Of a stretch of 64,000 nt of DNA, positions 1 through 64,000 are shown piece by piece. The stretch is from NCBI GenBank assembly GCA_965223865.1, contig OZ245020.1, forward strand, positions 480,001 to 544,000, in the 5' to 3' direction. This DNA comes from Nitrosarchaeum sp. (GTDB taxonomy: Archaea > Thermoproteota > Nitrososphaeria > Nitrososphaerales > Nitrosopumilaceae). The notes below the pieces were generated by a model. It did no database searches and was not told the origin of the DNA. It saw only the letters and a program-made list of their open reading frames with translations. The position numbers and the translations under genes were made by a program. Each line of letters begins with the position of its first letter. Within the stretch, counting starts at the first letter, position 1.

Positions 1-478
1 TGATAACAAGATCTCATCATTTAGAAATAAAAAACTGGGATTCATCTTTCAATTCTCCAATCTCTTATCTGACTTGACCGTACTTGAAAACGTGTTACTC
101 CCAAGACAGATTGCCGGAACAAATAGTTCTGCTGAAAAAGATGCTAGGGAATTGCTTACTGCTGTAGGACTGGAAAGTCAAATTAACAAGAGGGCCAACA
201 AAATTTCTGGTGGTCAAGCCCAACGTGCAGCAATTGCCAGAGGGCTGATAAACAGTCCGTCAATTGTTCTAGCTGATGAACCAACAGGAAACTTAGATTC
301 AGTTACTTCGGAAACTATAGTTCAGCTGATGAAGTCAATGGCCAAAAAACTTAATCATACATTCATCATTGTTACTCATGACAGACAGCATTTTGGAGAG
401 GTTGACAGAGTAATTACAATTAAAGATGGACGTGCATTTGAAGGCGATCTTCCACCAGAGATGGAGGTTTTGACATGA
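1..478 (+). CDS. ABC transporter ATP-binding protein (LolD/MacB type), 5' truncated by the window edge
   Basis: Frame open from position 2 (DNKISSFRNKKLGFIFQFSNLL); ISGGQAQR signature, IVLADEPTGNLD Walker B/D-loop, VTHD switch. Confidence 0.93.
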   Translation, partial: DNKISSFRNKKLGFIFQFSNLLSDLTVLENVLLPRQIAGTNSSAEKDARELLTAVGLESQINKRANKISGGQAQRAAIARGLINSPSIVLADEPTGNLDSVTSETIVQLMKSMAKKLNHTFIIVTHDRQHFGEVDRVITIKDGRAFEGDLPPEMEVLT

Positions 479-1782
479 TCAGTTCAAAAATCATTATTCT
501 CTTTGCATCTTTGCTACTCGTTCCTGCAATAGTTGATAGTTCATTTGCCCAAATCACGTCTGGTGGATTTGGTGATTCTCCATTTGAGAGAGATTTTGGA
601 GATGTAAAATTCCTTGATGCATACTTTGGAACAAACGATGAAAAATTTGAAGTTAGTCCAGGAGACAAAAACATACCATTTACTGTAATAATGGCAAATG
701 TTGGAACTCAAGATATCACTGGAATAAGAGGCCAATTATCATTACCTCTTGGATTCACAGCCTCTGATGGGCCAGGCTCGATAATCTATGCAGATGCTGA
801 TTCAAATGCACTTGCCGGTGAGAATTTTCATCTTACATTTTTTGTAGATATTGGTAACGGTGCTCAAATTCAGCAATATCCCGGCACTGTCAAGGTGGAT
901 TATTCCAGACTACGAGAATCTGGGATCCGAACTGCCTTTGAGGATTTCGATTTTAAAATAACTGGGGAAAGCGTCATAAACATACGTGCCCTCAACCCAT
1001 TTCTTGTATCATTACAACAACAACGTGTAGCAATTGAAATTTCAAATGATGGAACAGCCCCAGTCTCAAGTGTAGATGTCGAACTAAAAAATACGCAAAG
1101 TGAGAGGGCATCAACTACCCAATCTATCACAAATGTAGAAAATGTTGTAATCCTAAACACACACTGGGAAGTAGGTGAAATCAAACCAAAATCAAAAAAA
1201 ATTATAGAAGCTGATGTGTATGTGCCAGAATCTTTGAAGGGTGATACACTTCGTGCACCAATAGATATAACTTACTTTAATGCACATGGTGATCAACATA
1301 CAGTTTCACGAATTGCAGATTTCTTTGTTAAAGGGTTTATTGACATATCAATTTACAATATTGATGTAATTGAGTTATCTGGTAAACAAATGGTAATTGG
1401 TGAAATTATTAATGAAGGAAACAATGATGCATTGTTTGGGTTTGTTACAGTTCAACCAATGGGTGATTCCAACATTAAAACAACAACTCAATTCATTGAT
1501 GAAATTGAGATAGATTCTCCAGTACCATTTAATGTTCCAATCGAGTTTAACGGAGAGCCAGAATATAGAGAGCATGACATTCAAATTTCAGTAAGATACA
1601 AAGATGACATTAGAGAAGAGCACTTTGTAACTTTGGATACAACCATCTTTGTAGAGAACAACTCAAACTCGGAAGAATCTGAAGATAACACACAGTTCAT
1701 TATCATTCCAATTATAGCTGCTATTGTAATTGGAATCTTCCTATATCGTAGACGTAAAAAAGCACAAATTGAGGCAAGTTAG
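475..1782 (+). CDS. Secreted S-layer-domain (COG1361-like) protein with C-terminal membrane anchor
   Basis: Signal peptide, repeated Ig-like ANVGTQD/SNDGTAP/INEGNND segments, C-terminal TM helix + RRRKK; overlaps the ABC ATPase stop. Confidence 0.75.
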   Translation: MISSKIIILFASLLLVPAIVDSSFAQITSGGFGDSPFERDFGDVKFLDAYFGTNDEKFEVSPGDKNIPFTVIMANVGTQDITGIRGQLSLPLGFTASDGPGSIIYADADSNALAGENFHLTFFVDIGNGAQIQQYPGTVKVDYSRLRESGIRTAFEDFDFKITGESVINIRALNPFLVSLQQQRVAIEISNDGTAPVSSVDVELKNTQSERASTTQSITNVENVVILNTHWEVGEIKPKSKKIIEADVYVPESLKGDTLRAPIDITYFNAHGDQHTVSRIADFFVKGFIDISIYNIDVIELSGKQMVIGEIINEGNNDALFGFVTVQPMGDSNIKTTTQFIDEIEIDSPVPFNVPIEFNGEPEYREHDIQISVRYKDDIREEHFVTLDTTIFVENNSNSEESEDNTQFIIIPIIAAIVIGIFLYRRRKKAQIEAS

Positions 1783-1822
1783 ACTCAAATTACAAATACC
1801 AAAAAAATACAACTAACTATAG

Positions 1823-2164
1823 TTGAGAATATCAATCGTTGTTTTAATTGTTGTAATAGCTGTTGGCGGATCTGTCATATCCTTTGGGTTTTTGACAAAT
1901 CAAGAACAAGAGATGCATCAAGACCTTACTCCTTTTGAAAAGCTGCAAAACTACAAGAAAGAACTAGAGAAAATCAACCAATACAATCAGAATGTCTTAG
2001 ATGAGCTAGAACAAACTGTTACAAATTCTGATAATATTGAAGACGAGGTTGATTTAGAGCAACTAAAAGAGGAGATCAAAGTTCTAAAGCGAGTAATTAG
2101 TGAAAACCAAGCAGAACTTGAAGAGATCACTCAAAGACTCTCTGAAATGGATTCTGAGCCATAG
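1823..2164 (+). CDS. Membrane-anchored coiled-coil hypothetical protein
   Basis: N-terminal TM helix followed by an E/L/K heptad-rich helix. Confidence 0.7.
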   Translation: MRISIVVLIVVIAVGGSVISFGFLTNQEQEMHQDLTPFEKLQNYKKELEKINQYNQNVLDELEQTVTNSDNIEDEVDLEQLKEEIKVLKRVISENQAELEEITQRLSEMDSEP

Positions 2165-2224
2165 GATAAACTCAAATTTTAGAAATTTCTTTAATTCATA
2201 TACTAATTTTCAAAATCATGATTA

Positions 2225-2428
2225 TTGGAGACACATAGAAAACTCACAATTTTGGGCGTAGTCTTACTTGTGGCCACCATTGCAATCTATTACTATCATG
2301 AAGAAGATCATCCTGATGATGGATTCAACTATGCATATGTTACCGGCGTTGCTATGATAGTAGTATTTATGGCTAGTTTGGCAATAATCAACAAGGACAG
2401 ATTCAAAGAATCAAAAACTAAAAAATAA
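2225..2428 (+). CDS. Small two-TM membrane protein
   Basis: Two hydrophobic helices with an acidic/His loop and a basic tail. Confidence 0.65.
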   Translation: METHRKLTILGVVLLVATIAIYYYHEEDHPDDGFNYAYVTGVAMIVVFMASLAIINKDRFKESKTKK

Positions 2429-2540
2429 TTATTATAACAAAAAATTTTCTAATCAGTCTTTAAGCACAGTATTTTTCAATTACTAGCCTCAAATTTTCAA
2501 AAGCCTTTAAGATTATAAACAATTACTGGATCTTGCGATC

Positions 2541-2927
2541 ATGCCATGTGATGAGATTGAAGTTCCAAAGGAATTACGTGAATTCATGCTTGAGGGAGCA
2601 GAAGAAACATACCTTGGAAAAATAAATGGCGCGAAAAAGCAATACCGTTATGGTAATTTACACATCAGAGAATATGATGATAAATTTTTGGTCCATACAG
2701 ATAGAATTGATCCAAGAAAAGATCCATTAGGTCATTTGGTTTATGATGCACCAGAAGTATTGATTGGACTAGCTTGTGCAGTATTTGGTGGTTCTCAAAT
2801 TGCAAAAACTCTTCAAAATAAAAATAAATCAAAAAAATCCTTAGTTGGAGTAGGACTGTTGTCTTCAGTTATTTCAGGCTACCTTGGATATGTTGCAACA
2901 AAAAAAATTAAAAATTATTTGGAGTAG
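2541..2927 (+). CDS. Conserved archaeal hypothetical membrane protein
   Basis: QYRYGNLHIREYDD...HTDRIDPRKDPLGHL motif plus C-terminal hydrophobic helices; 2 nt from the next gene. Confidence 0.75.
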   Translation: MPCDEIEVPKELREFMLEGAEETYLGKINGAKKQYRYGNLHIREYDDKFLVHTDRIDPRKDPLGHLVYDAPEVLIGLACAVFGGSQIAKTLQNKNKSKKSLVGVGLLSSVISGYLGYVATKKIKNYLE

Positions 2928-2929
2928 AT

Positions 2930-4486
2930 ATGTCAACTGCTAGAACAATAAAAGTACTGGTAAAACTTTTGCCATCAATTATAGCTTTGCGAAAAGATAG
3001 AAGAAAATGGGTAAAACACGAACGAAGAGAAGAACTTGATCTAGAAATCTTTCGCAAAAATGCAAGAAAAGTTCTAAACACTTTCATTTCATTAGGTCCT
3101 GTATACATAAAACTTGGACAGTGGTTATCCTCTAGAGCTGACATCTTACCACAACCATACCTTGAGGAACTTGGAAAACTACAAGACAGTGTTCCTGCGG
3201 CTCCATTTGATCAAGCAAAGGCAATCATTGAAAAAGAAATTGGTCCAATAAATGAAAAATTTGATAAGATAGATCCAAATCCACTATCTGGTGCATCCTT
3301 AGGTCAAGTATATCGAGGGACTTTGTCTGGTCAAGAAATTGTTGTTAAAGTAAAAAGACCTGGCATCGAAAACGTGGTTGAGGAAGATCTCAAAGTATTA
3401 AAAAAAATTCTTCCGCTGGCACTGCGATTTGTAGATCCAAATCTTCGCTATTCTGCCAAGGCAATGCTTTCTCAGTTTATTGAGACAATTCATGAAGAGA
3501 TGGATTATACAATAGAATCGGACAATCTAAAAAAAATAAAGCATGACATGAAAAAAAACAGCAAAGTTGTAGTCCCTTCAGTATATGATGATTATTCCTC
3601 AAAAAATGTCCTTACAATGGAGTATCTTCCAGGAATCAAGGTAACAAATGTAGATGCCCTCGATAAGAAGGGAATTGACAGGCAGAAACTAGTCATTGAT
3701 GTACACAAGGTCTTTTTTACAATGCTTCTAAGATACTCTATTTTCCATGCCGACCCACATCCAGGCAATATTTCAGTGACTGATGATGGTAAATTGATAC
3801 TATATGACTATGGGATGGTAGGAAAACTAGACAATGAGACTCGGCTTAAACTAATCCGCCTATACCTTGCACTAGTAGAAAAAGATCCTCCAAGAACAGT
3901 AAACGCAATGAATGATCTTGGAATGCTTACTCCTGACTTTAACCGCTCAGTCATTGAAAAAGGAATAGAACTTGCAGTTCGCGCAATGCATGGAAAAAAG
4001 CCTGATGACATGGAAGTAGAAGGATTGATGGAGCTCTCAAACAAAACCATGAGCAGATTCCCATTTGTTTTGCCAAAGAACTTGGCTTTGTACATGAGGA
4101 TGGCTTCAATCATTGAGGGAATCTACAAGACGCATAAGATTAATTTCAAGTTTGTCAAAGTTATAAGAGAAATTCTTGAAGAGGAGAGTCTAATTAAAGA
4201 TGCATACATTGAGGAGCTCAAATATTCCTTTGATAGATTTGCAAAATCAATTGACGCTACAATTTCAATTGCACCTGAGCTCAAAAAATTTCTAGATGAG
4301 AACAGATCACTACAAATGCTAAATGCAAAACCAAAATCAAATGTCCTGCTTTCAGGCAGTATACTTTCAGCTGCAATCTTTATGGGTTCGGCAATTTTGC
4401 ATACAACAAATGAGACAGCTGGAATAACTGGAATGATCGGTTCATTATTGATAATGGGTATATTTGTGATATTTAGAAAACGATGA
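2930..4486 (+). CDS. ABC1/UbiB (AarF) family atypical protein kinase
   Basis: LGPVYIKLGQ, ASLGQVY, VKVKRP, FHADPHPGN and DYGMVG motifs. Confidence 0.95.
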   Translation: MSTARTIKVLVKLLPSIIALRKDRRKWVKHERREELDLEIFRKNARKVLNTFISLGPVYIKLGQWLSSRADILPQPYLEELGKLQDSVPAAPFDQAKAIIEKEIGPINEKFDKIDPNPLSGASLGQVYRGTLSGQEIVVKVKRPGIENVVEEDLKVLKKILPLALRFVDPNLRYSAKAMLSQFIETIHEEMDYTIESDNLKKIKHDMKKNSKVVVPSVYDDYSSKNVLTMEYLPGIKVTNVDALDKKGIDRQKLVIDVHKVFFTMLLRYSIFHADPHPGNISVTDDGKLILYDYGMVGKLDNETRLKLIRLYLALVEKDPPRTVNAMNDLGMLTPDFNRSVIEKGIELAVRAMHGKKPDDMEVEGLMELSNKTMSRFPFVLPKNLALYMRMASIIEGIYKTHKINFKFVKVIREILEEESLIKDAYIEELKYSFDRFAKSIDATISIAPELKKFLDENRSLQMLNAKPKSNVLLSGSILSAAIFMGSAILHTTNETAGITGMIGSLLIMGIFVIFRKR

Positions 4487-4500
4487 AATAGTTTTTGCTA

Positions 4501-4896
4501 TTATTCTATTTTGATATTTGTTCCATGTTTTTGAACAGGGATTGTAACTGTTAAAACACCCTTATCATATTTTGCAGAGCTAACAGATTCTTCTCCTTCT
4601 TTTACCTCAATTGGCAATCGCATCTTTTTATCAATGATGTTTGGTCTTTGATTCCAAACCATGTTGTGTTTTTTTTCTTCAGACATCTCTTCTTTGCAGG
4701 CCTGAATTGAGAGAACGTTTCCATCAAGTGATAGCTTGATGTCTTTTTTTTCAAATCCTGGAATATCAATTAGTAAAGTTAGCTTGTCATCCTCTAGATG
4801 CATATCCACAGGCGGTAAAACAAACTCGTAAAACTCTCTTGACTTAGTCCCTATCTCTTTTATGACCTCTTTTGCCATAGCGTTTACTAATCCCAT
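4501..4896 (-). CDS. Small heat-shock protein (Hsp20/alpha-crystallin)
   Basis: PPVDM...DIPGFEKKDI...AKYDKGVLTVTIP alpha-crystallin motifs. Confidence 0.93.
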   Translation of the reverse strand: MGLVNAMAKEVIKEIGTKSREFYEFVLPPVDMHLEDDKLTLLIDIPGFEKKDIKLSLDGNVLSIQACKEEMSEEKKHNMVWNQRPNIIDKKMRLPIEVKEGEESVSSAKYDKGVLTVTIPVQKHGTNIKIE

Positions 4897-5093
4897 TTTG
4901 TAATATATGCTTGATTTTTGGTTATAAACCTTGATAGGATTCAGACATGAATATTGTTAATGAATTTATTTTCCAAGTTCAAATCTCATTGAGAGCACAA
5001 AGTGTATGGGGATATAGTTAGGGAGTGTAATTCAATACCCACGTGGAATGAAATTTGTTTTTAAAATCTAGGCTATATGAAAAAAATTAAATT

Positions 5094-5195
5094 CTAACAG
5101 TCGCAACTGCAACCTTTACCTTTCTTTGGGTTGCATATCTTACAATCAAGCAGACACTTGTCCTCAGGACAATAACCGCAAAACTGTTTTTTCAC
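5094..5195 (-). CDS. Cys-rich metallothionein-like microprotein (33 aa; not in the ORF track)
   Basis: Hand translation from GTG: MKKQFCGYCPEDKCLLDCKICNPKKGKGCSCDC*; 8 Cys in CxxC/CxC patterns; divergent from the ynfA pair. Confidence 0.65.
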   Translation of the reverse strand: MKKQFCGYCPEDKCLLDCKICNPKKGKGCSCDC

Positions 5196-5235
5196 AATGT
5201 ATAATTTATCAAGTTACAAAAAAAATCTTGTTTTA

Positions 5236-5598
5236 ATGAATTTTCAAAATACCATATCTTCGGTCATCTTGTTTTTTCTGGCAGGACTCTGTGAAATAGG
5301 TGGAGGATACCTTGTATGGCTCTGGCTGCGCGAGGACTTTGGATTTGTAATAGGCGCATTAGGTGGATTTGTGCTGTTTTTGTATGGTATAGTTCCAACA
5401 TTTCAGAAAACCCATTTTCACAGAATCTATGCCGCATATGGCGGTGTATTCATTGTAATGTCGGTATTTTGGGGCTGGCTTATTGACAGTGTACAACCTG
5501 ACAACTATGACATTATTGGAGCAATCATTACAGTAATTGGTGTTCTGATAATTTTCTATTATCCGAGAAAAGGTGAGAGAATTTGGCAGAAGGAATAA
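5236..5598 (+). CDS. ynfA: YnfA/UPF0060 family small membrane protein
   Basis: AGLCEIGGGYLVWLWLR...RIYAAYGGVF...PDNYD motifs; internal ATG 5236 preferred. Confidence 0.9.
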   Translation: MNFQNTISSVILFFLAGLCEIGGGYLVWLWLREDFGFVIGALGGFVLFLYGIVPTFQKTHFHRIYAAYGGVFIVMSVFWGWLIDSVQPDNYDIIGAIITVIGVLIIFYYPRKGERIWQKE

Positions 5599-5921
5599 CT
5601 GTTCTCTCAACTCTTGGCGTGTTCTTTTTTGCAGCATTATTAGAGATTGGTGGTGGATACTTGGTATGGAAGTGGCTGCAAGATCACAAAGGAAAGATTC
5701 TGGGTTTAGTTGGAGGATTGATTCTGTTTTCATATGGGATAGTAATGACTCTACAGCCTGAAAACTTTGGCAAGGTCTATGCCGCATACGGTGGAATCTT
5801 TGTGGTATCTTCAATTATCTGGGGTTATTGGATAGACAAGAAAAGGCCAGACAGGTTTGAGATTATTGGTTCTGCTATAGTTTTGATTGGGGTTGCTGTC
5901 ATGTTTTACATACCTCGTTAG
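5583..5921 (+). CDS. ynfA: YnfA/UPF0060 family small membrane protein (second paralog)
   Basis: AALLEIGGGYLVWKW...FGKVYAAYGGIF...PDRFE; overlaps the first copy. Confidence 0.9.
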   Translation: MAEGITVLSTLGVFFFAALLEIGGGYLVWKWLQDHKGKILGLVGGLILFSYGIVMTLQPENFGKVYAAYGGIFVVSSIIWGYWIDKKRPDRFEIIGSAIVLIGVAVMFYIPR

Positions 5922-6221
5922 CTTTCATATCTACGCTAAGTGTTTGTTTCCACAAGAAACAAATCAATTAATCAAATAGGTGTAGATGACATCGTCGTTA
6001 ATCGCCTGAATCTACAAAAAATACTAGTATACTACATTTGATAACAATATTCTATTATAGAATTTTTTTCATGTATTATTTGTGATGACCCAATTGTAAA
6101 TTATCCAAAAACTTCAAAAAATAAAAATTACATTTTCAAAAATCACTTTCATCTAAAATGCATAGAATCCTTGTTTAGTTGAGTCAAGCATCAAAACATA
6201 GATGAAAATAGTTAAAAATTT

Positions 6222-7460
6222 TCATCTTTTGTTAGGTTTACGACGATTAGAATTCTGATTTCGGTAAGATAATCTCAAAAGTTCTGGTGCAACGAAAATT
6301 GTGGTCAAAACAACAAAGATCATCATAGAATACAATGCCTGATCAATTACTGCATAAGACAAACCCAATCCAACTGTGACAAATGCTATCTCGCCTCTTA
6401 CAATCATTCCATATCCTACTCGCAAACCTTTTTTCCGATTTTTTAGCAAAAATGATGCCGGAATCCCACAACCTAGAATTTTACTAAATATGGCAACTCC
6501 CAAAATACCAAGAAACACAACAATATTGATATCAAAAATAGCCCCCAGATTTACATGCGCACCAATTACTGCAAAAAACAGAGGAGTAAAAATCACCTTG
6601 AGCCTTCCAGCAAATTCACGCGCTTGCATTGCTAGCTTGGAATCAGCTAATCCCATTCCTGCAGCAAATGCTCCAATTATGGGATTCAGACCAAGTCCTC
6701 CAGCAATTGCAGCAAGTCCAAAGGCAGAACCTAAAGCCACAGCTTGATTTATTCCACGTGATTCAAGTGAAGTTGGACGCGCAATAGTCGTTGCATGAAC
6801 AATTCTGGGCAGCAAAAATACCGCACCCAATAACAACACAAACCAAAACCCAATGGATTCTATTGTCTGCAGCGTAATTGTTTCAATTGTAGGAATAGAG
6901 TTTGTCACTATAATTGAGAGAATTACAGACAAGATTGCGATTCCCAAAATATCATCTAACACTGCTGCATTGACAAGTACGTTTCCTTCAGTGGTCTTTT
7001 CTTTTCTGAGCTCTTCTAATGCTGTGACAGAAATTGCAATACTGGTGGCACTTAGAGTGGCCCCTATTACAATGGCAGCTTGCCACTCATATCCGAAGAT
7101 ACTCGTCACAAGATATCCCAGAATCAGCGGCACTATCACGCCACCAATTCCTACAGAAGCTGCCTTCATTCCGGCTCGGCGCAAATCATGAAAGGTAAAG
7201 TGCAGTCCTGCAGAAAACAGAATGATTATTCCTGAGACTTGCCAAATTGACAACATTAGATCATCCATTACAACTATAGGTTCATCGTGGAATGGAATTA
7301 ATCCACCAATTGCAAAATGGCCAAAAATAATCCCACCCAAAATAAATCCAAATATTTCAGATATTTTAAATCGGGCACAGAGTCTTCCGAGCAACATGGA
7401 AGGAATAACAATAACCAAAATTCCAATAATGGTAGGAACTACATCAAATTCAGTTACCAC
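6222..7460 (-). CDS. CPA2 family cation:proton antiporter
   Basis: About 12 TM helices; LSATSIAI, AAVLDDILG, GAFAAG and RGEIAF motifs. Confidence 0.92.
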   Translation of the reverse strand: MVTEFDVVPTIIGILVIVIPSMLLGRLCARFKISEIFGFILGGIIFGHFAIGGLIPFHDEPIVVMDDLMLSIWQVSGIIILFSAGLHFTFHDLRRAGMKAASVGIGGVIVPLILGYLVTSIFGYEWQAAIVIGATLSATSIAISVTALEELRKEKTTEGNVLVNAAVLDDILGIAILSVILSIIVTNSIPTIETITLQTIESIGFWFVLLLGAVFLLPRIVHATTIARPTSLESRGINQAVALGSAFGLAAIAGGLGLNPIIGAFAAGMGLADSKLAMQAREFAGRLKVIFTPLFFAVIGAHVNLGAIFDINIVVFLGILGVAIFSKILGCGIPASFLLKNRKKGLRVGYGMIVRGEIAFVTVGLGLSYAVIDQALYSMMIFVVLTTIFVAPELLRLSYRNQNSNRRKPNKR

Positions 7461-7645
7461 TAATAGAAAATAACATTACAATCTTTTAATGTTGTAACAT
7501 AAAATCAAGTTTAAAAATCAATATTTTTAAAAAAAGAGAGTCAGGGTTAAGCAACAAGGTTTCCCAATTATCTTCATTACGTATTCATCCAATTGGACAT
7601 AACTGTTAATGAAAAGCTATAAAATTACAATTAATTCGAAGCATC

Positions 7646-7774
7646 GTGATAGAAATTTTGAAATGTAAACACTGTGATTCGGAATTAATAGATATAGAAT
7701 CTCCAAACGGTTTTCCATTAGGTTATTGTCCTAACAAATTTTGTGATTTTTATGGTAAATCTGTAGACATTTAG
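7646..7774 (+). CDS. Zinc-ribbon microprotein (38-42 aa; not in the ORF track)
   Basis: (GTG 7646 or TTG 7658) KCKHCDSELIDIESPNGFPLGYCPNKFCDFYGKSVDI*; CxxC...CPxxxC. Confidence 0.6.
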   Translation: MIEILKCKHCDSELIDIESPNGFPLGYCPNKFCDFYGKSVDI

Positions 7775-7853
7775 AGAAAAAACAAATCAAGATTTTTTAT
7801 TATCTAATCTATTCTCTGCAATTCTTAATTATTTTGATGGTTATCTACAATCA

Positions 7854-8102
7854 TTGTCTGAGAATGTTAAGCATTCTTTTGTACTTTTGACGTGCGATGA
7901 GAAACACATTGATTCTGCAATAGATGAAATAAAATCAATACCTATTGTAACCAATGTAGGTCGTATTCAAGGAATCTATGACATATTAGTACAGTTAAAG
8001 GCATCAAATGAGACAATAAAGGAGACAATAAGAACCAAAATAAGATATGTTACTGGAGTGCGTTCGGTGCTCACATTATTTGTATATGATACATCACCAT
8101 AA
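7854..8102 (+). CDS. Stand-alone Lrp/AsnC ligand-binding (RAM) domain protein
   Basis: FVLLTC...IQGIYDILVQL...IRYVTGVRSVLTL pattern. Confidence 0.85.
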   Translation: MSENVKHSFVLLTCDEKHIDSAIDEIKSIPIVTNVGRIQGIYDILVQLKASNETIKETIRTKIRYVTGVRSVLTLFVYDTSP

Positions 8103-8122
8103 CCATGTATCAGTATTTTTAA

Positions 8123-8278
8123 TCAGATCCATTCGGGCTCTTCATCATCCCATGTTTCTATGGGCATTCCGCTTACAGACTTGCTGTTCCAGATATTTGC
8201 AAAAAGACATTTGCTTGAACAGTGCGTAATTATATAATTATCCAGCTTTCTTCCACACGCCCTGCATTTCTTGCTCAA
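8123..8278 (-). CDS. TRASH/treble-clef-like metal-binding microprotein (51 aa; not in the ORF track)
   Basis: TTG start: MSKKCRACGRKLDNYIITHCSSKCLFANIWNSKSVSGMPIETWDDEEPEWI*; CxxC-x11-CSxxC. Confidence 0.6.
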   Translation of the reverse strand: MSKKCRACGRKLDNYIITHCSSKCLFANIWNSKSVSGMPIETWDDEEPEWI

Positions 8279-8423
8279 TTTATGTAATATGACAAAAAGT
8301 TATTGAAAAATCCTGCCATCTTTTTCTTAGTATGTTTTGGGTTATTTCATATTCACATACATATTGAAAGTGCCGTAACTCGATATCAAAGATAAATTGA
8401 TAGTATAGTACCAAAATCCACAG

Positions 8424-8612
8424 TTATCTTGTAACTAAGACAGGAACCTTGGATTTGTGAATTATGATTGGTAGTACTGCCAAAAAATACCTCTTTTGGA
8501 AAACTCCTCCCTCTTCGACCATTATGATCAGGTCAATTGTATTGGATTTGCTCTCAGCAAATGTTAGAATGTCATATCCTGCAGTTTTTCCTCCTATAAC
8601 TAATTGCACCAT
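8424..8612 (-). pseudogene. Universal stress protein (UspA) remnant
   Basis: IDLIIM and IIHKSKVPVLV lie in one frame while the intervening USP motif GRRGRSFPKEVFFGST lies in a shifted frame; N-terminus missing. Confidence 0.75.
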
Positions 8613-8650
8613 AATCTACATTCTTTTTTTCTGCCAAATTTTGGAATAAA

Positions 8651-8893
8651 ATGGACAAAACTGGACAAAACAAGGCAAGATCTGATAAAAAGGAGGATAC
8701 CGGCTATGATTTAATGAAAATTCCGGATGGCTATGTAGTAGGATTTGTCATTTCAGAAGATAGTAAAGATATTGAAATTATTGGAACAAAAGTGATTCCT
8801 GAATTTGGAACGATTGCAATTATGATTCTTGCCGTTGCAATCACAAGTATCATCATAGTCACTGCAAAATCTAGAATCTCATTACGAGTATAA
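8651..8893 (+). pseudogene. Truncated PEFG-CTERM surface protein (C-terminal remnant)
   Basis: DIEIIGTKVIPEFGTIAIMILAVAITSIIIVTAKSR sorting tail with no signal peptide or body. Confidence 0.65.
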
Positions 8894-8978
8894 CTCTATT
8901 TTTATTTCAAAAATTTTCTTAATCATCCTTCTTAGTTATTGATTCCAAATTGGTATTGAATTTTTGAAATGGTATATG

Positions 8979-10076
8979 CTAACTCAGATTGTCTTCAAAA
9001 AATTTCAATGTCTTTTGCCATGCATCTTTTGACTCTTCAGGTGCATATCTATCTCCCGATGGATTTGCAAATGCATGATTCACTCCAGGATATATGGTAA
9101 TGTCATTTTGAATCCCAACTTCATCTAGCGATGATTTGAACTCGTTTACTGTTTCTGGCGGAATTCCAGAATCAAGTTCTGCAAATATTCTCAATAACGG
9201 CCAGTCGATCTTGGATAACTCTTCAGTATCTGTTACCAGTTGTCCATAATAGATCACAGTTGCATCCATGTTTTCGTTATTTAATGCTAAGTTCAGTGAT
9301 TGTGCTCCTCCAAAGCACCAACCAATAGAACCCAAACTTGATGGGGTGTGTTGTTCTTCCAGGTAGGATACTGCAGCATTCATGTTATTTGTCCACTGGG
9401 ACTGCTCAAATGAGCTGCGTAACTGTCTTGCTTCGTCAGCAGTTGTTCCTACTTGTCCTTCATACAGATCAACTGCAAACACGGCATATCCGTGCGATGC
9501 AAGTTTTTCAGCCATCTGCTTTATGTTGTCATTTAGACCCCACCACTCGTGGATCATTATTATTCCAGGATATTGTCCATCTGTTGCAGGTTTTGCCAAA
9601 TATCCATTAGAATTTCCAAAGTATGAAACATTTGTCGTCTCTACATCCAGTTCTCCTGTTTCAAATATCACAGAATTGTTATTATCATTTTTTTCATAGT
9701 CAGGTAGTATGTGTATTGCCCATCCTCTCTCGATGAGTTTTTCAACAGATGATGGTTTGACACATGCAGGTTGCCCATTTGAGATCTTCATTACTAATTC
9801 CAAGCCTTCAGTACATGTTACTTTAGAAGGATCCGTACCCTCCTGAATCTGTTTTAATGGTGGAGTAAAATAAGCAAAGCCGTATGAAAAATCAAGGGTT
9901 TGTGATGATAAGGTCAATAATGATGTTGAAATTACAAATACGACAAGAAGCGGAATTCCCACAATTCGTATTCTTTTTTGCAATATTTTACCTTTAAGTA
10001 GAAAACAACTGGAATTTTTTTTATCTGGTGTTTTTATTTGATTCAAGGATGATACTGTTACATTTAGTGTAGACAA
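8979..10076 (-). CDS. Secreted dienelactone hydrolase family protein with an N-terminal Nitrosopumilus-type PLKQ...PACV...RGW module (true start probably downstream)
   Basis: HEWWGLN, GWCFGG nucleophile, HAFANPSG; signal/TM segment. Confidence 0.9.
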   Translation of the reverse strand: MSTLNVTVSSLNQIKTPDKKNSSCFLLKGKILQKRIRIVGIPLLVVFVISTSLLTLSSQTLDFSYGFAYFTPPLKQIQEGTDPSKVTCTEGLELVMKISNGQPACVKPSSVEKLIERGWAIHILPDYEKNDNNNSVIFETGELDVETTNVSYFGNSNGYLAKPATDGQYPGIIMIHEWWGLNDNIKQMAEKLASHGYAVFAVDLYEGQVGTTADEARQLRSSFEQSQWTNNMNAAVSYLEEQHTPSSLGSIGWCFGGAQSLNLALNNENMDATVIYYGQLVTDTEELSKIDWPLLRIFAELDSGIPPETVNEFKSSLDEVGIQNDITIYPGVNHAFANPSGDRYAPEESKDAWQKTLKFFEDNLS

Positions 10077-10165
10077 ATCAAAAGTGATTCAAAATTAGAA
10101 ATTAAATAAAAAAATTAGAAAGTTTGAATTTCTTCAAACATATTTTCCAATTCGAGGACTCATTA

Positions 10166-10684
10166 TTATTTCATCATTGAATGATGCTTACAATACTGAA
10201 ATCCTTCCTTGTCAAATCTTTCTTTCATTTCAGCAATTTTGACATCTAGTTCTGCAAGAGATATTCCTTCACTTGTATGAAGAATTTCTCCATTTCCTGC
10301 ATCAACGATTACTCTATACAGATGATCATCTGCATATGATGCTACGCCATAATGATACATCAGATATCCTTGTGTAGGAATTATTCCTCCTAGAATCACT
10401 TTTCCTTCTTCAATGGACTCTGCAGCTATTGTTCCTGCTTCTAATGCATCAATCTTTACAGATTCAATGTTTTCTCTAATGGATTCACCAACAGCTATTG
10501 TTCCTTCAATTTCTGGAATATTGTGCATCATCATCTTTCCATAAAATCCATGGTCCATACCAGGTGGTCCAAAGAATCCGGGTTGAGCTTGTGCAATTGG
10601 ATGTACTCCAAATGAAGCTACAACTGCGATTGCCAACACTACAATCCCTGCAGGCATTCCAATTTTGTATATTTTTGATTTCAT
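10166..10684 (-). CDS. Secreted PepSY-like domain protein with a His/Met-rich segment
   Basis: Signal peptide from MKSKIY; GYLMY...VIVDAGNGEIL PepSY-like motif. Confidence 0.75.
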   Translation of the reverse strand: MKSKIYKIGMPAGIVVLAIAVVASFGVHPIAQAQPGFFGPPGMDHGFYGKMMMHNIPEIEGTIAVGESIRENIESVKIDALEAGTIAAESIEEGKVILGGIIPTQGYLMYHYGVASYADDHLYRVIVDAGNGEILHTSEGISLAELDVKIAEMKERFDKEGFQYCKHHSMMK

Positions 10685-10728
10685 ATACTGTAATACATTT
10701 GGTAAACTTAAGGCATTGTTCAACCAAG

Positions 10729-10749
10729 TTACTTAACGTCGTTAAGTAA
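10729..10749. promoter_or_regulatory. Perfect palindrome TTACTTAACG-T-CGTTAAGTAA, candidate operator
   Basis: 10-bp arms with a 1-nt spacer, between the divergent PepSY-like gene and the wHTH gene. Confidence 0.6.
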
Positions 10750-10848
10750 TACTTTATTTTCTAAAATAGAAATTACAATAGTGAGTGAAAAGTATACGTC
10801 GGAGATATGGGTAAATGCCAATAAAACTAAGCTTCAAGGAGTAGTAGA

Positions 10849-11169
10849 TTGGTCAAGGAACCAAGAGATAGAACATACATTAGAAAAGACATCATGTTTA
10901 TGTTATCAGAACATGGGGAATTGAACAAAACAAGACTATTGAGCTACTGTGGATTGAACATGGCAAAACATCAAGAAATATTAGATGACATGATAAAAAA
11001 AGAGTTAATCAGCGAATCAAAAGAACCCTGGGGAAACAAAACCATTACAAAATACAAAATGACTGAAAAAGGAAGACGATTTTGGAATGCAATTCTAGAA
11101 CCATATGAGAAAATGTTTCCAAGAGATGAAAAATTACAAATCAAAGAAGAAGATAAGGAGAAAGACTAG
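10849..11169 (+). CDS. Winged-helix transcriptional regulator
   Basis: LNKTRLLSYCGLN HTH and YKMTEKGR wing. Confidence 0.85.
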   Translation: MVKEPRDRTYIRKDIMFMLSEHGELNKTRLLSYCGLNMAKHQEILDDMIKKELISESKEPWGNKTITKYKMTEKGRRFWNAILEPYEKMFPRDEKLQIKEEDKEKD

Positions 11170-11171
11170 AC

Positions 11172-11588
11172 TTGTCAAAACCAAACAAAAAAGACAATCA
11201 CAAAGAGGGTGAAAAACCAGAAGGCGCATTTGAGATAATGGATGGGCTTATGTCCCAACTAAACTCCACAAAAAAGATGTTCTTGGCCCTGATTCTTACA
11301 ATTATTGTATTACCTGCAATTGCAATGCTGATTGTGGTTGCCACGTTTGATCCTCCTTTTGATGATTTTGAAATAAGAGAATCTTATAGAGGACCGTTTG
11401 GTCCAGGAGGAGGACCTCCCTTTTTGCCAGGCTTGATAATCTTTGTTGCGACATTAGTGTGGCTTGGAATAGCAGTAAGGAAGTGGTTTGTCATATCAAA
11501 ATGGAGCAAAAAATACAAGCAATTCAAACAAAGACAGGAACAACTAGAACGACAATTCGAAGAAGAGGATGGCAGCAACCAGAGATAA
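11172..11588 (+). CDS. Two-TM membrane protein coupled to the wHTH gene
   Basis: Two TM helices, Gly/Pro loop, coiled tail; 2 nt after the wHTH stop. Confidence 0.75.
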   Translation: MSKPNKKDNHKEGEKPEGAFEIMDGLMSQLNSTKKMFLALILTIIVLPAIAMLIVVATFDPPFDDFEIRESYRGPFGPGGGPPFLPGLIIFVATLVWLGIAVRKWFVISKWSKKYKQFKQRQEQLERQFEEEDGSNQR

Positions 11589-11699
11589 AACTTTCTTTAA
11601 TTGTGGTGGTTTAGAATTTACAACATAATTCCATATATTTTACTTGAAAATCTAGGCTTGATAGATTTTTAATTAATTGACTTGGATGGTTTGGTATCT

Positions 11700-12281
11700 A
11701 TGATTATTGTTATTGAAGGTGGAGATCAGGCAGGCAAGCTTACTCAATCTAAACTCCTAGCACAAGCATTAAAAAAAAGAAAGATCAAGACTGCACTGTT
11801 TCATTTTCCAGACTATATGACACCAGTAGGTAAAGAAATCAGAAAGTATCTTGATGGCAAGAGAAAATTTCCTCCACAAGTAATTCATTGCCTTTTGGCT
11901 GCAAATAGGTGGGAAAAGTTAAATGAAATTGTAGAGGCCCAGTCAAAAAATTCTGTTGTAATTATGAATCGATACTATCAATCAAATCTTGTGTATGGTC
12001 TTGCAAATGGAATGAAGCTAAAATGGCTTGAAAATCTAGATGCTGGACTTCCAAAGGCCGACCTTGTAATCGTGCTTGATGTCACACAAAAAGAATCATT
12101 TCAGAGACAAAAAACTAACAGAGACAAGTTTGAAAAAGACATTGATTTTTCTCAAAAAATTTCCAATCTATATAAAATCACTGCAAAGAAAAAACGGTGG
12201 AGAATTATTGATGCATCAAAACCAAAAAAAGAAATTCACAAAGAGATTCTAAAAATTTTCTCAAAAAAAATCGGCTTATGA
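11700..12281 (+). CDS. tmk: Thymidylate kinase
   Basis: IEGGDQAGKLTQ P-loop, NRYYQS, PKADLVIVLDV. Confidence 0.95.
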   Translation: MIIVIEGGDQAGKLTQSKLLAQALKKRKIKTALFHFPDYMTPVGKEIRKYLDGKRKFPPQVIHCLLAANRWEKLNEIVEAQSKNSVVIMNRYYQSNLVYGLANGMKLKWLENLDAGLPKADLVIVLDVTQKESFQRQKTNRDKFEKDIDFSQKISNLYKITAKKKRWRIIDASKPKKEIHKEILKIFSKKIGL

Positions 12282-13513
12282 AAAAAAACTATCTAGACAT
12301 TATTGATCCAATTCATGACTTTATCCGAGTATATGATAATGAACTGCAATTAATTGATAGTCCAATTTTTCAAAGACTAAGACGAATCAGACAGCTTTCA
12401 GGAGCTCATCTAACTTATCCTGCAGCTCAGCATACCCGATTTGAGCACTCACTAGGTGTAATGCATATCTCTGACCAAGCAGGTCATGCACTAAATGAAA
12501 AAGGAATTCTCAAAACAGAAGACATTGAAATTCTAAGACTGGCAGGTTTACTTCATGATATAGGTCATGGTCCATTTTCACATCTTTTTGAGGAAATTAT
12601 TTCAAAAAAAAAAATATCACATGAAGATTTTGGCAAGCAAATAATTTTAAAATCTGAAATAGGAGATATCTTAACTAAATCAGGTCATGATAAAAAATTA
12701 GTAACAAAGATTGCCTTTGGTGATTCAAAGTTACAGTTCATGAATGAGATTGTTTCTGGTGCACTTTCTGCTGATATGATGGATTATCTACTAAGAGATG
12801 GCTACTTTACAGGAGCAGAGCACGCAAAGATAGATCACAAAAGACTAACGCAATCCCTAGAAGTATACAGAAAAAAACTAGCACTTGAGCGCTCAGCACT
12901 GTACTCTTTTGAATCAATGATGCACTCTAGATACCAGATGTTCAAGGCAGTCTATTTTCACAAGACTGTAAGGGCAGCTGAAGTTATGCTCTTAGAAGCA
13001 TTACGACTATCTGATGATGAGTTTGGATTTACCTCATTTGATATAGATGAGTATGTACAACTCACAGACGAATATGTCTTATCAAGATTAATCTCATCTA
13101 CATCCTCAAAACTAAAACGAGCAAGACAATTTGCCATAGACTACCAAAACAGAAAATTGCTAAAATGCGTATATGAGAGAATTTTGACTAGTCCAAGTAA
13201 TTTAGGAAAAATCAAAACTTATGAGCTAAGAGATTCCATCTCAAAAAAATCTAAGATAAGCGAAGATGAGATTTTTGTTGATAGCTCTGTAACTCCATCT
13301 ATTCCACTTGCACCATCAAAAAAAGAATCAAAACAAATTATTCTCATTACTCATGAAAAGGGAAAATTATTTGCCCAAGAGATGCCTATTTCTAAAATCC
13401 CTGTGGTTTCAGCAATTTCTGGATTTATGAATATTCTAAGAATCTATACGCACCAAAAGAATCGAAACAAAGTTGAAATTGCCGCAAAATCAATACTTGA
13501 TGATTTAAAGTAA
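12278..13513 (+). CDS. HD-domain phosphohydrolase (dNTP triphosphohydrolase/SAMHD1-like)
   Basis: [45 protein letters not shown]. Confidence 0.93.
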
Positions 13514-14196
13514 TGAAGAAAAGAATTGTAATCAAACTTTCAGGAAGAGTTTTTGGCATTGATAATGTCAAAATTCTAAAAGACTATGCGTCATTCTTGG
13601 TCAAAATTAGCAAGGTCTGCCAACCAATAGTAATAGCAGGTGGAGGAAACATCGCAAGACACTACATTTCACACGCAAGATCTTCAGGAGCAGATGAATC
13701 AACCTTAGATGAGCTTGGAATTGAAATCTCAAGACTAAATGCAAAGCTATTGATTTACGCTCTAAAGAACAAGGCTTATTCACATCCCCCCACCACACTA
13801 CAAGAAGTAAGACATGCAGTAGATGATGGGTTGATTGTAGTAACTGGAGGTTTGCATCCTGGACAAAGTACTAATGGAACAGCTGCTCTAATTGCCGAAA
13901 AAATTGATGCTGAACAATTCCTTAATGCAACTGATGTTGATGGAGTTTATGATATGGATCCAAACAAGTTCAAAAAAGCCAAAAAGTTTAATCGAATAGA
14001 ACTCAAAAATCTAAAGAATATGCTAGTACACGAGGACTCAGTTGCAGGTGGATATGACTTGATGGATATTGTAGCCCTTAAAATCATAGAGCGCTCAAAG
14101 ATAAAGACTAGAATTCTAAAAGCAGATCCCAAAATTATTGAAAAAGCAATAAAAGGCGTTGACGTGGGAACAGAGATTGCTCTTCCTTCTAAATAA
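13513..14196 (+). CDS. pyrH: Uridylate kinase
   Basis: [31 protein letters not shown]. Confidence 0.95.
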
Positions 14197-14553
14197 TTAA
14201 TCAGAAATTTCGTTTTGTATAGTTGGACGCGTCTCAGACCAAATTTGGATTTGGGTGCCAGGATATTCAGGAATCTCAGAATCTTTTAGTTTCTTGTAAA
14301 TCTTAATTGCTTCTTCTTTTTCAACTGCTTTTGATTGTGCTTTTGTAAATCCATCATTGTCTACAAGAATGGCAACATATCCATCAGGTGAATTAATTAC
14401 AGCAACAAGATCTTCTTCTCCTACTGGAACAAATTGCCCATCAACCTTCTTTGTAGTCAATGTAAGCATTCCAAATCCTGCAGCATCAAACATTTTCATT
14501 TGTGATTTGCTTGCTCTTTGTTTTCCTTTCTGTACTGCTTGAAAGTACTGCAT
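14197..14553 (-). CDS. Conserved hypothetical protein
   Basis: Clean ORF with host-like codon usage; no motif recognised. Confidence 0.7.
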   Translation of the reverse strand: MQYFQAVQKGKQRASKSQMKMFDAAGFGMLTLTTKKVDGQFVPVGEEDLVAVINSPDGYVAILVDNDGFTKAQSKAVEKEEAIKIYKKLKDSEIPEYPGTQIQIWSETRPTIQNEISD

Positions 14554-14593
14554 ATTTTTTTCCTATTTTTATGATATAATAACTATCTTTGTC

Positions 14594-14944
14594 TTAATCC
14601 ATTGGTTTTGCCTTACCGATCTCAGTTGATTCGTCTTGTTTTTGAAAAATTCTGTATTCACCAATAACTGAATTGCATTTCTGACATATGTATTGGCCCC
14701 TTTCAATTAGATTCAAGTTTTCTGCTACCTCTTCATTTGGATTCTCTTCTATCTGAATTTTAGGAGGATTGCCAAATTCTTCCTCACAGTTTTTGCAAAA
14801 ATGTTTTAACATTTTCCCTTCTTCAATCTTTCCAAGTGGAGCCAAAAATAATTTCCCAACTCCCAAGTCTGCCTTCTTGGTCTGTTCTTCAGTCAAATCT
14901 GCAATGATGTAACCGCCAGAGCCATGTACTGTTTGTTCAGCCAT
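14594..14944 (-). CDS. Zinc-ribbon hypothetical protein
   Basis: CKNC...CQKC pairs. Confidence 0.75.
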   Translation of the reverse strand: MAEQTVHGSGGYIIADLTEEQTKKADLGVGKLFLAPLGKIEEGKMLKHFCKNCEEEFGNPPKIQIEENPNEEVAENLNLIERGQYICQKCNSVIGEYRIFQKQDESTEIGKAKPMD

Positions 14945-15051
14945 TTTAAATTGATGATTATTTAGACCTTAAAATACTATGTTGTTACTATTTAGAATCC
15001 CTTTTACTTTGTACCTTAACATTTAAGATATCAAAAAGGTGATCAGATACA

Positions 15052-15600
15052 GTGAATCCAAAGATCTTTGTTATTGCTGCAATTGCTGGATTGGTTATTG
15101 TTATTGGGGGAATCTTTCTTTCTGGTTCTACTCTTGAAAACCTTACATCACCACAACCTGAAAGAGTACCTGTAACAATTGAACCGATTGGAATTGAGCT
15201 GGATGATATTTCAGTACTGAACATTTCTGAGAGAGCTGCAACAATCGAGATCAAATTCAAACTCACAAATCCAAATCCAACTTCTGTAATTGTTCAAACA
15301 ATGGATTATCAACTTTTTGAGAGTAATTTTTCAGAGGATAGACCAATTACTGGTGGTCAAATTGGTAGCAGACCAGAAGGAATGGTAGAATTTGGTTCAA
15401 ACTACTATACTTTGCTTAGTGGAGCTGAGATGCTTCTAAAAGAGAAAGTAGAATTGAAAAATAACGGAAATATTCCAGAATTATGGTCTGCCATTGAAGA
15501 TAATACTGCAAAATGGAGAGTCACTGGAGATGTTTTCTTTAATTTAAGTTCCATGACAAGTGGTCAAGAAAACGAAATCCATTTTGAATTTACAAGATAA
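15052..15600 (+). CDS. Membrane-anchored LEA_2/WHy-like domain protein
   Basis: N-terminal TM helix; FKLTNPNP...MDYQL pattern. Confidence 0.7.
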   Translation: MNPKIFVIAAIAGLVIVIGGIFLSGSTLENLTSPQPERVPVTIEPIGIELDDISVLNISERAATIEIKFKLTNPNPTSVIVQTMDYQLFESNFSEDRPITGGQIGSRPEGMVEFGSNYYTLLSGAEMLLKEKVELKNNGNIPELWSAIEDNTAKWRVTGDVFFNLSSMTSGQENEIHFEFTR

Positions 15601-15612
15601 AAGAAATTCTAT

Positions 15613-15648
15613 TATAGTAACATAAAAATTAAAAATTATGTTACTATA
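15613..15648. promoter_or_regulatory. Inverted repeat TATAGTAACATAA-N10-TTATGTTACTATA
   Basis: Perfect 13-bp arms in the intergenic region upstream of a small ORF. Confidence 0.5.
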
Positions 15649-15706
15649 TTTTTAGAGAAAAAATATTAGCAAAATTATAAAAGCCCATAAGGTAGCAATT
15701 GATCAG

Positions 15707-15817
15707 ATGGCAGAAGCAGGAATGGCCGCGTATGGCTCGGCAATCGGAATTGCAATTGCAGTAGCAGTACTATGTTTTGCTCTTCGTGGAAAAGGACACC
15801 CTGAACCAATAGACTAA
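15707..15817 (+). CDS. 36-aa single-TM microprotein (not in the ORF track)
   Basis: MAEAGMAAYGSAIGIAIAVAVLCFALRGKGHPEPID*; TTATAA about 30 nt upstream, T-rich tract downstream. Confidence 0.7.
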   Translation: MAEAGMAAYGSAIGIAIAVAVLCFALRGKGHPEPID

Positions 15818-15857
15818 GCACAGGAAATCTATCCTTTTCAATATTTTTCATAAATTC

Positions 15858-16505
15858 TTAGTTGTCTTTGCGCAGACCTAACATTTCAGCTATCGAAACA
15901 TTCTCTGTGTTTTTCTTTGTGATGTAGCATCTTTGATAATATTGACAATCATTACAATCTTGGGAAGGCTCCAATATCGGAGTCTTTTGCTCCTTTAGAA
16001 GATCATTTAGAACTCTGACTCGCCTGACAACTTGTTCGAACATTTTCTTGTTACGTGTTACTGAAAAGCTCGTTTCTTCTCTATTACCTGAAATGTATAC
16101 TAGTATCCCATCTATTTTATCATAAATCCACATGCAAGCATTTAGGTAAAGTAAATCCCCTGATAATGGTGACTCTGGTGTGCTCTGAGCAGGTCTAAAC
16201 AAAATAATTGAATCATCTACAAGCATGTCTACTTGTCCTCTTAATTTGATATCATCAATTGCAAATTCTTTGGGGTCACTGCCATAATGCAGTTTTCTAA
16301 GCAGTCCTGCTAAAAGATCATTGAATCCTCTTCTATCAACTTGCTCGGGATCTATTCTATCATAGTATGAACGCCTCATACACTGCACTACTTCTTTCAG
16401 GTGGATAGTTTGGATATCTTTTGGTTCAATTTCAATTTCTAACTCTCTTCCAATAGAGTCCATGGCATTTTTTACGATATTTCTATAATCTCTATCTCCC
16501 ATCAT
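15858..16505 (-). CDS. Solo Cas4-like (RecB-fold) Fe-S protein with degenerate nuclease motifs
   Basis: QCMRRSYY and CNDCQYYQRC give 4 Fe-S Cys; GQVD is retained but ExK and QxxxY are absent. Confidence 0.8.
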   Translation of the reverse strand: MMGDRDYRNIVKNAMDSIGRELEIEIEPKDIQTIHLKEVVQCMRRSYYDRIDPEQVDRRGFNDLLAGLLRKLHYGSDPKEFAIDDIKLRGQVDMLVDDSIILFRPAQSTPESPLSGDLLYLNACMWIYDKIDGILVYISGNREETSFSVTRNKKMFEQVVRRVRVLNDLLKEQKTPILEPSQDCNDCQYYQRCYITKKNTENVSIAEMLGLRKDN

Positions 16506-16537
16506 AGTAATTCACCTAACAAATCCATCCTTATAGA

Positions 16538-16774
16538 TTAACTCATGATTTTGGTCAAAAATCTAGAAATTTTATCTGAAAAAGCAAATATGACAAAATG
16601 GACTCCAAATCCTGCAACTGCTCCTATTATGAGATTTCCTGTACCAAAATAAATCCCAAGAAATAGACCTAGTGAGGGCAAGGCAAAAATCATTGCCATC
16701 ATTGTGCTAATCCAAATAGTCTTGATTAAAATCTCCGGAGTAATTTCAGTTTTTTTCCTTGGAAATTTGATCAT
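16538..16774 (-). CDS. Small two-TM membrane protein directly downstream of atpC
   Basis: Two TM helices; start at MIKFP. Confidence 0.7.
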   Translation of the reverse strand: MIKFPRKKTEITPEILIKTIWISTMMAMIFALPSLGLFLGIYFGTGNLIIGAVAGFGVHFVIFAFSDKISRFLTKIMS

Positions 16775-16784
16775 CTTAAAAATA

Positions 16785-17822
16785 CTATTCCTCTTCAAGG
16801 ATTAACTTTGACATTGTAGTCTCTGTTGGTATTTTTTGTTCTATTGCATATGCAATAGCTGCCAAATTTCTGACCTCAAATGCAGTTAACTTTGTAATTC
16901 CAACAATTGTTGCAAAACTGAACATCTTTGTAAATGATCTTAGTGCTGCATGATAAATTGCCATTTCAAAGGCTCGTTCAAATTCAGCAATCGCATCTAA
17001 TTCATTTTCAACTTGAGGAAGCAAATTCTTGTATTTTGTATTAGATAGTTCATTAAATGCATCCCTTACAGATGTTGCTGCCATCATTCGTCCCAAAAGA
17101 TCTCTTGCAGGTGGACTGGTTGGAATTATCAAATCTTGAATTTGTTCTTCTTGTAGTCCCCAAAACTTTCCTCTAATTACACTTAGGATATTGTAAAAAT
17201 CTATATCCATTGCAACTAGTGTAACTGCAGTTTTATCCGAATAGTTTTTCATTGCACCAGCAAGATGTTGATACAAAATTTTATCAAAGTATGTGTCAAA
17301 GATTTGGATATTCTTTTTTTCATTGTATAGTGCTGCTGCTTTTGCGATTTCCTCTCCGAATTGCACAGAGTTCAAACTAGCTACTGCTTCTTCAAGATCC
17401 TTTGCAACAAGTGCTTTAACTACAATGTCTCTTTGTTTTATCAACTCCTCAGCATGAAGATTAAGGTGAGTTTCAATCTCTTCTTGAGATTTACCTAATA
17501 CTTTGCCTTTTAGAATTGATTTCAAATTAGAAATAATGAATTTCATATAATATGCATCTAAAACACCTGAACTACCTGATGTTTTTGCAATGGAAAAATG
17601 CACATCAGCAAGATGACTCCTTAAAGCAGATTCGATTCCTTGTGAAGTGTATGGTTTTTGCACATCAGCTACTGATTCACCATAAATAGTATTTTTGATT
17701 CTTGTCATTAATTCTTCAAGATCTCTTGATTCAGCAAGTGCCTGAAAATCAGCTTTTTTTAGTAATTTGCCTCTCTTGCCATAGGATTTCACCGAAGCAT
17801 AGACGTTTTTAGAACCGGCCAT
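16785..17822 (-). CDS. atpC: A/V-type ATP synthase subunit C
   Basis: RGKLLKK, ISNLKSILKGK, DIDFYNILSVIRGK, FEVRNLAAIAYAIE motifs. Confidence 0.9.
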   Translation of the reverse strand: MAGSKNVYASVKSYGKRGKLLKKADFQALAESRDLEELMTRIKNTIYGESVADVQKPYTSQGIESALRSHLADVHFSIAKTSGSSGVLDAYYMKFIISNLKSILKGKVLGKSQEEIETHLNLHAEELIKQRDIVVKALVAKDLEEAVASLNSVQFGEEIAKAAALYNEKKNIQIFDTYFDKILYQHLAGAMKNYSDKTAVTLVAMDIDFYNILSVIRGKFWGLQEEQIQDLIIPTSPPARDLLGRMMAATSVRDAFNELSNTKYKNLLPQVENELDAIAEFERAFEMAIYHAALRSFTKMFSFATIVGITKLTAFEVRNLAAIAYAIEQKIPTETTMSKLILEEE

Positions 17823-17847
17823 ACTAATACACAATAAGAAATAGATT

Positions 17848-18483
17848 TTAATGTTTAGTGCTTAGCCTTTCTAAAAAGCCTAACAACGTTCCTTGCTCTT
17901 CTTTACTACAAAGCAAAATTGATTCTATCAACTTTAAGTTATATGTTATACTCGTTTCATGTAACACAGATAGGTTCTCAAGAGTTATCGGTACTATTTT
18001 CGCTCTTTTTTTGCAATTTACGTATGCATATCTTTCTAATAATAAAAAGCATAAAGTTGGATTTATGCTAGATAATGCATTTAGATCCTCTCCTAGTTTA
18101 TCATCTGATGTAAATTCTGTAAAATTAAGTTCAATTTTCCCTTTTTCAATACAGTATAAAAGTAATCTTCCTGCCTTGGTCAATTCATAAAATGCAGTTC
18201 CTTCTTTTTGTAATGATTTTGGACCTCTTTTTAGTGGTACTTTTCCTTTTTCTACTATTATGCCTAATGGAATAAGTGTATTTTCAATATCATCGTATAC
18301 TCCAGAATATGTATTCCTCCAAGATTGATTTTTCTCAGCAGTAATTTTTTTTGCAATTTTAACTTTGGTGTATTTATTTAGATTTCCTACGCTAAGAATT
18401 TGTATTATTCTTCGTTGCCTTTTTGCTTTTCCAGTTAATTCGTCTTTTACCTTAAATGTATCAAAAATTGCAAGATTGTTCAT
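17848..18483 (-). CDS. Winged-helix domain protein divergent from amt
   Basis: TKVKIAKKI HTH, LIPLGII, FYELTKAG wing. Confidence 0.7.
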   Translation of the reverse strand: MNNLAIFDTFKVKDELTGKAKRQRRIIQILSVGNLNKYTKVKIAKKITAEKNQSWRNTYSGVYDDIENTLIPLGIIVEKGKVPLKRGPKSLQKEGTAFYELTKAGRLLLYCIEKGKIELNFTEFTSDDKLGEDLNALSSINPTLCFLLLERYAYVNCKKRAKIVPITLENLSVLHETSITYNLKLIESILLCSKEEQGTLLGFLERLSTKH

Positions 18484-18601
18484 TTAATGACGTATGTTGA
18501 TATTTTAATTAACTTTTCGTTAGTTATTCTTTAAAAAATTAGAATTTAGTAACATGATTTTTTTAAAAAAATAAAATATACTTTTAAATTGCAATGAATT
18601 C

Positions 18602-20170
18602 TTGTTTTCGATGCAAAGGAAAAAAATTCATCTTTTGTTAATATTTACTAGTGTTGCGATTATATCTTCTACGGCTATGACACAAGCATTTGCTCAGTCT
18701 ACTTCTGACGGAATGGATGGTTATGTGCTTGGCACTTCTGGCATTTACACTGGTAATCCTCATGAATGTTGGTATTCTGATGACGAAGGTAACATGTTAC
18801 CTTGTAGAATTGATACAGGTGATACTGCTTGGATGCTTACAGCAACGTCTTTCGTTTTGTTAATGAGCCCAGGTGTAGCTGTATTTTATGGTGGATTAGC
18901 CAGAAGTAAAAACTCTGTTAATGTTTATGGAATGACTTTAGTTATTATGGGTGTTGCAGCTGTCCAATGGCTTGCGTTTGGTTATACACTTGCATTTGGG
19001 CCAAACTATGAAGCTGGAAACGCGTTTTATGGCGCTCTAGATTACGTAGGTTTTAACAATGTTTCCCACTTTGCTCCCTTAGGAACACCTGGACCATGTG
19101 GTGATACGTGGTCTGCTGCATATCAAATGAACCAGATGGTAGATGCGGATGAATGTAGCCAAGATTGGCCGGGTACTATACCTCATATGTTATTTGCAGC
19201 ATTTCAAGGTACATTTGCAATTATTACTCCTATCTTAATTATTGGCGCTGTAGTAGATAGGATGAAATTCAGTGCGATTCTCATATTTGTGGTTGTTTGG
19301 TCTACTTTCGTGTATTATCCAGTTGCACATTGGATTTGGGGCGGTGGATGGATGGCTGATGGTACATTAGATTTGGATCCATCATTAGCTCCTAGTGGTG
19401 TGATTGACTTTGCAGGAGGTGCAGTTGTACATATTACATGTGGTTTTGCAGCACTGGCTTGTGCACTAGTTCTTGGAAGAAGAATGGGTCTTGGCAAAAT
19501 TCCAATGGAGCCACATAATATTCCAATGGTCGTATTAGGTGCTGGAATACTCTGGTTTGGTTGGTTTGGATTTAATCCTGGAAGTCAAGTAATGGTTGAT
19601 GGAGTAACTGCCAGTGCTTGGATGATTACTAACATTAGTGCGGGTATGGGTACTGTTACTTGGGTATTACTTAGTTGGGCTCATACTGGAAAACCAAGCA
19701 TTGTTGGAGCTGCTACTGGAACTATTGCTGGACTAGGAACTATTACTCCTGCCTCTGGATGGGTAGGTCCTATGGGAGCATTGATAATTGGAATGTCTGC
19801 AGGTTGCATTTGCTATGGTGCAGTTGCATTAAAGAATGCTAGGAAATGGGATGATGCACTTGATGTTTGGGGTGTACATGGTATGGGTGGATTAACAGGA
19901 ACTATTCTTGTAGGTACTTTAGCAAGTCCTCATATTTGGGATACAGGTGATGGAATAGGCGCTTGGACAGGTACGCCAGAAGGAATGGAGCAACAAGCGA
20001 TTAATATTATAGGTGCCACTGTTACTGTAGGTTATACTCTTGCAGTTACTTTTGCTATTCTAAAAATAATGGATATTATTTGGCCTGGTGGAATTAGAGT
20101 GACTCCTAGAGAGGAAGATATTGGTCTTGATATTGCACAACATGGTGAACGTGCATACGTGAATGAATAA
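18602..20170 (+). CDS. amt: Ammonium transporter (Amt) with signal peptide (start possibly ATG 18611)
   Basis: DTAWML, FYGGL, FQGTFA, DFAGGAVVH, WFGWFGFNPGS, GVHG; twin-His and Phe gate intact. Confidence 0.97.
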   Translation: MFSMQRKKIHLLLIFTSVAIISSTAMTQAFAQSTSDGMDGYVLGTSGIYTGNPHECWYSDDEGNMLPCRIDTGDTAWMLTATSFVLLMSPGVAVFYGGLARSKNSVNVYGMTLVIMGVAAVQWLAFGYTLAFGPNYEAGNAFYGALDYVGFNNVSHFAPLGTPGPCGDTWSAAYQMNQMVDADECSQDWPGTIPHMLFAAFQGTFAIITPILIIGAVVDRMKFSAILIFVVVWSTFVYYPVAHWIWGGGWMADGTLDLDPSLAPSGVIDFAGGAVVHITCGFAALACALVLGRRMGLGKIPMEPHNIPMVVLGAGILWFGWFGFNPGSQVMVDGVTASAWMITNISAGMGTVTWVLLSWAHTGKPSIVGAATGTIAGLGTITPASGWVGPMGALIIGMSAGCICYGAVALKNARKWDDALDVWGVHGMGGLTGTILVGTLASPHIWDTGDGIGAWTGTPEGMEQQAINIIGATVTVGYTLAVTFAILKIMDIIWPGGIRVTPREEDIGLDIAQHGERAYVNE

Positions 20171-20330
20171 GCATCAAGTTTTCTTATTTTTTCACTATAA
20201 ATTATGAATTGATAATCTGTTGTGTTAAGCATATAATTGTTATAGAATAACTAGAAATAATTTAGTAAAAGTGAATGTTTCTATGACTTAAATGATTAAT
20301 TAATTTTAAAAATAATAATTTTGTGGCTAG

Positions 20331-20675
20331 TTATAGAGCCGATTCACCTGAGCTTTGAGATGCAATATTGACAACTCTATCAACATCAGTTATGATGATT
20401 ATTCCATCTCCTGATTTACCTGAACGAGCAGTATTATTGATTGCATCAACGATACTTTGAACTTGAGAATCCTCAACAATAGTCATTATAGAATCCATTG
20501 TATTGTACTCAGCACGATACTGTGTTGTTCCACGGCCGCCACGTATCATTGGCCTTTCGCCAGATCCTTGACCCTTTACTTGTGTAATAGAAACTCCTTT
20601 CGCACCTGCTCCACGTACTGCTGAAACAACTTCAGACAATCTATCACTTCTAATTATAGTTTCAATCCGTTTCAT
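20331..20675 (-). CDS. glnB: Nitrogen regulatory protein P-II
   Basis: MKRIETIIR, VKGQG T-loop, ARSGKSGDGIIII B-loop. Confidence 0.93.
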   Translation of the reverse strand: MKRIETIIRSDRLSEVVSAVRGAGAKGVSITQVKGQGSGERPMIRGGRGTTQYRAEYNTMDSIMTIVEDSQVQSIVDAINNTARSGKSGDGIIIITDVDRVVNIASQSSGESAL

Positions 20676-20834
20676 GAATATCATATGATATAGTTATTAA
20701 AAAACATAACCGTATAGTTTTAAAATTTAATTCTAGTTTGTTCTATACTTCTATTGAAGATATTTTTTGAAAAAACGGTTCTCATTTTTATTATTAACCA
20801 AATAAATTTACATTCCAAAATTTTGTTTAATTAT

Positions 20835-21611
20835 ATGATAATTTCAACTTCAGAACTTAATAAAACTCTAAAGTACTCTAACATCATTTTAGTTGATACT
20901 CGTTCATTCAAAGAATACTTGGAAGGTCATATTCCAGGAGCTGTAAACTTGGATCTTTTTGCATTTCATTGGATAGATACAACAAAAAATGGAATTGAAA
21001 ATTTTAACAGACAAACACAAACGCTTCTCTCTTTTCTTGGAGTGACTCCAGAAAAAAAAATAATCTTTTATGATGATGTCTCTGGAATGCTTGCTGCAAG
21101 AGGAGTTTGGATGTTGTTGTATTTCTCCCACCAAAATGTTTCAATGTTAGATGGAGGAATACAAAAATGGAAAAAAGAAAATCTTCCTCTTGAAACAAAA
21201 CCAAATGGATTCAAACCAACTACTTTTTCAGGAAAAATAAACTCTGATATCATTTCAGGATTTGAGTACATTTTAGACAACATGGATAACTTAAAAATCC
21301 TTGATGCAAGATCAGAAGGAGAATACAACGGTTCTGTCCTTCGCGCTGCACAAGGAGGACATGTACCTAACTCAATCAATATTGATTGGAATAAAAACAT
21401 CAACGAAAATGGTACCTTCAAAAATAATGATGAATTATCGCTCCTTTATGATTTTGATAAGAACTCTGAAATCATTACATACTGCCAAGGTGCCTATAGA
21501 GCCGCTAACACTTTCTTAGCCTTGAAAAAGATTGGATTTGAAAAAGTCAGAGTCTATTTGGGCTCCTGGGGAGAATGGGGAAATAAACTGGAACTCCCTG
21601 TGGAAAAATAA
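20835..21611 (+). CDS. Tandem-domain rhodanese/sulfurtransferase
   Basis: GHIPGAV, LDGG..KW, GHVPNS, YCQGAYRA active site, YLGSWGEW. Confidence 0.93.
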   Translation: MIISTSELNKTLKYSNIILVDTRSFKEYLEGHIPGAVNLDLFAFHWIDTTKNGIENFNRQTQTLLSFLGVTPEKKIIFYDDVSGMLAARGVWMLLYFSHQNVSMLDGGIQKWKKENLPLETKPNGFKPTTFSGKINSDIISGFEYILDNMDNLKILDARSEGEYNGSVLRAAQGGHVPNSINIDWNKNINENGTFKNNDELSLLYDFDKNSEIITYCQGAYRAANTFLALKKIGFEKVRVYLGSWGEWGNKLELPVEK

Positions 21612-21649
21612 TCTAATCTTTTATCTACATCTATCATCTTTATCCTATC

Positions 21650-21781
21650 ATGGGTTTTCTAAAGAAACTAAAAGACACTGCAGAGAAGGGAGTCGAAAAA
21701 GGTGCAGAATTAGGTACCAAAGGTTATGAGGGTGCTAAAGATGCTGCCAAAAAAGGACACGATAAAGCTAAAAGAGATTAA
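21650..21781 (+). CDS. 43-aa K/A/G/E-rich LEA-like microprotein (not in the ORF track)
   Basis: MGFLKKLKDTAEKGVEKGAELGTKGYEGAKDAAKKGHDKAKRD*. Confidence 0.7.
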   Translation: MGFLKKLKDTAEKGVEKGAELGTKGYEGAKDAAKKGHDKAKRD

Positions 21782-21801
21782 ACTTTAATCTTCAAAAATT
21801 T

Positions 21802-23901
21802 TTATTTTTTCTTCCAAACAAATTGATTGTAAATCAGTTCTGGTCTGATTTGCCTAAATGGCTGTGCGCCTCCGTCATACCACTTTGTAAAGAATTCATA
21901 CAAATGCAACCTTAGGGACTGAATATATACAATCAATCCTTCAATCATCATAATACCCAAGTTTCCTCCAACAATCATGGCAATTGCTCCCACAGACTCG
22001 GCACCACCTAGTGAGGTAAACGCATTGTTTACAGTCAACAATAATGCCGCATGTACAAGCAGCATAATACCAAGCCGAGCATAACTAATCGTATGCGCCA
22101 ACGCCTCTACTGTCTTTCCTAGAAAAACTTCCATCACCACACTTGCCGGATCTCCTCCATCTTCAGGGTGTTTCTTTGCATGCAAGATTCCTCCAACCAT
22201 CATCATTACCATTGATGCAATTACAACAACAACTGCAATTCTTGTAACAATCCAAACTTGAGCCCATTCACCGAGGAAAATAGTTACCCATGGAACTGCT
22301 TCTGTATGTGCTCTTGAATACATGTTCATCACATCATACTGTGAACCAATAGCACACATCATGATTACCACAATTCCACCGTATAGTGTAATGTTTGGAA
22401 TTGCTTCCATGTACATTACAAGTTTCTGACCTTTCTCAGCTAATCTCTTAATTCTTAGAACCATTGCCCAAACAAGATGAACTATTCCAAGGAATAATGA
22501 AACTTTGAGAATGTTAATTACTTGATCAAACGTTAACTCAGCTACGCTAAGTATTCCAACTATCCAACTAACCGAGTGTAGTGCTCCGCCTTCTTCTAAT
22601 AATCCTTCAAATGGGCCCATATGATCAAGATGATAACCAAATGCCTCTCCTGCTGCAACTCCTGCAATGGCTGCCGCTGCTCCAGAAATTGCAATTAACA
22701 TCCCCCATCTAGAAAGTTCACCTTGCCCTTTGACTTTGAACAAGAGACCCATTCCCATAAGCAATAATCCGTGACCCATATCTGCAAACATCAGACCATA
22801 AAATATTGGCCACATTAGAGCAATCATTGGTGTAGGGTCTGGCTCTCCTTTGTGAGGAATACCTTGACTCTTTGTAATAACCTCAAAAGTTCTTACGAAC
22901 CTTTTATTATCAAATAATGTTGGTGAGTCACTACTAAGCTTGGGATCAGTAACATCTTCAATGACTGATGTCCATTGTTTTGTAGAGTTGGCAAATTTCT
23001 CCTCCATCCGTCTTGGGATATATCCTTGAATTACTGCAAAATGTTTTGTTCCTCCTGGTTTTCTCAAAGTCTCAAGTACATCTTTTGCAACAAGTGCTTT
23101 TTCATGAATTGTTAGAATATCACGCCTAATTGACTTTTGTAAGCCAGCCAGTTCTTTTGTAATTGCTGTTTGCTTTGCAGTTAACTCTTTAATTTTTGAT
23201 TCTGCTAATGCATAAGCCTCACTAGGAATCTGAGGAAAACCCTCAGGAATTTTAAATAAATTTGAATTAAAACTTCTAAGTACCTTGAGTACTTTTTCAG
23301 AGTCTTCAGTATCAGAAATTACTAGTAGCGCAGACTTTTCTTTACTTTCTAAGTCGTATTTGTACATAGTAATATCCTCAAGGGAGTGACTAATTTCTTC
23401 AAAATCTGTTGAATTGATAACAAAAAGATTTACAAAAAAATATCTAGTTTGCCCAAAGCCTGATAAATCCATATTCATTTTTCTAATAACTTCTAGAGTA
23501 TCTTTGAGTGACTTGTATTCCTCAATTGAGAGTCTAGTGTTGGCTGCTTCTTCAAGCAGTTTTGCTGGTTTGTCAATAATGGCTGGCGCAGTTTTAATAA
23601 GATCATTTACCATATCTTCAATCTCATCAATCTCATAGTTTGATTTCTTGATTACAGTCCCTTTGAAAAGAATCTCCATTATTCCTACAGTAAGTGGGAT
23701 TCCCATTCCTTTGATTACATCGTCTATGGACTGGAATGTTTGCTGTGCCTTTAGCAGAAGATCATCAATTTCAGGTGTTACCTGATCACTTGGAGAATCG
23801 ATCTTGTGAAACCATTCAAACTCTGTTAGCCTAGATATTGCCTGTGGTGATTCACTTCTTGGCAAAATTACGGTTCCAAGTTTTAGATCGGCGGTTCCCA
23901 A
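21802..23901 (-). CDS. atpI: A/V-type ATP synthase subunit I (a)
   Basis: PTLFDN, EPDPTP, YGLMFADMGHG, ISYARL, LRLHLYEFFTKWY. Confidence 0.96.
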   Translation of the reverse strand: MGTADLKLGTVILPRSESPQAISRLTEFEWFHKIDSPSDQVTPEIDDLLLKAQQTFQSIDDVIKGMGIPLTVGIMEILFKGTVIKKSNYEIDEIEDMVNDLIKTAPAIIDKPAKLLEEAANTRLSIEEYKSLKDTLEVIRKMNMDLSGFGQTRYFFVNLFVINSTDFEEISHSLEDITMYKYDLESKEKSALLVISDTEDSEKVLKVLRSFNSNLFKIPEGFPQIPSEAYALAESKIKELTAKQTAITKELAGLQKSIRRDILTIHEKALVAKDVLETLRKPGGTKHFAVIQGYIPRRMEEKFANSTKQWTSVIEDVTDPKLSSDSPTLFDNKRFVRTFEVITKSQGIPHKGEPDPTPMIALMWPIFYGLMFADMGHGLLLMGMGLLFKVKGQGELSRWGMLIAISGAAAAIAGVAAGEAFGYHLDHMGPFEGLLEEGGALHSVSWIVGILSVAELTFDQVINILKVSLFLGIVHLVWAMVLRIKRLAEKGQKLVMYMEAIPNITLYGGIVVIMMCAIGSQYDVMNMYSRAHTEAVPWVTIFLGEWAQVWIVTRIAVVVVIASMVMMMVGGILHAKKHPEDGGDPASVVMEVFLGKTVEALAHTISYARLGIMLLVHAALLLTVNNAFTSLGGAESVGAIAMIVGGNLGIMMIEGLIVYIQSLRLHLYEFFTKWYDGGAQPFRQIRPELIYNQFVWKKK

Positions 23902-23992
23902 TACAATTTCTGGGTTATTTCATTGAGTTTAATATCTTTCTGATTGCAACTTTTCCCAAACATTAAAATCCATTACGGATTTACGGCACTCA

Positions 23993-24592
23993 TTGGCATC
24001 TAATACTGCATTAGAAAAAACCATAGACAAAATCCTTGTTCAAACTGAAAAAGATATTTTGTCGAATATTCAAACTGCATTAACTGAATGTCAGCAAAAC
24101 CTAGATGATGCTCTTCCTAAATTAGAGCAAGAACATGATAAAATAATCTCAGATGGGAGAAAAGAGGCAGAAAAGATTGAAAAACAGATTATTGGCAGCT
24201 CTGACCTTGAGGCTAGGAACAAACAATTGATGACTTTGGAGGATGCAGTAGACAAAGTCTTTACCAAAGCCCTAGATCAAATTGCAAATAAAGATCGTAG
24301 TGGAGATTATGCAAATTTAATTAAATCCCTTTTAGATGAAGCAACAAAAATTTTGGGTACAACTGATGTATCTGTTCTTACAAATTCAAAAGATAAGGAG
24401 GCTGTTCAATCAACACTTTCACAATTTCCGGGAGCAGAACTATCTTCTGAGACAATTGATTGTCTAGGAGGAGTTATCATAAAATCAAAAGATGGTACAA
24501 TGACTTTTGATAATACTATTGATGCAAGGATTGAACGTCTGAAGCCTTTAATAAGGAAAGAAATAGCAACAAAATTCGGGGTAGGTAATTAG
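23993..24592 (+). CDS. atpE: A/V-type ATP synthase subunit E
   Basis: N-terminal coiled coil; CLGGVII...DNTIDARI. Confidence 0.92.
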
Positions 24593-24593
24593 A

Positions 24594-26372
24594 ATGGCAG
24601 CACAAGGTAGAATTGTTTGGGTCAGTGGTCCTGCAGTAAAAGCTGATGGAATGTCAGATGCAAAAATGTATGAAACCGTAGTTGTTGGAGACTCTAAACT
24701 TGTTGGTGAAGTAATTAGATTAACTGGCGATGTTGCATTTATTCAAGTATATGAATCAACTAGTGGATTAAAACCAGGTGAACCAGTAATTGGTACAGGA
24801 AACCCACTAAGTGTACTTTTAGGTCCAGGAATTATTGGACAACTTTATGATGGAATTCAAAGACCCCTAAGAGAATTATCCAAAGCCTCAGGCTCATTTA
24901 TCGGCAGAGGTATTACTACAACCCCAGTTGATATGACAAAAAAATATCATTTTGTTCCAACTGTTAGCGCTGGTGATGAAGTCAATCCAGGAAATGTAAT
25001 AGGAACTGTTCAGGAAACAGACCTCATAGAACACTCTATTATGGTACCACCAGATCATCCTGGAGGAGTTGTATCAAATATTGTATCAGAAGGAGATTAT
25101 GATTTAGAAGCTGAAATAGCAAAAACCGAGAAAGACGGTCAAACCATTACACTCAAAATGTATCATAAATGGCCTGTTAGAAAACCACGTCCATACAAAG
25201 ATCGTTACGATCCTACTGTTCCACTTCTTACAGGGCAACGTGTAATTGACACATTTTTCCCAATTGCAAAAGGCGGTACCGGTTCCATACCTGGTGCATT
25301 TGGAACAGGAAAAACTGTAACACTTCACCAAATAGCAAAATGGGCAGACTCTCAAGTCGTAGTTTACATCGGTTGTGGTGAAAGAGGAAATGAGATGACT
25401 GAAGTGTTAGTTGAATTCCCTCATCTTAAAGATCCAAGAAGTGGAAAACCACTCATGGATAGAACTGTTCTTGTTGCAAACACAAGTAATATGCCAGTAG
25501 CTGCAAGAGAAGCAAGTATATACACTGGCGTAACAATTGCGGAATACTACAGAGATATGGGTAAGGACGTTGTCCTTGTTGCAGATTCTACTAGTAGATG
25601 GGCCGAAGCACTCAGAGAAATGAGTGGAAGATTAGAAGAGATGCCAGCAGAAGAGGGTTACCCATCATATCTTGCATCAAGATTAGCAGAATTTTATGAA
25701 AGAGCCGGTCGTGTAAGGGCAGCAGGAAGTCCAGATCGTGATGGCTCTGTAACTCTTGTAGGTGCAGTTTCTCCATCAGGTGGTGACTTTACAGAACCCG
25801 TTACAACACACACAATGAGATTTATCAAAACCTTCTGGGCTCTAGATGCAAAACTTGCATACTCTAGACACTATCCTTCGATTAACTGGATGAACAGTTA
25901 TTCTGGTTATCTGGCAGACATCTCTAAATGGTGGGGTGAAAACATTAACGAAGATTGGCTTAGTTTAAGAAGTGATGCATATGGTGTTTTGCAAAGAGAA
26001 GATACGCTTAAAGAAATTGTGCGACTCTTAGGTCCAGAAGCATTACCAGACGAAGAAAAATTAATTCTTGAAATTGCAAGAATGATAAAGATTGGTCTAT
26101 TACAACAAAATTCATTTGATGATGTTGATACCTACTGCAGCCCAGAAAAACAATACAAACTCCTTAAACTATTAGTTGATTTCTACAAGAGAGGACAACA
26201 AGCACTCAAAGAAGGTGCGGAACTCTCAGACATTCGCGCAATGTCAATTATTGGTTCCCTACTTAAAGCAAGAATGGAAGTTAAGGATGATGAAATGCCA
26301 AAACTTGAACAATTAGATAATGAAATGCAAGAACAATTCAAATCAATTACAGGAGTGAAAGTATCAAATTGA
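24594..26372 (+). CDS. atpA: A/V-type ATP synthase subunit A
   Basis: GAFGTGKT P-loop, [16 protein letters not shown]; no intein. Confidence 0.98.
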
Positions 26373-27754
26373 CCGCAGAAGGTGGAGTTCAATACAGTAA
26401 AATCGCAGAAATTAAAGGTCCACTAGTAATTGTTGATGATGTTGAAAATGCAGCATTTGATGAACTAGTTGAAGTTGAAACTAAAGATGGAGAAAGAAGA
26501 TTAGGAAAAGTCCTTGAAGTTGGAAATGGGAAAGCAATTGTTCAAGTATTTGAGGGAACAACTGGATTATCTGTTTCTGGAACTAATGCAAAATTTGTTG
26601 GAAAAGTTATGGAGATGCCTGTATCAAAAGAAGTACTCGGTAGAGTCTTTGATGGATTAGGTAGACCAAAAGACGGACTTCCAGATCCAATAGCTGATAA
26701 ATTTATTGATATTAATGGTGAGCCAATGAATCCTGAACAACGAGAATATCCAAAGGACTTCATTCAAACTGGTGTTTCTGTTATTGATGGAATGATTACT
26801 CTAGTCAGAGGCCAAAAACTTCCAATCTTCTCTGGTTCTGGAATGTCACACAACCTCTTGGCAGCCCAAATTGCAAGACAAGCAAGTGTTATTGGTACAC
26901 AAGATGATTTTGCAGTAGTCTTTGCAGCAATTGGTGTGCAATATAGTGAAGCAGAATATTTCAGACGAAGTCTTGAGGAATCAGGTGCATTAAAGAGAAG
27001 TGTTCTATTTCTTAACTTAGCAGATGATCCTGCTATTGAAAGAATTATCACTCCTCGTGTAGCATTGACTGTTGCAGAATATTTGGCATTTGATCTTGGA
27101 ATGCATGTTCTTGTAATTCTCACAGACATGACAAATTATGCTGAAGCACTAAGAGAGATCAGTGCAGCAAGAGAAGAAGTTCCAGGAAGAAAAGGCTATC
27201 CCGGTTATCTTTACACGGACCTTTCCACCATTTATGAAAGAGCAGGAAAACTAAATGGAAAGAAAGGAAGTGTAACACAGGTTCCTATCTTGTCAATGCC
27301 TTCAGATGATATTACACACCCAATTCCAGACTTAACTGGATATATCACAGAAGGACAGATTGTACTTGGAAGAGATCTCTTTAGACAAGGAGTTTATCCA
27401 CCAGTTAACATTTTGATGAGTCTTAGTAGATTAATGAAAGATGGAATTGGTGAAGGAAGCACTAGAGAAGATCATGGTGAAATTTCAAACCAAAACTATG
27501 ACGCATATTCTAGAGCCCAAGAAGTCAGAGCACTTGCAGGAATTGTAGGTAAAGCAGGATTAACAGAAATCGACTTGAAATACATGGATGTAGGTGATGT
27601 CTTTGAAAAAGAATTTCTAACACAGGCAACTGATGAAAATAGAACAATTGATGAGACACTTGGTATTTTATGGAAAGTTGTATCCCAGCTTCCAAAGAAT
27701 GAATTGACAAAGGTCAAAGACAAATTCGTAGATCAATATTATCAGGAAAAGTAG
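26369..27754 (+). CDS. atpB: A/V-type ATP synthase subunit B
   Basis: [37 protein letters not shown]. Confidence 0.98.
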
Positions 27755-27758
27755 CAAA

Positions 27759-28391
27759 ATGTCATTTGGACAGAATGTAGCTGCAACAAAAATTGAACTT
27801 CTAAAATACAAAAGATCCAGTCAAGTCGCAACAATGGTTCAGAAAATTTTAGACGATAAACGTAAAGTCCTCTTAAAAAATATCGAAGAAATGATTGAAG
27901 AAGCTTCCAAAGCAAGAGGTGGAATATGGGAACCATTACAAGATATTTACAAATCAGTCAATGAAGCATATCTTGCCTTAGGAACTGCTACAGTTGACTC
28001 TGTTGCTGAATCTACTCCTCCCGTAATGGAAGTTGAGGTTAAGATACGAAGAGTAGTAGATGTAAAAATTCCTGCTTTATCTGTGACTGAAAAAGACACA
28101 AAATCAATGCCATATGGATTTGCAGATACAAACTCTTCGATTGATAGAGCAGCAAAACAAATCAAAGAACTACTTCCAAAAATTTGTAAAGCAGCCGAAT
28201 ATGAAAATTCAATTTTTAGCCTTGCAAAAGCCTTAGAAAAAACACAAAAACTTCTAAATGCACTTGAGAATGTTATTATTCCACAATATCAACAACGAAT
28301 TAGATTTATTCTTGCAACTCTAGAAGAAAGAGAAAGAGAAGAATTCGCAAAGTTAAAAAAAGTAAAGGCTAAGATGGAGAGTAGAAAATAA
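27759..28391 (+). CDS. atpD: A/V-type ATP synthase subunit D
   Basis: LDDKRKVL, NALENVIIP, LEEREREEF. Confidence 0.95.
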   Translation: MSFGQNVAATKIELLKYKRSSQVATMVQKILDDKRKVLLKNIEEMIEEASKARGGIWEPLQDIYKSVNEAYLALGTATVDSVAESTPPVMEVEVKIRRVVDVKIPALSVTEKDTKSMPYGFADTNSSIDRAAKQIKELLPKICKAAEYENSIFSLAKALEKTQKLLNALENVIIPQYQQRIRFILATLEEREREEFAKLKKVKAKMESRK

Positions 28392-28522
28392 TGGCAAAAG
28401 AAGAAATCAAAAAATTACTTGAAGAGTCTAAAAAACAATTAGATCAGGATCACGAAAAATTTGTAAATTCTGTTAAAGACGATCTAGCATCTTTCAAAAA
28501 GAAAACACTGGATCGAATTTGA
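28391..28522 (+). CDS. 43-aa helical microprotein within the atp operon (not in the ORF track)
   Basis: ATG overlaps the atpD stop (TAATG): MAKEEIKKLLEESKKQLDQDHEKFVNSVKDDLASFKKKTLDRI*. Confidence 0.7.
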   Translation: MAKEEIKKLLEESKKQLDQDHEKFVNSVKDDLASFKKKTLDRI

Positions 28523-28574
28523 ATTTAAAATATCATCATGATTTAAATATGGACCCAAAGGAGCCACATCATAA

Positions 28575-28880
28575 ATGAAAACTATCGTCTTGTTACTTTT
28601 GGTTGCAGCAGCAATTTCCTTTGCAGGATCTACAGGAGTTGCATTTGCACAAGAAGGCTCAGCTGGTAGTGCAGACTCTATGAAACTCCTAGGTGCTGGT
28701 TTGGCCTTTGGTATAGCCGCCGGTGGAGCAGGTATAGGTCTTGGTCAAGTGGGTGCAGCAGGTCTTGCAGTCATTAGTGAGAACCCAGCTTTACAGTCTA
28801 AGGTGTTCATCTTCGTAGGTATGGTCGAATCAATCGCAATCTACGGTATAGTTATGATGTTTATCATCTTAGGACAATAG
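28575..28880 (+). CDS. atpK: A/V-type ATP synthase proteolipid subunit K (c), single hairpin with signal peptide
   Basis: AFA|QEG cleavage site, GAGIGLG, ENP loop, GMVESIAIYG carboxylate. Confidence 0.95.
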   Translation: MKTIVLLLLVAAAISFAGSTGVAFAQEGSAGSADSMKLLGAGLAFGIAAGGAGIGLGQVGAAGLAVISENPALQSKVFIFVGMVESIAIYGIVMMFIILGQ

Positions 28881-28919
28881 TCCTAACATCATCTTTTTCA
28901 AATTTTTCAATTTTCTAAT

Positions 28920-29381
28920 TTAATTATATTTTAGCTTGTTAACATCTAAAACTCTAGAACAATATCTGCACTTTAGAACTCGCCCTTCTTTATCAATTAC
29001 ATCCATTACAGATTCAATATGTTCAGGACTATTAGTAATACAATCAGGGTTTGAGCAACGAAATATCCTATCAATCTCATTAGGAAGAGCCACTCTTCTC
29101 TTTTCTACAAGCTTGTAGTCTTTGATAATATTGATAGTTGCTTTTGGGGCAATTACAGCAAGCTTGTTTGTATCATCATCCTTTAGAAATTTATTTTCAA
29201 CTTTTATGATGTCTTTTTTCTTGAACTTTCCACTGGGTACATTTAATGCAATGGTAATTAGACTACCATCCTTTCCATCAATTCTAAGGGCATTGAGAAC
29301 CTGCAGACCTTTACCCTCATCAATATGATCTAACACAGTACCCTCCTTTATTCGTCGAACCAAAAGTTCGGACTCTTGCAT
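28920..29381 (-). CDS. pyrI: Aspartate carbamoyltransferase regulatory chain
   Basis: GTVLDHI, KKDIIKVE, CSNPDCIT, CRYC. Confidence 0.96.
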   Translation of the reverse strand: MQESELLVRRIKEGTVLDHIDEGKGLQVLNALRIDGKDGSLITIALNVPSGKFKKKDIIKVENKFLKDDDTNKLAVIAPKATINIIKDYKLVEKRRVALPNEIDRIFRCSNPDCITNSPEHIESVMDVIDKEGRVLKCRYCSRVLDVNKLKYN

Positions 29382-29421
29382 CAGAATACTTTGTATAGTC
29401 ACCTGTATATATTATTGAAAG

Positions 29422-30351
29422 ATGAATGAGTTCTATCAAAAAGATATCATCTCAATTAAGGACTTTGACAAAGAGCAGCTAGAGAAGATCTTTATTGCAA
29501 CTGATAAAATTATGAAACTAGAGCCTGCTGAGAGAAGGGAGGTTTCAAAAGGAAAAACCTTAGCTTACTTGTTTTATGAACCAAGTACTAGAACTCGCCT
29601 AAGCTTTGATTCTGCAATTGCCTCAATAGGAGGAAATTCTTTAGGAATATCTGATATTTCTTCATCATCTACACAAAAAGGCGAGAGTCTAGGAGATACT
29701 GTAAAAATTATGTCCATCTATTCTGATGTACTTGTTCTAAGACATCCACTTGATGGTTCAAGTAGATTTGCAGCTGAAATATCCTCAAAACCAGTTATAA
29801 ATGCCGGAAGCGGAACTGAAGAGCATCCAACACAGGCAATTCAAGATTTGTTTACAATTAGAAAAGAAAAGAAAAAGATTGATGGACTAAAAATTGGGAT
29901 TGTAGGAGATTTAAAGTATGGAAGAACTGTTTACTCACTTTTATATGGACTAGGAAACTATGATGTTGACGTCCATTTAATTTCTCCAGAATCTCTGAGA
30001 ATTAGATCTGATTCTGTCTATGAAATAAAAAAGAGGTTGTCATTTAACGAGTCAACAGAAATTGAAGAATACATTGATGATCTTGATGTACTTTATGTAA
30101 CTAGAATTCAAAAAGAGAGATTTCCTGATGAGGAAGAATATCTGAAAGTTAAAGGAAGTTATGTTGTGGGATTGGATTTACTTCAAAAGATGAAAGATGA
30201 TTCCATCATTTTACATCCTCTTCCAAGATTAGATGAAATTTCTACTGATATTGATAATACCAAAAATGCAAAGTACTTTGAACAAGCAGAATATGGAAAA
30301 TATACAAGAGCAGCATTGTTGGGCTTGACTTTAAATGAAGAAGGTTTCTAA
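29422..30351 (+). CDS. pyrB: Aspartate carbamoyltransferase catalytic chain
   Basis: FYEPSTRTRLSF, HPTQ, GDLKYGRT, HPLPR. Confidence 0.97.
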   Translation: MNEFYQKDIISIKDFDKEQLEKIFIATDKIMKLEPAERREVSKGKTLAYLFYEPSTRTRLSFDSAIASIGGNSLGISDISSSSTQKGESLGDTVKIMSIYSDVLVLRHPLDGSSRFAAEISSKPVINAGSGTEEHPTQAIQDLFTIRKEKKKIDGLKIGIVGDLKYGRTVYSLLYGLGNYDVDVHLISPESLRIRSDSVYEIKKRLSFNESTEIEEYIDDLDVLYVTRIQKERFPDEEEYLKVKGSYVVGLDLLQKMKDDSIILHPLPRLDEISTDIDNTKNAKYFEQAEYGKYTRAALLGLTLNEEGF

Positions 30352-30399
30352 ATCATAGCCGTATTCCATATATCTGAAGACAATTCAAATAATTACAGT

Positions 30400-31110
30400 T
30401 TGACTCAGAAAAAAATTCTACCTATATTTCCATTAGATTTGGTTTTGTTTCCAAGACAAGAACTTCCACTTCGAATATTTGAGCCTCGTTACAAGCAACT
30501 GGTTGATGATTGTATGTTAGGTGATGGGTTATTTGGAGTGTGCTTAATTGATCAAAGCAAATCAGTAAATGGTTGGAATGCACCAAAATCCATTGGAACC
30601 ATCGCAAAGATCACTAAATGTGAAGATGTAGAACTAGATGGTCTACAACTACACATTGAAACCCTAGGCCGGAACAAGTTCAAAATTAATAAAATAATTC
30701 CACCAACTTTGGCACCTCCAGAAAATTATGATCCATATACTGTTGAGGGACATAAGGTAATCTTTGATTTACATGAAAGTGTTGGAACTGATGAAAAAAT
30801 GTACATTTGTGCTGAAGTTGAAATGATTCCAGAAATTGACGACAACATTTCATTAGAAAAATGGAAAGATTTGGTTACATTATGGAAAAACAAAATCGTT
30901 TCACAAGCACTGCCTCAAATAGTGGAACCACATGCACTAGATCATGTTTTAGAAAAATACTATCTTACAACTGATCTTCCTACTATAGATTATATCTATT
31001 CATTATCTGCATTGGGTGCAAAGGATCCAAATGACCTACAACCAATCTTGGAAGCCAATACAATTGATGATCTATTGCAAAAAGTCGAAGAATTAATGAC
31101 AGTAAAATAA
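30400..31110 (+). CDS. Lon N-terminal substrate-binding domain protein
   Basis: LPIFPLDLVLFP...LPLRIFEPRYKQLV; GTIAKI. Confidence 0.9.
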   Translation: MTQKKILPIFPLDLVLFPRQELPLRIFEPRYKQLVDDCMLGDGLFGVCLIDQSKSVNGWNAPKSIGTIAKITKCEDVELDGLQLHIETLGRNKFKINKIIPPTLAPPENYDPYTVEGHKVIFDLHESVGTDEKMYICAEVEMIPEIDDNISLEKWKDLVTLWKNKIVSQALPQIVEPHALDHVLEKYYLTTDLPTIDYIYSLSALGAKDPNDLQPILEANTIDDLLQKVEELMTVK

Positions 31111-31123
31111 CCCTAATGATGGC

Positions 31124-32497
31124 TTGATCATGATGTTTGCTAAATTTGGAATTCTTGTTCTAGCAGCATTTTTGGTATTTCCTGTAACAAATGTCTATGG
31201 ACATGGATTAGGAATTGATACAATATCTTCTATAGATATTCATGGAAAGTCAATATCTATTTCAGTAGAACTTCCAATGTACTTTGAAAAAGATGACAAT
31301 AAGCAAATTACCATTACTGCAACAGAAGACGAAACAAACCAAACTGCAAAAAATGTAACATTTTTGATTGGGTTGTTTCATCAAAATGAAATGATTTTTA
31401 GAAATTACTTTTTTGCAGAGAATGGAGTACTTCCAATCAAAGTAAAGCCGACAACAGAGGGAGAAATTGAAATTAATGGAGACCAAGACTCTCTTTTGGG
31501 TGCGTGGCATGGAACAGAATCAAACCCAATTGAAATAACAGGACCTATTTTTAATTCAGGTGGGCTGTACAATTTTGAGATTGAAGTTAGAACTATTGAT
31601 GAGCCTACAAACATCATTGAAGATTCTGGAATCTACAATGCTGATCTGAGCATTGTAGAACTAACTGAACACATGCAAAAAGACGAGCAAGGAAATGATG
31701 TAAAGTTTAGATTAAAATCATATTTTGACAAAATCTCACAGCTAGAATACAACCCTACCACTAAAGAAGTATCCTTTGAGATGCCATTTGATTGGAGTGA
31801 AAAACAAATGTCCCATATACCTGTAGTCCATGAGGAAGTACATTTTCCAAAAGAATTTGCTGAATTCTTGTATCCAAGCTATACTGGAAAAGTAAATGGA
31901 ATTGATTTGTTTAAAGCATCCGTTACAATAGATGACTATACTGAAGAAGATGAAAGAATAGTTCATTTTGTTTTATTGCAGGATCATTTGAAATTCATAA
32001 AGAATCAAATGAAAAAATCTGACGAACCATTACCAGATAAAATGGTCTTTACTCTATTGGCAAGTGAGAAGATTGAATTTCCATTAACAGCATATACAAG
32101 AAGCGAAGACTTTCAGGTAGATTTGTCTTGGGATCCATTAGACATACAACCTGGTGTAAAGACAAATTTTGTTTTTACAATAAGAAATGGGGCAACAGGT
32201 GAACCTATGAGAAGTTCTGACTATACCTTTGTGATAATCCAAAACGGAAAGGAGATCCACAGAACAACTGGGATTGCTCAAGTAGGAGGAGATTTTGAAT
32301 CATACGAATTTGGTGAGGATCAAACAGGTCCAACTGTTATTCGTTTTGAAAACATTAGAAATACCGGACAAGAAACTGAATTTGGAATAGTAGTTGCTCC
32401 TGAATTTGGTTCAATAGCATTACTGATTCTGGTGATATCTATAGTTGGTGTAATTTTCATTTCAAGACAAAAATTATTTATTTTAAAAACTTCCTAA
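31124..32497 (+). CDS. Secreted PEFG-CTERM protein with predicted mature N-terminus HGLG (paralog of 39046 and 44335)
   Basis: Signal peptide ...VYG|HGLG; shared FxMPF[DE]W/VVHEE/VHF core; APEFG + TM tail. Confidence 0.85.
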   Translation: MIMMFAKFGILVLAAFLVFPVTNVYGHGLGIDTISSIDIHGKSISISVELPMYFEKDDNKQITITATEDETNQTAKNVTFLIGLFHQNEMIFRNYFFAENGVLPIKVKPTTEGEIEINGDQDSLLGAWHGTESNPIEITGPIFNSGGLYNFEIEVRTIDEPTNIIEDSGIYNADLSIVELTEHMQKDEQGNDVKFRLKSYFDKISQLEYNPTTKEVSFEMPFDWSEKQMSHIPVVHEEVHFPKEFAEFLYPSYTGKVNGIDLFKASVTIDDYTEEDERIVHFVLLQDHLKFIKNQMKKSDEPLPDKMVFTLLASEKIEFPLTAYTRSEDFQVDLSWDPLDIQPGVKTNFVFTIRNGATGEPMRSSDYTFVIIQNGKEIHRTTGIAQVGGDFESYEFGEDQTGPTVIRFENIRNTGQETEFGIVVAPEFGSIALLILVISIVGVIFISRQKLFILKTS

Positions 32498-32645
32498 AGC
32501 GTTGCGAGTTTAACAGCATCCATGTTTTTGTTTGTCTGAAAGTCCCTAGTCATTGTAGATACTTTTTCAGCTTGTTGGAACAATTGTTTTGTTGTCAATT
32601 GGTCTTTTTGCAGGTACAATAGGAATACGAGCAACAAGAATCTTA

Positions 32646-35423
32646 TCAAGAAATCATTAATGAATTTAGTCTTCTCTTATCTTTAATATTTTTAACATAA
32701 AACAAAGAAGTTGCAATAATTCCTAATGCAATTAATGGTGATGCAATCTCTGTATATTTTAGCTCAATTCTGCTGGTAGGCTCTACAGTTGATGCTATAC
32801 TTGGAATTTCAGTAATCTTTACCATTGCTAATTTGTTGCCTTGTTGCTCTACAAACCAAACATTGTCATTGGTATCTGCTGTTGTAAATTGAGCAAATGA
32901 GGTTACAGTTGGAATTGGAACTTCAATTAGATCATCATTGTCTGGATCATAAGCTCCAATACTATCTACGGTATGTTGTGCAAACCAAATATTCCCATAT
33001 CTATCAAATGACATTCCATATGGTAATGCCTCTTGATTTGGTACGGGAATTCTCTCAAAGGTCTCTAAAATTGGATTAAATTTTGCTATGGCTAATCCTG
33101 TATGCTCTGCAATCCAGAGACTTCCATCGTCATCAAAAAGCAAGGCTTCAGGTGCCCCTAGCGGGATACTTGGAGCAAATTCTTTGATACTATTATCTTC
33201 TGGATTGATATAGCCAATTCTTCCTGTTTTGGATTCTGTAAACCAAATCTTACCGTCTTCATCAATTGTTAATGCAAATGGAAGAGATTCTTTTTCAGGA
33301 AGACGTACCTCTTCAAATGTTTTTTCTTTTTGATCATACTTTAGAATGACATCTTTATTGATTATGGCAATCCAGATATTGCCTTCAAAATCAGATTGAA
33401 TAAAGGTACCAATATTATCTGAAATGATTGGTTGAATCTTTGGCAGAGTAATAGTTGAAATTTCATTTGTTTTTGGATCAATGTATCCTATTTGATTTCG
33501 GGGAGTATCTGTAAACCAAATCTTACCTTCATTATCCTTGGTTAGAATCATAGTAGTTAATCCATCAAAGGAAAACGATTCAAACTCTTCTGACTCTAAA
33601 TCAAATCTCCAAATTTTTGGTGCAGAAGGATCACTGATCCAAATCGAATTTTTCCCATCAAACAATGGGTATAGAGGTTTTGCTGATTCTGGTAATTCAT
33701 ATTCACTTATTTCAGTTTGAAGATCCATCAATCTTGGTTTGATTAACAGCATTAACAAAACTGATTCATTTGCATTCTTAGTTCGTTGTGCTTCAACTTC
33801 TACTTGCCACTGTCCAGAAAATCCAAACGTTAACTCTCCTTTGAATTCTCTTGGTCCTTCTTCTTGCTCAGTTGTTTCGATAGGAATCTCTATTGGTGAG
33901 ATATTTTTTTGAGGATTTGAAATTTTTATTTTGAGTTCATTAGAATCATAAAGTGAATTATTTTCAAAGTCACTTACTTTAACAAAAATTGAATTTGTTC
34001 CACTGGTAAATGGAGTAATTTCAATATCAAATCTTGCATTTTCTGTGTATTCTATTGTTCTAAATCCATATGTAATATCTTGTGCATCTGCTTTTTGAAT
34101 TTCTCCTGCAGGCAATGTGCCATTTGCCAATAAAGCAACAACACCTAGTAGGATAATTCCTAGTGACGCATCAAACTTTAATGATCTCTTTAATTTTTTA
34201 TGGACTGAAATTGATTTTGATTCCAGAGCCTTCTCTCCTGCTTTTTGAACTCTAAACTGAAAGAATCCTCCCAACCCTACCATAACTGCAGCAATTGCAA
34301 TCTTTGCTATGATCAATTTTCCATATGTGGATTCAGTAATTATTCCAACATCACTTTCTAGGAGCCACATTAGGGTTGGCCCTGAAATTATTACAATTCC
34401 TACGGCAATCACAAATGCAATGGAAAATCTTGGAATCATTACCAATGACATTTTCTCCATTTTTATTTTTTCGAGTCTTGAAAATGTTGGAAGTAGCGTA
34501 AAGACAAAGTAAATTATTCCTCCTATCCATACTGCAGCAACCAAATTGTGTACATAATCAAGGACAACTGCTGCCATTTGGCCACTAGCAGCGCCATGTC
34601 CTATCATAGTTGAGGTTCCAATCAAAACTAATGATAAAACAAGCATTGGGATGTAATTGTACTTTGTAATCTGTTTTTTCCTGTCCATCCAAAACCAAAT
34701 TCCAAGAAGCATTACAGTAATTATCATTCGAATAAGCCAAGAAGTACCAAATGTTGTTTGGATAGCCTCGATTGCAGAGGTTTCTAATCTCAAAGTTTGA
34801 ACTGCAAGCATTATAATGTTTGAGGCAAAAACTAACATCAAGCCAATTCCGGTAATGGTCATAAATCGCCCATGATGAACAGTGTCGATTTTTTCAAACT
34901 CTTTTCTGATTAACTCTTTGTTTTGTGTTCCCCAAATTAGCAGAGATGCAATTACAGAACCTAGAATAATTGTTTGTCCAACAAGTCCAGGAAATCTAGC
35001 TCCTGCTTCTGGAAAGAACAATAACTCTGATGTAGACTTTTCAGAAACATCAATGTCAATCTTGACATCTCCTACTGCAAAGATAAAAGCACCATCTACC
35101 AAGTGACCATCAACTTTAGAGAGTACTTTGCTTGTTCCAGTATAGACTCCCTCTTCTAATGGTGGTGTAGTGACAATAAGAGAGGTTTCACCTTCATAAT
35201 ATCTAGTGTCCCTATTGTCAATTTGATCACCATTACTATCATAAATTTTCAAAGAGCTAAAATCTAATTCTACAGGTTCTGAAAATATAACGTAAACTTC
35301 AGTAATTCCTACAGGTGCATTAAGTGAGGAACTTGGATTTGTCTCTAGTGTAAATGGATGAGCTGAAGCATATGGAATCCCAATTGCTAAAATTAAAAGA
35401 AAAACAAATAGAAATTTTCTCAT
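32646..35423 (-). CDS. CopC-CopD fusion copper uptake protein with a C-terminal Vgb-like beta-propeller
   Basis: ASA|HPF and SKVDGH (CopC); GHGAA and HNLVAAVWIGG (CopD); repeated G.IWFT propeller blades. Confidence 0.9.
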   Translation of the reverse strand: MRKFLFVFLLILAIGIPYASAHPFTLETNPSSSLNAPVGITEVYVIFSEPVELDFSSLKIYDSNGDQIDNRDTRYYEGETSLIVTTPPLEEGVYTGTSKVLSKVDGHLVDGAFIFAVGDVKIDIDVSEKSTSELLFFPEAGARFPGLVGQTIILGSVIASLLIWGTQNKELIRKEFEKIDTVHHGRFMTITGIGLMLVFASNIIMLAVQTLRLETSAIEAIQTTFGTSWLIRMIITVMLLGIWFWMDRKKQITKYNYIPMLVLSLVLIGTSTMIGHGAASGQMAAVVLDYVHNLVAAVWIGGIIYFVFTLLPTFSRLEKIKMEKMSLVMIPRFSIAFVIAVGIVIISGPTLMWLLESDVGIITESTYGKLIIAKIAIAAVMVGLGGFFQFRVQKAGEKALESKSISVHKKLKRSLKFDASLGIILLGVVALLANGTLPAGEIQKADAQDITYGFRTIEYTENARFDIEITPFTSGTNSIFVKVSDFENNSLYDSNELKIKISNPQKNISPIEIPIETTEQEEGPREFKGELTFGFSGQWQVEVEAQRTKNANESVLLMLLIKPRLMDLQTEISEYELPESAKPLYPLFDGKNSIWISDPSAPKIWRFDLESEEFESFSFDGLTTMILTKDNEGKIWFTDTPRNQIGYIDPKTNEISTITLPKIQPIISDNIGTFIQSDFEGNIWIAIINKDVILKYDQKEKTFEEVRLPEKESLPFALTIDEDGKIWFTESKTGRIGYINPEDNSIKEFAPSIPLGAPEALLFDDDGSLWIAEHTGLAIAKFNPILETFERIPVPNQEALPYGMSFDRYGNIWFAQHTVDSIGAYDPDNDDLIEVPIPTVTSFAQFTTADTNDNVWFVEQQGNKLAMVKITEIPSIASTVEPTSRIELKYTEIASPLIALGIIATSLFYVKNIKDKRRLNSLMIS

Positions 35424-35472
35424 ATTATTTTCATTTTACAACTCTTAATTTAAACAATTTAGATTTTGTTCG

Positions 35473-36162
35473 ATGATTGTACCAAATCTAGTAAAGATAA
35501 TAACGTGTTACAATAAAATGATAGTCGTGAATGTTTTAATTTTTGGATTAATTGCAATATTAATTTCTGCAGGGATTACATCTCAAGCCTTTGCTCATAC
35601 TACAGTTCATGTTGAACAGTATGAAATTGAAGTAGGTTGGGGAATAGAACCACCCATTGTTGAATATAGAAATGATTTTGTTTTTGAAATTAGTGAACCT
35701 GGAGAAAATCCAGGAGTTAAAATTGGAGTAAAGAATGCGTTTAAGAATTTAGAAGCAACTGCAAAATTTGGTGGTGTTACTAAAATTTTAGATATAGGCT
35801 CTGATCCAAGACCAGGTCACTACTTTTCACACGTGATTCCAACAAAGACAGGCTCAATTTCAATACTATTAGAGGGAGAAATTAATGGAGTTCCAGTAAA
35901 TATTGATATTCCAGTTGAAGATGTTGAGACAACTGCAGTTTTAGATTTTCCTCCTACTAGTGGTTCATCTTCAGATCAAGATGTTTCAGCTTTGAAAAAT
36001 GCAATATCTCAACTACAAAGAGATGTTTCAGAAATTAAGACAGGTTCTGGAATCGAAGTCAAATCAGATACTGGTGCAGCATATGACTTTGCCGTTCTTG
36101 GTCTATCAATTGGTGCAGCGGCAATTATCTTAGCTGTTATTGCTTTAGTAAAAAGAAAATAG
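35473..36162 (+). CDS. Secreted membrane-anchored protein with predicted N-terminal His (start probably GTG about 35527)
   Basis: AFA|HTTVH; EVGWGIEPP, PGHY, DFPP; C-terminal TM + KRK; divergent from copCD. Confidence 0.8.
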   Translation: MIVPNLVKIITCYNKMIVVNVLIFGLIAILISAGITSQAFAHTTVHVEQYEIEVGWGIEPPIVEYRNDFVFEISEPGENPGVKIGVKNAFKNLEATAKFGGVTKILDIGSDPRPGHYFSHVIPTKTGSISILLEGEINGVPVNIDIPVEDVETTAVLDFPPTSGSSSDQDVSALKNAISQLQRDVSEIKTGSGIEVKSDTGAAYDFAVLGLSIGAAAIILAVIALVKRK

Positions 36163-36177
36163 AAAAAGAGTGAATTC

Positions 36178-37065
36178 CTAAAGTCTTGGAATAACTCTAG
36201 ATTTGGCAGTTACTGCTATGATGCTTATGATTGAAACAGCGAGTATCATCATTGCAATTGTTCCAAATTCAGGAACAACGTTTGAGAATACTACTTCTTC
36301 ACCAATTGGTCCAGTTTTTTCATCTACACCATACCCTTGGAAGGTAATGGTAACATCTACTGGATCAGAGGAATCAAGAGCTTGTGTCATGTGTGATCCT
36401 TTTCCCTCATGGTGATGTGCACCCATATCATCTAGCACTGTATTGCCATTTTGTGTGACTTTGATGTCATGATTGACATGTTCTGAATCTTCGAATACAA
36501 CATTGATCTCCATCATTTCACCAGCAGTTGGTGCAGAGGTCCAAATTGAAACAGTTGTACCGTCTGACAACATTCCTGTTGCTGTTGCATCACCTTCCAT
36601 TTCCATCATTTCACCGTTGTCCATATGCATCTCTTCGTCATCGTGTTCGTCTTTCATTTCTTCAGCACCTGCTTCCTGAACAACTACAATTCCTTGCATC
36701 CATGGATGAACCATGCAGAAGTAGTCGTAGTTACCAGGTTCGTAACCGTCGAACTTGACAGAAAATGTAGATCCTGCCATGAACAAGCTACTATCAAATA
36801 GACCATCAGGTCCATCAGCTGGAGTTCCAGATGTTACAGTATGTGCTGCAGTGTCATCATTTGTCCATGTGACTTCACCACCAACATCGATTGTTACCTC
36901 GTATGGAAGATAACATTCGTTTGTTTCTTCACATCCTGGAACTGAGGTACCTGCAGGAGTACTAACAGTTGCAGTCGGATGATCTGCAAAAGCAGGATTT
37001 GCTGCAGTCACTCCAGCTACAATAGCGAGTAATACGAAGAGAGAGCCTATAGCTATAGTCTTCAT
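36178..37065 (-). CDS. Plastocyanin-like blue copper protein with a His/Met/acidic linker and PEFG-CTERM
   Basis: WTNDDTAAHTVT and YFCMVHPWM type-1 Cu ligands; AHHHEG; VPEFG tail. Confidence 0.93.
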   Translation of the reverse strand: MKTIAIGSLFVLLAIVAGVTAANPAFADHPTATVSTPAGTSVPGCEETNECYLPYEVTIDVGGEVTWTNDDTAAHTVTSGTPADGPDGLFDSSLFMAGSTFSVKFDGYEPGNYDYFCMVHPWMQGIVVVQEAGAEEMKDEHDDEEMHMDNGEMMEMEGDATATGMLSDGTTVSIWTSAPTAGEMMEINVVFEDSEHVNHDIKVTQNGNTVLDDMGAHHHEGKGSHMTQALDSSDPVDVTITFQGYGVDEKTGPIGEEVVFSNVVPEFGTIAMMILAVSIISIIAVTAKSRVIPRL

Positions 37066-37187
37066 TAGATCTTGTACTTGTTCGGATACATAAAAACCTC
37101 ACTGGCATTTTCAGGTTGAATATTCCACTTTCTTTAGTACAAGTTCTTAAAGATAACAAGAGATCGTTAGAATACGTGGAGTAAAAT

Positions 37188-37325
37188 CATAATTGACTTA
37201 AAAATCTATGACTGGATCTTCATTATTCCTTCTTTGATCAAGAATTGTATTCCTTGAACAAAGGAGTTATCATCAATGTAGCCATTTGCCCACCAGCCTG
37301 CGTTGTTCTTAATCCATTCAGGAAT
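37188..37325 (-). repeat. 138-bp inverted repeat, left copy (partner 40639-40776)
   Basis: One mismatch; covers the [12 protein letters not shown] module, stop codon and 18 nt of 3' flank. Confidence 0.95.
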
Positions 37326-37964
37326 AGTCATTTTTGTATCATTAGGTTGCAATATTTCTATATTGTCCATGTCGACTACTTTGATGGCATCCTCAAAGTA
37401 ATTTTTTACAGCATTTCTCCTTTCATCCCATATGTTGGTCATTATTGTAATATTGTTCAATACTGTTGTTGGCTCAAACTCAAAAATTATAATCTTAAAC
37501 CCATCTTCATTTTCTGCACTAATATTCACCTTTCGTAAAAGGTTATCATCATCATAAATACCGATTATTTTATCATCAAATTTGTTATCCCATACTAAAT
37601 GAGCTACGGATTTCTCTACTAGCACACCACTTATGAGTTCTTCATATGGTGCAAAATGTAATTCTACATGAGAAACGGCTGTTGCACCTTCGTTTTCAAA
37701 AATTTTTAACATAATTGTAGTTTTTCCATCTTTGTTTAGTATTTGGGTTGGAATAGTCTGACTATAATGATCCACATCAAAAGATACAGAGTTAATTGAA
37801 AGGCCTGCTCATGGTAGTGGAGGATGTGGAAGTGATTGTACACCTCCTACACTAGGTGTAGACAAAGATGGCAGAATTAGAGTAGAAGGAGCATAAGCAG
37901 ATGTGACCCCAGTTATTGTAATTAATAATGCTATAACTATACTTACAAGAATTTTTATTTTCAT
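37206..37964 (-). pseudogene. Secreted IPxWI-repeat protein interrupted by an 88-bp internal inversion
   Basis: ATG 37964 signal peptide is in frame with the 37775-37206 ORF; the single stop (TGA 37811-37809) lies inside the inverted segment 37806-37893; flipping it gives a stop-free 252-aa ORF. Confidence 0.85.
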
Positions 37965-38000
37965 TTGTTTCTTCTAATCTTTTTTTGTAATTTAAACAAA

Positions 38001-38023
38001 TGGTATATTTGAAGCTTGTACCA
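38001..38023. promoter_or_regulatory. Candidate operator TGGTAT-N11-GTACCA
   Basis: Matches the sites at 46972 and 50071; lies just upstream of the TTTAAA box of the 37964 gene. Confidence 0.5.
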
Positions 38024-38108
38024 CTATTTTTTAATCCAAAAAATAATTTCTCATAATACCATATGAAAAAATATAATCTATCTTTAGGTCTTAGTGGCAG
38101 TACTTTGA

Positions 38109-38933
38109 TTATGGACGTAAAATCTTGATAGTTTTTAGAATTCCAAATACAGGAATTCCAACATACATTCCAATATTTAGAAGAAGCATTGAGATTCCAT
38201 AACCCAAAACTTCTTGTTCAGAATCCATATTTACATGATTTAGAATTGATAGCGATGAAATCATTGGAGTCAGTGCAATTTTTACAGTCTCTTTGAATAA
38301 AGGACTTTGGCGTTCCATATCTGCAATTGCTGGTGAGAATGAATAGTAAAACTGATTGAATCCGGCCATAAATGAAGATCCAGATTCTGTTGCAAGAAGG
38401 TTGTTGTCTCTTAGTTCTCTTAGTTGTTGTACTTGTGGTGCCATTTCAGAACCATATGTTGCAGTAGCAATAAGACAACCTCCACCTGGAGGCTCTTCTG
38501 AACCGTTATTTACTGAAACTGATGGTTCAGCATTTGCTTGCCCAACTATAACATCAAAGGAAACAGTTTCTATAGGTATTGGTTGAAATAATATTCCCTC
38601 TACTTCAAAGTCAACTGAATAAAGACCTTCATCATTAAACTCAACGGGAATCTTTACAGATCCTAATGATGTGTGAGTAAGTGGAATTGGACCGAAAATT
38701 GTTCCTCCATCTTTGAACACTGTTATCCTATAATCGATATGCTCTTGAACTTTTTGTGTTTGCGGATTTATAAAATCAATATTCAGTCTTGTTTGCTGAC
38801 CTGGAACTATATCATCATAAGACAATTTCACATCTAGTGTTCCTTTATCAGTTGGCAAAGTTTCAGAATTTGTTTGAGCAAATGCAGGAGTAACTAAAAG
38901 TGGAATTAATAATAAAGCAATAAAATACTTCAT
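38109..38933 (-). CDS. Secreted CFI-box-CTERM protein
   Basis: Signal peptide MKYF...AFA|Q; GGGCLIATATYGSEMAPQVQQLRELRD...FYYSFSP + TM tail. Confidence 0.88.
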   Translation of the reverse strand: MKYFIALLLIPLLVTPAFAQTNSETLPTDKGTLDVKLSYDDIVPGQQTRLNIDFINPQTQKVQEHIDYRITVFKDGGTIFGPIPLTHTSLGSVKIPVEFNDEGLYSVDFEVEGILFQPIPIETVSFDVIVGQANAEPSVSVNNGSEEPPGGGCLIATATYGSEMAPQVQQLRELRDNNLLATESGSSFMAGFNQFYYSFSPAIADMERQSPLFKETVKIALTPMISSLSILNHVNMDSEQEVLGYGISMLLLNIGMYVGIPVFGILKTIKILRP

Positions 38934-39045
38934 GTGTTTTCTTTTTTTTAGACCATAAATAAAATTTGCATTTATTATCATTTGAAATACACACGCATGA
39001 GAATTCAATACCATCTTTAAATATGGAATTAGTTCAATTCAATCA

Positions 39046-40758
39046 TTGTACCAGTATACAATACTTTTTGCTCTATTGGCAATTAGCGTTCCATTTTTAG
39101 TAACAGATGCGTTTGGTCATGGACTAGGTGGTGATCAAGCTGAACCCTTATCCTTTGGTGACATGGAAGTTACAGTTAGAACAGAACTTTCACCATCTGA
39201 TATTACAGTAGGCGATATTGATGACATCAACATGAGTGTACGTTTCTTTGATACCATAACTGATGAAACTTTGGATAAGGTAACTTATAGAATCGAAGTA
39301 TGGCAAAGTGGTGAACTCTTAGCTAGAAATTTGTTTTATGACTTAGACGGTAAACTAGATGTTAAGATTAATCCAAAAACGGGCTGTGCTGAAGGTGAAT
39401 TATGGAAATGCACGGTATATGGAGGTTCTGAACATGTAACTGCACCAGGAGCATTATATGTCCATGGTGAAGCATGTGATGATACTAATTTAGATACTTG
39501 TGCTAGACCAACAATTACTGGTCCTTTGTTTGTGAAAGGGGGACTGTATAACATTAGAGTCGATATTGAAGGAGCCACTAGTCCAAAAACTGTTCTAGCT
39601 ACACTACTAAGCTATGATACTTTTGTTTCAGTTGCACAAGAACAAAACTTTATGTTTCAAACTGCAAATGCTGAAGAAATACCAGTAATTATTAAAACAT
39701 ACTATGATGATGTTGATAATTTTAAATTTGATGAATCAGACAACTCAATTTCATTTGATATGCCATTTGATTGGAGTCCAGATTATGTAGACTTGGTACA
39801 AGTAGTACATGAAGAAGTAAGAGTTCCAAAAACATTTATGCCATATGCAGAAGGAAAACAATTCAAAGGATATGTTAACGGTGTAGAAATCGATCAGAGG
39901 GCCTTACTTAACGATCCCTATTCATATGATGATACCAATATTGTTCATTTCCTAATTACAAACACTGAACTGCAAAAAATTAACGAAACGCTGGGACCAG
40001 ATAATTATGATAACCCAAAAATGGATTTGAAATTAGTTCCACTTGATGAAGTATCAAAAAGTTCAACTGAATTTTATCTAGTTGATACTACAAACTACGA
40101 GCAGGTCCCAACTACAGTGAATGTTTCTTGGGATGGAAGTTATGGTGCAGGAGATAATGTTCCGTTTGAAATAACATTCTTTGATGAAAACAGAGAATTG
40201 ATACGTGACATAAAATACGCAGTTTCATTTATTGATGAAAATAATCAGGAATTAGAAAGATTCACAGGAGATGATCCTCAAAATCCTGGTATTACTGCTA
40301 TAGAAGGAATTGATTATCAAAAAATCTTCATCCCTTCACAGGGTCAATACCGAATTGATATTCTAGTTTATGGAACAGGATTTGACTATGATCCAACCTA
40401 TGCTGGAATTGGTTCAGGAATTATTGAGATTGGACCTAGCCTTCCAAAAACTACACCATCTACACCTGAAGTACAACCACCTGCTGCAATTCCTGAATGG
40501 ATTAAGAACAACGCAGGCTGGTGGGCAAATGGCGACATTGATGATAACTCCTTTGTTCAAGGAATACAATTCTTGATCAAAGAAGGAATAATGAAGATTC
40601 CTCCAACGACACAAGGCGAAGGTGCTGGATCTAATGAAATTCCTGAATGGATTAAGAACAACGCAGGCTGGTGGGCAAATGGCGACATTGATGATAACTC
40701 CTTTGTTCAAGGAATACAATTCTTGATCAAAGAAGGAATAATGAAGATCCAGTCATAG
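39046..40758 (+). CDS. Secreted protein with predicted mature N-terminus HGLGG and two C-terminal [12 protein letters not shown] modules
   Basis: AFG|HGLGG; core shared with 31124 and 44335; duplicated C-terminal module. Confidence 0.85.
40488..40748 (+). repeat. Identical 111-bp direct repeat (40488-40598 and 40638-40748), period 150
   Basis: Exact nucleotide identity, including third codon positions. Confidence 0.95.
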
Positions 40759-40776
40759 ATTTTTAAGTCAATTATG
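40639..40776 (+). repeat. 138-bp inverted repeat, right copy (partner 37188-37325)
   Basis: Direct base-by-base comparison. Confidence 0.95.
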
Positions 40777-40789
40777 GGTTAAAGAAACA

Positions 40790-40996
40790 ATGAAAGACAT
40801 CAATGACATCATGCCCAAAATTCCAAACATGAGATGGGGAGCTTTGATGAACAAAGCTCCAACTAGTAAAAAAGTTGAAGAAATGAATAAAATTTTTCCT
40901 AGCAATGGAAAATGGCATACTATCTTTGAGGAAAAAGAATCAGTTACAATTGATGGAAAGCAAATTTGGAAAAAAGATCCAAACAAATGGACCTAA
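40790..40996 (+). CDS. Small conserved hypothetical protein
   Basis: MPKIPNMRWGALMN...NGKWHT; clean ORF. Confidence 0.75.
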   Translation: MKDINDIMPKIPNMRWGALMNKAPTSKKVEEMNKIFPSNGKWHTIFEEKESVTIDGKQIWKKDPNKWT

Positions 40997-41436
40997 TCTC
41001 TGAATTTATCAAATTTTACTTTGCATTCTCTATTTAGATCTTTTACTATCATAAAATAAGTGAAAACAAGTATTGCAATTGAAATTACTCTGAGAGGAAT
41101 CTCAAAATTTGTAAGAAATGAAGTAGCAACACCTCCAGCAGCCCCAAAAATAGAGATTAAGGCAATACCTATTCCACCACAACAAGCTCCAGCACCTGCA
41201 CCAATTATAGAACCTAAAAGTCCAGTACGGAGTTTCTTGGTACTAGCTTGGAGGAATCTAATTCGATAACTTGACATGCTAATTACTAGACCAGTTAAAG
41301 CACAAATTACCACAATTGACAAAAAATTAAGAATTTCATATTCTGCAACATAAAACAGGAGATATGGTTCAAAGAATAGATATTCAGTTACATAAATTAG
41401 TGGTAAAAACAAGCTAGCAAAAAAAACCACAAACAA
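40993..41436 (-). CDS. Membrane protein with an intramembrane GACC motif (MerT/MerC-like metal-binding candidate); start uncertain
   Basis: 3-4 TM helices, AGAGACCG, C-terminal EC; the frame stays open upstream without a canonical start. Confidence 0.7.
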   Translation of the reverse strand: MFVVFFASLFLPLIYVTEYLFFEPYLLFYVAEYEILNFLSIVVICALTGLVISMSSYRIRFLQASTKKLRTGLLGSIIGAGAGACCGGIGIALISIFGAAGGVATSFLTNFEIPLRVISIAILVFTYFMIVKDLNRECKVKFDKFRD

Positions 41437-41503
41437 AGCCAGATATCTAAAATTTGAAAATACTATCTTTAGAGCTAACTCATGTTTTTCAAAAAAAGTA
41501 AAT

Positions 41504-42424
41504 TCAACTCATCTCCCTAATTACAGCTTCAAAAATCATGGGAGGTTGTGAACCCACAATTTTTTCACTTTGCCCATCTGGTCCTACAACAAAAAATGTG
41601 GGTGTTCCAACAACACCATGAGCTAATGCTACCTTTTTGTTATAATCAACTCTTAATGCTTGTTGATTCCAAAAAATACATTTATCAAATTCATCAGCAT
41701 CCAAACTCAACCCATTTGCATATCCTACAAGTGCATCTAAACTAGCCCATCCATTTTGAACACCTGCATATTTTTTATTTAACACATCAAGATATTCAAA
41801 ATAACTTCCTTGTTCTTGAGCACAATAGGTTGCCTCAGCAGCAGATATCGAATCTTCACCTAACATAGGATAATCAATAACAAAGAATTTTGCAATACCT
41901 GAATTTATCAAATTCTCATCAAGTATTTTTTTTTCATGCAATAACCACTTTACACATTTCTCACATTGATGATCACTGAACATAATAATTGTAAACAAGG
42001 CATCTGTTTTTCCTTCAAATGGACCTGCATTACTTAAATCAAAACCTCCAATCATCAAATCTTCATTTGAAACCTCATTACTAGCTCCCACAGAAACAAT
42101 TCCTACTGAGATTAAATGTTGGATTCCATTAAGAAAATCTGCATCACCAATAGAGCCTTCAGCCCACCAGCCTGCAGTATTTTTTATCCAGGAGGGTATT
42201 TCATCTGATTTTTTATTTACTACAGAATCACTATCAACATGAATAATCTCTTCATTAACTAAAAATTCAATTCCTTTTACAAAATCTGCATCACCAATAG
42301 AGCCTTCAGCCCACCAGCCTGCAGTATTTTTTATCCAAGATGGAACATCTTGTGCAAAAACACTTGTTGTTACTGGAAAAACTATCAAAAAACTTAGAAT
42401 AATAAAATACTTCATAAATTTCAT
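41504..42424 (-). CDS. Secreted DsbA-like thioredoxin-fold protein with two N-terminal xPSWIKN modules
   Basis: FSDHQCEKC active site, AAEATYCAQEQG, GVVGTPTFF cis-Pro loop. Confidence 0.9.
   Translation of the reverse strand: MKFMKYFIILSFLIVFPVTTSVFAQDVPSWIKNTAGWWAEGSIGDADFVKGIEFLVNEEIIHVDSDSVVNKKSDEIPSWIKNTAGWWAEGSIGDADFLNGIQHLISVGIVSVGASNEVSNEDLMIGGFDLSNAGPFEGKTDALFTIIMFSDHQCEKCVKWLLHEKKILDENLINSGIAKFFVIDYPMLGEDSISAAEATYCAQEQGSYFEYLDVLNKKYAGVQNGWASLDALVGYANGLSLDADEFDKCIFWNQQALRVDYNKKVALAHGVVGTPTFFVVGPDGQSEKIVGSQPPMIFEAVIREMS
42134..42337. repeat. Identical 57-bp direct repeat (42134-42190 and 42281-42337)
   Basis: Encodes WIKNTAGWWAEGSIGDADF twice. Confidence 0.9.
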
Positions 42425-42552
42425 GCTGCTCTTAGTACTAAAAATACAAATCATAATTTCCATAAATGAAAATTATTCGATAAACATACTATACAATCAA
42501 ATCTGAAAATAATATTTGCACCTTTTATAGGAAAAAATTAGCTTATTATGCA

Positions 42553-44249
42553 ATGAAATTAACAGCCCTAGCGGTACTATTTGCAGTAACAATTCTACTA
42601 ACCGGTACAATATTTACATCTGTTTCAACACAATATACTGAAGCTGTCAAAGGTCAAGGAGTTTCTAGTTCACAATATGGTTCCCAAACAAAAGGAACGG
42701 TATGTGGTGATAGACTTTGTTCAGAAATCCCTGGTGGAAGAGAAGCATGGGAGAGACAACAAATCACTCCTTCTGCTGTAATTCCAAAATATGGTATGGA
42801 ACAGAAAGGATTGCCTTTATCTCCTGAAACAGTTCATGAGAAAAGATCTCAAGGAATTACTTGTCAATGCGGTCCAGACGGATGTAATTGTCCTGGTTGT
42901 ACATGCAGTCAAGATGGAATCTGTACTTGTCATGGTGATGCTCATCAATGTTCTTGTGGTGGACATGATGGAAAACATGGAGCCTGTGCTTCATGTGGTA
43001 TGTCAGGCCATGGTTATCATGGAATGAGTGGTCATGAGATGAAATCAGTTACTGGAACAATTCAATCAGAAACTGATCCAGGTATGGGACATAAAGAACA
43101 TCAACTTGCAGTATTATTGCCACCATCAAATAAAATGTACAAAGGTATTCTGACTTACTCGGCATCTACAGATGTTCAGCTTGTTGCACTTCACGGACCA
43201 TTAGATAAAGATGAGGTTATGGACCAAACTATCTGGACTCCAGATAATGAGAAGACAAATTATGCCTTAACAGTAGTTAATCCAGAAAGTAATATGGGTA
43301 CCTGGGTTTTTGCTGGCAATGCATTAGCAGTTCATTCATTTGAGAAGGAACCATTTGATGTCACTTATTCGCTTTATTATGCAAAAATTGCTGACGGTCA
43401 TGCTATGTATGGAACTTGTCAATGTGCAAAGGATGCTCTTGTGATCAAGACGGATCTTGCATCTGCTCAGGTGAAGTTGGACCATGTATGTGCGGACCAA
43501 ACTGCACTTGTGGAGATTCTATGAAACATGGTTCTCATGGAATGAAATGCAATTGTAGTGAAGACGGAACATGTTCTTGTGGTGCAGGATGCACTTGCTC
43601 TAGTGAGCACTGTTCATGCAGTGAAACTGGAGAGTGTACTTGTGGTGCAGGATGTGACTGTGCTGGACCATCAGGTCATGGTGATATGAAACATGGTGAA
43701 ACTTGTACATCTTGTGGAAGTTATCATGATGCTCATAAAATGAGTGATCATGCAATGAAAGCCTATTCTGGAACAATCCAATCGGAAGATTATTCAAATC
43801 TTGAACAAGAACAATACCAACTTACTGTATTATTACCTCCAAGCTCAGATATACATGCTGGAGTAGTAACTTACTCGGCATCTACAGATGTTCAGGTTGT
43901 TGTACTCCACGGACCGTTAACTAAAGGTGAAGTTAAAGGACAAAATATCTGGACACCAGATGATAAGACAAATTATGCATCAACCGTTAACCCCGCAAAT
44001 AAAATGGGAAGCTGGATGTTTGCTGGCAATGCATTAGCAGTTAAAGCATCTGGTTCTGATCCATTTGATATCACTTATTCCATTGTAACAATGGGAGGTG
44101 GTCAATCAATGCCAGTTCATGAGAAAAGATCTCATGGTGTAACATGCGATTGTGCAGAAGAATGCTCTTGTGATCAAGACGGATCTTGCATCTGTTCAGG
44201 TGAAGTTGGACCATGTATGTGCGGACCAAATTGTAACTGTGGCGAATAA
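42553..44249 (+). pseudogene. Secreted Cys/His-rich metallothionein-like multidomain protein split by a 1-nt frameshift at about 43428-43432
   Basis: ORFs 42553-43524 and 43416-44249 join at CQCA|xGCSC; the internal repeat copy at the 3' end (TGTGCAGAAGAATGCTCT) is 1 nt longer than the junction copy (TGTGCAAAGGATGCTCT). Confidence 0.85.
43433..44230 (+). repeat. 69-bp direct repeat (43433-43501 and 44162-44230), 1 mismatch
   Basis: Encodes CSCDQDGSCICSGEVGPCMCGP twice. Confidence 0.9.
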
Positions 44250-44334
44250 TCCACTTTCTTTTTATTTTTAGGATTACAATTTCAGAATCAATTAATCTAG
44301 ATTTTTAAATAGAAAACAAAGGAACAAGAACTAC

Positions 44335-45900
44335 TTGAAGAAAATATTCTATGTTGTAATTACTCTTTTTGTATTGTCCATTATGATATCATCAACCATT
44401 TCTTCTTCATTTGGTCATGGTGTTGGAAGTGAAACATTTCCTCCAGTTGATTTAGATGGTAAACTTGTAACACTAGAAGTTTCTTCGTCTACTAATAATC
44501 CTGAAGAGAGTAGTGACCAACAAATTTCTATCTCTATGATTGATTTTGATTCTAAAATTACATTAAGAGATGTTACTTTTTTGATTAAGTCAGAACGTGG
44601 AGAACAATTTCTGTTTGAAAAAGAATTTCAGGCTGATAATGGTTTTTTAGTCTTTAATTTTGTCTCAGAAGACACTGAAAAAATTCTGATTGAAGAAGAA
44701 AGTGGAGGTGATTTTTTTGGATCTTTATTGGGTCTTGAAAGTAGAAAAATAAATGTAATAGGACCAAGCCTTAGTGAAGGAGGACTTTACACCTTTGATG
44801 TTAGTATTCTTACTGCAGATGGCTATTCAAAAAAACTAGATAAACCCCTAGTGTTTAATGCCGGAATTTCAATTGCTCAAACAACCAAACACGAAATAAA
44901 TGATCCAAATTTTGGCAGTCAAACAATTGATGTAATAACATACTATGACGAAATCAATGATTTTAGTTACAATCCTAATTTAAAAGAAATAAAATTTTCT
45001 ATGCCATTTGAATGGAGTGAAACAAATGTTAATCAAACATCAGTGGTTCACGAAGAATTAGTAATACCAAAAACATTTGGAGATTTACTTGTTTCAGGAT
45101 TTTCAATGTACGTCAATGACATCAAATTATCTGATGATATTGTAACAATTGATGATTTTTTCTCTGAAGGTAGAGTTGTTCATTTTATTGTCAATCAAAA
45201 AGAATTATGGAATATTCTTGAAGAATACGAAAATCAAAATGGAATGAATTTTGTTATAAAGCCTAGTTCAGAGAAAATTCAGCTAAGCTCTGTAACAGAT
45301 AACGGACAATTTCGTTTACTTGTTTCATGGGAACCAGAAATTCTTAAATCAGATTCTCAAGCAAAAATTATTTTTGATATTACAGATATTTTCTTAAAGA
45401 ATAGACCTGTTGCTGTTAATTATGATTTTTCCATAACTCAAAATGAAAGAATTATCCATACACAAAGTGGTTTTAGTACAGATTCTAGAGATGAGCATAA
45501 TATAGCTAAATTTTTCATTCCTGAAGATGTTTCCGGTATTATTCATTTGAATTTCCAAAATTTAGATGATAACAATTTAGCAAAAACATCAATTCCTGTT
45601 GTAGTTGACCCTATTACAAATACAAAAAACACAATTGCAATTCCAGAATGGATTCGTAACAATGCTGCATGGTGGTCAGAAGAACAAATAGATGATAAAA
45701 CCTTCATTCAGGGAATAGAATATCTTATCAAAAATGATATAATTGTAATTCCAAAAACTGCTCAATCTGAGTCTGACACTAAAGAAATTCCTTCATGGAT
45801 TCGTAACAACGCAGGCTGGTGGGCTGAACAACAAATAGATGATGAAACCTTTGTCCAAGGTTTACAATACTTAATACAAAAAGGAATACTTCTTGTTTGA
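44335..45900 (+). CDS. Secreted protein with predicted mature N-terminus HGVG and two C-terminal IPxWIRNNA modules
   Basis: SFG|HGVG; FSMPFEW/VVHEE/VVHF core. Confidence 0.85.
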   Translation: MKKIFYVVITLFVLSIMISSTISSSFGHGVGSETFPPVDLDGKLVTLEVSSSTNNPEESSDQQISISMIDFDSKITLRDVTFLIKSERGEQFLFEKEFQADNGFLVFNFVSEDTEKILIEEESGGDFFGSLLGLESRKINVIGPSLSEGGLYTFDVSILTADGYSKKLDKPLVFNAGISIAQTTKHEINDPNFGSQTIDVITYYDEINDFSYNPNLKEIKFSMPFEWSETNVNQTSVVHEELVIPKTFGDLLVSGFSMYVNDIKLSDDIVTIDDFFSEGRVVHFIVNQKELWNILEEYENQNGMNFVIKPSSEKIQLSSVTDNGQFRLLVSWEPEILKSDSQAKIIFDITDIFLKNRPVAVNYDFSITQNERIIHTQSGFSTDSRDEHNIAKFFIPEDVSGIIHLNFQNLDDNNLAKTSIPVVVDPITNTKNTIAIPEWIRNNAAWWSEEQIDDKTFIQGIEYLIKNDIIVIPKTAQSESDTKEIPSWIRNNAGWWAEQQIDDETFVQGLQYLIQKGILLV

Positions 45901-45964
45901 TCGCTTGCCACTTCGAAGTATGAACCAGTCTCTTTAAATTAATAAAAAAATAATTTTCATTGAA

Positions 45965-46357
45965 TTGTTTCGACCACAAAGCATAGTTGAACGAAAATCA
46001 GCATTATTCTCTATAGTTGTTACTGGAATTATTGCAATTTTGGCAATTCCTGTAATAATGCCTCATATTTTACATGGATTTCATATTGCTCATATTTTCT
46101 TACATATAGGTGGAATTACACTTGCAGTATTCATTACAATTCTTGCAACATTAGCCTATGCAAAATTAAAAACAAAACGACTCTTGCTTAGTGCAATTGC
46201 CTTTGGGAATTTTATTGGAGCAGAGACTGTATTATTAATAGATGCCACATGGCCAACTGTCTTTGATCTAAAGGATATGCCTCTATTAGAAGTAGGACAT
46301 TTATTGACGTTTAGCACACTGGGACTATTAGCTTTGGGAGTTTTTAGAAATGATTGA
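45965..46357 (+). CDS. His-rich four-TM membrane protein
   Basis: PHILHGFHIAHIFLH and EVGH; overlaps the downstream regulator. Confidence 0.8.
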   Translation: MFRPQSIVERKSALFSIVVTGIIAILAIPVIMPHILHGFHIAHIFLHIGGITLAVFITILATLAYAKLKTKRLLLSAIAFGNFIGAETVLLIDATWPTVFDLKDMPLLEVGHLLTFSTLGLLALGVFRND

Positions 46358-46850
46358 TAGAAATTTAAAATTACAACAAATAATTGAACAAAACCCAGGA
46401 ATTCAATTCAGAGAAATCATGCGATCCTCTGGGCTAAAAAATGGTGTTCTTAGCCATTATCTAAGTAAATTAGAAAAAAGTGGAATTATCAAAGCAGAAC
46501 GAGGTCCAAGACAAACAAGATTTTATCCACCAAAAATTACAGAAGATGAATCCAAAGTAATCAAATCATTACGCAGACAAACTCCTAGAGACTTGTTACT
46601 TGCACTTGTAAAAGAAGATGGTTTAGAATTTAATCAACTAGTAAAAGAAGTTGGAAAATCACCGTCAACTGTGTCACTTTATTTATCACAAATAGTTAAC
46701 GACGGTCTTGTTGAGATAAAAATAGAGAATCTAAAAAAGAAATATTACATTAAAACAAGAGATTTGATAGATCAATTAATTGAAGATTATAGACCAAGCT
46801 TAATTGAAAAACCAACATCTGGATTCGAAGATATATTCAATTCTTTGTAG
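46350..46850 (+). CDS. Double winged-helix transcriptional regulator
   Basis: NPGIQFREI...GVLSHYLSKLEKSG and FNQLV...KSPSTVSLYLSQI HTHs. Confidence 0.9.
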   Translation: MIDRNLKLQQIIEQNPGIQFREIMRSSGLKNGVLSHYLSKLEKSGIIKAERGPRQTRFYPPKITEDESKVIKSLRRQTPRDLLLALVKEDGLEFNQLVKEVGKSPSTVSLYLSQIVNDGLVEIKIENLKKKYYIKTRDLIDQLIEDYRPSLIEKPTSGFEDIFNSL

Positions 46851-46971
46851 ATTTTCTAAAATATTACGAAATTTTTTTGATAAAAAATTATTTTTGTATA
46901 TTCAAAATAATCTAATAATTGTCATTCTCAAAGTTTAGATTATGTTAGTAAAATAATTTCTAATGTTATAC

Positions 46972-46994
46972 CAGTACAATTTGTAAATGTACCA
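46972..46994. promoter_or_regulatory. Candidate operator CAGTAC-N11-GTACCA
   Basis: 6 nt upstream of the TTATAA box (47001) of gene 47030. Confidence 0.5.
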
Positions 46995-47029
46995 AATTCG
47001 TTATAATTAAAATTCAAAGAAGGAATTCA

Positions 47030-47635
47030 ATGAACAAAAAACGTCTATTCATTCCAGCAGTAATTGCTGCAATTGCAATAGGAGCACTTGGTTATATCGG
47101 AGCACAAGAGGCAGATGCTCACCAAAGAATTACTGGCTTGAGCTTCGGTACAATCATCATAGGACATGAGGCTGAACCAGCGTTTGGTCATGAAAAAGGT
47201 GTTTGGCTTGGAAAACACCCTACTGAAGTATTCTTACGTGATGCAGACAATAATCCAATCATAGACCTCCAAGGACTCAAAGTAGACAAGTACTACTTCA
47301 AAAATGTTAAAAAATACAACAAAGCAGATTCATTATTTGACGCAACAGCAAAATCTCTCGGAAATGACTTGAGACAAGTATTTGGCGAACCTGGAACATA
47401 TCATAGTGATCAGATAATCGAACCTGGCATTTATGGATATAGGGTATACGGAGATGTTAATGGCCATTCACTTGATGTAACCTTGTTTTGTGCTGCCGAT
47501 GGAATGGATGATCCAACAAAATTTGAAGATACTGCTGATGGTGAACCAGCTAGAGAATTTGGATGTCCAAGAGACATAAATGACATCAAATTCCCGCCTG
47601 ATAACAGCAAGAACAACCACGACGACGATGATTAA
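47030..47635 (+). CDS. Secreted protein with predicted N-terminal His, distant paralog of 35473
   Basis: ADA|HQR; IGHEAEP, EPGTY and KFPP match VGWGIEP, PGHY and DFPP. Confidence 0.8.
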   Translation: MNKKRLFIPAVIAAIAIGALGYIGAQEADAHQRITGLSFGTIIIGHEAEPAFGHEKGVWLGKHPTEVFLRDADNNPIIDLQGLKVDKYYFKNVKKYNKADSLFDATAKSLGNDLRQVFGEPGTYHSDQIIEPGIYGYRVYGDVNGHSLDVTLFCAADGMDDPTKFEDTADGEPAREFGCPRDINDIKFPPDNSKNNHDDDD

Positions 47636-47691
47636 TCACATCATTTCTTTTTCTTTTTTATTGTATAGGATAAACTTGAATTCTGTTTTAG

Positions 47692-48135
47692 ATGAGTGTA
47701 ATTTCAAATTATTTAATGAGATTTTGGGATAAAAAAATGAAAGAAAATAATGCACAAGAGCTTGCTTTTTGGGGATTACGTTTCTCTATTGGAATTTTGT
47801 TTGTTACTGTAGGATTAGATAAATTCAATGAATCATTTGCAAAGTATTTGTTAGATATAGGATTGCCATTAGAATTACAGATACCAATAGCATTAGCAGA
47901 ATGCATTGGAGGAATTTTATTAATATTAGGATTTATGACGAGAATTTCAGCAGGAGTTTTGGCTACAATAATGCTTGGCGCAATTATTATAAAACAAATA
48001 TCTTTACCGTTTGAGATAGCAACTATTGAAATGGATCTTATCCTTTTAAGCGTGTGCATTTTAATCTTAGTGGTAGGATCTGGAAAAGTATCATTGGCAA
48101 AAAAAATTGAAAACATCCCAAACATCCTAAATTAA
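47692..48135 (+). CDS. DoxX family membrane protein
   Basis: LRFSIGILF..GLDK, AECIGGILLILGFMTR, GSGKVSL. Confidence 0.88.
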   Translation: MSVISNYLMRFWDKKMKENNAQELAFWGLRFSIGILFVTVGLDKFNESFAKYLLDIGLPLELQIPIALAECIGGILLILGFMTRISAGVLATIMLGAIIIKQISLPFEIATIEMDLILLSVCILILVVGSGKVSLAKKIENIPNILN

Positions 48136-48380
48136 TTCTTATGTTACTAAATAAAATTAAGTCGCATTATATAGATAGTTCACTATTTTAACTACTATTA
48201 CAGTTTACACATAAAATATTCCAATTTTATTTTTACCTATTATTGAATAGCATTACTATGCAAATCATGATAGGACGAGAAATGAAGGAGTTATACGGTT
48301 CATCTTTTACCTGTTTCTCTTTTTTTTAATTCTTTTTTGAACAATCTTATTATAGAATTTTCATTCAAGCTAAACATCTA

Positions 48381-49157
48381 ATGTTTCCACTAAGAGATGA
48401 GAATCCACATCCACCTGGATTCAAACCAAAGGTAACTTACGCATTAATGATAATCAATATCATTGTATTTTTTATCGAAGTTGTATACACTGGACAATTC
48501 TTTGATTTTTCAAATCAAAATGCATTTAATTTATTTTATAATTGGGGTGCTGTTCCAAATTGTATAACAGGTGGTACTGTACTTAATGTTGATTTTGGTG
48601 CAGGGCCATTACGTGTATCGTGCCCTGATGTACCATATGTATCTCTGATTAGTTCTATCTTTTTGCATGGTGGTTTGATGCATCTTGGAGGAAACATGTT
48701 GTTTTTGTGGATCTTTGGAGATAATATTGAACAAAAGTTTGGAAAAGTAAAGTATCTTGGAATTTATCTGATGTGGGGAGTAGTTGCTGGATTAATACAT
48801 ATCTATGGTGATACAAACAGCGCCATTCCTGCAGTTGGAGCATCAGGAGCAATATCTGGAATATTAGGTGCTTATCTTGTAATTTTTCCAAGAGCTAGAA
48901 TTCAAACTTTCATGATGCTAGGCTTCTTTTGGCGAATGATGCATATACAAGCAAGATGGTTTTTGCCATTTTGGTTAATTTTCCAGAACTTACTTCCATT
49001 TTTTATTGGAGGATTTGGTGTTGCAGGTGGAGGAGTAGCCTATCTTGCACATATTGGAGGTTTTGTTATAGGGCTTGCAACAGGCTACCTATACAAAAAG
49101 ACACATACCTCAGACTTTACTTATGGAACAAGATACGGCTATAGACCCGATTACTAG
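48381..49157 (+). CDS. Rhomboid family intramembrane serine protease
   Basis: FLHGGLMHLGGNM, GASG and AHIGG catalytic motifs. Confidence 0.95.
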   Translation: MFPLRDENPHPPGFKPKVTYALMIINIIVFFIEVVYTGQFFDFSNQNAFNLFYNWGAVPNCITGGTVLNVDFGAGPLRVSCPDVPYVSLISSIFLHGGLMHLGGNMLFLWIFGDNIEQKFGKVKYLGIYLMWGVVAGLIHIYGDTNSAIPAVGASGAISGILGAYLVIFPRARIQTFMMLGFFWRMMHIQARWFLPFWLIFQNLLPFFIGGFGVAGGGVAYLAHIGGFVIGLATGYLYKKTHTSDFTYGTRYGYRPDY

Positions 49158-49196
49158 TTTTTAAAGAATAAATCAACCAAATCAAACAAACTATTC

Positions 49197-49373
49197 ATGC
49201 CTTTGATTACTGTATCAATGTATCCAGGAAGATCACAAGAACAAAAAGATGAATATGCAAAAGCAATTACAAAAGCTGCTGTAGATATTCTCAAAACAAA
49301 AGAGAATCATGTAATTGTTGTTTTTGAGGATAATCCAAAGGAGAATTGGTTTTTGGCAGGAAGCCAACTGTAA
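49197..49373 (+). CDS. 4-oxalocrotonate tautomerase family protein (58 aa; not in the ORF track)
   Basis: MPLITVSMYPGRSQEQK...VIVVFEDNPKENWFLAG; catalytic Pro1. Confidence 0.9.
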   Translation: MPLITVSMYPGRSQEQKDEYAKAITKAAVDILKTKENHVIVVFEDNPKENWFLAGSQL

Positions 49374-49643
49374 ACAGACCTGTCATTTTCCTCTTTTTTG
49401 TAAATGCAAATGGTGATAACCATCATCTGCTTTATTATGAAATTTTAATGTATGTTCATAATCCTTACAAGGTTGCTCACTCACAGATTTTCACAATAAT
49501 TCATATGTAAAAACAATCTATGCATCAACCAAAAATACGACAAGAAAATTTCACTAAACGAAATAGAATATGTAAACCAAAATTATACTCTGGTTAATTT
49601 TACTCAACTCTGTTATTTTTTTGTAATCTAGTAAGTGTATTCT

Positions 49644-49871
49644 ATGGGTTATCATGAAAAATATGAGCAAGAAGATGCTTATTGGTGCTTAGTCCATAAC
49701 TATTGGGAACCTCATAACCAACATTGTCTTCATCAAAAAGAATTACATATTCTACTTGAAGAGATCAATCATCCTCTTTCAACCTTAGAACATATAGTGG
49801 AAAATGCTGTTAGACACTCAATCATCCAATCAGGACACATACTTCATGACCACCTAATTCATAAACACTAA
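49644..49871 (+). CDS. His-rich small protein (14 His in 75 aa)
   Basis: WCLVHNYWEPHNQHC and GHILHDHLIHKH. Confidence 0.55.
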   Translation: MGYHEKYEQEDAYWCLVHNYWEPHNQHCLHQKELHILLEEINHPLSTLEHIVENAVRHSIIQSGHILHDHLIHKH

Positions 49872-50070
49872 CAAAAATTCACTCAATTTTGTAACTAATA
49901 CACATCTTCTCAATTAAAAAATCTTGTAAATTTTATCAATTTATGGTAGTAATTCAACTTTAATTATTTTTAAAAAAAGAAAACAACTGGATTTTTTCCT
50001 CCAGTCACAGGAATAGACATACACACATTGGTCGATACCCAAATTATACATAAATAAAATAATAACAAAA

Positions 50071-50093
50071 TGGTACATTTGATGCATGTACCA
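50071..50093. promoter_or_regulatory. Palindrome TGGTACAT-N7-ATGTACCA (GTAC-N11-GTAC)
   Basis: Perfect 8-bp arms in intergenic DNA; same motif as 38001 and 46972. Confidence 0.55.
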
Positions 50094-50139
50094 GATTTGT
50101 TTGTGTATATTTTTATTATAATTTCAAACTAGAAAATTT

Positions 50140-50946
50140 ATGAAAGCTGCTATTGTACAATTCAACGCATCAACAAACAAAGAAACAAATCTAAAAAAAA
50201 TTATAGATTACATTACCAAAGCAGCAAAAAACAAAGCAAGCTTAATTGCTTTTCCGGAATTTATGATGTTTTACACAAATTCATCACAAACACCAAAACA
50301 ACTTGCAGATTTAGCAGAAACAATTACTGGGAATTTTGTTACCACTATTGCAAAAACTGCAAAAGAAAATCATATTCAAGTTATAGGTTCTTTTTATGAA
50401 AAGAGTAATAAAAAAGATCGTGTATATGATACTTCATTTATAATTGATAAATCAGGTAAAGTTATCTCAACTTATAGAAAGATTCATCTCTATAATGCAT
50501 TAGGATTTCGAGAATCAGATAAGATAGTGTCAGGTTCAAAAATTACAAAACCAGTAAAAACATCAATTGGTAAAATAGGTATGATGATTTGTTATGACTT
50601 GAGATTTCCTGAAATGGCAAGATCCCTTGCAGTATCTGGTTCTGAAATTTTGGTTGCACCATCTGCATGGGTAAAAGGAAAAGGAAAAGAAGATCATTGG
50701 ATTACAATAAACAAAACACGTGCAATGGAAAATGGTTGTTATGTGATTGCCCCTGATCAAGTTGGAAACATATACTGTGGTAGAAGTATTGCAGTAGATC
50801 CATTTGGTCAAGTCTTACTTGACATGCAAAAAAAACAAGGAATTGCTTATGTTGAAATTGAATTAAACAAAGTAAAACAAACCCGCAAAGTTTTACCGTT
50901 ACTAAAAAACAGAAGAACAGACATATATCCTACTTTGAAGACTTAG
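50140..50946 (+). CDS. Carbon-nitrogen hydrolase (nitrilase superfamily, Nit-like amidase)
   Basis: FPE, YRKIHL and ICYDLRFPE catalytic triad. Confidence 0.94.
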   Translation: MKAAIVQFNASTNKETNLKKIIDYITKAAKNKASLIAFPEFMMFYTNSSQTPKQLADLAETITGNFVTTIAKTAKENHIQVIGSFYEKSNKKDRVYDTSFIIDKSGKVISTYRKIHLYNALGFRESDKIVSGSKITKPVKTSIGKIGMMICYDLRFPEMARSLAVSGSEILVAPSAWVKGKGKEDHWITINKTRAMENGCYVIAPDQVGNIYCGRSIAVDPFGQVLLDMQKKQGIAYVEIELNKVKQTRKVLPLLKNRRTDIYPTLKT

Positions 50947-51397
50947 GTTTTCTGCTATTACAATTAAAGTTTGAACATTGTTTTGTCCATTTTTGATTTT
51001 TGGAATATCTAAAAATAACAATTGGCCAACTACAAACATTACAAGCTTTCTTTGTTGCCCGAAGCTTGGCTTTCTGTAAAAGTGGAGATGAAGCTTTACA
51101 TCCACCGTAAAAATTCGAGCACCCAATGAAACGTTTTCTTGTTGCTCTGGATCTGATTATCATTAATTGTCCTAATTTACATTCAGGACATTCAACAAGT
51201 CCTTTCTTTGGAGAATTTGTTCCCAAAATCATATACTTTTTGTCTTTTGATGACCACGAAAGAAATCCATTGGCATCTAGATACTGTGTGATCTCTTTCT
51301 TGAAAACATTGGTCTTTGACTTTGTATTTTTTACAACATGTCTGTTTGTTTTCTTTTTGACTTGAATTGTCTGAAGTTGAGTCTTTTTTAGCAACAT
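50930..51397 (-). CDS. Topoisomerase I C4 zinc-finger domain protein
   Basis: CPEC...RFIGCSNFYGGC...CNVC...CSNFNC. Confidence 0.85.
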   Translation of the reverse strand: MLLKKTQLQTIQVKKKTNRHVVKNTKSKTNVFKKEITQYLDANGFLSWSSKDKKYMILGTNSPKKGLVECPECKLGQLMIIRSRATRKRFIGCSNFYGGCKASSPLLQKAKLRATKKACNVCSWPIVIFRYSKNQKWTKQCSNFNCNSRKPKSSK

Positions 51398-51452
51398 TTC
51401 CTATGATGAATTTACTAAAACGATTTTTATAGGGATTAAGTCATGGAGATTT

Positions 51453-52607
51453 GTGGAAAAGGTTTGTGTTCTTGGTGCCGGTAGCACGAAATATGGAAAA
51501 TTACCTGATAGCATTGCAGATATCACTACTCAGGCGTCAGTTTCAGCAATAGAAAGCGCAGGAATTGACCCAAAAGAAGTCAAAGCATCCTATATTTCTA
51601 ATGTATTTGGAGTTGCTGATAAACAGGTACATATCGGACCTGTTTTAATGAGTAGGCTGGGAATTCCAGATAAACCATCTTTAACAATAGAATCTGCCTG
51701 TGGAAGCGGCTCAGTATCATTTAGAGAAGCTTATGCAAATGTTGCGGCAGGATTTTATGATTGTCTACTTGTAACTGGAGTTGAAAAAGTAACTCATACT
51801 GGAACCGAATGGACAACAACATACTTTGCATATTGTTCAGACTTTTTCTACGAAGGTCAAGCTGGTGCATCATTTCCTGGATTGTTTGCATCGATGGCAA
51901 GAGCTTACTTAACAGAGTTTGATGCAACTGAAGAAGACTTTGCAAGAGTTGCAGTAAAAAATCATGACAATGGCGTACTAAATCCAAAAGCTCACATGCA
52001 GAAGAAAATTACAGTTGATGATGTAATGAATTCTGCAGTTGTTGCTAGTCCTCTAAAACTTTATGATTGCTGTCCATTTTCAGATGGTGCAAGTTCTGTA
52101 ATATTGTGTTCAGAAAAGTTTGCAAAAGAACACGGTGGAGATTATGTTGAAGTAATTGGTTCAGGTAGGGGTGGTTCACCAGCTGCATTACAAGGTCGTG
52201 AACATATGACTACAATTCCAAGTACAAAGATTGCAGCTGAATCTGCATACAAGATGGCAGGAATTACTCCAAAAGATGTTGACTTTGCAGAAGTACATGA
52301 CTGCTTTACAATTGCAGAAGTTGTAGATACAGAGGACTTGGGATTCTTTGAAAAAGGAAAAGGTATAGAAGCTGTTCGTGAAGGTAAAACAAAATTAAAT
52401 TCTGACATTTCAATAAATCCATCAGGAGGTTTAAAATCAAAAGGACATCCAATCGGAGCTACAGGTGTAGGTCAAGTAGTAGAAGTATTCGATCAACTAA
52501 CTGGTAAAGCTGGTGAAAGAACTGTTAAAGATGCAAAGATTGGTTTAACCCATAACTTTGGTGCAACTGGAGCAAGTTGCGCTGTTCATGTATTCCAGAG
52601 TGTATAA
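51453..52607 (+). CDS. Archaeal acetyl-CoA acetyltransferase (thiolase)
   Basis: ESACGSG, EVHDCF, GHPIGATG. Confidence 0.95.
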   Translation: MEKVCVLGAGSTKYGKLPDSIADITTQASVSAIESAGIDPKEVKASYISNVFGVADKQVHIGPVLMSRLGIPDKPSLTIESACGSGSVSFREAYANVAAGFYDCLLVTGVEKVTHTGTEWTTTYFAYCSDFFYEGQAGASFPGLFASMARAYLTEFDATEEDFARVAVKNHDNGVLNPKAHMQKKITVDDVMNSAVVASPLKLYDCCPFSDGASSVILCSEKFAKEHGGDYVEVIGSGRGGSPAALQGREHMTTIPSTKIAAESAYKMAGITPKDVDFAEVHDCFTIAEVVDTEDLGFFEKGKGIEAVREGKTKLNSDISINPSGGLKSKGHPIGATGVGQVVEVFDQLTGKAGERTVKDAKIGLTHNFGATGASCAVHVFQSV

Positions 52608-52608
52608 A

Positions 52609-52974
52609 ATGTCTATTGAAGAGCAATTGATTGAAATTGCTAAGCAAGGTAAACTCCTAACTCACAAATGTACTAACTGTGGTTATCTACATTTATCTAC
52701 TGCCTATTATTGTCTAAAATGTGGTAGTAAGGGATTTGAGGATGTCATTTTAGAGGGTACAGGTACTGTTGCTACTTATACCATAATTACCGTCGCTCCT
52801 GCAGGCTTTGAAAAATACACACCTTATGCCTTTGTAGTACTCAAATTAGATAATTCAGACCTTAGAATTTCAGGATTTATGGGAGGAATTTCCACTCCTG
52901 CAGATCTTCCAGTTGGAACAAGGGCAAAAATCACCGGTTTTGATGAACGCGGTATCCTAATGGAAAAGCAGTAA
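52609..52974 (+). CDS. DUF35 Zn-ribbon/OB-fold thiolase partner
   Basis: CTNC...CLKC, GTVATYT, PYAF; immediately after the thiolase. Confidence 0.92.
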   Translation: MSIEEQLIEIAKQGKLLTHKCTNCGYLHLSTAYYCLKCGSKGFEDVILEGTGTVATYTIITVAPAGFEKYTPYAFVVLKLDNSDLRISGFMGGISTPADLPVGTRAKITGFDERGILMEKQ

Positions 52975-53044
52975 AATTATTTGTTTGAATTATTAAAAAA
53001 ATTCTGAATCGATTCTTAATTATTTTGAAAATTTGATTATTTTC

Positions 53045-53206
53045 ATGTCTGTTGAAGTAACATGTGGAAAGTGTGGAGAAAAGATCACAAACATGAAGAT
53101 GCTAAAATCATTAAAAGATGTAATGAATCCCTATAGTGGAAAATGTCCATCCTGTGGACAGAAGTTATCAAATACTGAATTTTCTCTTGATGTCCAAGAA
53201 AACTGA
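53045..53206 (+). CDS. CPxCG-type zinc-finger microprotein (53 aa; not in the ORF track)
   Basis: MSVEVTCGKCGEKITNMKMLKSLKDVMNPYSGKCPSCGQKLSNTEFSLDVQEN*. Confidence 0.85.
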   Translation: MSVEVTCGKCGEKITNMKMLKSLKDVMNPYSGKCPSCGQKLSNTEFSLDVQEN

Positions 53207-53357
53207 TCTAAATACTTTTCCTATTTGATTACTATAAACTTCAAATGTTATACAAAAATTTTGATTGAAACCAAAACTGATCTAAATACTTTTCCTATTT
53301 GATTACTATAAACTTCAAATGTTATACAAAAATTTTGATTGAAACCAAAACTGATCT
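53199..53357. repeat. Perfect 74-bp tandem duplication (2.15 copies)
   Basis: Units start AAAACTGATCT at 53199, 53273 and 53347. Confidence 0.95.
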
Positions 53358-53499
53358 TAAAGTTTTCTTTTTTGATCTTTGAGAATATAAAATATATTAA
53401 AAAATTTTTGAAATTTTGTTTTCTGATCTAAAACTGATCAAAATTCTACTAATATGATCTAGTCACAAATCTTATTTAGTCCTAATTTTTAGCAAAAGC

Positions 53500-55590
53500 A
53501 TGGTATTGAGTGAAGTAACAGAACCAAAGAGAAGTGGAATTCTCCAATCAACATCAAAACGTGTTAGAATGATCTTTTCTGTAATGGCAAGTCCTAACAG
53601 AATAGATATTTTGAGAATATTAAATTCCAAAGGACCTTTGACTTATTCAGAATTAAAATCCCTAGCTGGATTCAAATCAAAAAAAGAGAGTGGTAAATTT
53701 GCCTATCACTTAAGAAAACTATTGAGACAATCTCTTGTTGCCCTAAACAAGTCTGAAAGAAGATACACAATCACAAATCTTGGAAAACTTGTTTTAAGCT
53801 TGGCAAGACAGATTGAAGAAAGATCAATTATTGAAAGCGGAAAAATGTATGTCCGAACTTCACATGAATCAATTGAAGAATTTAATTCTCATAAGATCAT
53901 ACAATCACTTGTCAGAGAAGGAAGTCTTCCATTAGAATTAGCACAAAAAATTACTGAAGAAGTTGAAAATAGAATTTACAAATATCAGACTACCTATCTT
54001 ACAGGCTCACTTATTAGAGAAATGGTCAATTCTGTGCTACTAGAGCATGGTCATGAGGAATATCGTAACAAATTGGCACGCCTAGGCCTGCCTGTTTATG
54101 ATGTTCAAGAGATGCTGACAAATCTAGATAATGTTGATAATGGAGCAGAATGTCTGCTTTTCAATACTGGTCAAAGAGTATTCGCTGAACATCTTCTTAC
54201 AAACATATTGCCAAAAGATGTTGCAGATTCTCATCTTTCAGGAGATTTACATATTACAAATCCAGGAATTTGGTCAATGATTCCTGATACGATATTTGTT
54301 AATGTTAAAGAATTAATTGATGACGGAATTGATCTTGGAGGAAAATATCTTGATGTATCAAGAATTCCCACATCAAAATCACTTGATGAAATTACTTCTT
54401 CACTATCTGTTATTATTTCTCTTCTTTCAAAAGAAGCATCACAAGAGATCGTACTAGAAGGAATTACTCAATTATTTACGAAACATTCAAAAAATCTTGA
54501 AGAACTAGAACAAAAACTTACAAACACATTTGCTACTGCTTCTACAACATCAAAATATAGCAAAGAAAGTACTCATGTTTCAATTAGATTACAACTAGGC
54601 TCCGATACAAAGATCATTAATGCAATTATTAATGCATACAAAAATTACACAAAGATTACACCAAACCCAAAGATTGGTTTGATCATTGATTATGAAAAAG
54701 GAAAAATCTTTGATGTATCAGAAGTACTTGCTGAAATCATCTCAATTGGTGGTAAAGTAATGTTTGCTAAAGGACAAGTATCAAGTCATGGTATAACAAA
54801 TCCTACAACAAAGAGCTCTGGCCCCTTATCAATAACATTACAATCAGTTTCAATTAATCTTCCAAGACTTGCATTTGAATCTAACAAAGATGAAACATAC
54901 TTTAGAGCAAGACTCGCACTATTAATGAAACCAGCATTAGCATCAATGGCATTAAGAAAGAAAGAGATATCTGACCTTACTAGAAGAGGACTCAATCCAA
55001 TACTTGCAAAGAATACTCAATTTATGCAAAGAAGTTCAATGTCACTAAATGTTAATCTCGTTGGTCTAAAAGAAGCTGTATACAATATTCTTGGTTTTCA
55101 AGATAACAAAGAAGGAAAAGAAATTCTTCACAAGGTAATTGAGACTGCAGTAGATGTTGGTGCTAAAAAGGGCAAAGAGATTGGAGATCCTGTAGCCATA
55201 TCCATGACTGAAACTGAAGGCTCTGTGAGGTTTGCCAGTCTTGACGGTGAGAAATACGGCAAGAATTCTGCCCTCAACTCTATGGAAGGCGACTCTTATT
55301 CACAAGGTATAGTAATTAATGCCTCTGAAATAGCCGAATTTACGAACAAAAGTGAGCCTATTGCTGAATGTAACAAATTATCTAAACTGCTTAATGGTGG
55401 TTTACTTGTTACCTTACAAATAGACAAGGATGTCAAATCTGCTGATATCAAAAAATTTATTGAAAAGGCATCAGAGATAACAAATTCATTCCAACCTAAA
55501 AAACATGTGGCAATTTGTGGTGAGTGTGGTTTCAAAGATGAACCATTTGAAGACAAATGTCCAAAGTGTAAATCACCTTACGTTGTCTGA
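53500..55590 (+). CDS. ArsR-like wHTH + ATP-cone + degenerate class III ribonucleotide reductase (NrdD-like) fusion
   Basis: wHTH (RIDILRIL...FAYHLRKL...YTITNLG), ATP-cone (EEFNSHKIIQSL...IREMVNSVL), NrdD barrel motifs (HLSGDLHI, SINLPRLA, VGLKE, RFASLD), C-terminal CxxC...CPKC; no glycyl-radical loop. Confidence 0.85.
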   Translation: MVLSEVTEPKRSGILQSTSKRVRMIFSVMASPNRIDILRILNSKGPLTYSELKSLAGFKSKKESGKFAYHLRKLLRQSLVALNKSERRYTITNLGKLVLSLARQIEERSIIESGKMYVRTSHESIEEFNSHKIIQSLVREGSLPLELAQKITEEVENRIYKYQTTYLTGSLIREMVNSVLLEHGHEEYRNKLARLGLPVYDVQEMLTNLDNVDNGAECLLFNTGQRVFAEHLLTNILPKDVADSHLSGDLHITNPGIWSMIPDTIFVNVKELIDDGIDLGGKYLDVSRIPTSKSLDEITSSLSVIISLLSKEASQEIVLEGITQLFTKHSKNLEELEQKLTNTFATASTTSKYSKESTHVSIRLQLGSDTKIINAIINAYKNYTKITPNPKIGLIIDYEKGKIFDVSEVLAEIISIGGKVMFAKGQVSSHGITNPTTKSSGPLSITLQSVSINLPRLAFESNKDETYFRARLALLMKPALASMALRKKEISDLTRRGLNPILAKNTQFMQRSSMSLNVNLVGLKEAVYNILGFQDNKEGKEILHKVIETAVDVGAKKGKEIGDPVAISMTETEGSVRFASLDGEKYGKNSALNSMEGDSYSQGIVINASEIAEFTNKSEPIAECNKLSKLLNGGLLVTLQIDKDVKSADIKKFIEKASEITNSFQPKKHVAICGECGFKDEPFEDKCPKCKSPYVV

Positions 55591-55804
55591 AATCCGTAAA
55601 TGAAAAACTTGTTCCGATCTTTTCAGAAAAGATTTTGATCCTTTTCAGATGTCCGATCATCGTTATTTATTAACAAAGTTATGCCATTATGAAATTCATA
55701 GTAGCGGTGTAAAAAATATTGACTCATGAACGCGACAAGATCAAAATTTTTCGAGCACACAAGTTATATCCACATTCATCATATGCCTTGCGGGGAGATT
55801 ATAA

Positions 55805-58456
55805 TTGGATAATTCACAAATAGAAAATACTATCAATGAGATCCGTAAGCGCAGTGGCGCAGTAACGGCTTTCAATAAAGATAAAATTTCAAATGCCATT
55901 TACAGGGCATTGGCAGCCACCTCTAAAGCCGATCGTGGCCTGGCTGATCAACTCGCAGCAAAAGTTGTTGATAAATTAGTAGAACAAGGATTTACAAGCT
56001 CGCGAACACCTAGTGTTGAAGATATTCAAGATATTGTAGAATCAACTTTAATCGATAGCGGTAACAGCGATATCGCAAAAGCATACATCGTCTATAGACA
56101 TGAAAGAAGAAAATTAAGAGATGAAAAAATGAAAATCTTAAACGCAAAGAATCTAGATCCAGTATCCAAGAAATTTGATCTAAACTGCTTGAGAGTATTA
56201 GCATCTAGATATCTTTTCAGAAATGGAAAAAATGAGATCATTGAGACACCGACTGAAATGTTTGAAAGAGTGGCAATTTTAGTTGGTATAGGTGACCTAT
56301 TGTATGATGCTCAATTATTTGACAAGTCAGGGAACATTACTCAAAACATCGATGAAGCAACAACATACCTTGAAAAACTAGACAACTTTAATTACAAATT
56401 CAAAATTGGCAACTACTTTCTAAACAAGTGGCATTTCCGATCCTTGATCAATCATTATGTTACTCTTGCTAGCAAGGGTCAGATGAAAATGAGTTTCAAA
56501 GATCTCTTGACAATGATTGCAGCCAAGAAATTCGATAATTACGAAGATAAAATTACCGAATACTTTGATCTGATGACCTCTCAAGATTTCCTGCCAAACT
56601 CACCAACAATGATGAATGCTGGTGGAAGACTAGGTCAGCTTTCTGCATGTTTTGTACTTGGAATGGAAGATGGAATGGAAGAGATCATGAAATCAACCTC
56701 TGATGCAGCTCTGATCTTCAAATCAGGAGGTGGAGTCGGAATTAATTACTCCGATCTACGTGAAGAGGGTGATATCGTAGCATCAACATCGGGCGTTGCA
56801 TCAGGACCAGTGTCTTTCATGAATATTATCAACACTGTTACTGAAGTTGTCAAACAAGGTGGTAAGAGAAGAGGAGCCAATATGGGCATTATTGAGGCAT
56901 GGCATCCCGACGTTGAAAAGTTCATTACAAACAAAACTGAACCCGGTGTTCTTGAGAACTTTAATGTTAGTGTTGGAGTTTGGGAAGACTTTTGGCATGC
57001 ACTTGTAAACACTGATGACGGTAAGTACATTCTTAGAAGTCCACGTGATAAAAAACCTGTTAGAGAAATTAATGCACACCAACTAATTGATTTGATTGCA
57101 TTATCTGCATGGAAAAGTGCAGAACCTGGATTGATCTTCTTTGATCAAATTAACAAATACAATGTGTTTGCAAAAGCAAGACAAAATCCACTAAGAGCAA
57201 CAAATCCATGTGGAGAACAAAGTCTCTATCCATACGAATCATGTAATCTTGGTTCTATCAACTTGGTAAATCTTGTAAAAAGAAAAGCTGATGGAGAATA
57301 CGAATTTGATTGGCAGAGATATGAAGAAACAATTAGAAAGACCACAAGATTCCTAGATAACATTATTGATGTAAATCATTATCCAGTACCAGAAATTAAT
57401 GTAGCATCAAAAGAATCAAGAAGAATTGGATTAGGTGTAATGGGGGTTGCAGATTTACTATACAAACTACGAATTCCATACAACTCTAAAGAAGGATATG
57501 ATCTACAATCAAAATTATCTGAAGCACTAACATACTATTCCATGGAAGAAAGTGTTGCCCTTGCAAAATCTCGTGGTGAATTCCCACTATGTTCCAAGAC
57601 AGAATATCCTGAAGGAAAGATCCCTGTTGCAGGTTATTATGAAAAGCCAAAAGAACTACACTCCTACGAATGGGATGCACTAATTGAAAAAATCAAGAAA
57701 CATGGAATTAGAAATGTTCTGACAACAACTGTTGCTCCAACAGGTACACTGTCTATGATTGCAGATTGTTCAAATGGAATGGAACCTGCATTTGCTTTAG
57801 TGTTTGAAAAGAGAGTTACTGTTGGAAGATTTTTCTATACTAACAAAATCATTGAAGAAGTCCTTAAAGAAAATGGTCTATACACAGATGAAATATTAGC
57901 CAAAATTGCAGACAATTATGGTTCTCTTAAAGGAATTCCTGAAATTCCAGAATGGATGCAAAAAGTCTTTGTAACTGCAATGGATATTCATTGGGCAGAT
58001 CATCTCATAGCACAATCTGTATGGCAAGATTGGATTGGAAATGCAATAGCCAAGACCATTAACATGCCTTATGATGTTACTGCAGAAGATGTAAAATCTG
58101 CATATCTATTGGCTCATGAACTAGGTCTAAAAGGAATTACAGTATATCGTGATGGCTCGAGACACAAACAAGTACTCCACATGACAAGTGAAAATGCAGA
58201 AAAAACATTTGATGTAACGCCAAGTCAATACGTTACAGATTATGTTACCACAAAAATAACAAATCCATATATCAAATCCCAAGTTAATGCTGCACTTGCA
58301 TTAAAAATTCATGATGAGGAAATCAAATCAGAATCTCATCAAACTGAAGAAATCTCTGAAGAACGCTTATGTCCAACATGCAAAAACAATCTTGTCTTTG
58401 TAGAAGGTTGCAGTATTTGCATTGAATGTGGATTTAGTGGTTGTACTTCAGGATAG
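55805..58456 (+). CDS. nrdJ: Adenosylcobalamin-dependent (class II) ribonucleotide reductase with ATP-cone
   Basis: PNSPTMMNAG, QLSACF, TNPCGEQ, CNLGSINL, APTGT, KGITVYRDGSR, C-terminal Cys cluster. Confidence 0.97.
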   Translation: MDNSQIENTINEIRKRSGAVTAFNKDKISNAIYRALAATSKADRGLADQLAAKVVDKLVEQGFTSSRTPSVEDIQDIVESTLIDSGNSDIAKAYIVYRHERRKLRDEKMKILNAKNLDPVSKKFDLNCLRVLASRYLFRNGKNEIIETPTEMFERVAILVGIGDLLYDAQLFDKSGNITQNIDEATTYLEKLDNFNYKFKIGNYFLNKWHFRSLINHYVTLASKGQMKMSFKDLLTMIAAKKFDNYEDKITEYFDLMTSQDFLPNSPTMMNAGGRLGQLSACFVLGMEDGMEEIMKSTSDAALIFKSGGGVGINYSDLREEGDIVASTSGVASGPVSFMNIINTVTEVVKQGGKRRGANMGIIEAWHPDVEKFITNKTEPGVLENFNVSVGVWEDFWHALVNTDDGKYILRSPRDKKPVREINAHQLIDLIALSAWKSAEPGLIFFDQINKYNVFAKARQNPLRATNPCGEQSLYPYESCNLGSINLVNLVKRKADGEYEFDWQRYEETIRKTTRFLDNIIDVNHYPVPEINVASKESRRIGLGVMGVADLLYKLRIPYNSKEGYDLQSKLSEALTYYSMEESVALAKSRGEFPLCSKTEYPEGKIPVAGYYEKPKELHSYEWDALIEKIKKHGIRNVLTTTVAPTGTLSMIADCSNGMEPAFALVFEKRVTVGRFFYTNKIIEEVLKENGLYTDEILAKIADNYGSLKGIPEIPEWMQKVFVTAMDIHWADHLIAQSVWQDWIGNAIAKTINMPYDVTAEDVKSAYLLAHELGLKGITVYRDGSRHKQVLHMTSENAEKTFDVTPSQYVTDYVTTKITNPYIKSQVNAALALKIHDEEIKSESHQTEEISEERLCPTCKNNLVFVEGCSICIECGFSGCTSG

Positions 58457-58478
58457 AAAATTGCATTCGAAAATTTGA

Positions 58479-58500
58479 GTTATCACGTATACTTGATAAC
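58479..58500. promoter_or_regulatory. Near-perfect 22-bp palindrome GTTATCACGTATACTTGATAAC
   Basis: One mismatched pair; directly abuts the structured element at 58502. Confidence 0.45.
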
Positions 58501-58501
58501 C

Positions 58502-58578
58502 GGTAGGCGGTTAAGATCTGCGAGTTAAGGATTGGTAATCCGGTTGCAGGTTAATCCAAGCCAAAGGAGCCACCTACC
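58502..58578 (+). ncRNA. Candidate structured non-coding RNA of unknown class
   Basis: GC-rich island with three nested stems (GGUAGGCGGUU/AGCCACCUACC; GAUCUGCGA/UUGCAGGUU; GGAUU/AAUCC); G-U pairs favour the + strand. Confidence 0.5.
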
Positions 58579-58686
58579 ATTATCTTGATTACAAATCTTA
58601 CAATTTACTTCAATAAAGGTACTGTGCATATTTTTCGATCACTATAATCATAACTTTTTTAGACCAACCATTCAGTCTGAGTTCAT

Positions 58687-59805
58687 ATGGATAAAAAGAT
58701 CCTAGGTATTGGTACAGGAATTGCAATAATAATTGCAATAATTGCTATAACCATGAGTACTCCAGCATCAGAACCAATAACAACTCAAACTAATGAAAAA
58801 ATTGGTCTGGTAATCAATCCACCAAATCAATCTGTATCATTACAACAAATTGATGAAATTTTTTCAGAGGCAGCATCAACTGGTATAGGAAGAAGTAATG
58901 CCTACCTCTTTTGGAATATTATGGAACCACAAAAGGGAAAATTTGATTGGAGTCAATCTGATGTTATTATGGGATTAAATGAAAAAAATAATCTCAAAGT
59001 TACACTTTACTTTTCAATAATTAACGGAGATACTCTAGGTCCATTTCCAGATTGGATTGGAAAACCATCTATTAACGCAATAAGTGAAGATAGTCTTGTA
59101 AATGTTCTTGATGCAATTCTTATGAGATATCATATTGTTGACACAGTAATCATTGCAGGTGAGACAGAATCTCAATTTCGTTACTATGAACAAAACATTC
59201 CAGTATACAAGGAGCTATTTTCTAGAGTTTATGAGAAACTAAAACAAAAATATCCTGATGTAAAATTTGGAAATTCTTTTGCATTACATCATGTAGTAAA
59301 CAAAAATTTACAGCATATTGTCACTGATTTGGCAATAGGTGATTTTGTGGCATTTTCGTATTCTCCTGTAGATAGTCTAAATGAGATTGTAAAAACCTCT
59401 CAAGAAGCAAAAAAAGATCTGAACAAAATATTTGAATTGTCTCCAAACAAAAAAGTAGGATTTTTTGAGATTAGTTGGAGCACGTCAGATTTTGTGAATG
59501 GAACTCCTGAATCTCAGAAAGATTTCCTAGAAAAATCATTTGAATTTTACTCTGAAAATGAATCAGAGATAGAATTTTTTACATGGTATAGACAATATGA
59601 CAGACCAGAAGGAACATGTGTTACTGAACAACAAGATGTTGGTGGTACTAGTATTAGTGTTGGAGGAGGTTCTGGTTTGGGTAGCAGCGAATATGTTATT
59701 GAAAGATTAAACTACTACGTTTGCAATGCTGGTATGATTGATGTTAATGGAAATCAAAAACCTGGATGGAATGAATTTAAAAATCAAATAGAAATGATCA
59801 ACTAA
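58687..59805 (+). CDS. Membrane-anchored glycoside-hydrolase-like TIM-barrel protein
   Basis: N-terminal TM; WNIMEPQKGKFDW, AFSYSP, FFEISWST resemble clan GH-A motifs. Confidence 0.65.
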   Translation: MDKKILGIGTGIAIIIAIIAITMSTPASEPITTQTNEKIGLVINPPNQSVSLQQIDEIFSEAASTGIGRSNAYLFWNIMEPQKGKFDWSQSDVIMGLNEKNNLKVTLYFSIINGDTLGPFPDWIGKPSINAISEDSLVNVLDAILMRYHIVDTVIIAGETESQFRYYEQNIPVYKELFSRVYEKLKQKYPDVKFGNSFALHHVVNKNLQHIVTDLAIGDFVAFSYSPVDSLNEIVKTSQEAKKDLNKIFELSPNKKVGFFEISWSTSDFVNGTPESQKDFLEKSFEFYSENESEIEFFTWYRQYDRPEGTCVTEQQDVGGTSISVGGGSGLGSSEYVIERLNYYVCNAGMIDVNGNQKPGWNEFKNQIEMIN

Positions 59806-59806
59806 A

Positions 59807-60475
59807 ATGATTTCTCTAATCCTTGCAGAATCTTCCTTAGAGCTAGTGCCTGAAGAATTGGAATCTCGTCCTTCAGTAATTTCACATGCACAAAAACTTG
59901 GCAAGAAATCCTCTGAAATCTTACTTGATAATTCTTGGCACTTTGCAGCAATGAAAGGAATAAAAAATGAAATCAAACGAGGAAGACCTGATCTTGTTCA
60001 TTTTTCTATCTTAGAAGCAACGACAATTCCTCTATACTTCCAGAAAAGAATCAAAGTTTTCATCCATACAATTAATGATAAAGTAATTGAAATTGGTGAA
60101 AATGTCTACATTCCCAAATCATATCATAGATTTGCAGGTTTGTTTGAAAAATTATTTTCTGAAAAAATCATCAAAGTAGATAATCAAGAGCTATTATCAA
60201 TAAAAGATCAATCATTTTCAGAGTTAATTGATAAAATAAATCCCTCACAAATTATTGGATTGTCAACTACAGGAAAACCAAGTACATTTGAAAAAGTTAG
60301 TACCAATCTAACAGATAAATCATGTATTGTGGTAGGTGGATTTCAAAAAGGGCATTTTTCTGATTCAATCAAAAACAAATTTTCTCATGTATTTTCTGTT
60401 GGAGATATATCTTTAGAAGCACATGTGGTAGTAGCTAGAATGCTTTACGAGTATGAAAAAACCATTTTTATGTAG
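59807..60475 (+). CDS. nep1: 16S rRNA pseudouridine N1-methyltransferase Nep1
   Basis: RGRPDLVH, IPKSYHRFAGL, VGGFQKGHF. Confidence 0.93.
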   Translation: MISLILAESSLELVPEELESRPSVISHAQKLGKKSSEILLDNSWHFAAMKGIKNEIKRGRPDLVHFSILEATTIPLYFQKRIKVFIHTINDKVIEIGENVYIPKSYHRFAGLFEKLFSEKIIKVDNQELLSIKDQSFSELIDKINPSQIIGLSTTGKPSTFEKVSTNLTDKSCIVVGGFQKGHFSDSIKNKFSHVFSVGDISLEAHVVVARMLYEYEKTIFM

Positions 60476-60497
60476 GAAAAAAAATTTGATTTTTTGT

Positions 60498-60571
60498 GCA
60501 GTCATAGTATAGCCTGGTTAGTATTCGGGGTTTCCAACCCTGTGACGCGGGTTCGAATCCCGCTGACTGCA
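60498..60571 (+). tRNA. tRNA-Gly(TCC)
   Basis: GCAGTCA/TGACTGC acceptor stem, anticodon loop TT-TCC-AA, GGTTCGAATCC T-arm; no intron, CCA not encoded. Confidence 0.96.
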
Positions 60572-60616
60572 TATCTTAAAGATAACCAATTTTTAGGTGT
60601 AAATTGAATAATTACC

Positions 60617-60919
60617 ATGAAACCCGCAATTAGAGCAATTGCACTTGAAAGAATGCAAATTCTAATTGACAATGCAATTTCTAATGTAATAACAAATCCA
60701 AAACTTTCTCAACGTCAAGCTTTACTTGCTCGCAAGATTAGCATGAGACACAAGATCCAAATGCCCTATGATCTTAGAATGGTTTTCTGTAAAAAATGTA
60801 AATCATTTATCGCTCCAGGAATAAATTCAAAAATTCGTCTAGGACGAACATCAATTAAGTCGATCAGAATTTCCTGTAACTTATGTGGCCATACCTATCG
60901 GAAAATAATATCTCAATGA
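60617..60919 (+). CDS. rnp4: Ribonuclease P protein subunit Rpp21
   Basis: IALERMQIL, FCKKC...PG, CNLCG. Confidence 0.92.
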   Translation: MKPAIRAIALERMQILIDNAISNVITNPKLSQRQALLARKISMRHKIQMPYDLRMVFCKKCKSFIAPGINSKIRLGRTSIKSIRISCNLCGHTYRKIISQ

Positions 60920-60950
60920 TTTATAAGACGATTATCGATTTTTTTTCTTC

Positions 60951-61403
60951 ATGGCAAAGGTATACGACGTTCCGGCTGACGTATTAATTGGAAAACTGGC
61001 AGAGATTTTGAAGAATGAGGACATCCCTGCCCCATCTTGGATTCCATTTGTAAAAACTGGAGCTCATGCAGACAAGCCTCCTCAAGATAGAGAATGGTGG
61101 CATACTAGGTGTGCATCAATTTTGAGAAAAATTTACCTTCATGGTCCAATTGGAATAAATGAATTAAGAAAAGATTATGGTGGTGGTAAACCATCAGGAT
61201 ATGGTGCTGCTCATCACAAAGATGCAGGTGGTGCAATAATTCGAAATGCAATTCATGGGTTAGAAAAACTTGGTTATGTTGAAAAAGTTGAAAAGAAAGG
61301 CCGTGTTGTTTCAAAACAAGGAATGCAAAAACTAGACAGATTAGCAACAGAAATTCTTAGTGAGTTAGTAGCTGAAAATCCACAGCTAAAAGTCTACTCT
61401 TAG
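60951..61403 (+). CDS. rps19e: 30S ribosomal protein S19e
   Basis: VYDVPAD, WIPFVKTG, WWHTRCASILRKIY. Confidence 0.97.
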   Translation: MAKVYDVPADVLIGKLAEILKNEDIPAPSWIPFVKTGAHADKPPQDREWWHTRCASILRKIYLHGPIGINELRKDYGGGKPSGYGAAHHKDAGGAIIRNAIHGLEKLGYVEKVEKKGRVVSKQGMQKLDRLATEILSELVAENPQLKVYS

Positions 61404-61410
61404 ATTAAAA

Positions 61411-61692
61411 ATGAGTTCTCCTGAGTCTGATGATTTTCAGGAAAAACAAAATAGTCAAGATCTATCAGCACAAAAAGAACAGATTCTTAAACAAATTTTG
61501 GCACCTGGAGCAAGAATGAGATTAAATAACATCAAGATGGTAAAACCTGAACTTTCAGACCTTGTTGAACAATATCTAATCGGATTAGCTTCTCAAGGAA
61601 AAATGCACTCTCAAATCTCCGACGATCAACTCAAGCAAATCTTGCTTTCAATCCAACAACCTAAACGAGATTTTAAGATAAATCGAATATGA
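61411..61692 (+). CDS. PDCD5-family dsDNA-binding protein
   Basis: ILKQIL...ARMRLNNIKMVKPEL...VEQYLI; usual rps19e neighbour. Confidence 0.92.
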   Translation: MSSPESDDFQEKQNSQDLSAQKEQILKQILAPGARMRLNNIKMVKPELSDLVEQYLIGLASQGKMHSQISDDQLKQILLSIQQPKRDFKINRI

Positions 61693-61733
61693 TCTAAGAT
61701 AAAATATAATTATGGGCAAGGCTTCGAAAAAAT

Positions 61734-62813
61734 ATGAAAGCCGTAGTATACAATGAATACGCACCAGATGATAATTATGCTAAAATCCTCAAAGTCCAGG
61801 ATATAGATGAACCAAAACCTAAAGCTGATGAAGTCATTTTCACCAACAAGGCATCCGCCCTAAATTACAACGATATTTGGGGTATGAGAGGAGTTCCTGT
61901 TGCAGTTCCTCTTCCACACGTATCAGGCTCTGATGTTGCCGGTGATGTAATCGCAGTGGGTGAAGATGTCAAGAATTTCAAAGTGGGAGATAGAGTTGTA
62001 TCTCATTCTAATTTAGCATGCAGAGTATGTAAAGCATGTACAGACGGAAGAGAATTTGACTGTGTTAAGAGACAGGTTTGGGGATTCCAAACAGGACCTC
62101 TTTGGGGAGCTTATTCTGAACAGATTCATTTACCAGAAGTCAACGTTTCAAAAATTCCAGACAATCTGTCATATGATGAAGCAGCAGCTGCATCCATGAC
62201 TATTCTTACGGCATGGCACATGCTTGTAGGTCGTGCAAAGATCACCCCAGGACAAACTGTCCTAATCATGGGTGGTGGTTCTGGTGTTGGAAGCTTTGGA
62301 ATTCAAATCGCAAAGTTATACCAATGTGATGTTATTGCAACTGCAAGTCCAGACAAACTGGATAAATGTTTAGAACTTGGTGCAGATTATGCAGTAGACC
62401 ACAGAAAAGACGACTGGAGCAAAGAAGTTTTCAAGATCTCCAAAGAAATTGCCAAAACAAAAGGTGAAGCACCTGGAATTGATGTTACATTTGATCATAT
62501 TGGTGAAACTCACTTCAACAAGCAACTAACATTACTCAAGTATGGTGCATCTCTTGTCTCATGTGGTGCTACCACAGGTTATGACGCAAAAATAGATCTT
62601 AGACACATATTCTTCAAAGGAATTAACGTCTTAGGCTCAACACAAGGAACAAAAGCCGAACTTGATCAAGGCTTGTATTGGATGGGTCAAGGAAAGATTA
62701 AGGCTGCCATTGACTCTGTCTATACATTTGAGCAAGCAGCAGAGGCACATACTAAGATGGTGACCGGAAAAGGTCTCTTTGGCAAAATCTTAATGAAGCC
62801 AGAGGGCGCTTAG
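61734..62813 (+). CDS. MDR-family Zn-binding dehydrogenase, candidate acryloyl-CoA reductase of the 3HP/4HB cycle
   Basis: PHVSGSD, structural Zn CRVCKAC...C, GGGSGVG; specific function inferred from AOA pathway knowledge. Confidence 0.8.
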   Translation: MKAVVYNEYAPDDNYAKILKVQDIDEPKPKADEVIFTNKASALNYNDIWGMRGVPVAVPLPHVSGSDVAGDVIAVGEDVKNFKVGDRVVSHSNLACRVCKACTDGREFDCVKRQVWGFQTGPLWGAYSEQIHLPEVNVSKIPDNLSYDEAAAASMTILTAWHMLVGRAKITPGQTVLIMGGGSGVGSFGIQIAKLYQCDVIATASPDKLDKCLELGADYAVDHRKDDWSKEVFKISKEIAKTKGEAPGIDVTFDHIGETHFNKQLTLLKYGASLVSCGATTGYDAKIDLRHIFFKGINVLGSTQGTKAELDQGLYWMGQGKIKAAIDSVYTFEQAAEAHTKMVTGKGLFGKILMKPEGA

Positions 62814-62820
62814 TCATTTA

Positions 62821-63675
62821 ATGACACAGCTTTTCCGGAGTCTCATTTTTGTTCCAGGGAACAATTCTAGATTCCTAGAAAAAGCTAAAACCCTCAAAGC
62901 AGACATTGTATGTTTTGATTTGGAGGATTCAGTTCCAGATTCAGAAAAAAGAAATGCCAGACAACTAATCAAGACTGCACTGAAATCTCGTTCATCTTAT
63001 TTGTCCTCAATTTTTGTTAGAACAAATTCCCCCTTTTCAGGTAGAATACCTGATGATCTTAAAGAAATTATACAAAAAGGAATTGATGGAATTGTCGTAC
63101 CAAAAGTTAACAATGTTACAGAGATGAAAAAAATTGAAAAAATTATTTCAAAATTAGAAAAATCAAGAAAATTAAAACCAATACAAGTTATTCCATCAAT
63201 CGAGTCAGCTGAAGGTGTCGTCAATACCTACAATATTGCTTCATTTAGCAAACGAGTTTCCGCAATTGTGTTTGGTGTTTTTGATCTATTAAATGATCTA
63301 GGAATTGAATATACAAAAAATCCTGAAGGTGGGAAATATTCTCGTTCAAAGATACCTGTTGATGCAAAAGCAGTAGGCATTGCATCTATTGATGCAATTT
63401 GGCAAGACCTTAAAGATCTTAAAGGTTTGGAAAAAGATTGTAAAATTGGAAAAAGTTTAGGTTATACTGGAAAAAGCATTATACATCCAGACCAAATTGA
63501 AATAACTCATAAAATATTTCATCCGACCAAAACTGAAATCCTGTGGGCAGAAAAAGTTTGCCAGACATACGAGAAATCTATCAAAAAAGGAAAGGGCGCA
63601 ACTACAATAGAAGGAAAAATGATTGATGAGGTTCATTACAAGCAAGCCAAAGCCGTTCTTGAATTAGTAAAATAA
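62821..63675 (+). CDS. CitE-like (HpcH/HpaI) CoA-ester lyase
   Basis: RSLIFVPGN, DLEDSV, VPKV, GKSIIHPDQI, GKMIDEVH. Confidence 0.92.
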   Translation: MTQLFRSLIFVPGNNSRFLEKAKTLKADIVCFDLEDSVPDSEKRNARQLIKTALKSRSSYLSSIFVRTNSPFSGRIPDDLKEIIQKGIDGIVVPKVNNVTEMKKIEKIISKLEKSRKLKPIQVIPSIESAEGVVNTYNIASFSKRVSAIVFGVFDLLNDLGIEYTKNPEGGKYSRSKIPVDAKAVGIASIDAIWQDLKDLKGLEKDCKIGKSLGYTGKSIIHPDQIEITHKIFHPTKTEILWAEKVCQTYEKSIKKGKGATTIEGKMIDEVHYKQAKAVLELVK

Positions 63676-63887
63676 TTTAACTTGAAATTTTAGCTATAGA
63701 TATATCCAAAAATTGATAGTCTAAATTTGAATATATTTTTAAATTAAATTTCAAAAAATATACTTCTATAGATACAGACTCTGGTTGTTATCTTGTCTTT
63801 AATAGAATAGAATAAAGGCAATAAAATTCTATTATTTTATGATTAAAACTGATAAATCTACTTGATCCAACTGCAATTATTACTAGA

Positions 63888-64000
63888 ATGTTTGAAGCAG
63901 AAAAATATGATGACATGCTAGTTTATTGTAAAAAACTACTTGAAAACAACCCTGAAGATATGCTTGGTCTTCAAAACACTGCTTTGTCTTTATTATATCT
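63888..64000 (+). CDS. TPR-repeat protein, 3' truncated by the window edge
   Basis: KYDDMLVYCKKLLENNPEDMLGLQNTALSL is TPR-like. Confidence 0.6.
   Translation, partial: MFEAEKYDDMLVYCKKLLENNPEDMLGLQNTALSLLY

Follow-up and report, generated by a model that had tools for sequence, protein, structure and literature searches.

The gene considered here begins with a signal peptide, runs into unrelated codons and a stop, and then resumes in the same frame, which raises the question of whether a secreted protein of an archaeon is switched by DNA inversion, was broken by a single mutation, or only appears to be broken. The gene lies in a 64,000-nt stretch of Nitrosarchaeum sp. (GCA_965223865.1, OZ245020.1:480,001-544,000), the whole of which is referred to below as the window; window position 37806 corresponds to C1:517806. 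The initial annotation, made from the sequence alone, had proposed an 88-bp intragenic inversion and had offered a phase-variable switch, a one-off template-switch mutation, and an amplification chimera as alternatives. Among these three, the evidence presented below favors the one-off template-switch mutation.

Translation confirmed the interrupted reading frame. On the minus strand, the frame that opens at ATG 37964 encodes a signal peptide, MKIKILVSIVIALLITITGVTSAYA, which was called by eye, ends in AYA, and is similar to the signal peptides of the homologues P0003 and P0005 (...LLITTTGFSTAYA...). There follow 26 unrelated codons, PSTLILPSLSTPSVGGVQSLPHPPLP, starting with PSTLILP and leading into a TGA at 37811-37809 after a total of 51 codons, beyond which the same frame continues to a final stop at 37208-37206 (Table 1). 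This remainder contains a beta-sandwich module and one C-terminal helical repeat, and database record P0001 annotates just a 189-codon piece of it, from GTG 37775. Read in the opposite direction, the plus strand from 37798 to 37893 translates as ERPAHGSGGCGSDCTPPTLGVDKDGRIRVEGA, and the part from 37810 to 37890 encodes the conserved His/Cys motif of the family, HGSGGCGSDCTPPTLGVDKDGRIRVEG, comprising a His and Cys-x3-Cys-x-PPTLG, which normally comes after the signal peptide. As had been proposed, TGCTC and GAGCA at the two borders of the 88-bp segment are exact reverse complements, and flipping 37806-37893 yields a single open frame of 252 codons.

An open frame is by itself weak evidence of inversion, since 1109 flips also leave the frame open among 9,660 boundary pairs (a total calculated from the scan ranges). 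The inversion exceeds chance because of homology, in that the family profile finds the flipped piece on the opposite strand. When run against the whole genome, a 20-sequence family profile gave two separate matches in this gene, one on the plus strand at C1:517813-517890 (window 37813-37890; E 2e-8, covering profile positions 35-60) and one, interrupted by stops, to the remainder of the gene on the minus strand. The analysis supports a true in-place inversion whose flipped reading is the ancestral, functional one, and a truncation of the secreted protein by this event. An exact 8-nt inverted repeat also has one copy, TCCACATC (37771-37778), in the coding sequence downstream and the other, GATGTGGA (37823-37830), in the flipped segment; it would have been a direct repeat in the ancestral orientation, does not bound the segment, and is probably a chance occurrence.

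Table 1. Features of the broken gene, places of the helical repeat, and read contigs compared across the locus (window coordinates)
Feature	Position	Strand	Remarks
Start codon ATG 37964 and 25-codon signal peptide	37890..37964	-	Original orientation kept; translation
Inverted segment, best-fitting breakpoints, 85 bp	37806..37890	+	Family HMM, profile match, translation
Alternative 88-bp segment with TGCTC (37806-37810) / GAGCA (37889-37893)	37806..37893	.	Six equivalent flips
Premature TGA	37809..37811	-	Produced by the inversion; closes the 51-codon product
Remainder of gene, 200 codons, in frame with ATG 37964	37206..37808	-	Without further stops or frameshifts
Helical repeat	~37209-37331, 40483-40776, 42089-42352, 45616-45900		43 places genome-wide
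Run X1, record 1 (868 nt, depth 149)	37300-38163		Both junctions OFF, 0 other letters, 0 gaps
Run X2, record 11 (667 nt, depth 12.2)	37497-38163		Both junctions OFF, 0 other letters, 0 gaps
Run X3, record 17 (699 nt, depth 381)	37300-37994		Both junctions OFF, 0 other letters, 0 gaps
Run X6, record 27 (236 nt, depth 16.5)	37752-37987		Both junctions OFF, 0 other letters, 0 gaps

The orientation found in relatives identifies the window copy as the derived one. A database search with the downstream part of the gene returned five proteins among 46 candidates, namely the window's own 189-codon ORF (P0001) and four homologues, P0002-P0005 (45-73% identity). In each of these four, the N-terminal piece stands in the gene's own orientation and in one frame, in the order signal peptide, x-His-Gly, Gly-rich run, C..C.PPTLG, 14 residues, and IN..F.V..SQTIPTQ. 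We also searched 301 genomes of the family, 129 of which contained a match (four unpublished genomes count in this tally only). At 29 loci from other genomes (L031-L059), the N-terminal region was co-oriented with the gene in 29/29 cases and flipped in 0/29, with the Cys pair present in 26; 17 of these loci were recognized by a strict motif in the gene's own frame and 12 were read singly, including the three that lack the Cys pair. Two further loci, L060 and L067, were likewise co-oriented. Since all 29 loci and the four database homologues keep the gene's orientation, the window copy is a derived inversion. The event also looks recent, because all eight nearly invariant family positions in the segment (H, C, C, P, L, G, D, and V) are intact and the downstream 200 codons carry no additional lesion. 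The inversion therefore struck a functional gene.

Two scans for closer relatives gave no close ON relative (ON meaning that the segment reads with the gene) by which the upstream breakpoint could have been placed. A metagenome scan yielded only distant relatives (L060-L062, 25-40%), and a genome-collection scan yielded L067 (62%), L068 (47%, with the sequence of L031), and L069 and L070 (31-33%). L067, the closest homologue whose DNA was compared, comes from an 18.5-kb contig in a MAG that carries the label Phycisphaerales bacterium, and this contig is probably mis-binned, since all other members seen come from Nitrososphaerota. L060 (metagenome contig, ~1306-1720, 40% identity) is frameshifted after ...TDEKM, with the rest in another frame, which could reflect a sequencing error or another pseudogene.

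Within the genome itself, we considered and rejected gene conversion from an inverted donor paralogue, as the module and motif are single there. The other 27 genome matches of the 20-sequence profile all fall in the C-terminal repeat, leaving this gene as the genome's sole copy of the module. Five of the six other genomes of the genus contained no match to a 159-residue query. The same-genus homologue L054 (G004:C1:698497-701919, minus strand; 33% identity) has its N terminus ON, and its frame breaks at a conserved (I/M)WD motif to go on in the +1 frame through two WIKxNA repeats; it is a second copy of the family in the genus, broken independently. With five of six genomes lacking a match and the best G004 match frameshifted, the gene looks dispensable in the genus.

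We then turn to the orientation present in sequencing reads. For window 36000-40000, 23 runs were listed, none recorded as RNA, and four runs from three studies were compared over 37300-38400 using Logan contigs, which drop rare variants. The strain's form was OFF only, the interrupted arrangement of the window, in 4/4 runs at depths of 12-381 (Table 1). The four runs are identical to one another over 236-868 nt and may all hold one clone, so "fixed" here means fixed in that clone. Parts of the compared stretch are uncovered in X3 and X6 (38003-38113), which has no bearing as a finding. The sole opposite-strand joint, from 37805 to 37889, occurred in X1 alone. The contig that carries it is 151 nt long with depth 2, and its flank (37704-37805) differs at 7 of 102 letters (~93% identical). 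Considering these differences and that the genome holds no paralogue of the module, we attribute this contig to another, rarer organism that keeps the ON form. The check suggested by the initial annotation, comparison of reads with both orientations, was run on contigs and returned OFF throughout for the strain, and its other half came back empty: no same-strain ON form was present among the contigs of the four runs, in which rare variants could be missed. If ON molecules made up less than about a few percent of the strain, such contigs could miss them.

The extent of the inverted segment was assessed by scoring all 647 distinct open flips with an HMM built from 30 homologues. The highest score, 136.8 bits, went to an 85-bp flip of 37806-37890, which reads AYA-A-HG ... 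VEGGLS-IN and has equivalents at 37805-37891 and 37807-37889, with 2 bp of microhomology. The 5-bp repeat put forward in the initial annotation exists, but it fits the family less well as the site of the breakpoints: the 88-bp flip ranked 7th at 124.7 bits, 12 bits lower, and reads AYA-HG ... VEGAGLS-IN, with 15 residues from ..TLG to IN. We examined this spacer in 36 homologue sequences, 33 of which matched the regular-expression pattern, and it spans 14 residues in 30 of the 33, 12 in two, and 15 in one; by eye, it is 14 in L039, L060, and L067 too. The 88-bp flip also leaves no residue between the AxA site and the His, unlike P0002, P0003, P0005, L031, and L067, which have G, D, or S there (cleavage sites judged by eye). 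Furthermore, the relative's contig in X1 joins 37805 to 37889/90, with the placing uncertain by one letter, and not 37810 to 37888; its joint lacks the TGC predicted by the 88-bp model and fits VEGGL without the extra Ala.

These comparisons bear on a rival account in which the same one-off mutation flipped 88 bp between pre-existing TGCTC and GAGCA, the ancestor having read AYA-HG ... VEGAGLS. An inverted repeat of at least 5 bp at exact random breakpoints has P = 0.0078, which would suggest that the repeat had a part and hence that the 88-bp model is correct, and a longer exact microhomology should favor template switching or end joining. The 2-bp microhomology of the 85-bp flip is not above chance (at least 2 bp at random breakpoints, P = 0.18). 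Against the 88-bp breakpoints, a repeat of at least 5 bp touched a nearby alternative flip centre in 9.1% of simulated flips, and because the profile prefers the 85-bp flip by 12 bits, the 5-bp repeat may be coincidental. We consider the 85-bp model the probable one and regard the 88-bp flip as a less likely alternative that nevertheless retains some weight. A more elaborate template switch is also possible, with the stretch that was copied differing from the one it replaced.

A different reading is that the segment is a programmed, reversible intragenic inverton, in which a recombinase flips DNA between TGCTC and GAGCA and thereby gives the population ON/OFF control of a surface protein. In favor of it, the segment was turned exactly in its place and entirely within the gene of a secreted protein, where it introduces a premature stop and leaves all else untouched; a fully intact downstream frame would also suit a reversible element. 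Intragenic invertons that introduce early stops have been described, with one putative archaeal case among 42 archaeal data sets in the available text of Chanin et al. (10.1101/2023.03.11.532203). Like the present locus, the cases in that text include inversions wholly within a coding sequence, a premature stop, and a cell-surface target. They differ in that both orientations co-exist and that flipping is presumed to be driven by an invertase between inverted repeats (10.1101/2023.03.11.532203, in the portion available), whereas our locus has one orientation, a repeat of 2-5 bp, no nearby recombinase, and nothing conserved in relatives. According to accessible sections of another study (PMC9881135), the recombinase that catalyses a programmed inversion is usually encoded within the element or close to it, with exceptions that include some invertible regions without a nearby recombinase, and one systematic search demanded repeats of at least 14 bp.

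Our data weigh against such a switch on several counts. The repeat measures at most 5 bp, or 2 bp at the breakpoints given by the family profile, and no longer repeat was found flanking the segment. The initial annotation had noted that the repeat is just 5 bp and that no recombinase lies in the window, and both observations were borne out. The 99.98% complete genome gave 0 matches to PF00239, the serine recombinase being absent, and four matches to PF00589, none in the window; the nearest of these tyrosine recombinases, at C1:860764, is 343 kb from the site. The suggested check of whether orthologs keep the GAGCA repeat gave a negative answer: between 24-nt boundary zones of 19 homologue DNAs, the longest inverted repeats were 0-6 nt and reached at least 5 nt in 4/19, compared with 1622/5000 for random zones from the same genes, so that no boundary repeat is common to these homologues. 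The TGCTC/GAGCA pair is absent from both L067 (62% identity) and L068. DNA folding of 37790-37910 was ordinary (z = -0.65), and Rfam gave 0 matches at an E of 1 or better over 37000-38600. Together with the OFF-only form of the strain at depths of up to 381, a lone ON junction that belongs to a ~93%-identical relative, and a flipped state at 0/29 related loci, these findings speak against the phase-variable switch and make it very improbable.

The well-known fimS and hin switches have repeats of about 9 bp and 26 bp, respectively, and adjacent recombinase genes. The present locus resembles them in that DNA inversion could give ON/OFF control of a surface structure, but fimS and hin flip promoters or use dedicated sites with adjacent recombinases, none of which occurs here. 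Overall, the locus behaves like an intragenic inverton locked OFF, yet it departs from invertons in all four respects by which membership was judged, namely co-existence of orientations, repeat length, a nearby recombinase, and conservation in relatives. We think it very unlikely that this ammonia-oxidising archaeon has a true reversible inverton that uses a 5-bp repeat, depends on a distant recombinase or on recombinase-independent, replication-coupled flipping, and was almost entirely OFF when sampled. Should the switch exist, Nitrososphaerota would gain its first phase-variable surface gene, as far as our literature search showed.

The inversion might also be real and fixed but selected for a new function, exerted by a 51-residue secreted Pro/Ser-rich peptide or by the 189-residue remnant. 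The downstream frame is intact, the 189-residue ORF from GTG 37775 is called in P0001, and the antisense reading of the flipped piece stays open up to the border TGA. However, the remnant of this otherwise extracellular module lacks the signal peptide and the eight N-terminal residues that hardly vary in the family, an open antisense stretch of 26 codons is nothing unusual, the arrangement is found in no homologue (29 loci), and loss is indicated by the fact that the other same-genus copy examined is also broken; we give this proposal scant credence. As for an assembly error or an MDA-type amplification chimera not present in cells, of which short-microhomology inverted junctions are typical, it can be dismissed as having next to no chance, because both junctions were bridged exactly, with 0 differences, in independent k-mer assemblies of four runs from three studies at depths of 12-381, and the genome (4 contigs, 99.98% complete) is unlike a single-cell amplified draft.

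The explanation that we hold to be probably correct is a single, non-programmed, microhomology-associated inversion that created a pseudogene fixed in the strain, and not an on/off switch. The scar is an exact in-place reverse complement without gain or loss of bases, and its reversal restores a frame that scores 136.8 bits; it has short inverted microhomology of 2 bp (85-bp flip) or 5 bp (88-bp flip); and it is a derived state in one lineage, the relative with the ~93%-identical flank in X1 keeping ON. In this account, about 85 bp, most likely 37806-37890 and less likely 37806-37893, turned in place at the 5' end of the sole copy of a gene for a secreted beta-sandwich surface protein in this Nitrosopumilaceae-like archaeon. 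The His/Cys piece is now read backward as the 26 unrelated codons and TGA, so that the product can be at most a 51-residue peptide, perhaps accompanied by a 189-residue remnant without a signal. As far as the scar alone can tell, replication most likely switched its template from one strand to the other where a very short inverted microhomology was present (2 bp, or 5 bp with the 88-bp breakpoints), which would correspond to the inversion-only case of the four-point template-switch model. Alternatively, a break followed by reverse rejoining through microhomology-mediated end joining could leave the same scar.

Published template-switch mutations offer the closest parallels. In the accessible text of Loytynoja and Goldman (PMC5453318), one event covered by the four-point model inverts a fragment and does nothing else, and spacers become inverted when the switch is between strands; spacer inversion through intermolecular template switching inside yeast genes is likewise described in the available part of PMC8604942. 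To the extent covered by these portions, the cases on record (Ripley; the four-point model, PMC5453318; yeast, PMC8604942) share with ours an in-place reverse complement produced in one event, short inverted homology at the switch points, and a fixed difference between close relatives. The yeast cases (PMC8604942, available part) change 2-5 bp between arms of more than 9 bp, whereas our inversion spans 85-88 bp with arms of 2-5 bp, and here a gene was destroyed where in those cases a few residues were changed. Since the published cases in these portions are far shorter and have longer arms, the present inversion is atypical in size. Our best reading is that the locus holds an ordinary, though neatly resolved, inversion mutation.

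The protein that was lost belongs to a large family, in which 5326 representative proteins match at E ≤ 0.001 and 239 at E ≤ 1e-30. Searches of Pfam, NCBIfam, and PDB sequences with the family gave no credible match, and in a protein atlas the matches were all to unnamed Nitrososphaerota clusters and scored no higher than 0.86. In 14 long members that we scanned, the neighbours of the module were fn3 (3), TPR (3), DUF2341 and/or Laminin_G_3 (2), and NHL (1); five members had no Pfam match and one had weak matches only. An AlphaFold2 model of P0003 (20-row alignment; mean pLDDT 78.5, pTM 0.56) contained a confident beta-sandwich (blocks 41-200, pLDDT 85-98), two helical hairpins formed by WIKNNAxWW repeats, and a disordered Gly-rich N terminus. 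Foldseek matches in the PDB were confined to generic sandwiches of the Ig-like V-set and cohesin-like types (TM by target 0.45-0.62, best E 4.9e-5) and hence point to no specific function. The module of this family is an extracellular beta-sandwich, and its His/Cys motif is conserved.

The initial annotation had further described a "His1" protein. In histidine-brace copper proteins, the His is residue 1 of the mature protein. This description fails for the present family, because a residue precedes the His in the nearest homologues and many long members carry the module internally. The broken gene lies within a run of secreted copper/redox genes (window 32646-37065 and 41504-42463), and its neighbours include a 925-residue CopC-CopD-Vgb_lyase-like propeller fusion, a cupredoxin whose C-terminal anchor we take to be PEFG-type, and a DsbA-like thioredoxin. 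Our guess is that cells use the His/Cys motif on their surface for copper or redox chemistry. We also observed that a helical repeat of ~40 residues, IPxWIKNNAxWWxxGxIxDxxFxxGIQFLIxxGII, ends many secreted proteins of the genome, often as tandem pairs (Table 1). No Pfam model matched this repeat, which may be a cell-surface anchoring or binding module.

For annotation of the organism, these results mean that the locus should be recorded as a pseudogene of a secreted surface protein and not as a 189-residue cytoplasmic protein. The locus offers a clean, breakpoint-resolved example of a natural short in-place inversion in an archaeon, which is useful for the study of template-switch mutagenesis. 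It also calls for caution with short flanking repeats, since the 5-bp one here resembles a switch site although the family pattern sets the breakpoints 3 bp away. Finally, a large His/Cys beta-sandwich family found beside copper-handling genes may merit a separate study.

Follow-up and report, generated by a model that had tools for sequence, protein, structure and literature searches.

The 696-amino-acid protein encoded at positions 53500–55590 (forward strand) of the window, the 64,000-nucleotide stretch of Nitrosarchaeum DNA that was analysed, is a ribonucleotide reductase (RNR) pseudoenzyme in which a winged helix-turn-helix (wHTH) is followed by an ATP-cone, an NrdD-type barrel and a zinc ribbon. 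Probably it acts in the manner of NrdR, as a dimeric transcription factor without catalytic activity that controls RNR genes and its own expression. Downstream on the same strand lies nrdJ (55805–58456), whose 883-amino-acid product is a class II (B12-dependent) RNR with an ATP-cone and a Cys-rich C-terminal tail. An initial sequence-only reading of the locus had taken this next gene for an intact class II RNR, which agrees with the match of its product to the ATP-cone, to Ribonuc_red_lgN and to the full barrel (492 bits) in Pfam and to NrdJ_Z in NCBIfam (724 bits, cut-off 400). In a genome-wide search it was the sole class I/II barrel.

Domain Architecture and Predicted Fold

The four domains, already proposed in the sequence-only reading, are all borne out by Pfam, AlphaFold, Foldseek and the family alignment, and all are encoded on the forward strand. 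The wHTH (residues 25–99; 53572–53796) matches HTH_20 with 33.0 bits (cut-off 27) and DUF7347 with 40.8 bits (cut-off 27.6), and has the corresponding topology in the AlphaFold model, with helices at residues 20–29, 32–44, 49–55 and 61–76 and wing strands at 80–83 and 88–91. The ATP-cone-like domain (residues 116–188; 53845–54063) is found by Pfam with 33.9 bits (cut-off 25.8). Its roof is a family-specific and near-invariant V-R-T-S (in the family alignment V118 is kept in 58 of 58 sequences, R119 in 57, T120 in 49 with Ser in 6 more, and S121 in 55), where the NrdJ next door has a K-R pair. Because the phosphate-binding K-R roof is thus replaced, ATP or dATP may not be the ligand of the protein. 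Other basic residues of the region, K132, R173, R189 and R194, are conserved, and a comparison of the cone region alone with PDB sequences gave no informative match.

The barrel (residues about 200–660; 54097–55479) was identified by Foldseek on the AlphaFold model (pLDDT 89.1, pTM 0.80): the best 30 and more matches are all class III RNRs and extend over the whole barrel (E 6e-21 to 8e-13, probability 1.00, TM 0.5–0.67). In Pfam, residues 441–692 match positions 275–529 of the 562 positions of the NRDD profile. A search of PDB sequences with the whole protein by phmmer gave no match, and NrdD is reached by the family profile only, which finds the solved NrdDs with E values of 1e-39 to 1e-31; judged by these profiles, the likeness of the family to NrdD exceeds chance. 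The zinc ribbon is formed by Cys673, Cys676, Cys687 and Cys690 (55516–55569), the first three of which are invariant and the fourth at least 90% conserved in an alignment of 58 sequences.

For the barrel, a homodimer is predicted with a score of 0.76, versus 0.00 for the best of three controls; in three runs at least 94% of the contacts agreed, and the pLDDT of the partner was at least 82. Of the solved structures, 20 of 30 homomers and 1 of 23 single chains reach the mark used for a homodimer; that it is reached here may reflect mere likeness of the model to solved NrdD dimers. Conservation is highest in the wHTH (73.8%), followed by the cone (64.3%), and lowest in the barrel (29–35%), a pattern that, as far as the alignments tell, is inverted relative to that of an enzyme.

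Loss of Catalysis

The structure prediction and alignments confirm an NrdD fold from which the catalytic residues have been lost. In alignments to the NrdDs from T4, S. thermophilus, P. copri and T. maritima, the finger loop is reduced to a remnant, S-H-G-I-T (residues 429–433; 54784–54798), within S-S-H-G-I-T-N-P: Gly431 aligns with the Gly of M-G-C-R in the solved NrdDs, and Ile432 stands at the place of the thiyl Cys, in keeping with the earlier remark that this loop has no Cys. The HxHD motif of NrdD, which is described as binding the triphosphate of the substrate (PMC11226230), is replaced by H-I-T-N (residues 251–254; 54250–54261) and is kept in none of the 58 rows of the family alignment, while the canonical control P0270 reads HIHD. 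The protein ends 6 residues past the last CxxC and, as had been noticed from the sequence, the R-x-x-G-Y glycyl-radical loop is absent. Against the NrdD equivalog TIGR02487 it scores only 83.5 bits (cut-off 326.35).

The activase NrdG, reported by the sequence-only reading to be missing from the window, was not found above cut-off in the genome as a whole either, which is 99.98% complete. The best scores against NrdG models are 48 bits, where the cut-off is 131, and 35 bits, where it is 126, and were obtained on a QueE-like ORF 190 kb away; the best radical-SAM ORF of the genome has its top score as QueE-like. The genome was also searched for another NrdD, with no result, and for a trans-acting glycyl-radical domain, which was not found with a Gly_radical model that rang in only 3 of 14 control genomes. 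Since three catalytic or substrate-binding features are missing together with the activase, the protein is an RNR pseudoenzyme, as had been proposed.

That the protein is still a reductase, by means of a glycyl-radical protein and an activase acting in trans or by some other chemistry, is very improbable and close to refuted. Its barrel fold and zinc ribbon are intact, and a few relatives keep the loop Cys (4 of 42 short and 6 of 31 long representatives, of which only P0173 has G-C-R) or the Gly at the glycyl position. Yet none of the 73 classifiable family representatives unites the full catalytic set, conservation is weaker in the barrel than anywhere else in the protein, and the RNR function is supplied by nrdJ.

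Distribution of the Family

The family is present in 182 of 201 genomes of the class Nitrososphaeria and in 160 of the 161 high-quality ones; within the class it is all but a core gene, and it is kept by selection. Long forms (740–800 amino acids, 200–300 bits to NRDD) are found in Bathyarchaeia and in one Thorarchaeota MAG. They have decayed glycyl tails, which are relics: most carry another residue in place of the radical Gly, which is still a Gly in about 7 of 31. In databases the members go by various names, among them "anaerobic ribonucleoside-triphosphate reductase" and "helix-turn-helix domain-containing protein", and long forms also by "hypothetical protein". The warning that such a gene is easily misannotated as an anaerobic RNR in an aerobe is justified as far as the misnaming goes, but the family extends beyond aerobes.

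Genomic Neighborhood

Across genomes the family is linked to two classes of RNR genes. In 29 of 30 close loci nrdJ lies directly downstream of the regulator gene, and 16 of 20 diverse loci have an RNR gene as a neighbor, which is co-directional in 10, of a different NrdJ lineage in one and convergent in 5. In Bathyarchaeia 29 of 80 loci have an RNR gene directly downstream, which is nrdD-like in 26 and nrdJ in 3. No RNR gene is nearby in 4 of the 20 diverse loci and in about half or more of the 80 Bathyarchaeia loci. Among five whole Bathyarchaeia genomes, three have the long form just upstream of an NrdD of 487–532 bits, and all five also carry a class II RNR, so that in none of them would the long form be the only RNR. 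The link to nrdJ drawn in the sequence-only reading thus holds for most loci of Nitrososphaeria, but its frame was too narrow, since the relatives in anaerobic Bathyarchaeia precede nrdD.

The niche of an RNR regulator is open in this class, which speaks for a transcription factor: TIGR00244 has no match in the genome itself, NrdR is above cut-off in 1 of 201 class genomes, and it is called "rare in archaea" in PMC9110341.

A different role has to be weighed here, namely regulation at the protein level, in which the dead barrel would bind active NrdJ or NrdD or buffer nucleotides and the HTH would serve oligomerisation or tethering. The adjacency to RNR genes includes convergent arrangements, which are not operon inheritance, the barrel is kept throughout the class with a predicted NrdD-like dimer interface, and in Bathyarchaeia a heterodimer with the neighbouring true NrdD is conceivable. 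We nevertheless regard this as quite unlikely, for Nitrososphaeria have no NrdD partner (0 of 114 genomes in Nitrosopumilaceae), NrdJ is of a different barrel lineage, the best-conserved domain is the HTH, which passes models of DNA-binding wHTHs, and the conserved boxes of both promoters, described below, would be left unaccounted for.

Directly upstream of the regulator gene, on the same strand, is a small ORF for a zinc-ribbon protein of 53 amino acids (53045–53206; CxxC...CxxC), identified by translation and tblastn. By tblastn it occupies this place, in the same orientation, in 30 of 30 Nitrosopumilaceae loci (87–100% identity) and in 7 of 20 distant loci (37–60% identity). It matches no Pfam family above cut-off. 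Of 80 loci with Bathyarchaeia long forms, a single one has a small zinc-ribbon protein beside the long form, and there it is encoded on the opposite strand. As a guess, the 53-amino-acid protein is part of the regulator/RNR system, of which it could be a third component.

Conserved GATC Boxes and Promoters

Upstream of the regulator gene there is an array of seven GATCs (53199–53465), at 53205, 53279, 53353, 53374, 53425, 53436 and 53456, the first of which lies in a box that also contains the stop codon of the zinc-ribbon ORF. A repeat search showed that the array begins with a perfect 74-bp tandem duplication (53199–53346), each copy of which opens with the box AAAACTGATCTAAA; this region varies among DNA contigs of other strains. 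In an alignment of 30 species a distal box (53430–53443) and a proximal box (53452–53465) are conserved, the latter adjoining the BRE. The putative BRE/TATA of the regulator gene, CACAAATCTTATTTAG (53464–53480, forward strand), which we take to be such from archaeal promoter architecture, lies about 25 bp before the ATG, and the mRNA is likely leaderless. The block GTCA.AAGTCTTAtTTAc is conserved in 30 of 30 loci, and a related block is found in distant families.

Between the two genes, immediately past the stop codon of the regulator gene and 109–148 bp upstream of the nrdJ TATA, are three conserved boxes (55611–55662) with GATC at 55616, 55637 and 55655, that is with spacings of 21 and 18 bp. 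In an alignment of 22 species the GATC is intact in 22 of 22 rows in box 1, in 21 in box 2 and in 19 in box 3, and box 3 sits in most species inside the palindrome ACGATCATCGT. They are followed by a perfect palindrome, TATGAAATTCATA (55688–55700), with almost all of its columns conserved to 90% or more, which was not seen upstream of the regulator gene and has no Rfam match; indeed, Rfam finds nothing in 52900–56000 at E up to 1. A fourth, promoter-proximal box (GATC at 55739) and the putative BRE/TATA of nrdJ, TTATATCC (55764–55771), together occupy 55735–55771; the box is present in 12 of the 22 species and replaced in 10, and the TATA block is conserved in all. Given their position, boxes 1–3 could instead belong to a different factor or act as terminator or 3'-end elements.

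In the alignments upstream of both genes the GATC boxes stand out as conserved islands. Over 30 species, which are kin, so that the counts are not independent, the density of GATC is 18.4 per kb upstream, 16.4 per kb in the intergenic region and 3.7 per kb in the regulator gene. The spacings of 235 pairs peak at 10–11 bp (33 pairs) and at 20–22 bp (46 pairs). Stretches of 300 bp with at least seven GATCs occur four times in the 2.0-Mb genome, the array upstream of the regulator being one of them. With at most one mismatch, the 14-mer box has 12 genome matches, 4 of them in this array, and the degenerate extended box has 75, 4 of them within 515 bp of the locus; from these counts the extended box appears nearly unique to the regulator/nrdJ locus. 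GATC clustering as such was rejected as a genome-wide statistic because it is too unspecific: there are 112 clusters of at least three in 70 bp, 32 of which are "non-coding" on a crude ATG-only ORF map.

As to expression, which was followed in Logan contigs, 6% of the words occur in two metatranscriptome runs, each from a different study, DNA carry-over being possible. The contigs are 90–99% alike and for this reason come from relatives; they lie on parts of both genes, one spanning 55535–55697, and give neither strand nor transcript ends, the uncovered parts being uninformative.

The boxes have been seen only in Nitrosopumilaceae: the 20 distant loci have 0–2 GATCs per region. A k-mer search for a motif common to the regulator and RNR promoters in 10 loci of distant families gave only A/T-rich words and is no evidence either way. 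This restricted distribution bears on a further alternative, that the protein has a different or broader DNA target, for example one linked to replication or the cell cycle, the adjacency to nrd genes being incidental and the GATC boxes those of another factor. The boxes are family-specific, and the loci without an RNR neighbor, about half of those of Bathyarchaeia and 4 of the 20 diverse ones, would fit it. On the other hand, the extended box is nearly confined to the locus, and the adjacency recurs with nrdJ, with a second NrdJ lineage and with nrdD in separate lineages. We consider this alternative unlikely.

Comparison with Known Systems

NrdR is described as a DNA-binding domain joined to an ATP-cone that is encoded near nrd genes in genomes with any class of RNR, and as having repeated boxes at helical-turn spacing before nrd genes and before its own gene (PMC9110341; PMC12176259; 10.1101/2024.05.27.596032). 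The 696-amino-acid protein similarly joins a DNA-binding domain to an ATP-cone and adjoins an nrd gene, and conserved GATC boxes, its putative binding sites, precede its own gene and nrdJ with spacings of 10–11 and about 21 bp. As a whole, however, it is not a homologue of NrdR (TIGR00244 is absent from its NCBIfam matches at E up to 0.1): NrdR has a zinc ribbon as head and a K-R cone roof and is bacterial, whereas the archaeal protein has a wHTH head, a V-R-T-S roof and a dead RNR barrel of about 460 residues.

With class III NrdD the protein shares the barrel fold, the N-terminal ATP-cone, the C-terminal four-Cys zinc ribbon and the predicted dimer interface; it differs in lacking the thiyl Cys, HxHD, the glycyl-radical domain and the activase, in its extra N-terminal wHTH and in scoring far below the equivalog cut-off. 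The long forms of Bathyarchaeia and Thorarchaeota have in common with it the wHTH, the cone and the junction (37–50% identity), the V-R-T-S roof, the loss of HxHD and the place upstream of an RNR gene, but keep the relic of the glycyl tail, and their neighbor is usually a true nrdD. Like regulators of the ArsR/SmtB type, the protein begins with a domain that matches HTH_20 and HTH_5-like models. This domain scores 23.7 against a subfamily cut-off of 55 for the metalloregulators and is fused to a sensor module of 600 residues. In the literature no description of such a protein was found; supplements of RNR phylogeny papers may list such sequences.

Proposed Function

In the mechanism that we propose, a descendant of class III RNR lost catalysis and became a dedicated transcription factor for RNR genes. 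It would most likely form a dimer via the NrdD-type barrel and thereby bring a pair of winged-helix heads onto the arrays of boxes centred on GATC, which are set apart by one or two turns of the helix, both before nrdJ and in the promoter of the regulator gene; this DNA target is suggested by the conservation and position of the boxes. A ligand, presumably a nucleotide, would bind to the ATP-cone-like domain, perhaps also to the barrel, and alter DNA binding or the oligomeric state, so that transcription of the RNR and of the regulator itself would be coupled to the nucleotide pool, as with NrdR in bacteria. Both the binding to DNA and the sensing of nucleotides are inferred. Since the proximal box adjoins the BRE, we lean to repression as the sign of the regulation, at little better than even odds. 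Points against a transcription factor of this kind include the retention of the barrel, which it leaves unaccounted for, the replaced roof of the cone, the limitation of the boxes to Nitrosopumilaceae and the loci that have no RNR neighbor.

A more far-reaching version, which we put forward as doubtful, is that the whole allosteric apparatus of RNR, the activity site of the cone and the specificity site of the barrel dimer, was moved to gene control. The protein would then read both the level and the balance of the dNTPs and set RNR transcription accordingly, and such a system would be old, present alike in Nitrososphaeria, Bathyarchaeia and Asgard archaea, and would serve archaea as their main counterpart of NrdR.

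Significance

How archaea control the transcription of their RNR genes is an open question, for which the protein offers a concrete candidate. Nearly all ammonia-oxidising archaea carry the candidate; these organisms are abundant worldwide in the nitrogen cycle and rely on an RNR that requires B12. Relatives of the protein reach Bathyarchaeia and Asgard archaea. For the interpretation of metagenomes it should be considered that the label "anaerobic ribonucleoside-triphosphate reductase", carried by many such genes, wrongly implies an anaerobic capability. If the proposed function is true, the family would clearly exemplify how a pseudoenzyme can be turned into a sensor, and the intermediates, long forms with decaying glycyl tails, are extant.

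Domain Composition and Loss of Catalytic Residues

The plus-strand open reading frame at 53500–55590 encodes, by translation, a protein of 696 amino acids in which Pfam recognizes an HTH_20/DUF7347 domain (residues 25–99), an ATP-cone (residues 116–188) and an NRDD domain (residues 441–692), in agreement with the order of wHTH, ATP-cone and NrdD-like barrel in the sequence-only reading. The NRDD match ends at profile position 529 of 562, and the protein scores only 83.5 bits with the NrdD equivalog model (cut-off 326). The next gene, nrdJ (55805–58456, plus strand), encodes, again by translation, an 883-residue protein that is, as had been proposed, a complete class II ribonucleotide reductase (RNR; Pfam barrel 492 bits, NrdJ_Z 724 bits with a cut-off of 400). 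The nearest named relatives of the 696-residue protein are from Nitrosopumilus and Nitrosarchaeum, and their names vary between "anaerobic ribonucleoside-triphosphate reductase," "helix-turn-helix domain-containing protein," "ATP-cone domain-containing" and "hypothetical"; the suspected misannotation as an anaerobic RNR thus does occur.

The profile of a 58-sequence family alignment aligns with the solved NrdDs with E values from 1e-39 to 1e-31. In the finger loop, solved NrdDs have M-G-C-R (S-C-C-R in Thermotoga maritima), the Cys of which we take to form the thiyl radical. The protein has S-S-H-G-I-T, with Gly431 opposite the Gly and Ile432 opposite the Cys of the solved NrdDs. Excerpts of PMC11226230 name this loop the "Cys radical loop" and describe a conserved HxHD motif that holds the substrate triphosphate. 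At its place the protein has H-I-T-N; HxHD is kept in none of the 58 family members, and P0270, a canonical NrdD used as control, has HIHD. The protein ends six residues after the last CxxC of the Zn ribbon, where P0270 runs on into S-R-I-T-G-Y-Y. P0270 itself is interrupted at the catalytic Cys, where a LAGLIDADG intein sits directly ahead of the C-C in the finger loop.

The host genome (99.98% complete) contains one NRDD-like locus, that at 53500–55590, and one class I/II barrel, that of nrdJ. A profile search of the whole genome found no NrdG over cut-off, which extends the absence of nrdG from the window to the genome; the best radical-SAM open reading frame has a QueE-like top score. A Gly_radical domain was not found in the genome either, with a model of limited reach that picked up the domain in no more than 3 of the 14 genomes used as controls. 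With Ile432 for Cys, H-I-T-N for HxHD, no glycyl tail and no NrdG over cut-off, the protein is almost certainly not an enzyme, and the earlier view of it as an RNR pseudoenzyme holds. As a rival reading, a residual enzyme is extremely improbable.

Conserved Domains and the Cone-Like Site

Family members come as short forms of about 630–720 amino acids, which end after the Zn ribbon, and as long forms of 740–800 amino acids with the same wHTH and cone, a 200–300-bit NRDD match and a relic tail. The mean identity of 24 short forms to the window protein is 73.8% in the wHTH, 64.3% in the ATP-cone, 43.8% in the cone-barrel junction, 29.4% and 34.6% in the N-terminal and C-terminal halves of the barrel, and 31.7% in the Zn ribbon. 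By these identities the pattern, highest in the wHTH and low in both barrel halves, is the opposite of an enzyme's.

The roof of the cone is conserved among the 58 sequences (V118 in 58, R119 in 57, T120 in 49 with Ser in 6 more, S121 in 55), and K132, R173, Y188, R189 and R194 are near-invariant too. Judging from this conservation, the cone-like site is clearly functional. Its V-R-T-S differs, however, from the R-K-R-S-G of the nrdJ product and from Lys7 and Arg8 in the roof of Prevotella copri NrdD (excerpts of PMC11226230), and its ligand should not be taken for granted. The genome encodes a third ATP-cone protein (G000:C1:1272164-1273090, equal to L067:1381-2307; 308 aa) with an ATP-cone (28.2 bits), an AF1548-like_C domain (31.9 bits), an Mrr_cat-like nuclease region just under the cut-off (20.4 versus 21 bits) and, in NCBIfam, no match at all; the protein is possibly a nuclease gated by a nucleotide.

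Predicted Fold and Dimer

The AlphaFold model built from the family alignment has a pLDDT of 89.1 and a pTM of 0.80. Its best 30 or more Foldseek matches in the PDB are all class III RNRs, from phage T4, Streptococcus thermophilus, T. maritima and P. copri (E 6e-21 to 8e-13, TM up to 0.67). For other glycyl-radical enzymes and class I R1, E is no better than about 1e-7. By this model, the N-terminal half with its low score (residues about 200–440) therefore belongs to the NrdD barrel, too.

Prediction of a homodimer of residues 200–696 yielded a score of 0.76 versus 0.00 for the best of three controls, with at least 94% of the contacts agreeing among three runs and a partner pLDDT of at least 82; among solved structures, 20 of 30 homomers and 1 of 23 single chains reach the mark for this score. 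The predicted interface comprises helices 202–235, 280–312 and 338–357. Because NrdD dimers have already been solved, the prediction is a likeness rather than a proof.

Distribution and Relatives

Of 201 Nitrososphaeria genomes sampled (including the unpublished genome G132), 182 have a match to the protein, at identities down to about 33%, as do 160 of the 161 high-quality ones. True NrdD over cut-off is limited to 8 of the 201, which belong to three deep families; none of the 114 Nitrosopumilaceae genomes has it. Three deep-branching genomes of the class (G093, G054 and G073) have an NRDD-like open reading frame of 678–692 amino acids with about 255 bits, between the scores of the pseudoenzyme and of true NrdD. 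The only NrdR over cut-off in the class is in G021, which is 4% contaminated.

An exhaustive search through 1.84 billion representatives gave 1214 clusters with E up to 1e-3 and 185 with E up to 1e-30. Named long forms are from one Bathyarchaeota and one Thorarchaeota MAG; a scan of species genomes gave at least 580 relatives, the best 80 all from Bathyarchaeia or Hecatellales. Of 149 non-canonical representatives, 73 were classifiable, 42 as short and 31 as long forms; the other 76 were fragmentary or without the anchor motifs. The loop Cys is present in 4 of the 42 short and 6 of the 31 long forms, and G-C-R in P0173 only. An approximate regular expression finds Gly at the radical position in about 7 of the 31 long tails, and the full catalytic set is present in none of the 73. 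The long forms resemble intermediate stages of an enzyme that is decaying. Other representatives of 526–660 amino acids (P0237, P0241, P0247, P0248, P0251, P0252 and others) have only wHTH, cone and junction in common with the protein (query residues about 24–260), and in P0251 Pfam detects neither NRDD nor ATP-cone; their barrel may have diverged past recognition.

Gene Neighborhood

Synteny with nrdJ, suggested earlier as a check, held within the class: nrdJ lies directly downstream in 29 of 30 close loci (the contig of the 30th ends), and 16 of 20 diverse loci picked across families have an RNR gene nearby. In 10 of these nrdJ is downstream and co-directional, one has another NrdJ lineage (32% identical, 558 bits to NrdJ_Z), and in five nrdJ is convergent (four tail-to-tail within about 35 bp, one 1.3 kb off); the remaining four have no RNR gene within 7 kb. 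In Bathyarchaeia, a co-directional RNR gene follows directly in 29 of 80 loci and is mostly nrdD-like (26, 30–57% identical to P0270; three nrdJ). Where the sequence runs on downstream for 2 kb or more (57 Bathyarchaeia loci), a hand count gives 25 with such an RNR neighbor. All five whole Bathyarchaeia genomes (completeness unknown) have a class II barrel, and in three a 487–532-bit NrdD immediately follows a 264–284-bit long form. That the gene sits beside RNR genes of two classes, and in either orientation, points to a functional tie and not to an operon layout kept by descent. Such a position would equally suit a partner that acts on RNR at the protein level; with the wHTH as the best conserved domain, we consider such a partner quite unlikely.

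Directly upstream of the putative regulator gene, on the same strand, is a 53-residue open reading frame (53045–53206, plus strand) with two CxxC pairs (Zn ribbon) and no Pfam family over cut-off. It is kept at 87–100% in all 30 Nitrosopumilaceae loci, is recognizable in 7 of 20 distant loci and is present in only 1 of 80 Bathyarchaeia loci. Since the DNA-binding part of NrdR is a Zn ribbon, its product could, by analogy, be a partner of the regulator.

Candidate Operators and Promoters

Seven GATC lie within 300 bp upstream of the regulator gene and four more between it and nrdJ. In the genome as a whole GATC occurs about as often as expected (6318 times versus 6346), and only four 300-bp windows of the genome hold seven or more. 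Four of the upstream seven sit in the word AAAACTGATC(T/A)(A/T)AA, two of them inside a perfect 74-bp tandem duplication (53199–53346, one box per copy). In related strains, DNA contigs have a deletion and joints in this region, so that the copy number seems to vary. The stop codon of the 53-residue frame falls in the first box.

Across 30 Nitrosopumilaceae species there are 3–9 GATC upstream and 3–8 in the intergenic region (18.4 and 16.4 per kb, versus 3.7 per kb in the regulator gene), and the boxes form conserved islands in alignments. Upstream, two boxes lie 20 bp apart, AAAAyTGATCAAAA distally and ATGATCTAGTCA proximally, the latter abutting a conserved putative BRE/TATA block that precedes the ATG by about 25 bp. 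Three boxes follow the regulator stop codon at spacings of 21 and 18 bp, and a fourth is beside the putative nrdJ TATA in 12 of 22 species. Spacings of neighboring GATC peak at 10–11 bp (33 of 235 pairs) and 20–22 bp (46 of 235), counts that are not independent because the species are kin. The 14-mer with up to one mismatch has 12 matches in the genome, 4 at this locus; the degenerate box has 75, 4 within these 515 bp. At the loci examined in more distant families the boxes are absent, and no replacement motif was found. As a rival reading, a DNA-binding protein with other targets is unlikely.

Between the boxes and the putative nrdJ TATA is a perfect palindrome TATGAAATTCATA (55688–55700), at least 90% conserved in nearly all columns among 22 species, absent upstream of the regulator gene and without an Rfam match; possibly, a second factor binds there. 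In several families of the class, the putative core promoter block TTTACAAAGTnnTTTTAATCA of the regulator gene is conserved (upstream regions of loci L045–L059).

Proposed Function

We found neither an HTH-fused nor a catalytically dead NrdD described in the searchable full-text literature, papers on RNR and NrdR included; prior mention is possible in subscription-only papers and supplementary tables. From the earlier proposal of a dNTP-sensing analogue of NrdR, the pseudoenzyme and its tie to RNR genes stand, and the V-R-T-S roof makes the ligand uncertain. Whether the protein responds to a nucleotide via its cone-like domain we regard as evenly balanced. It is probably a transcription factor for RNR genes that is dimeric and autoregulated: as a dimer it would control these and its own gene, a nucleotide signal would reach it via the cone-like domain, and in this predicted function it would work like NrdR, yet from outside the NrdR family.
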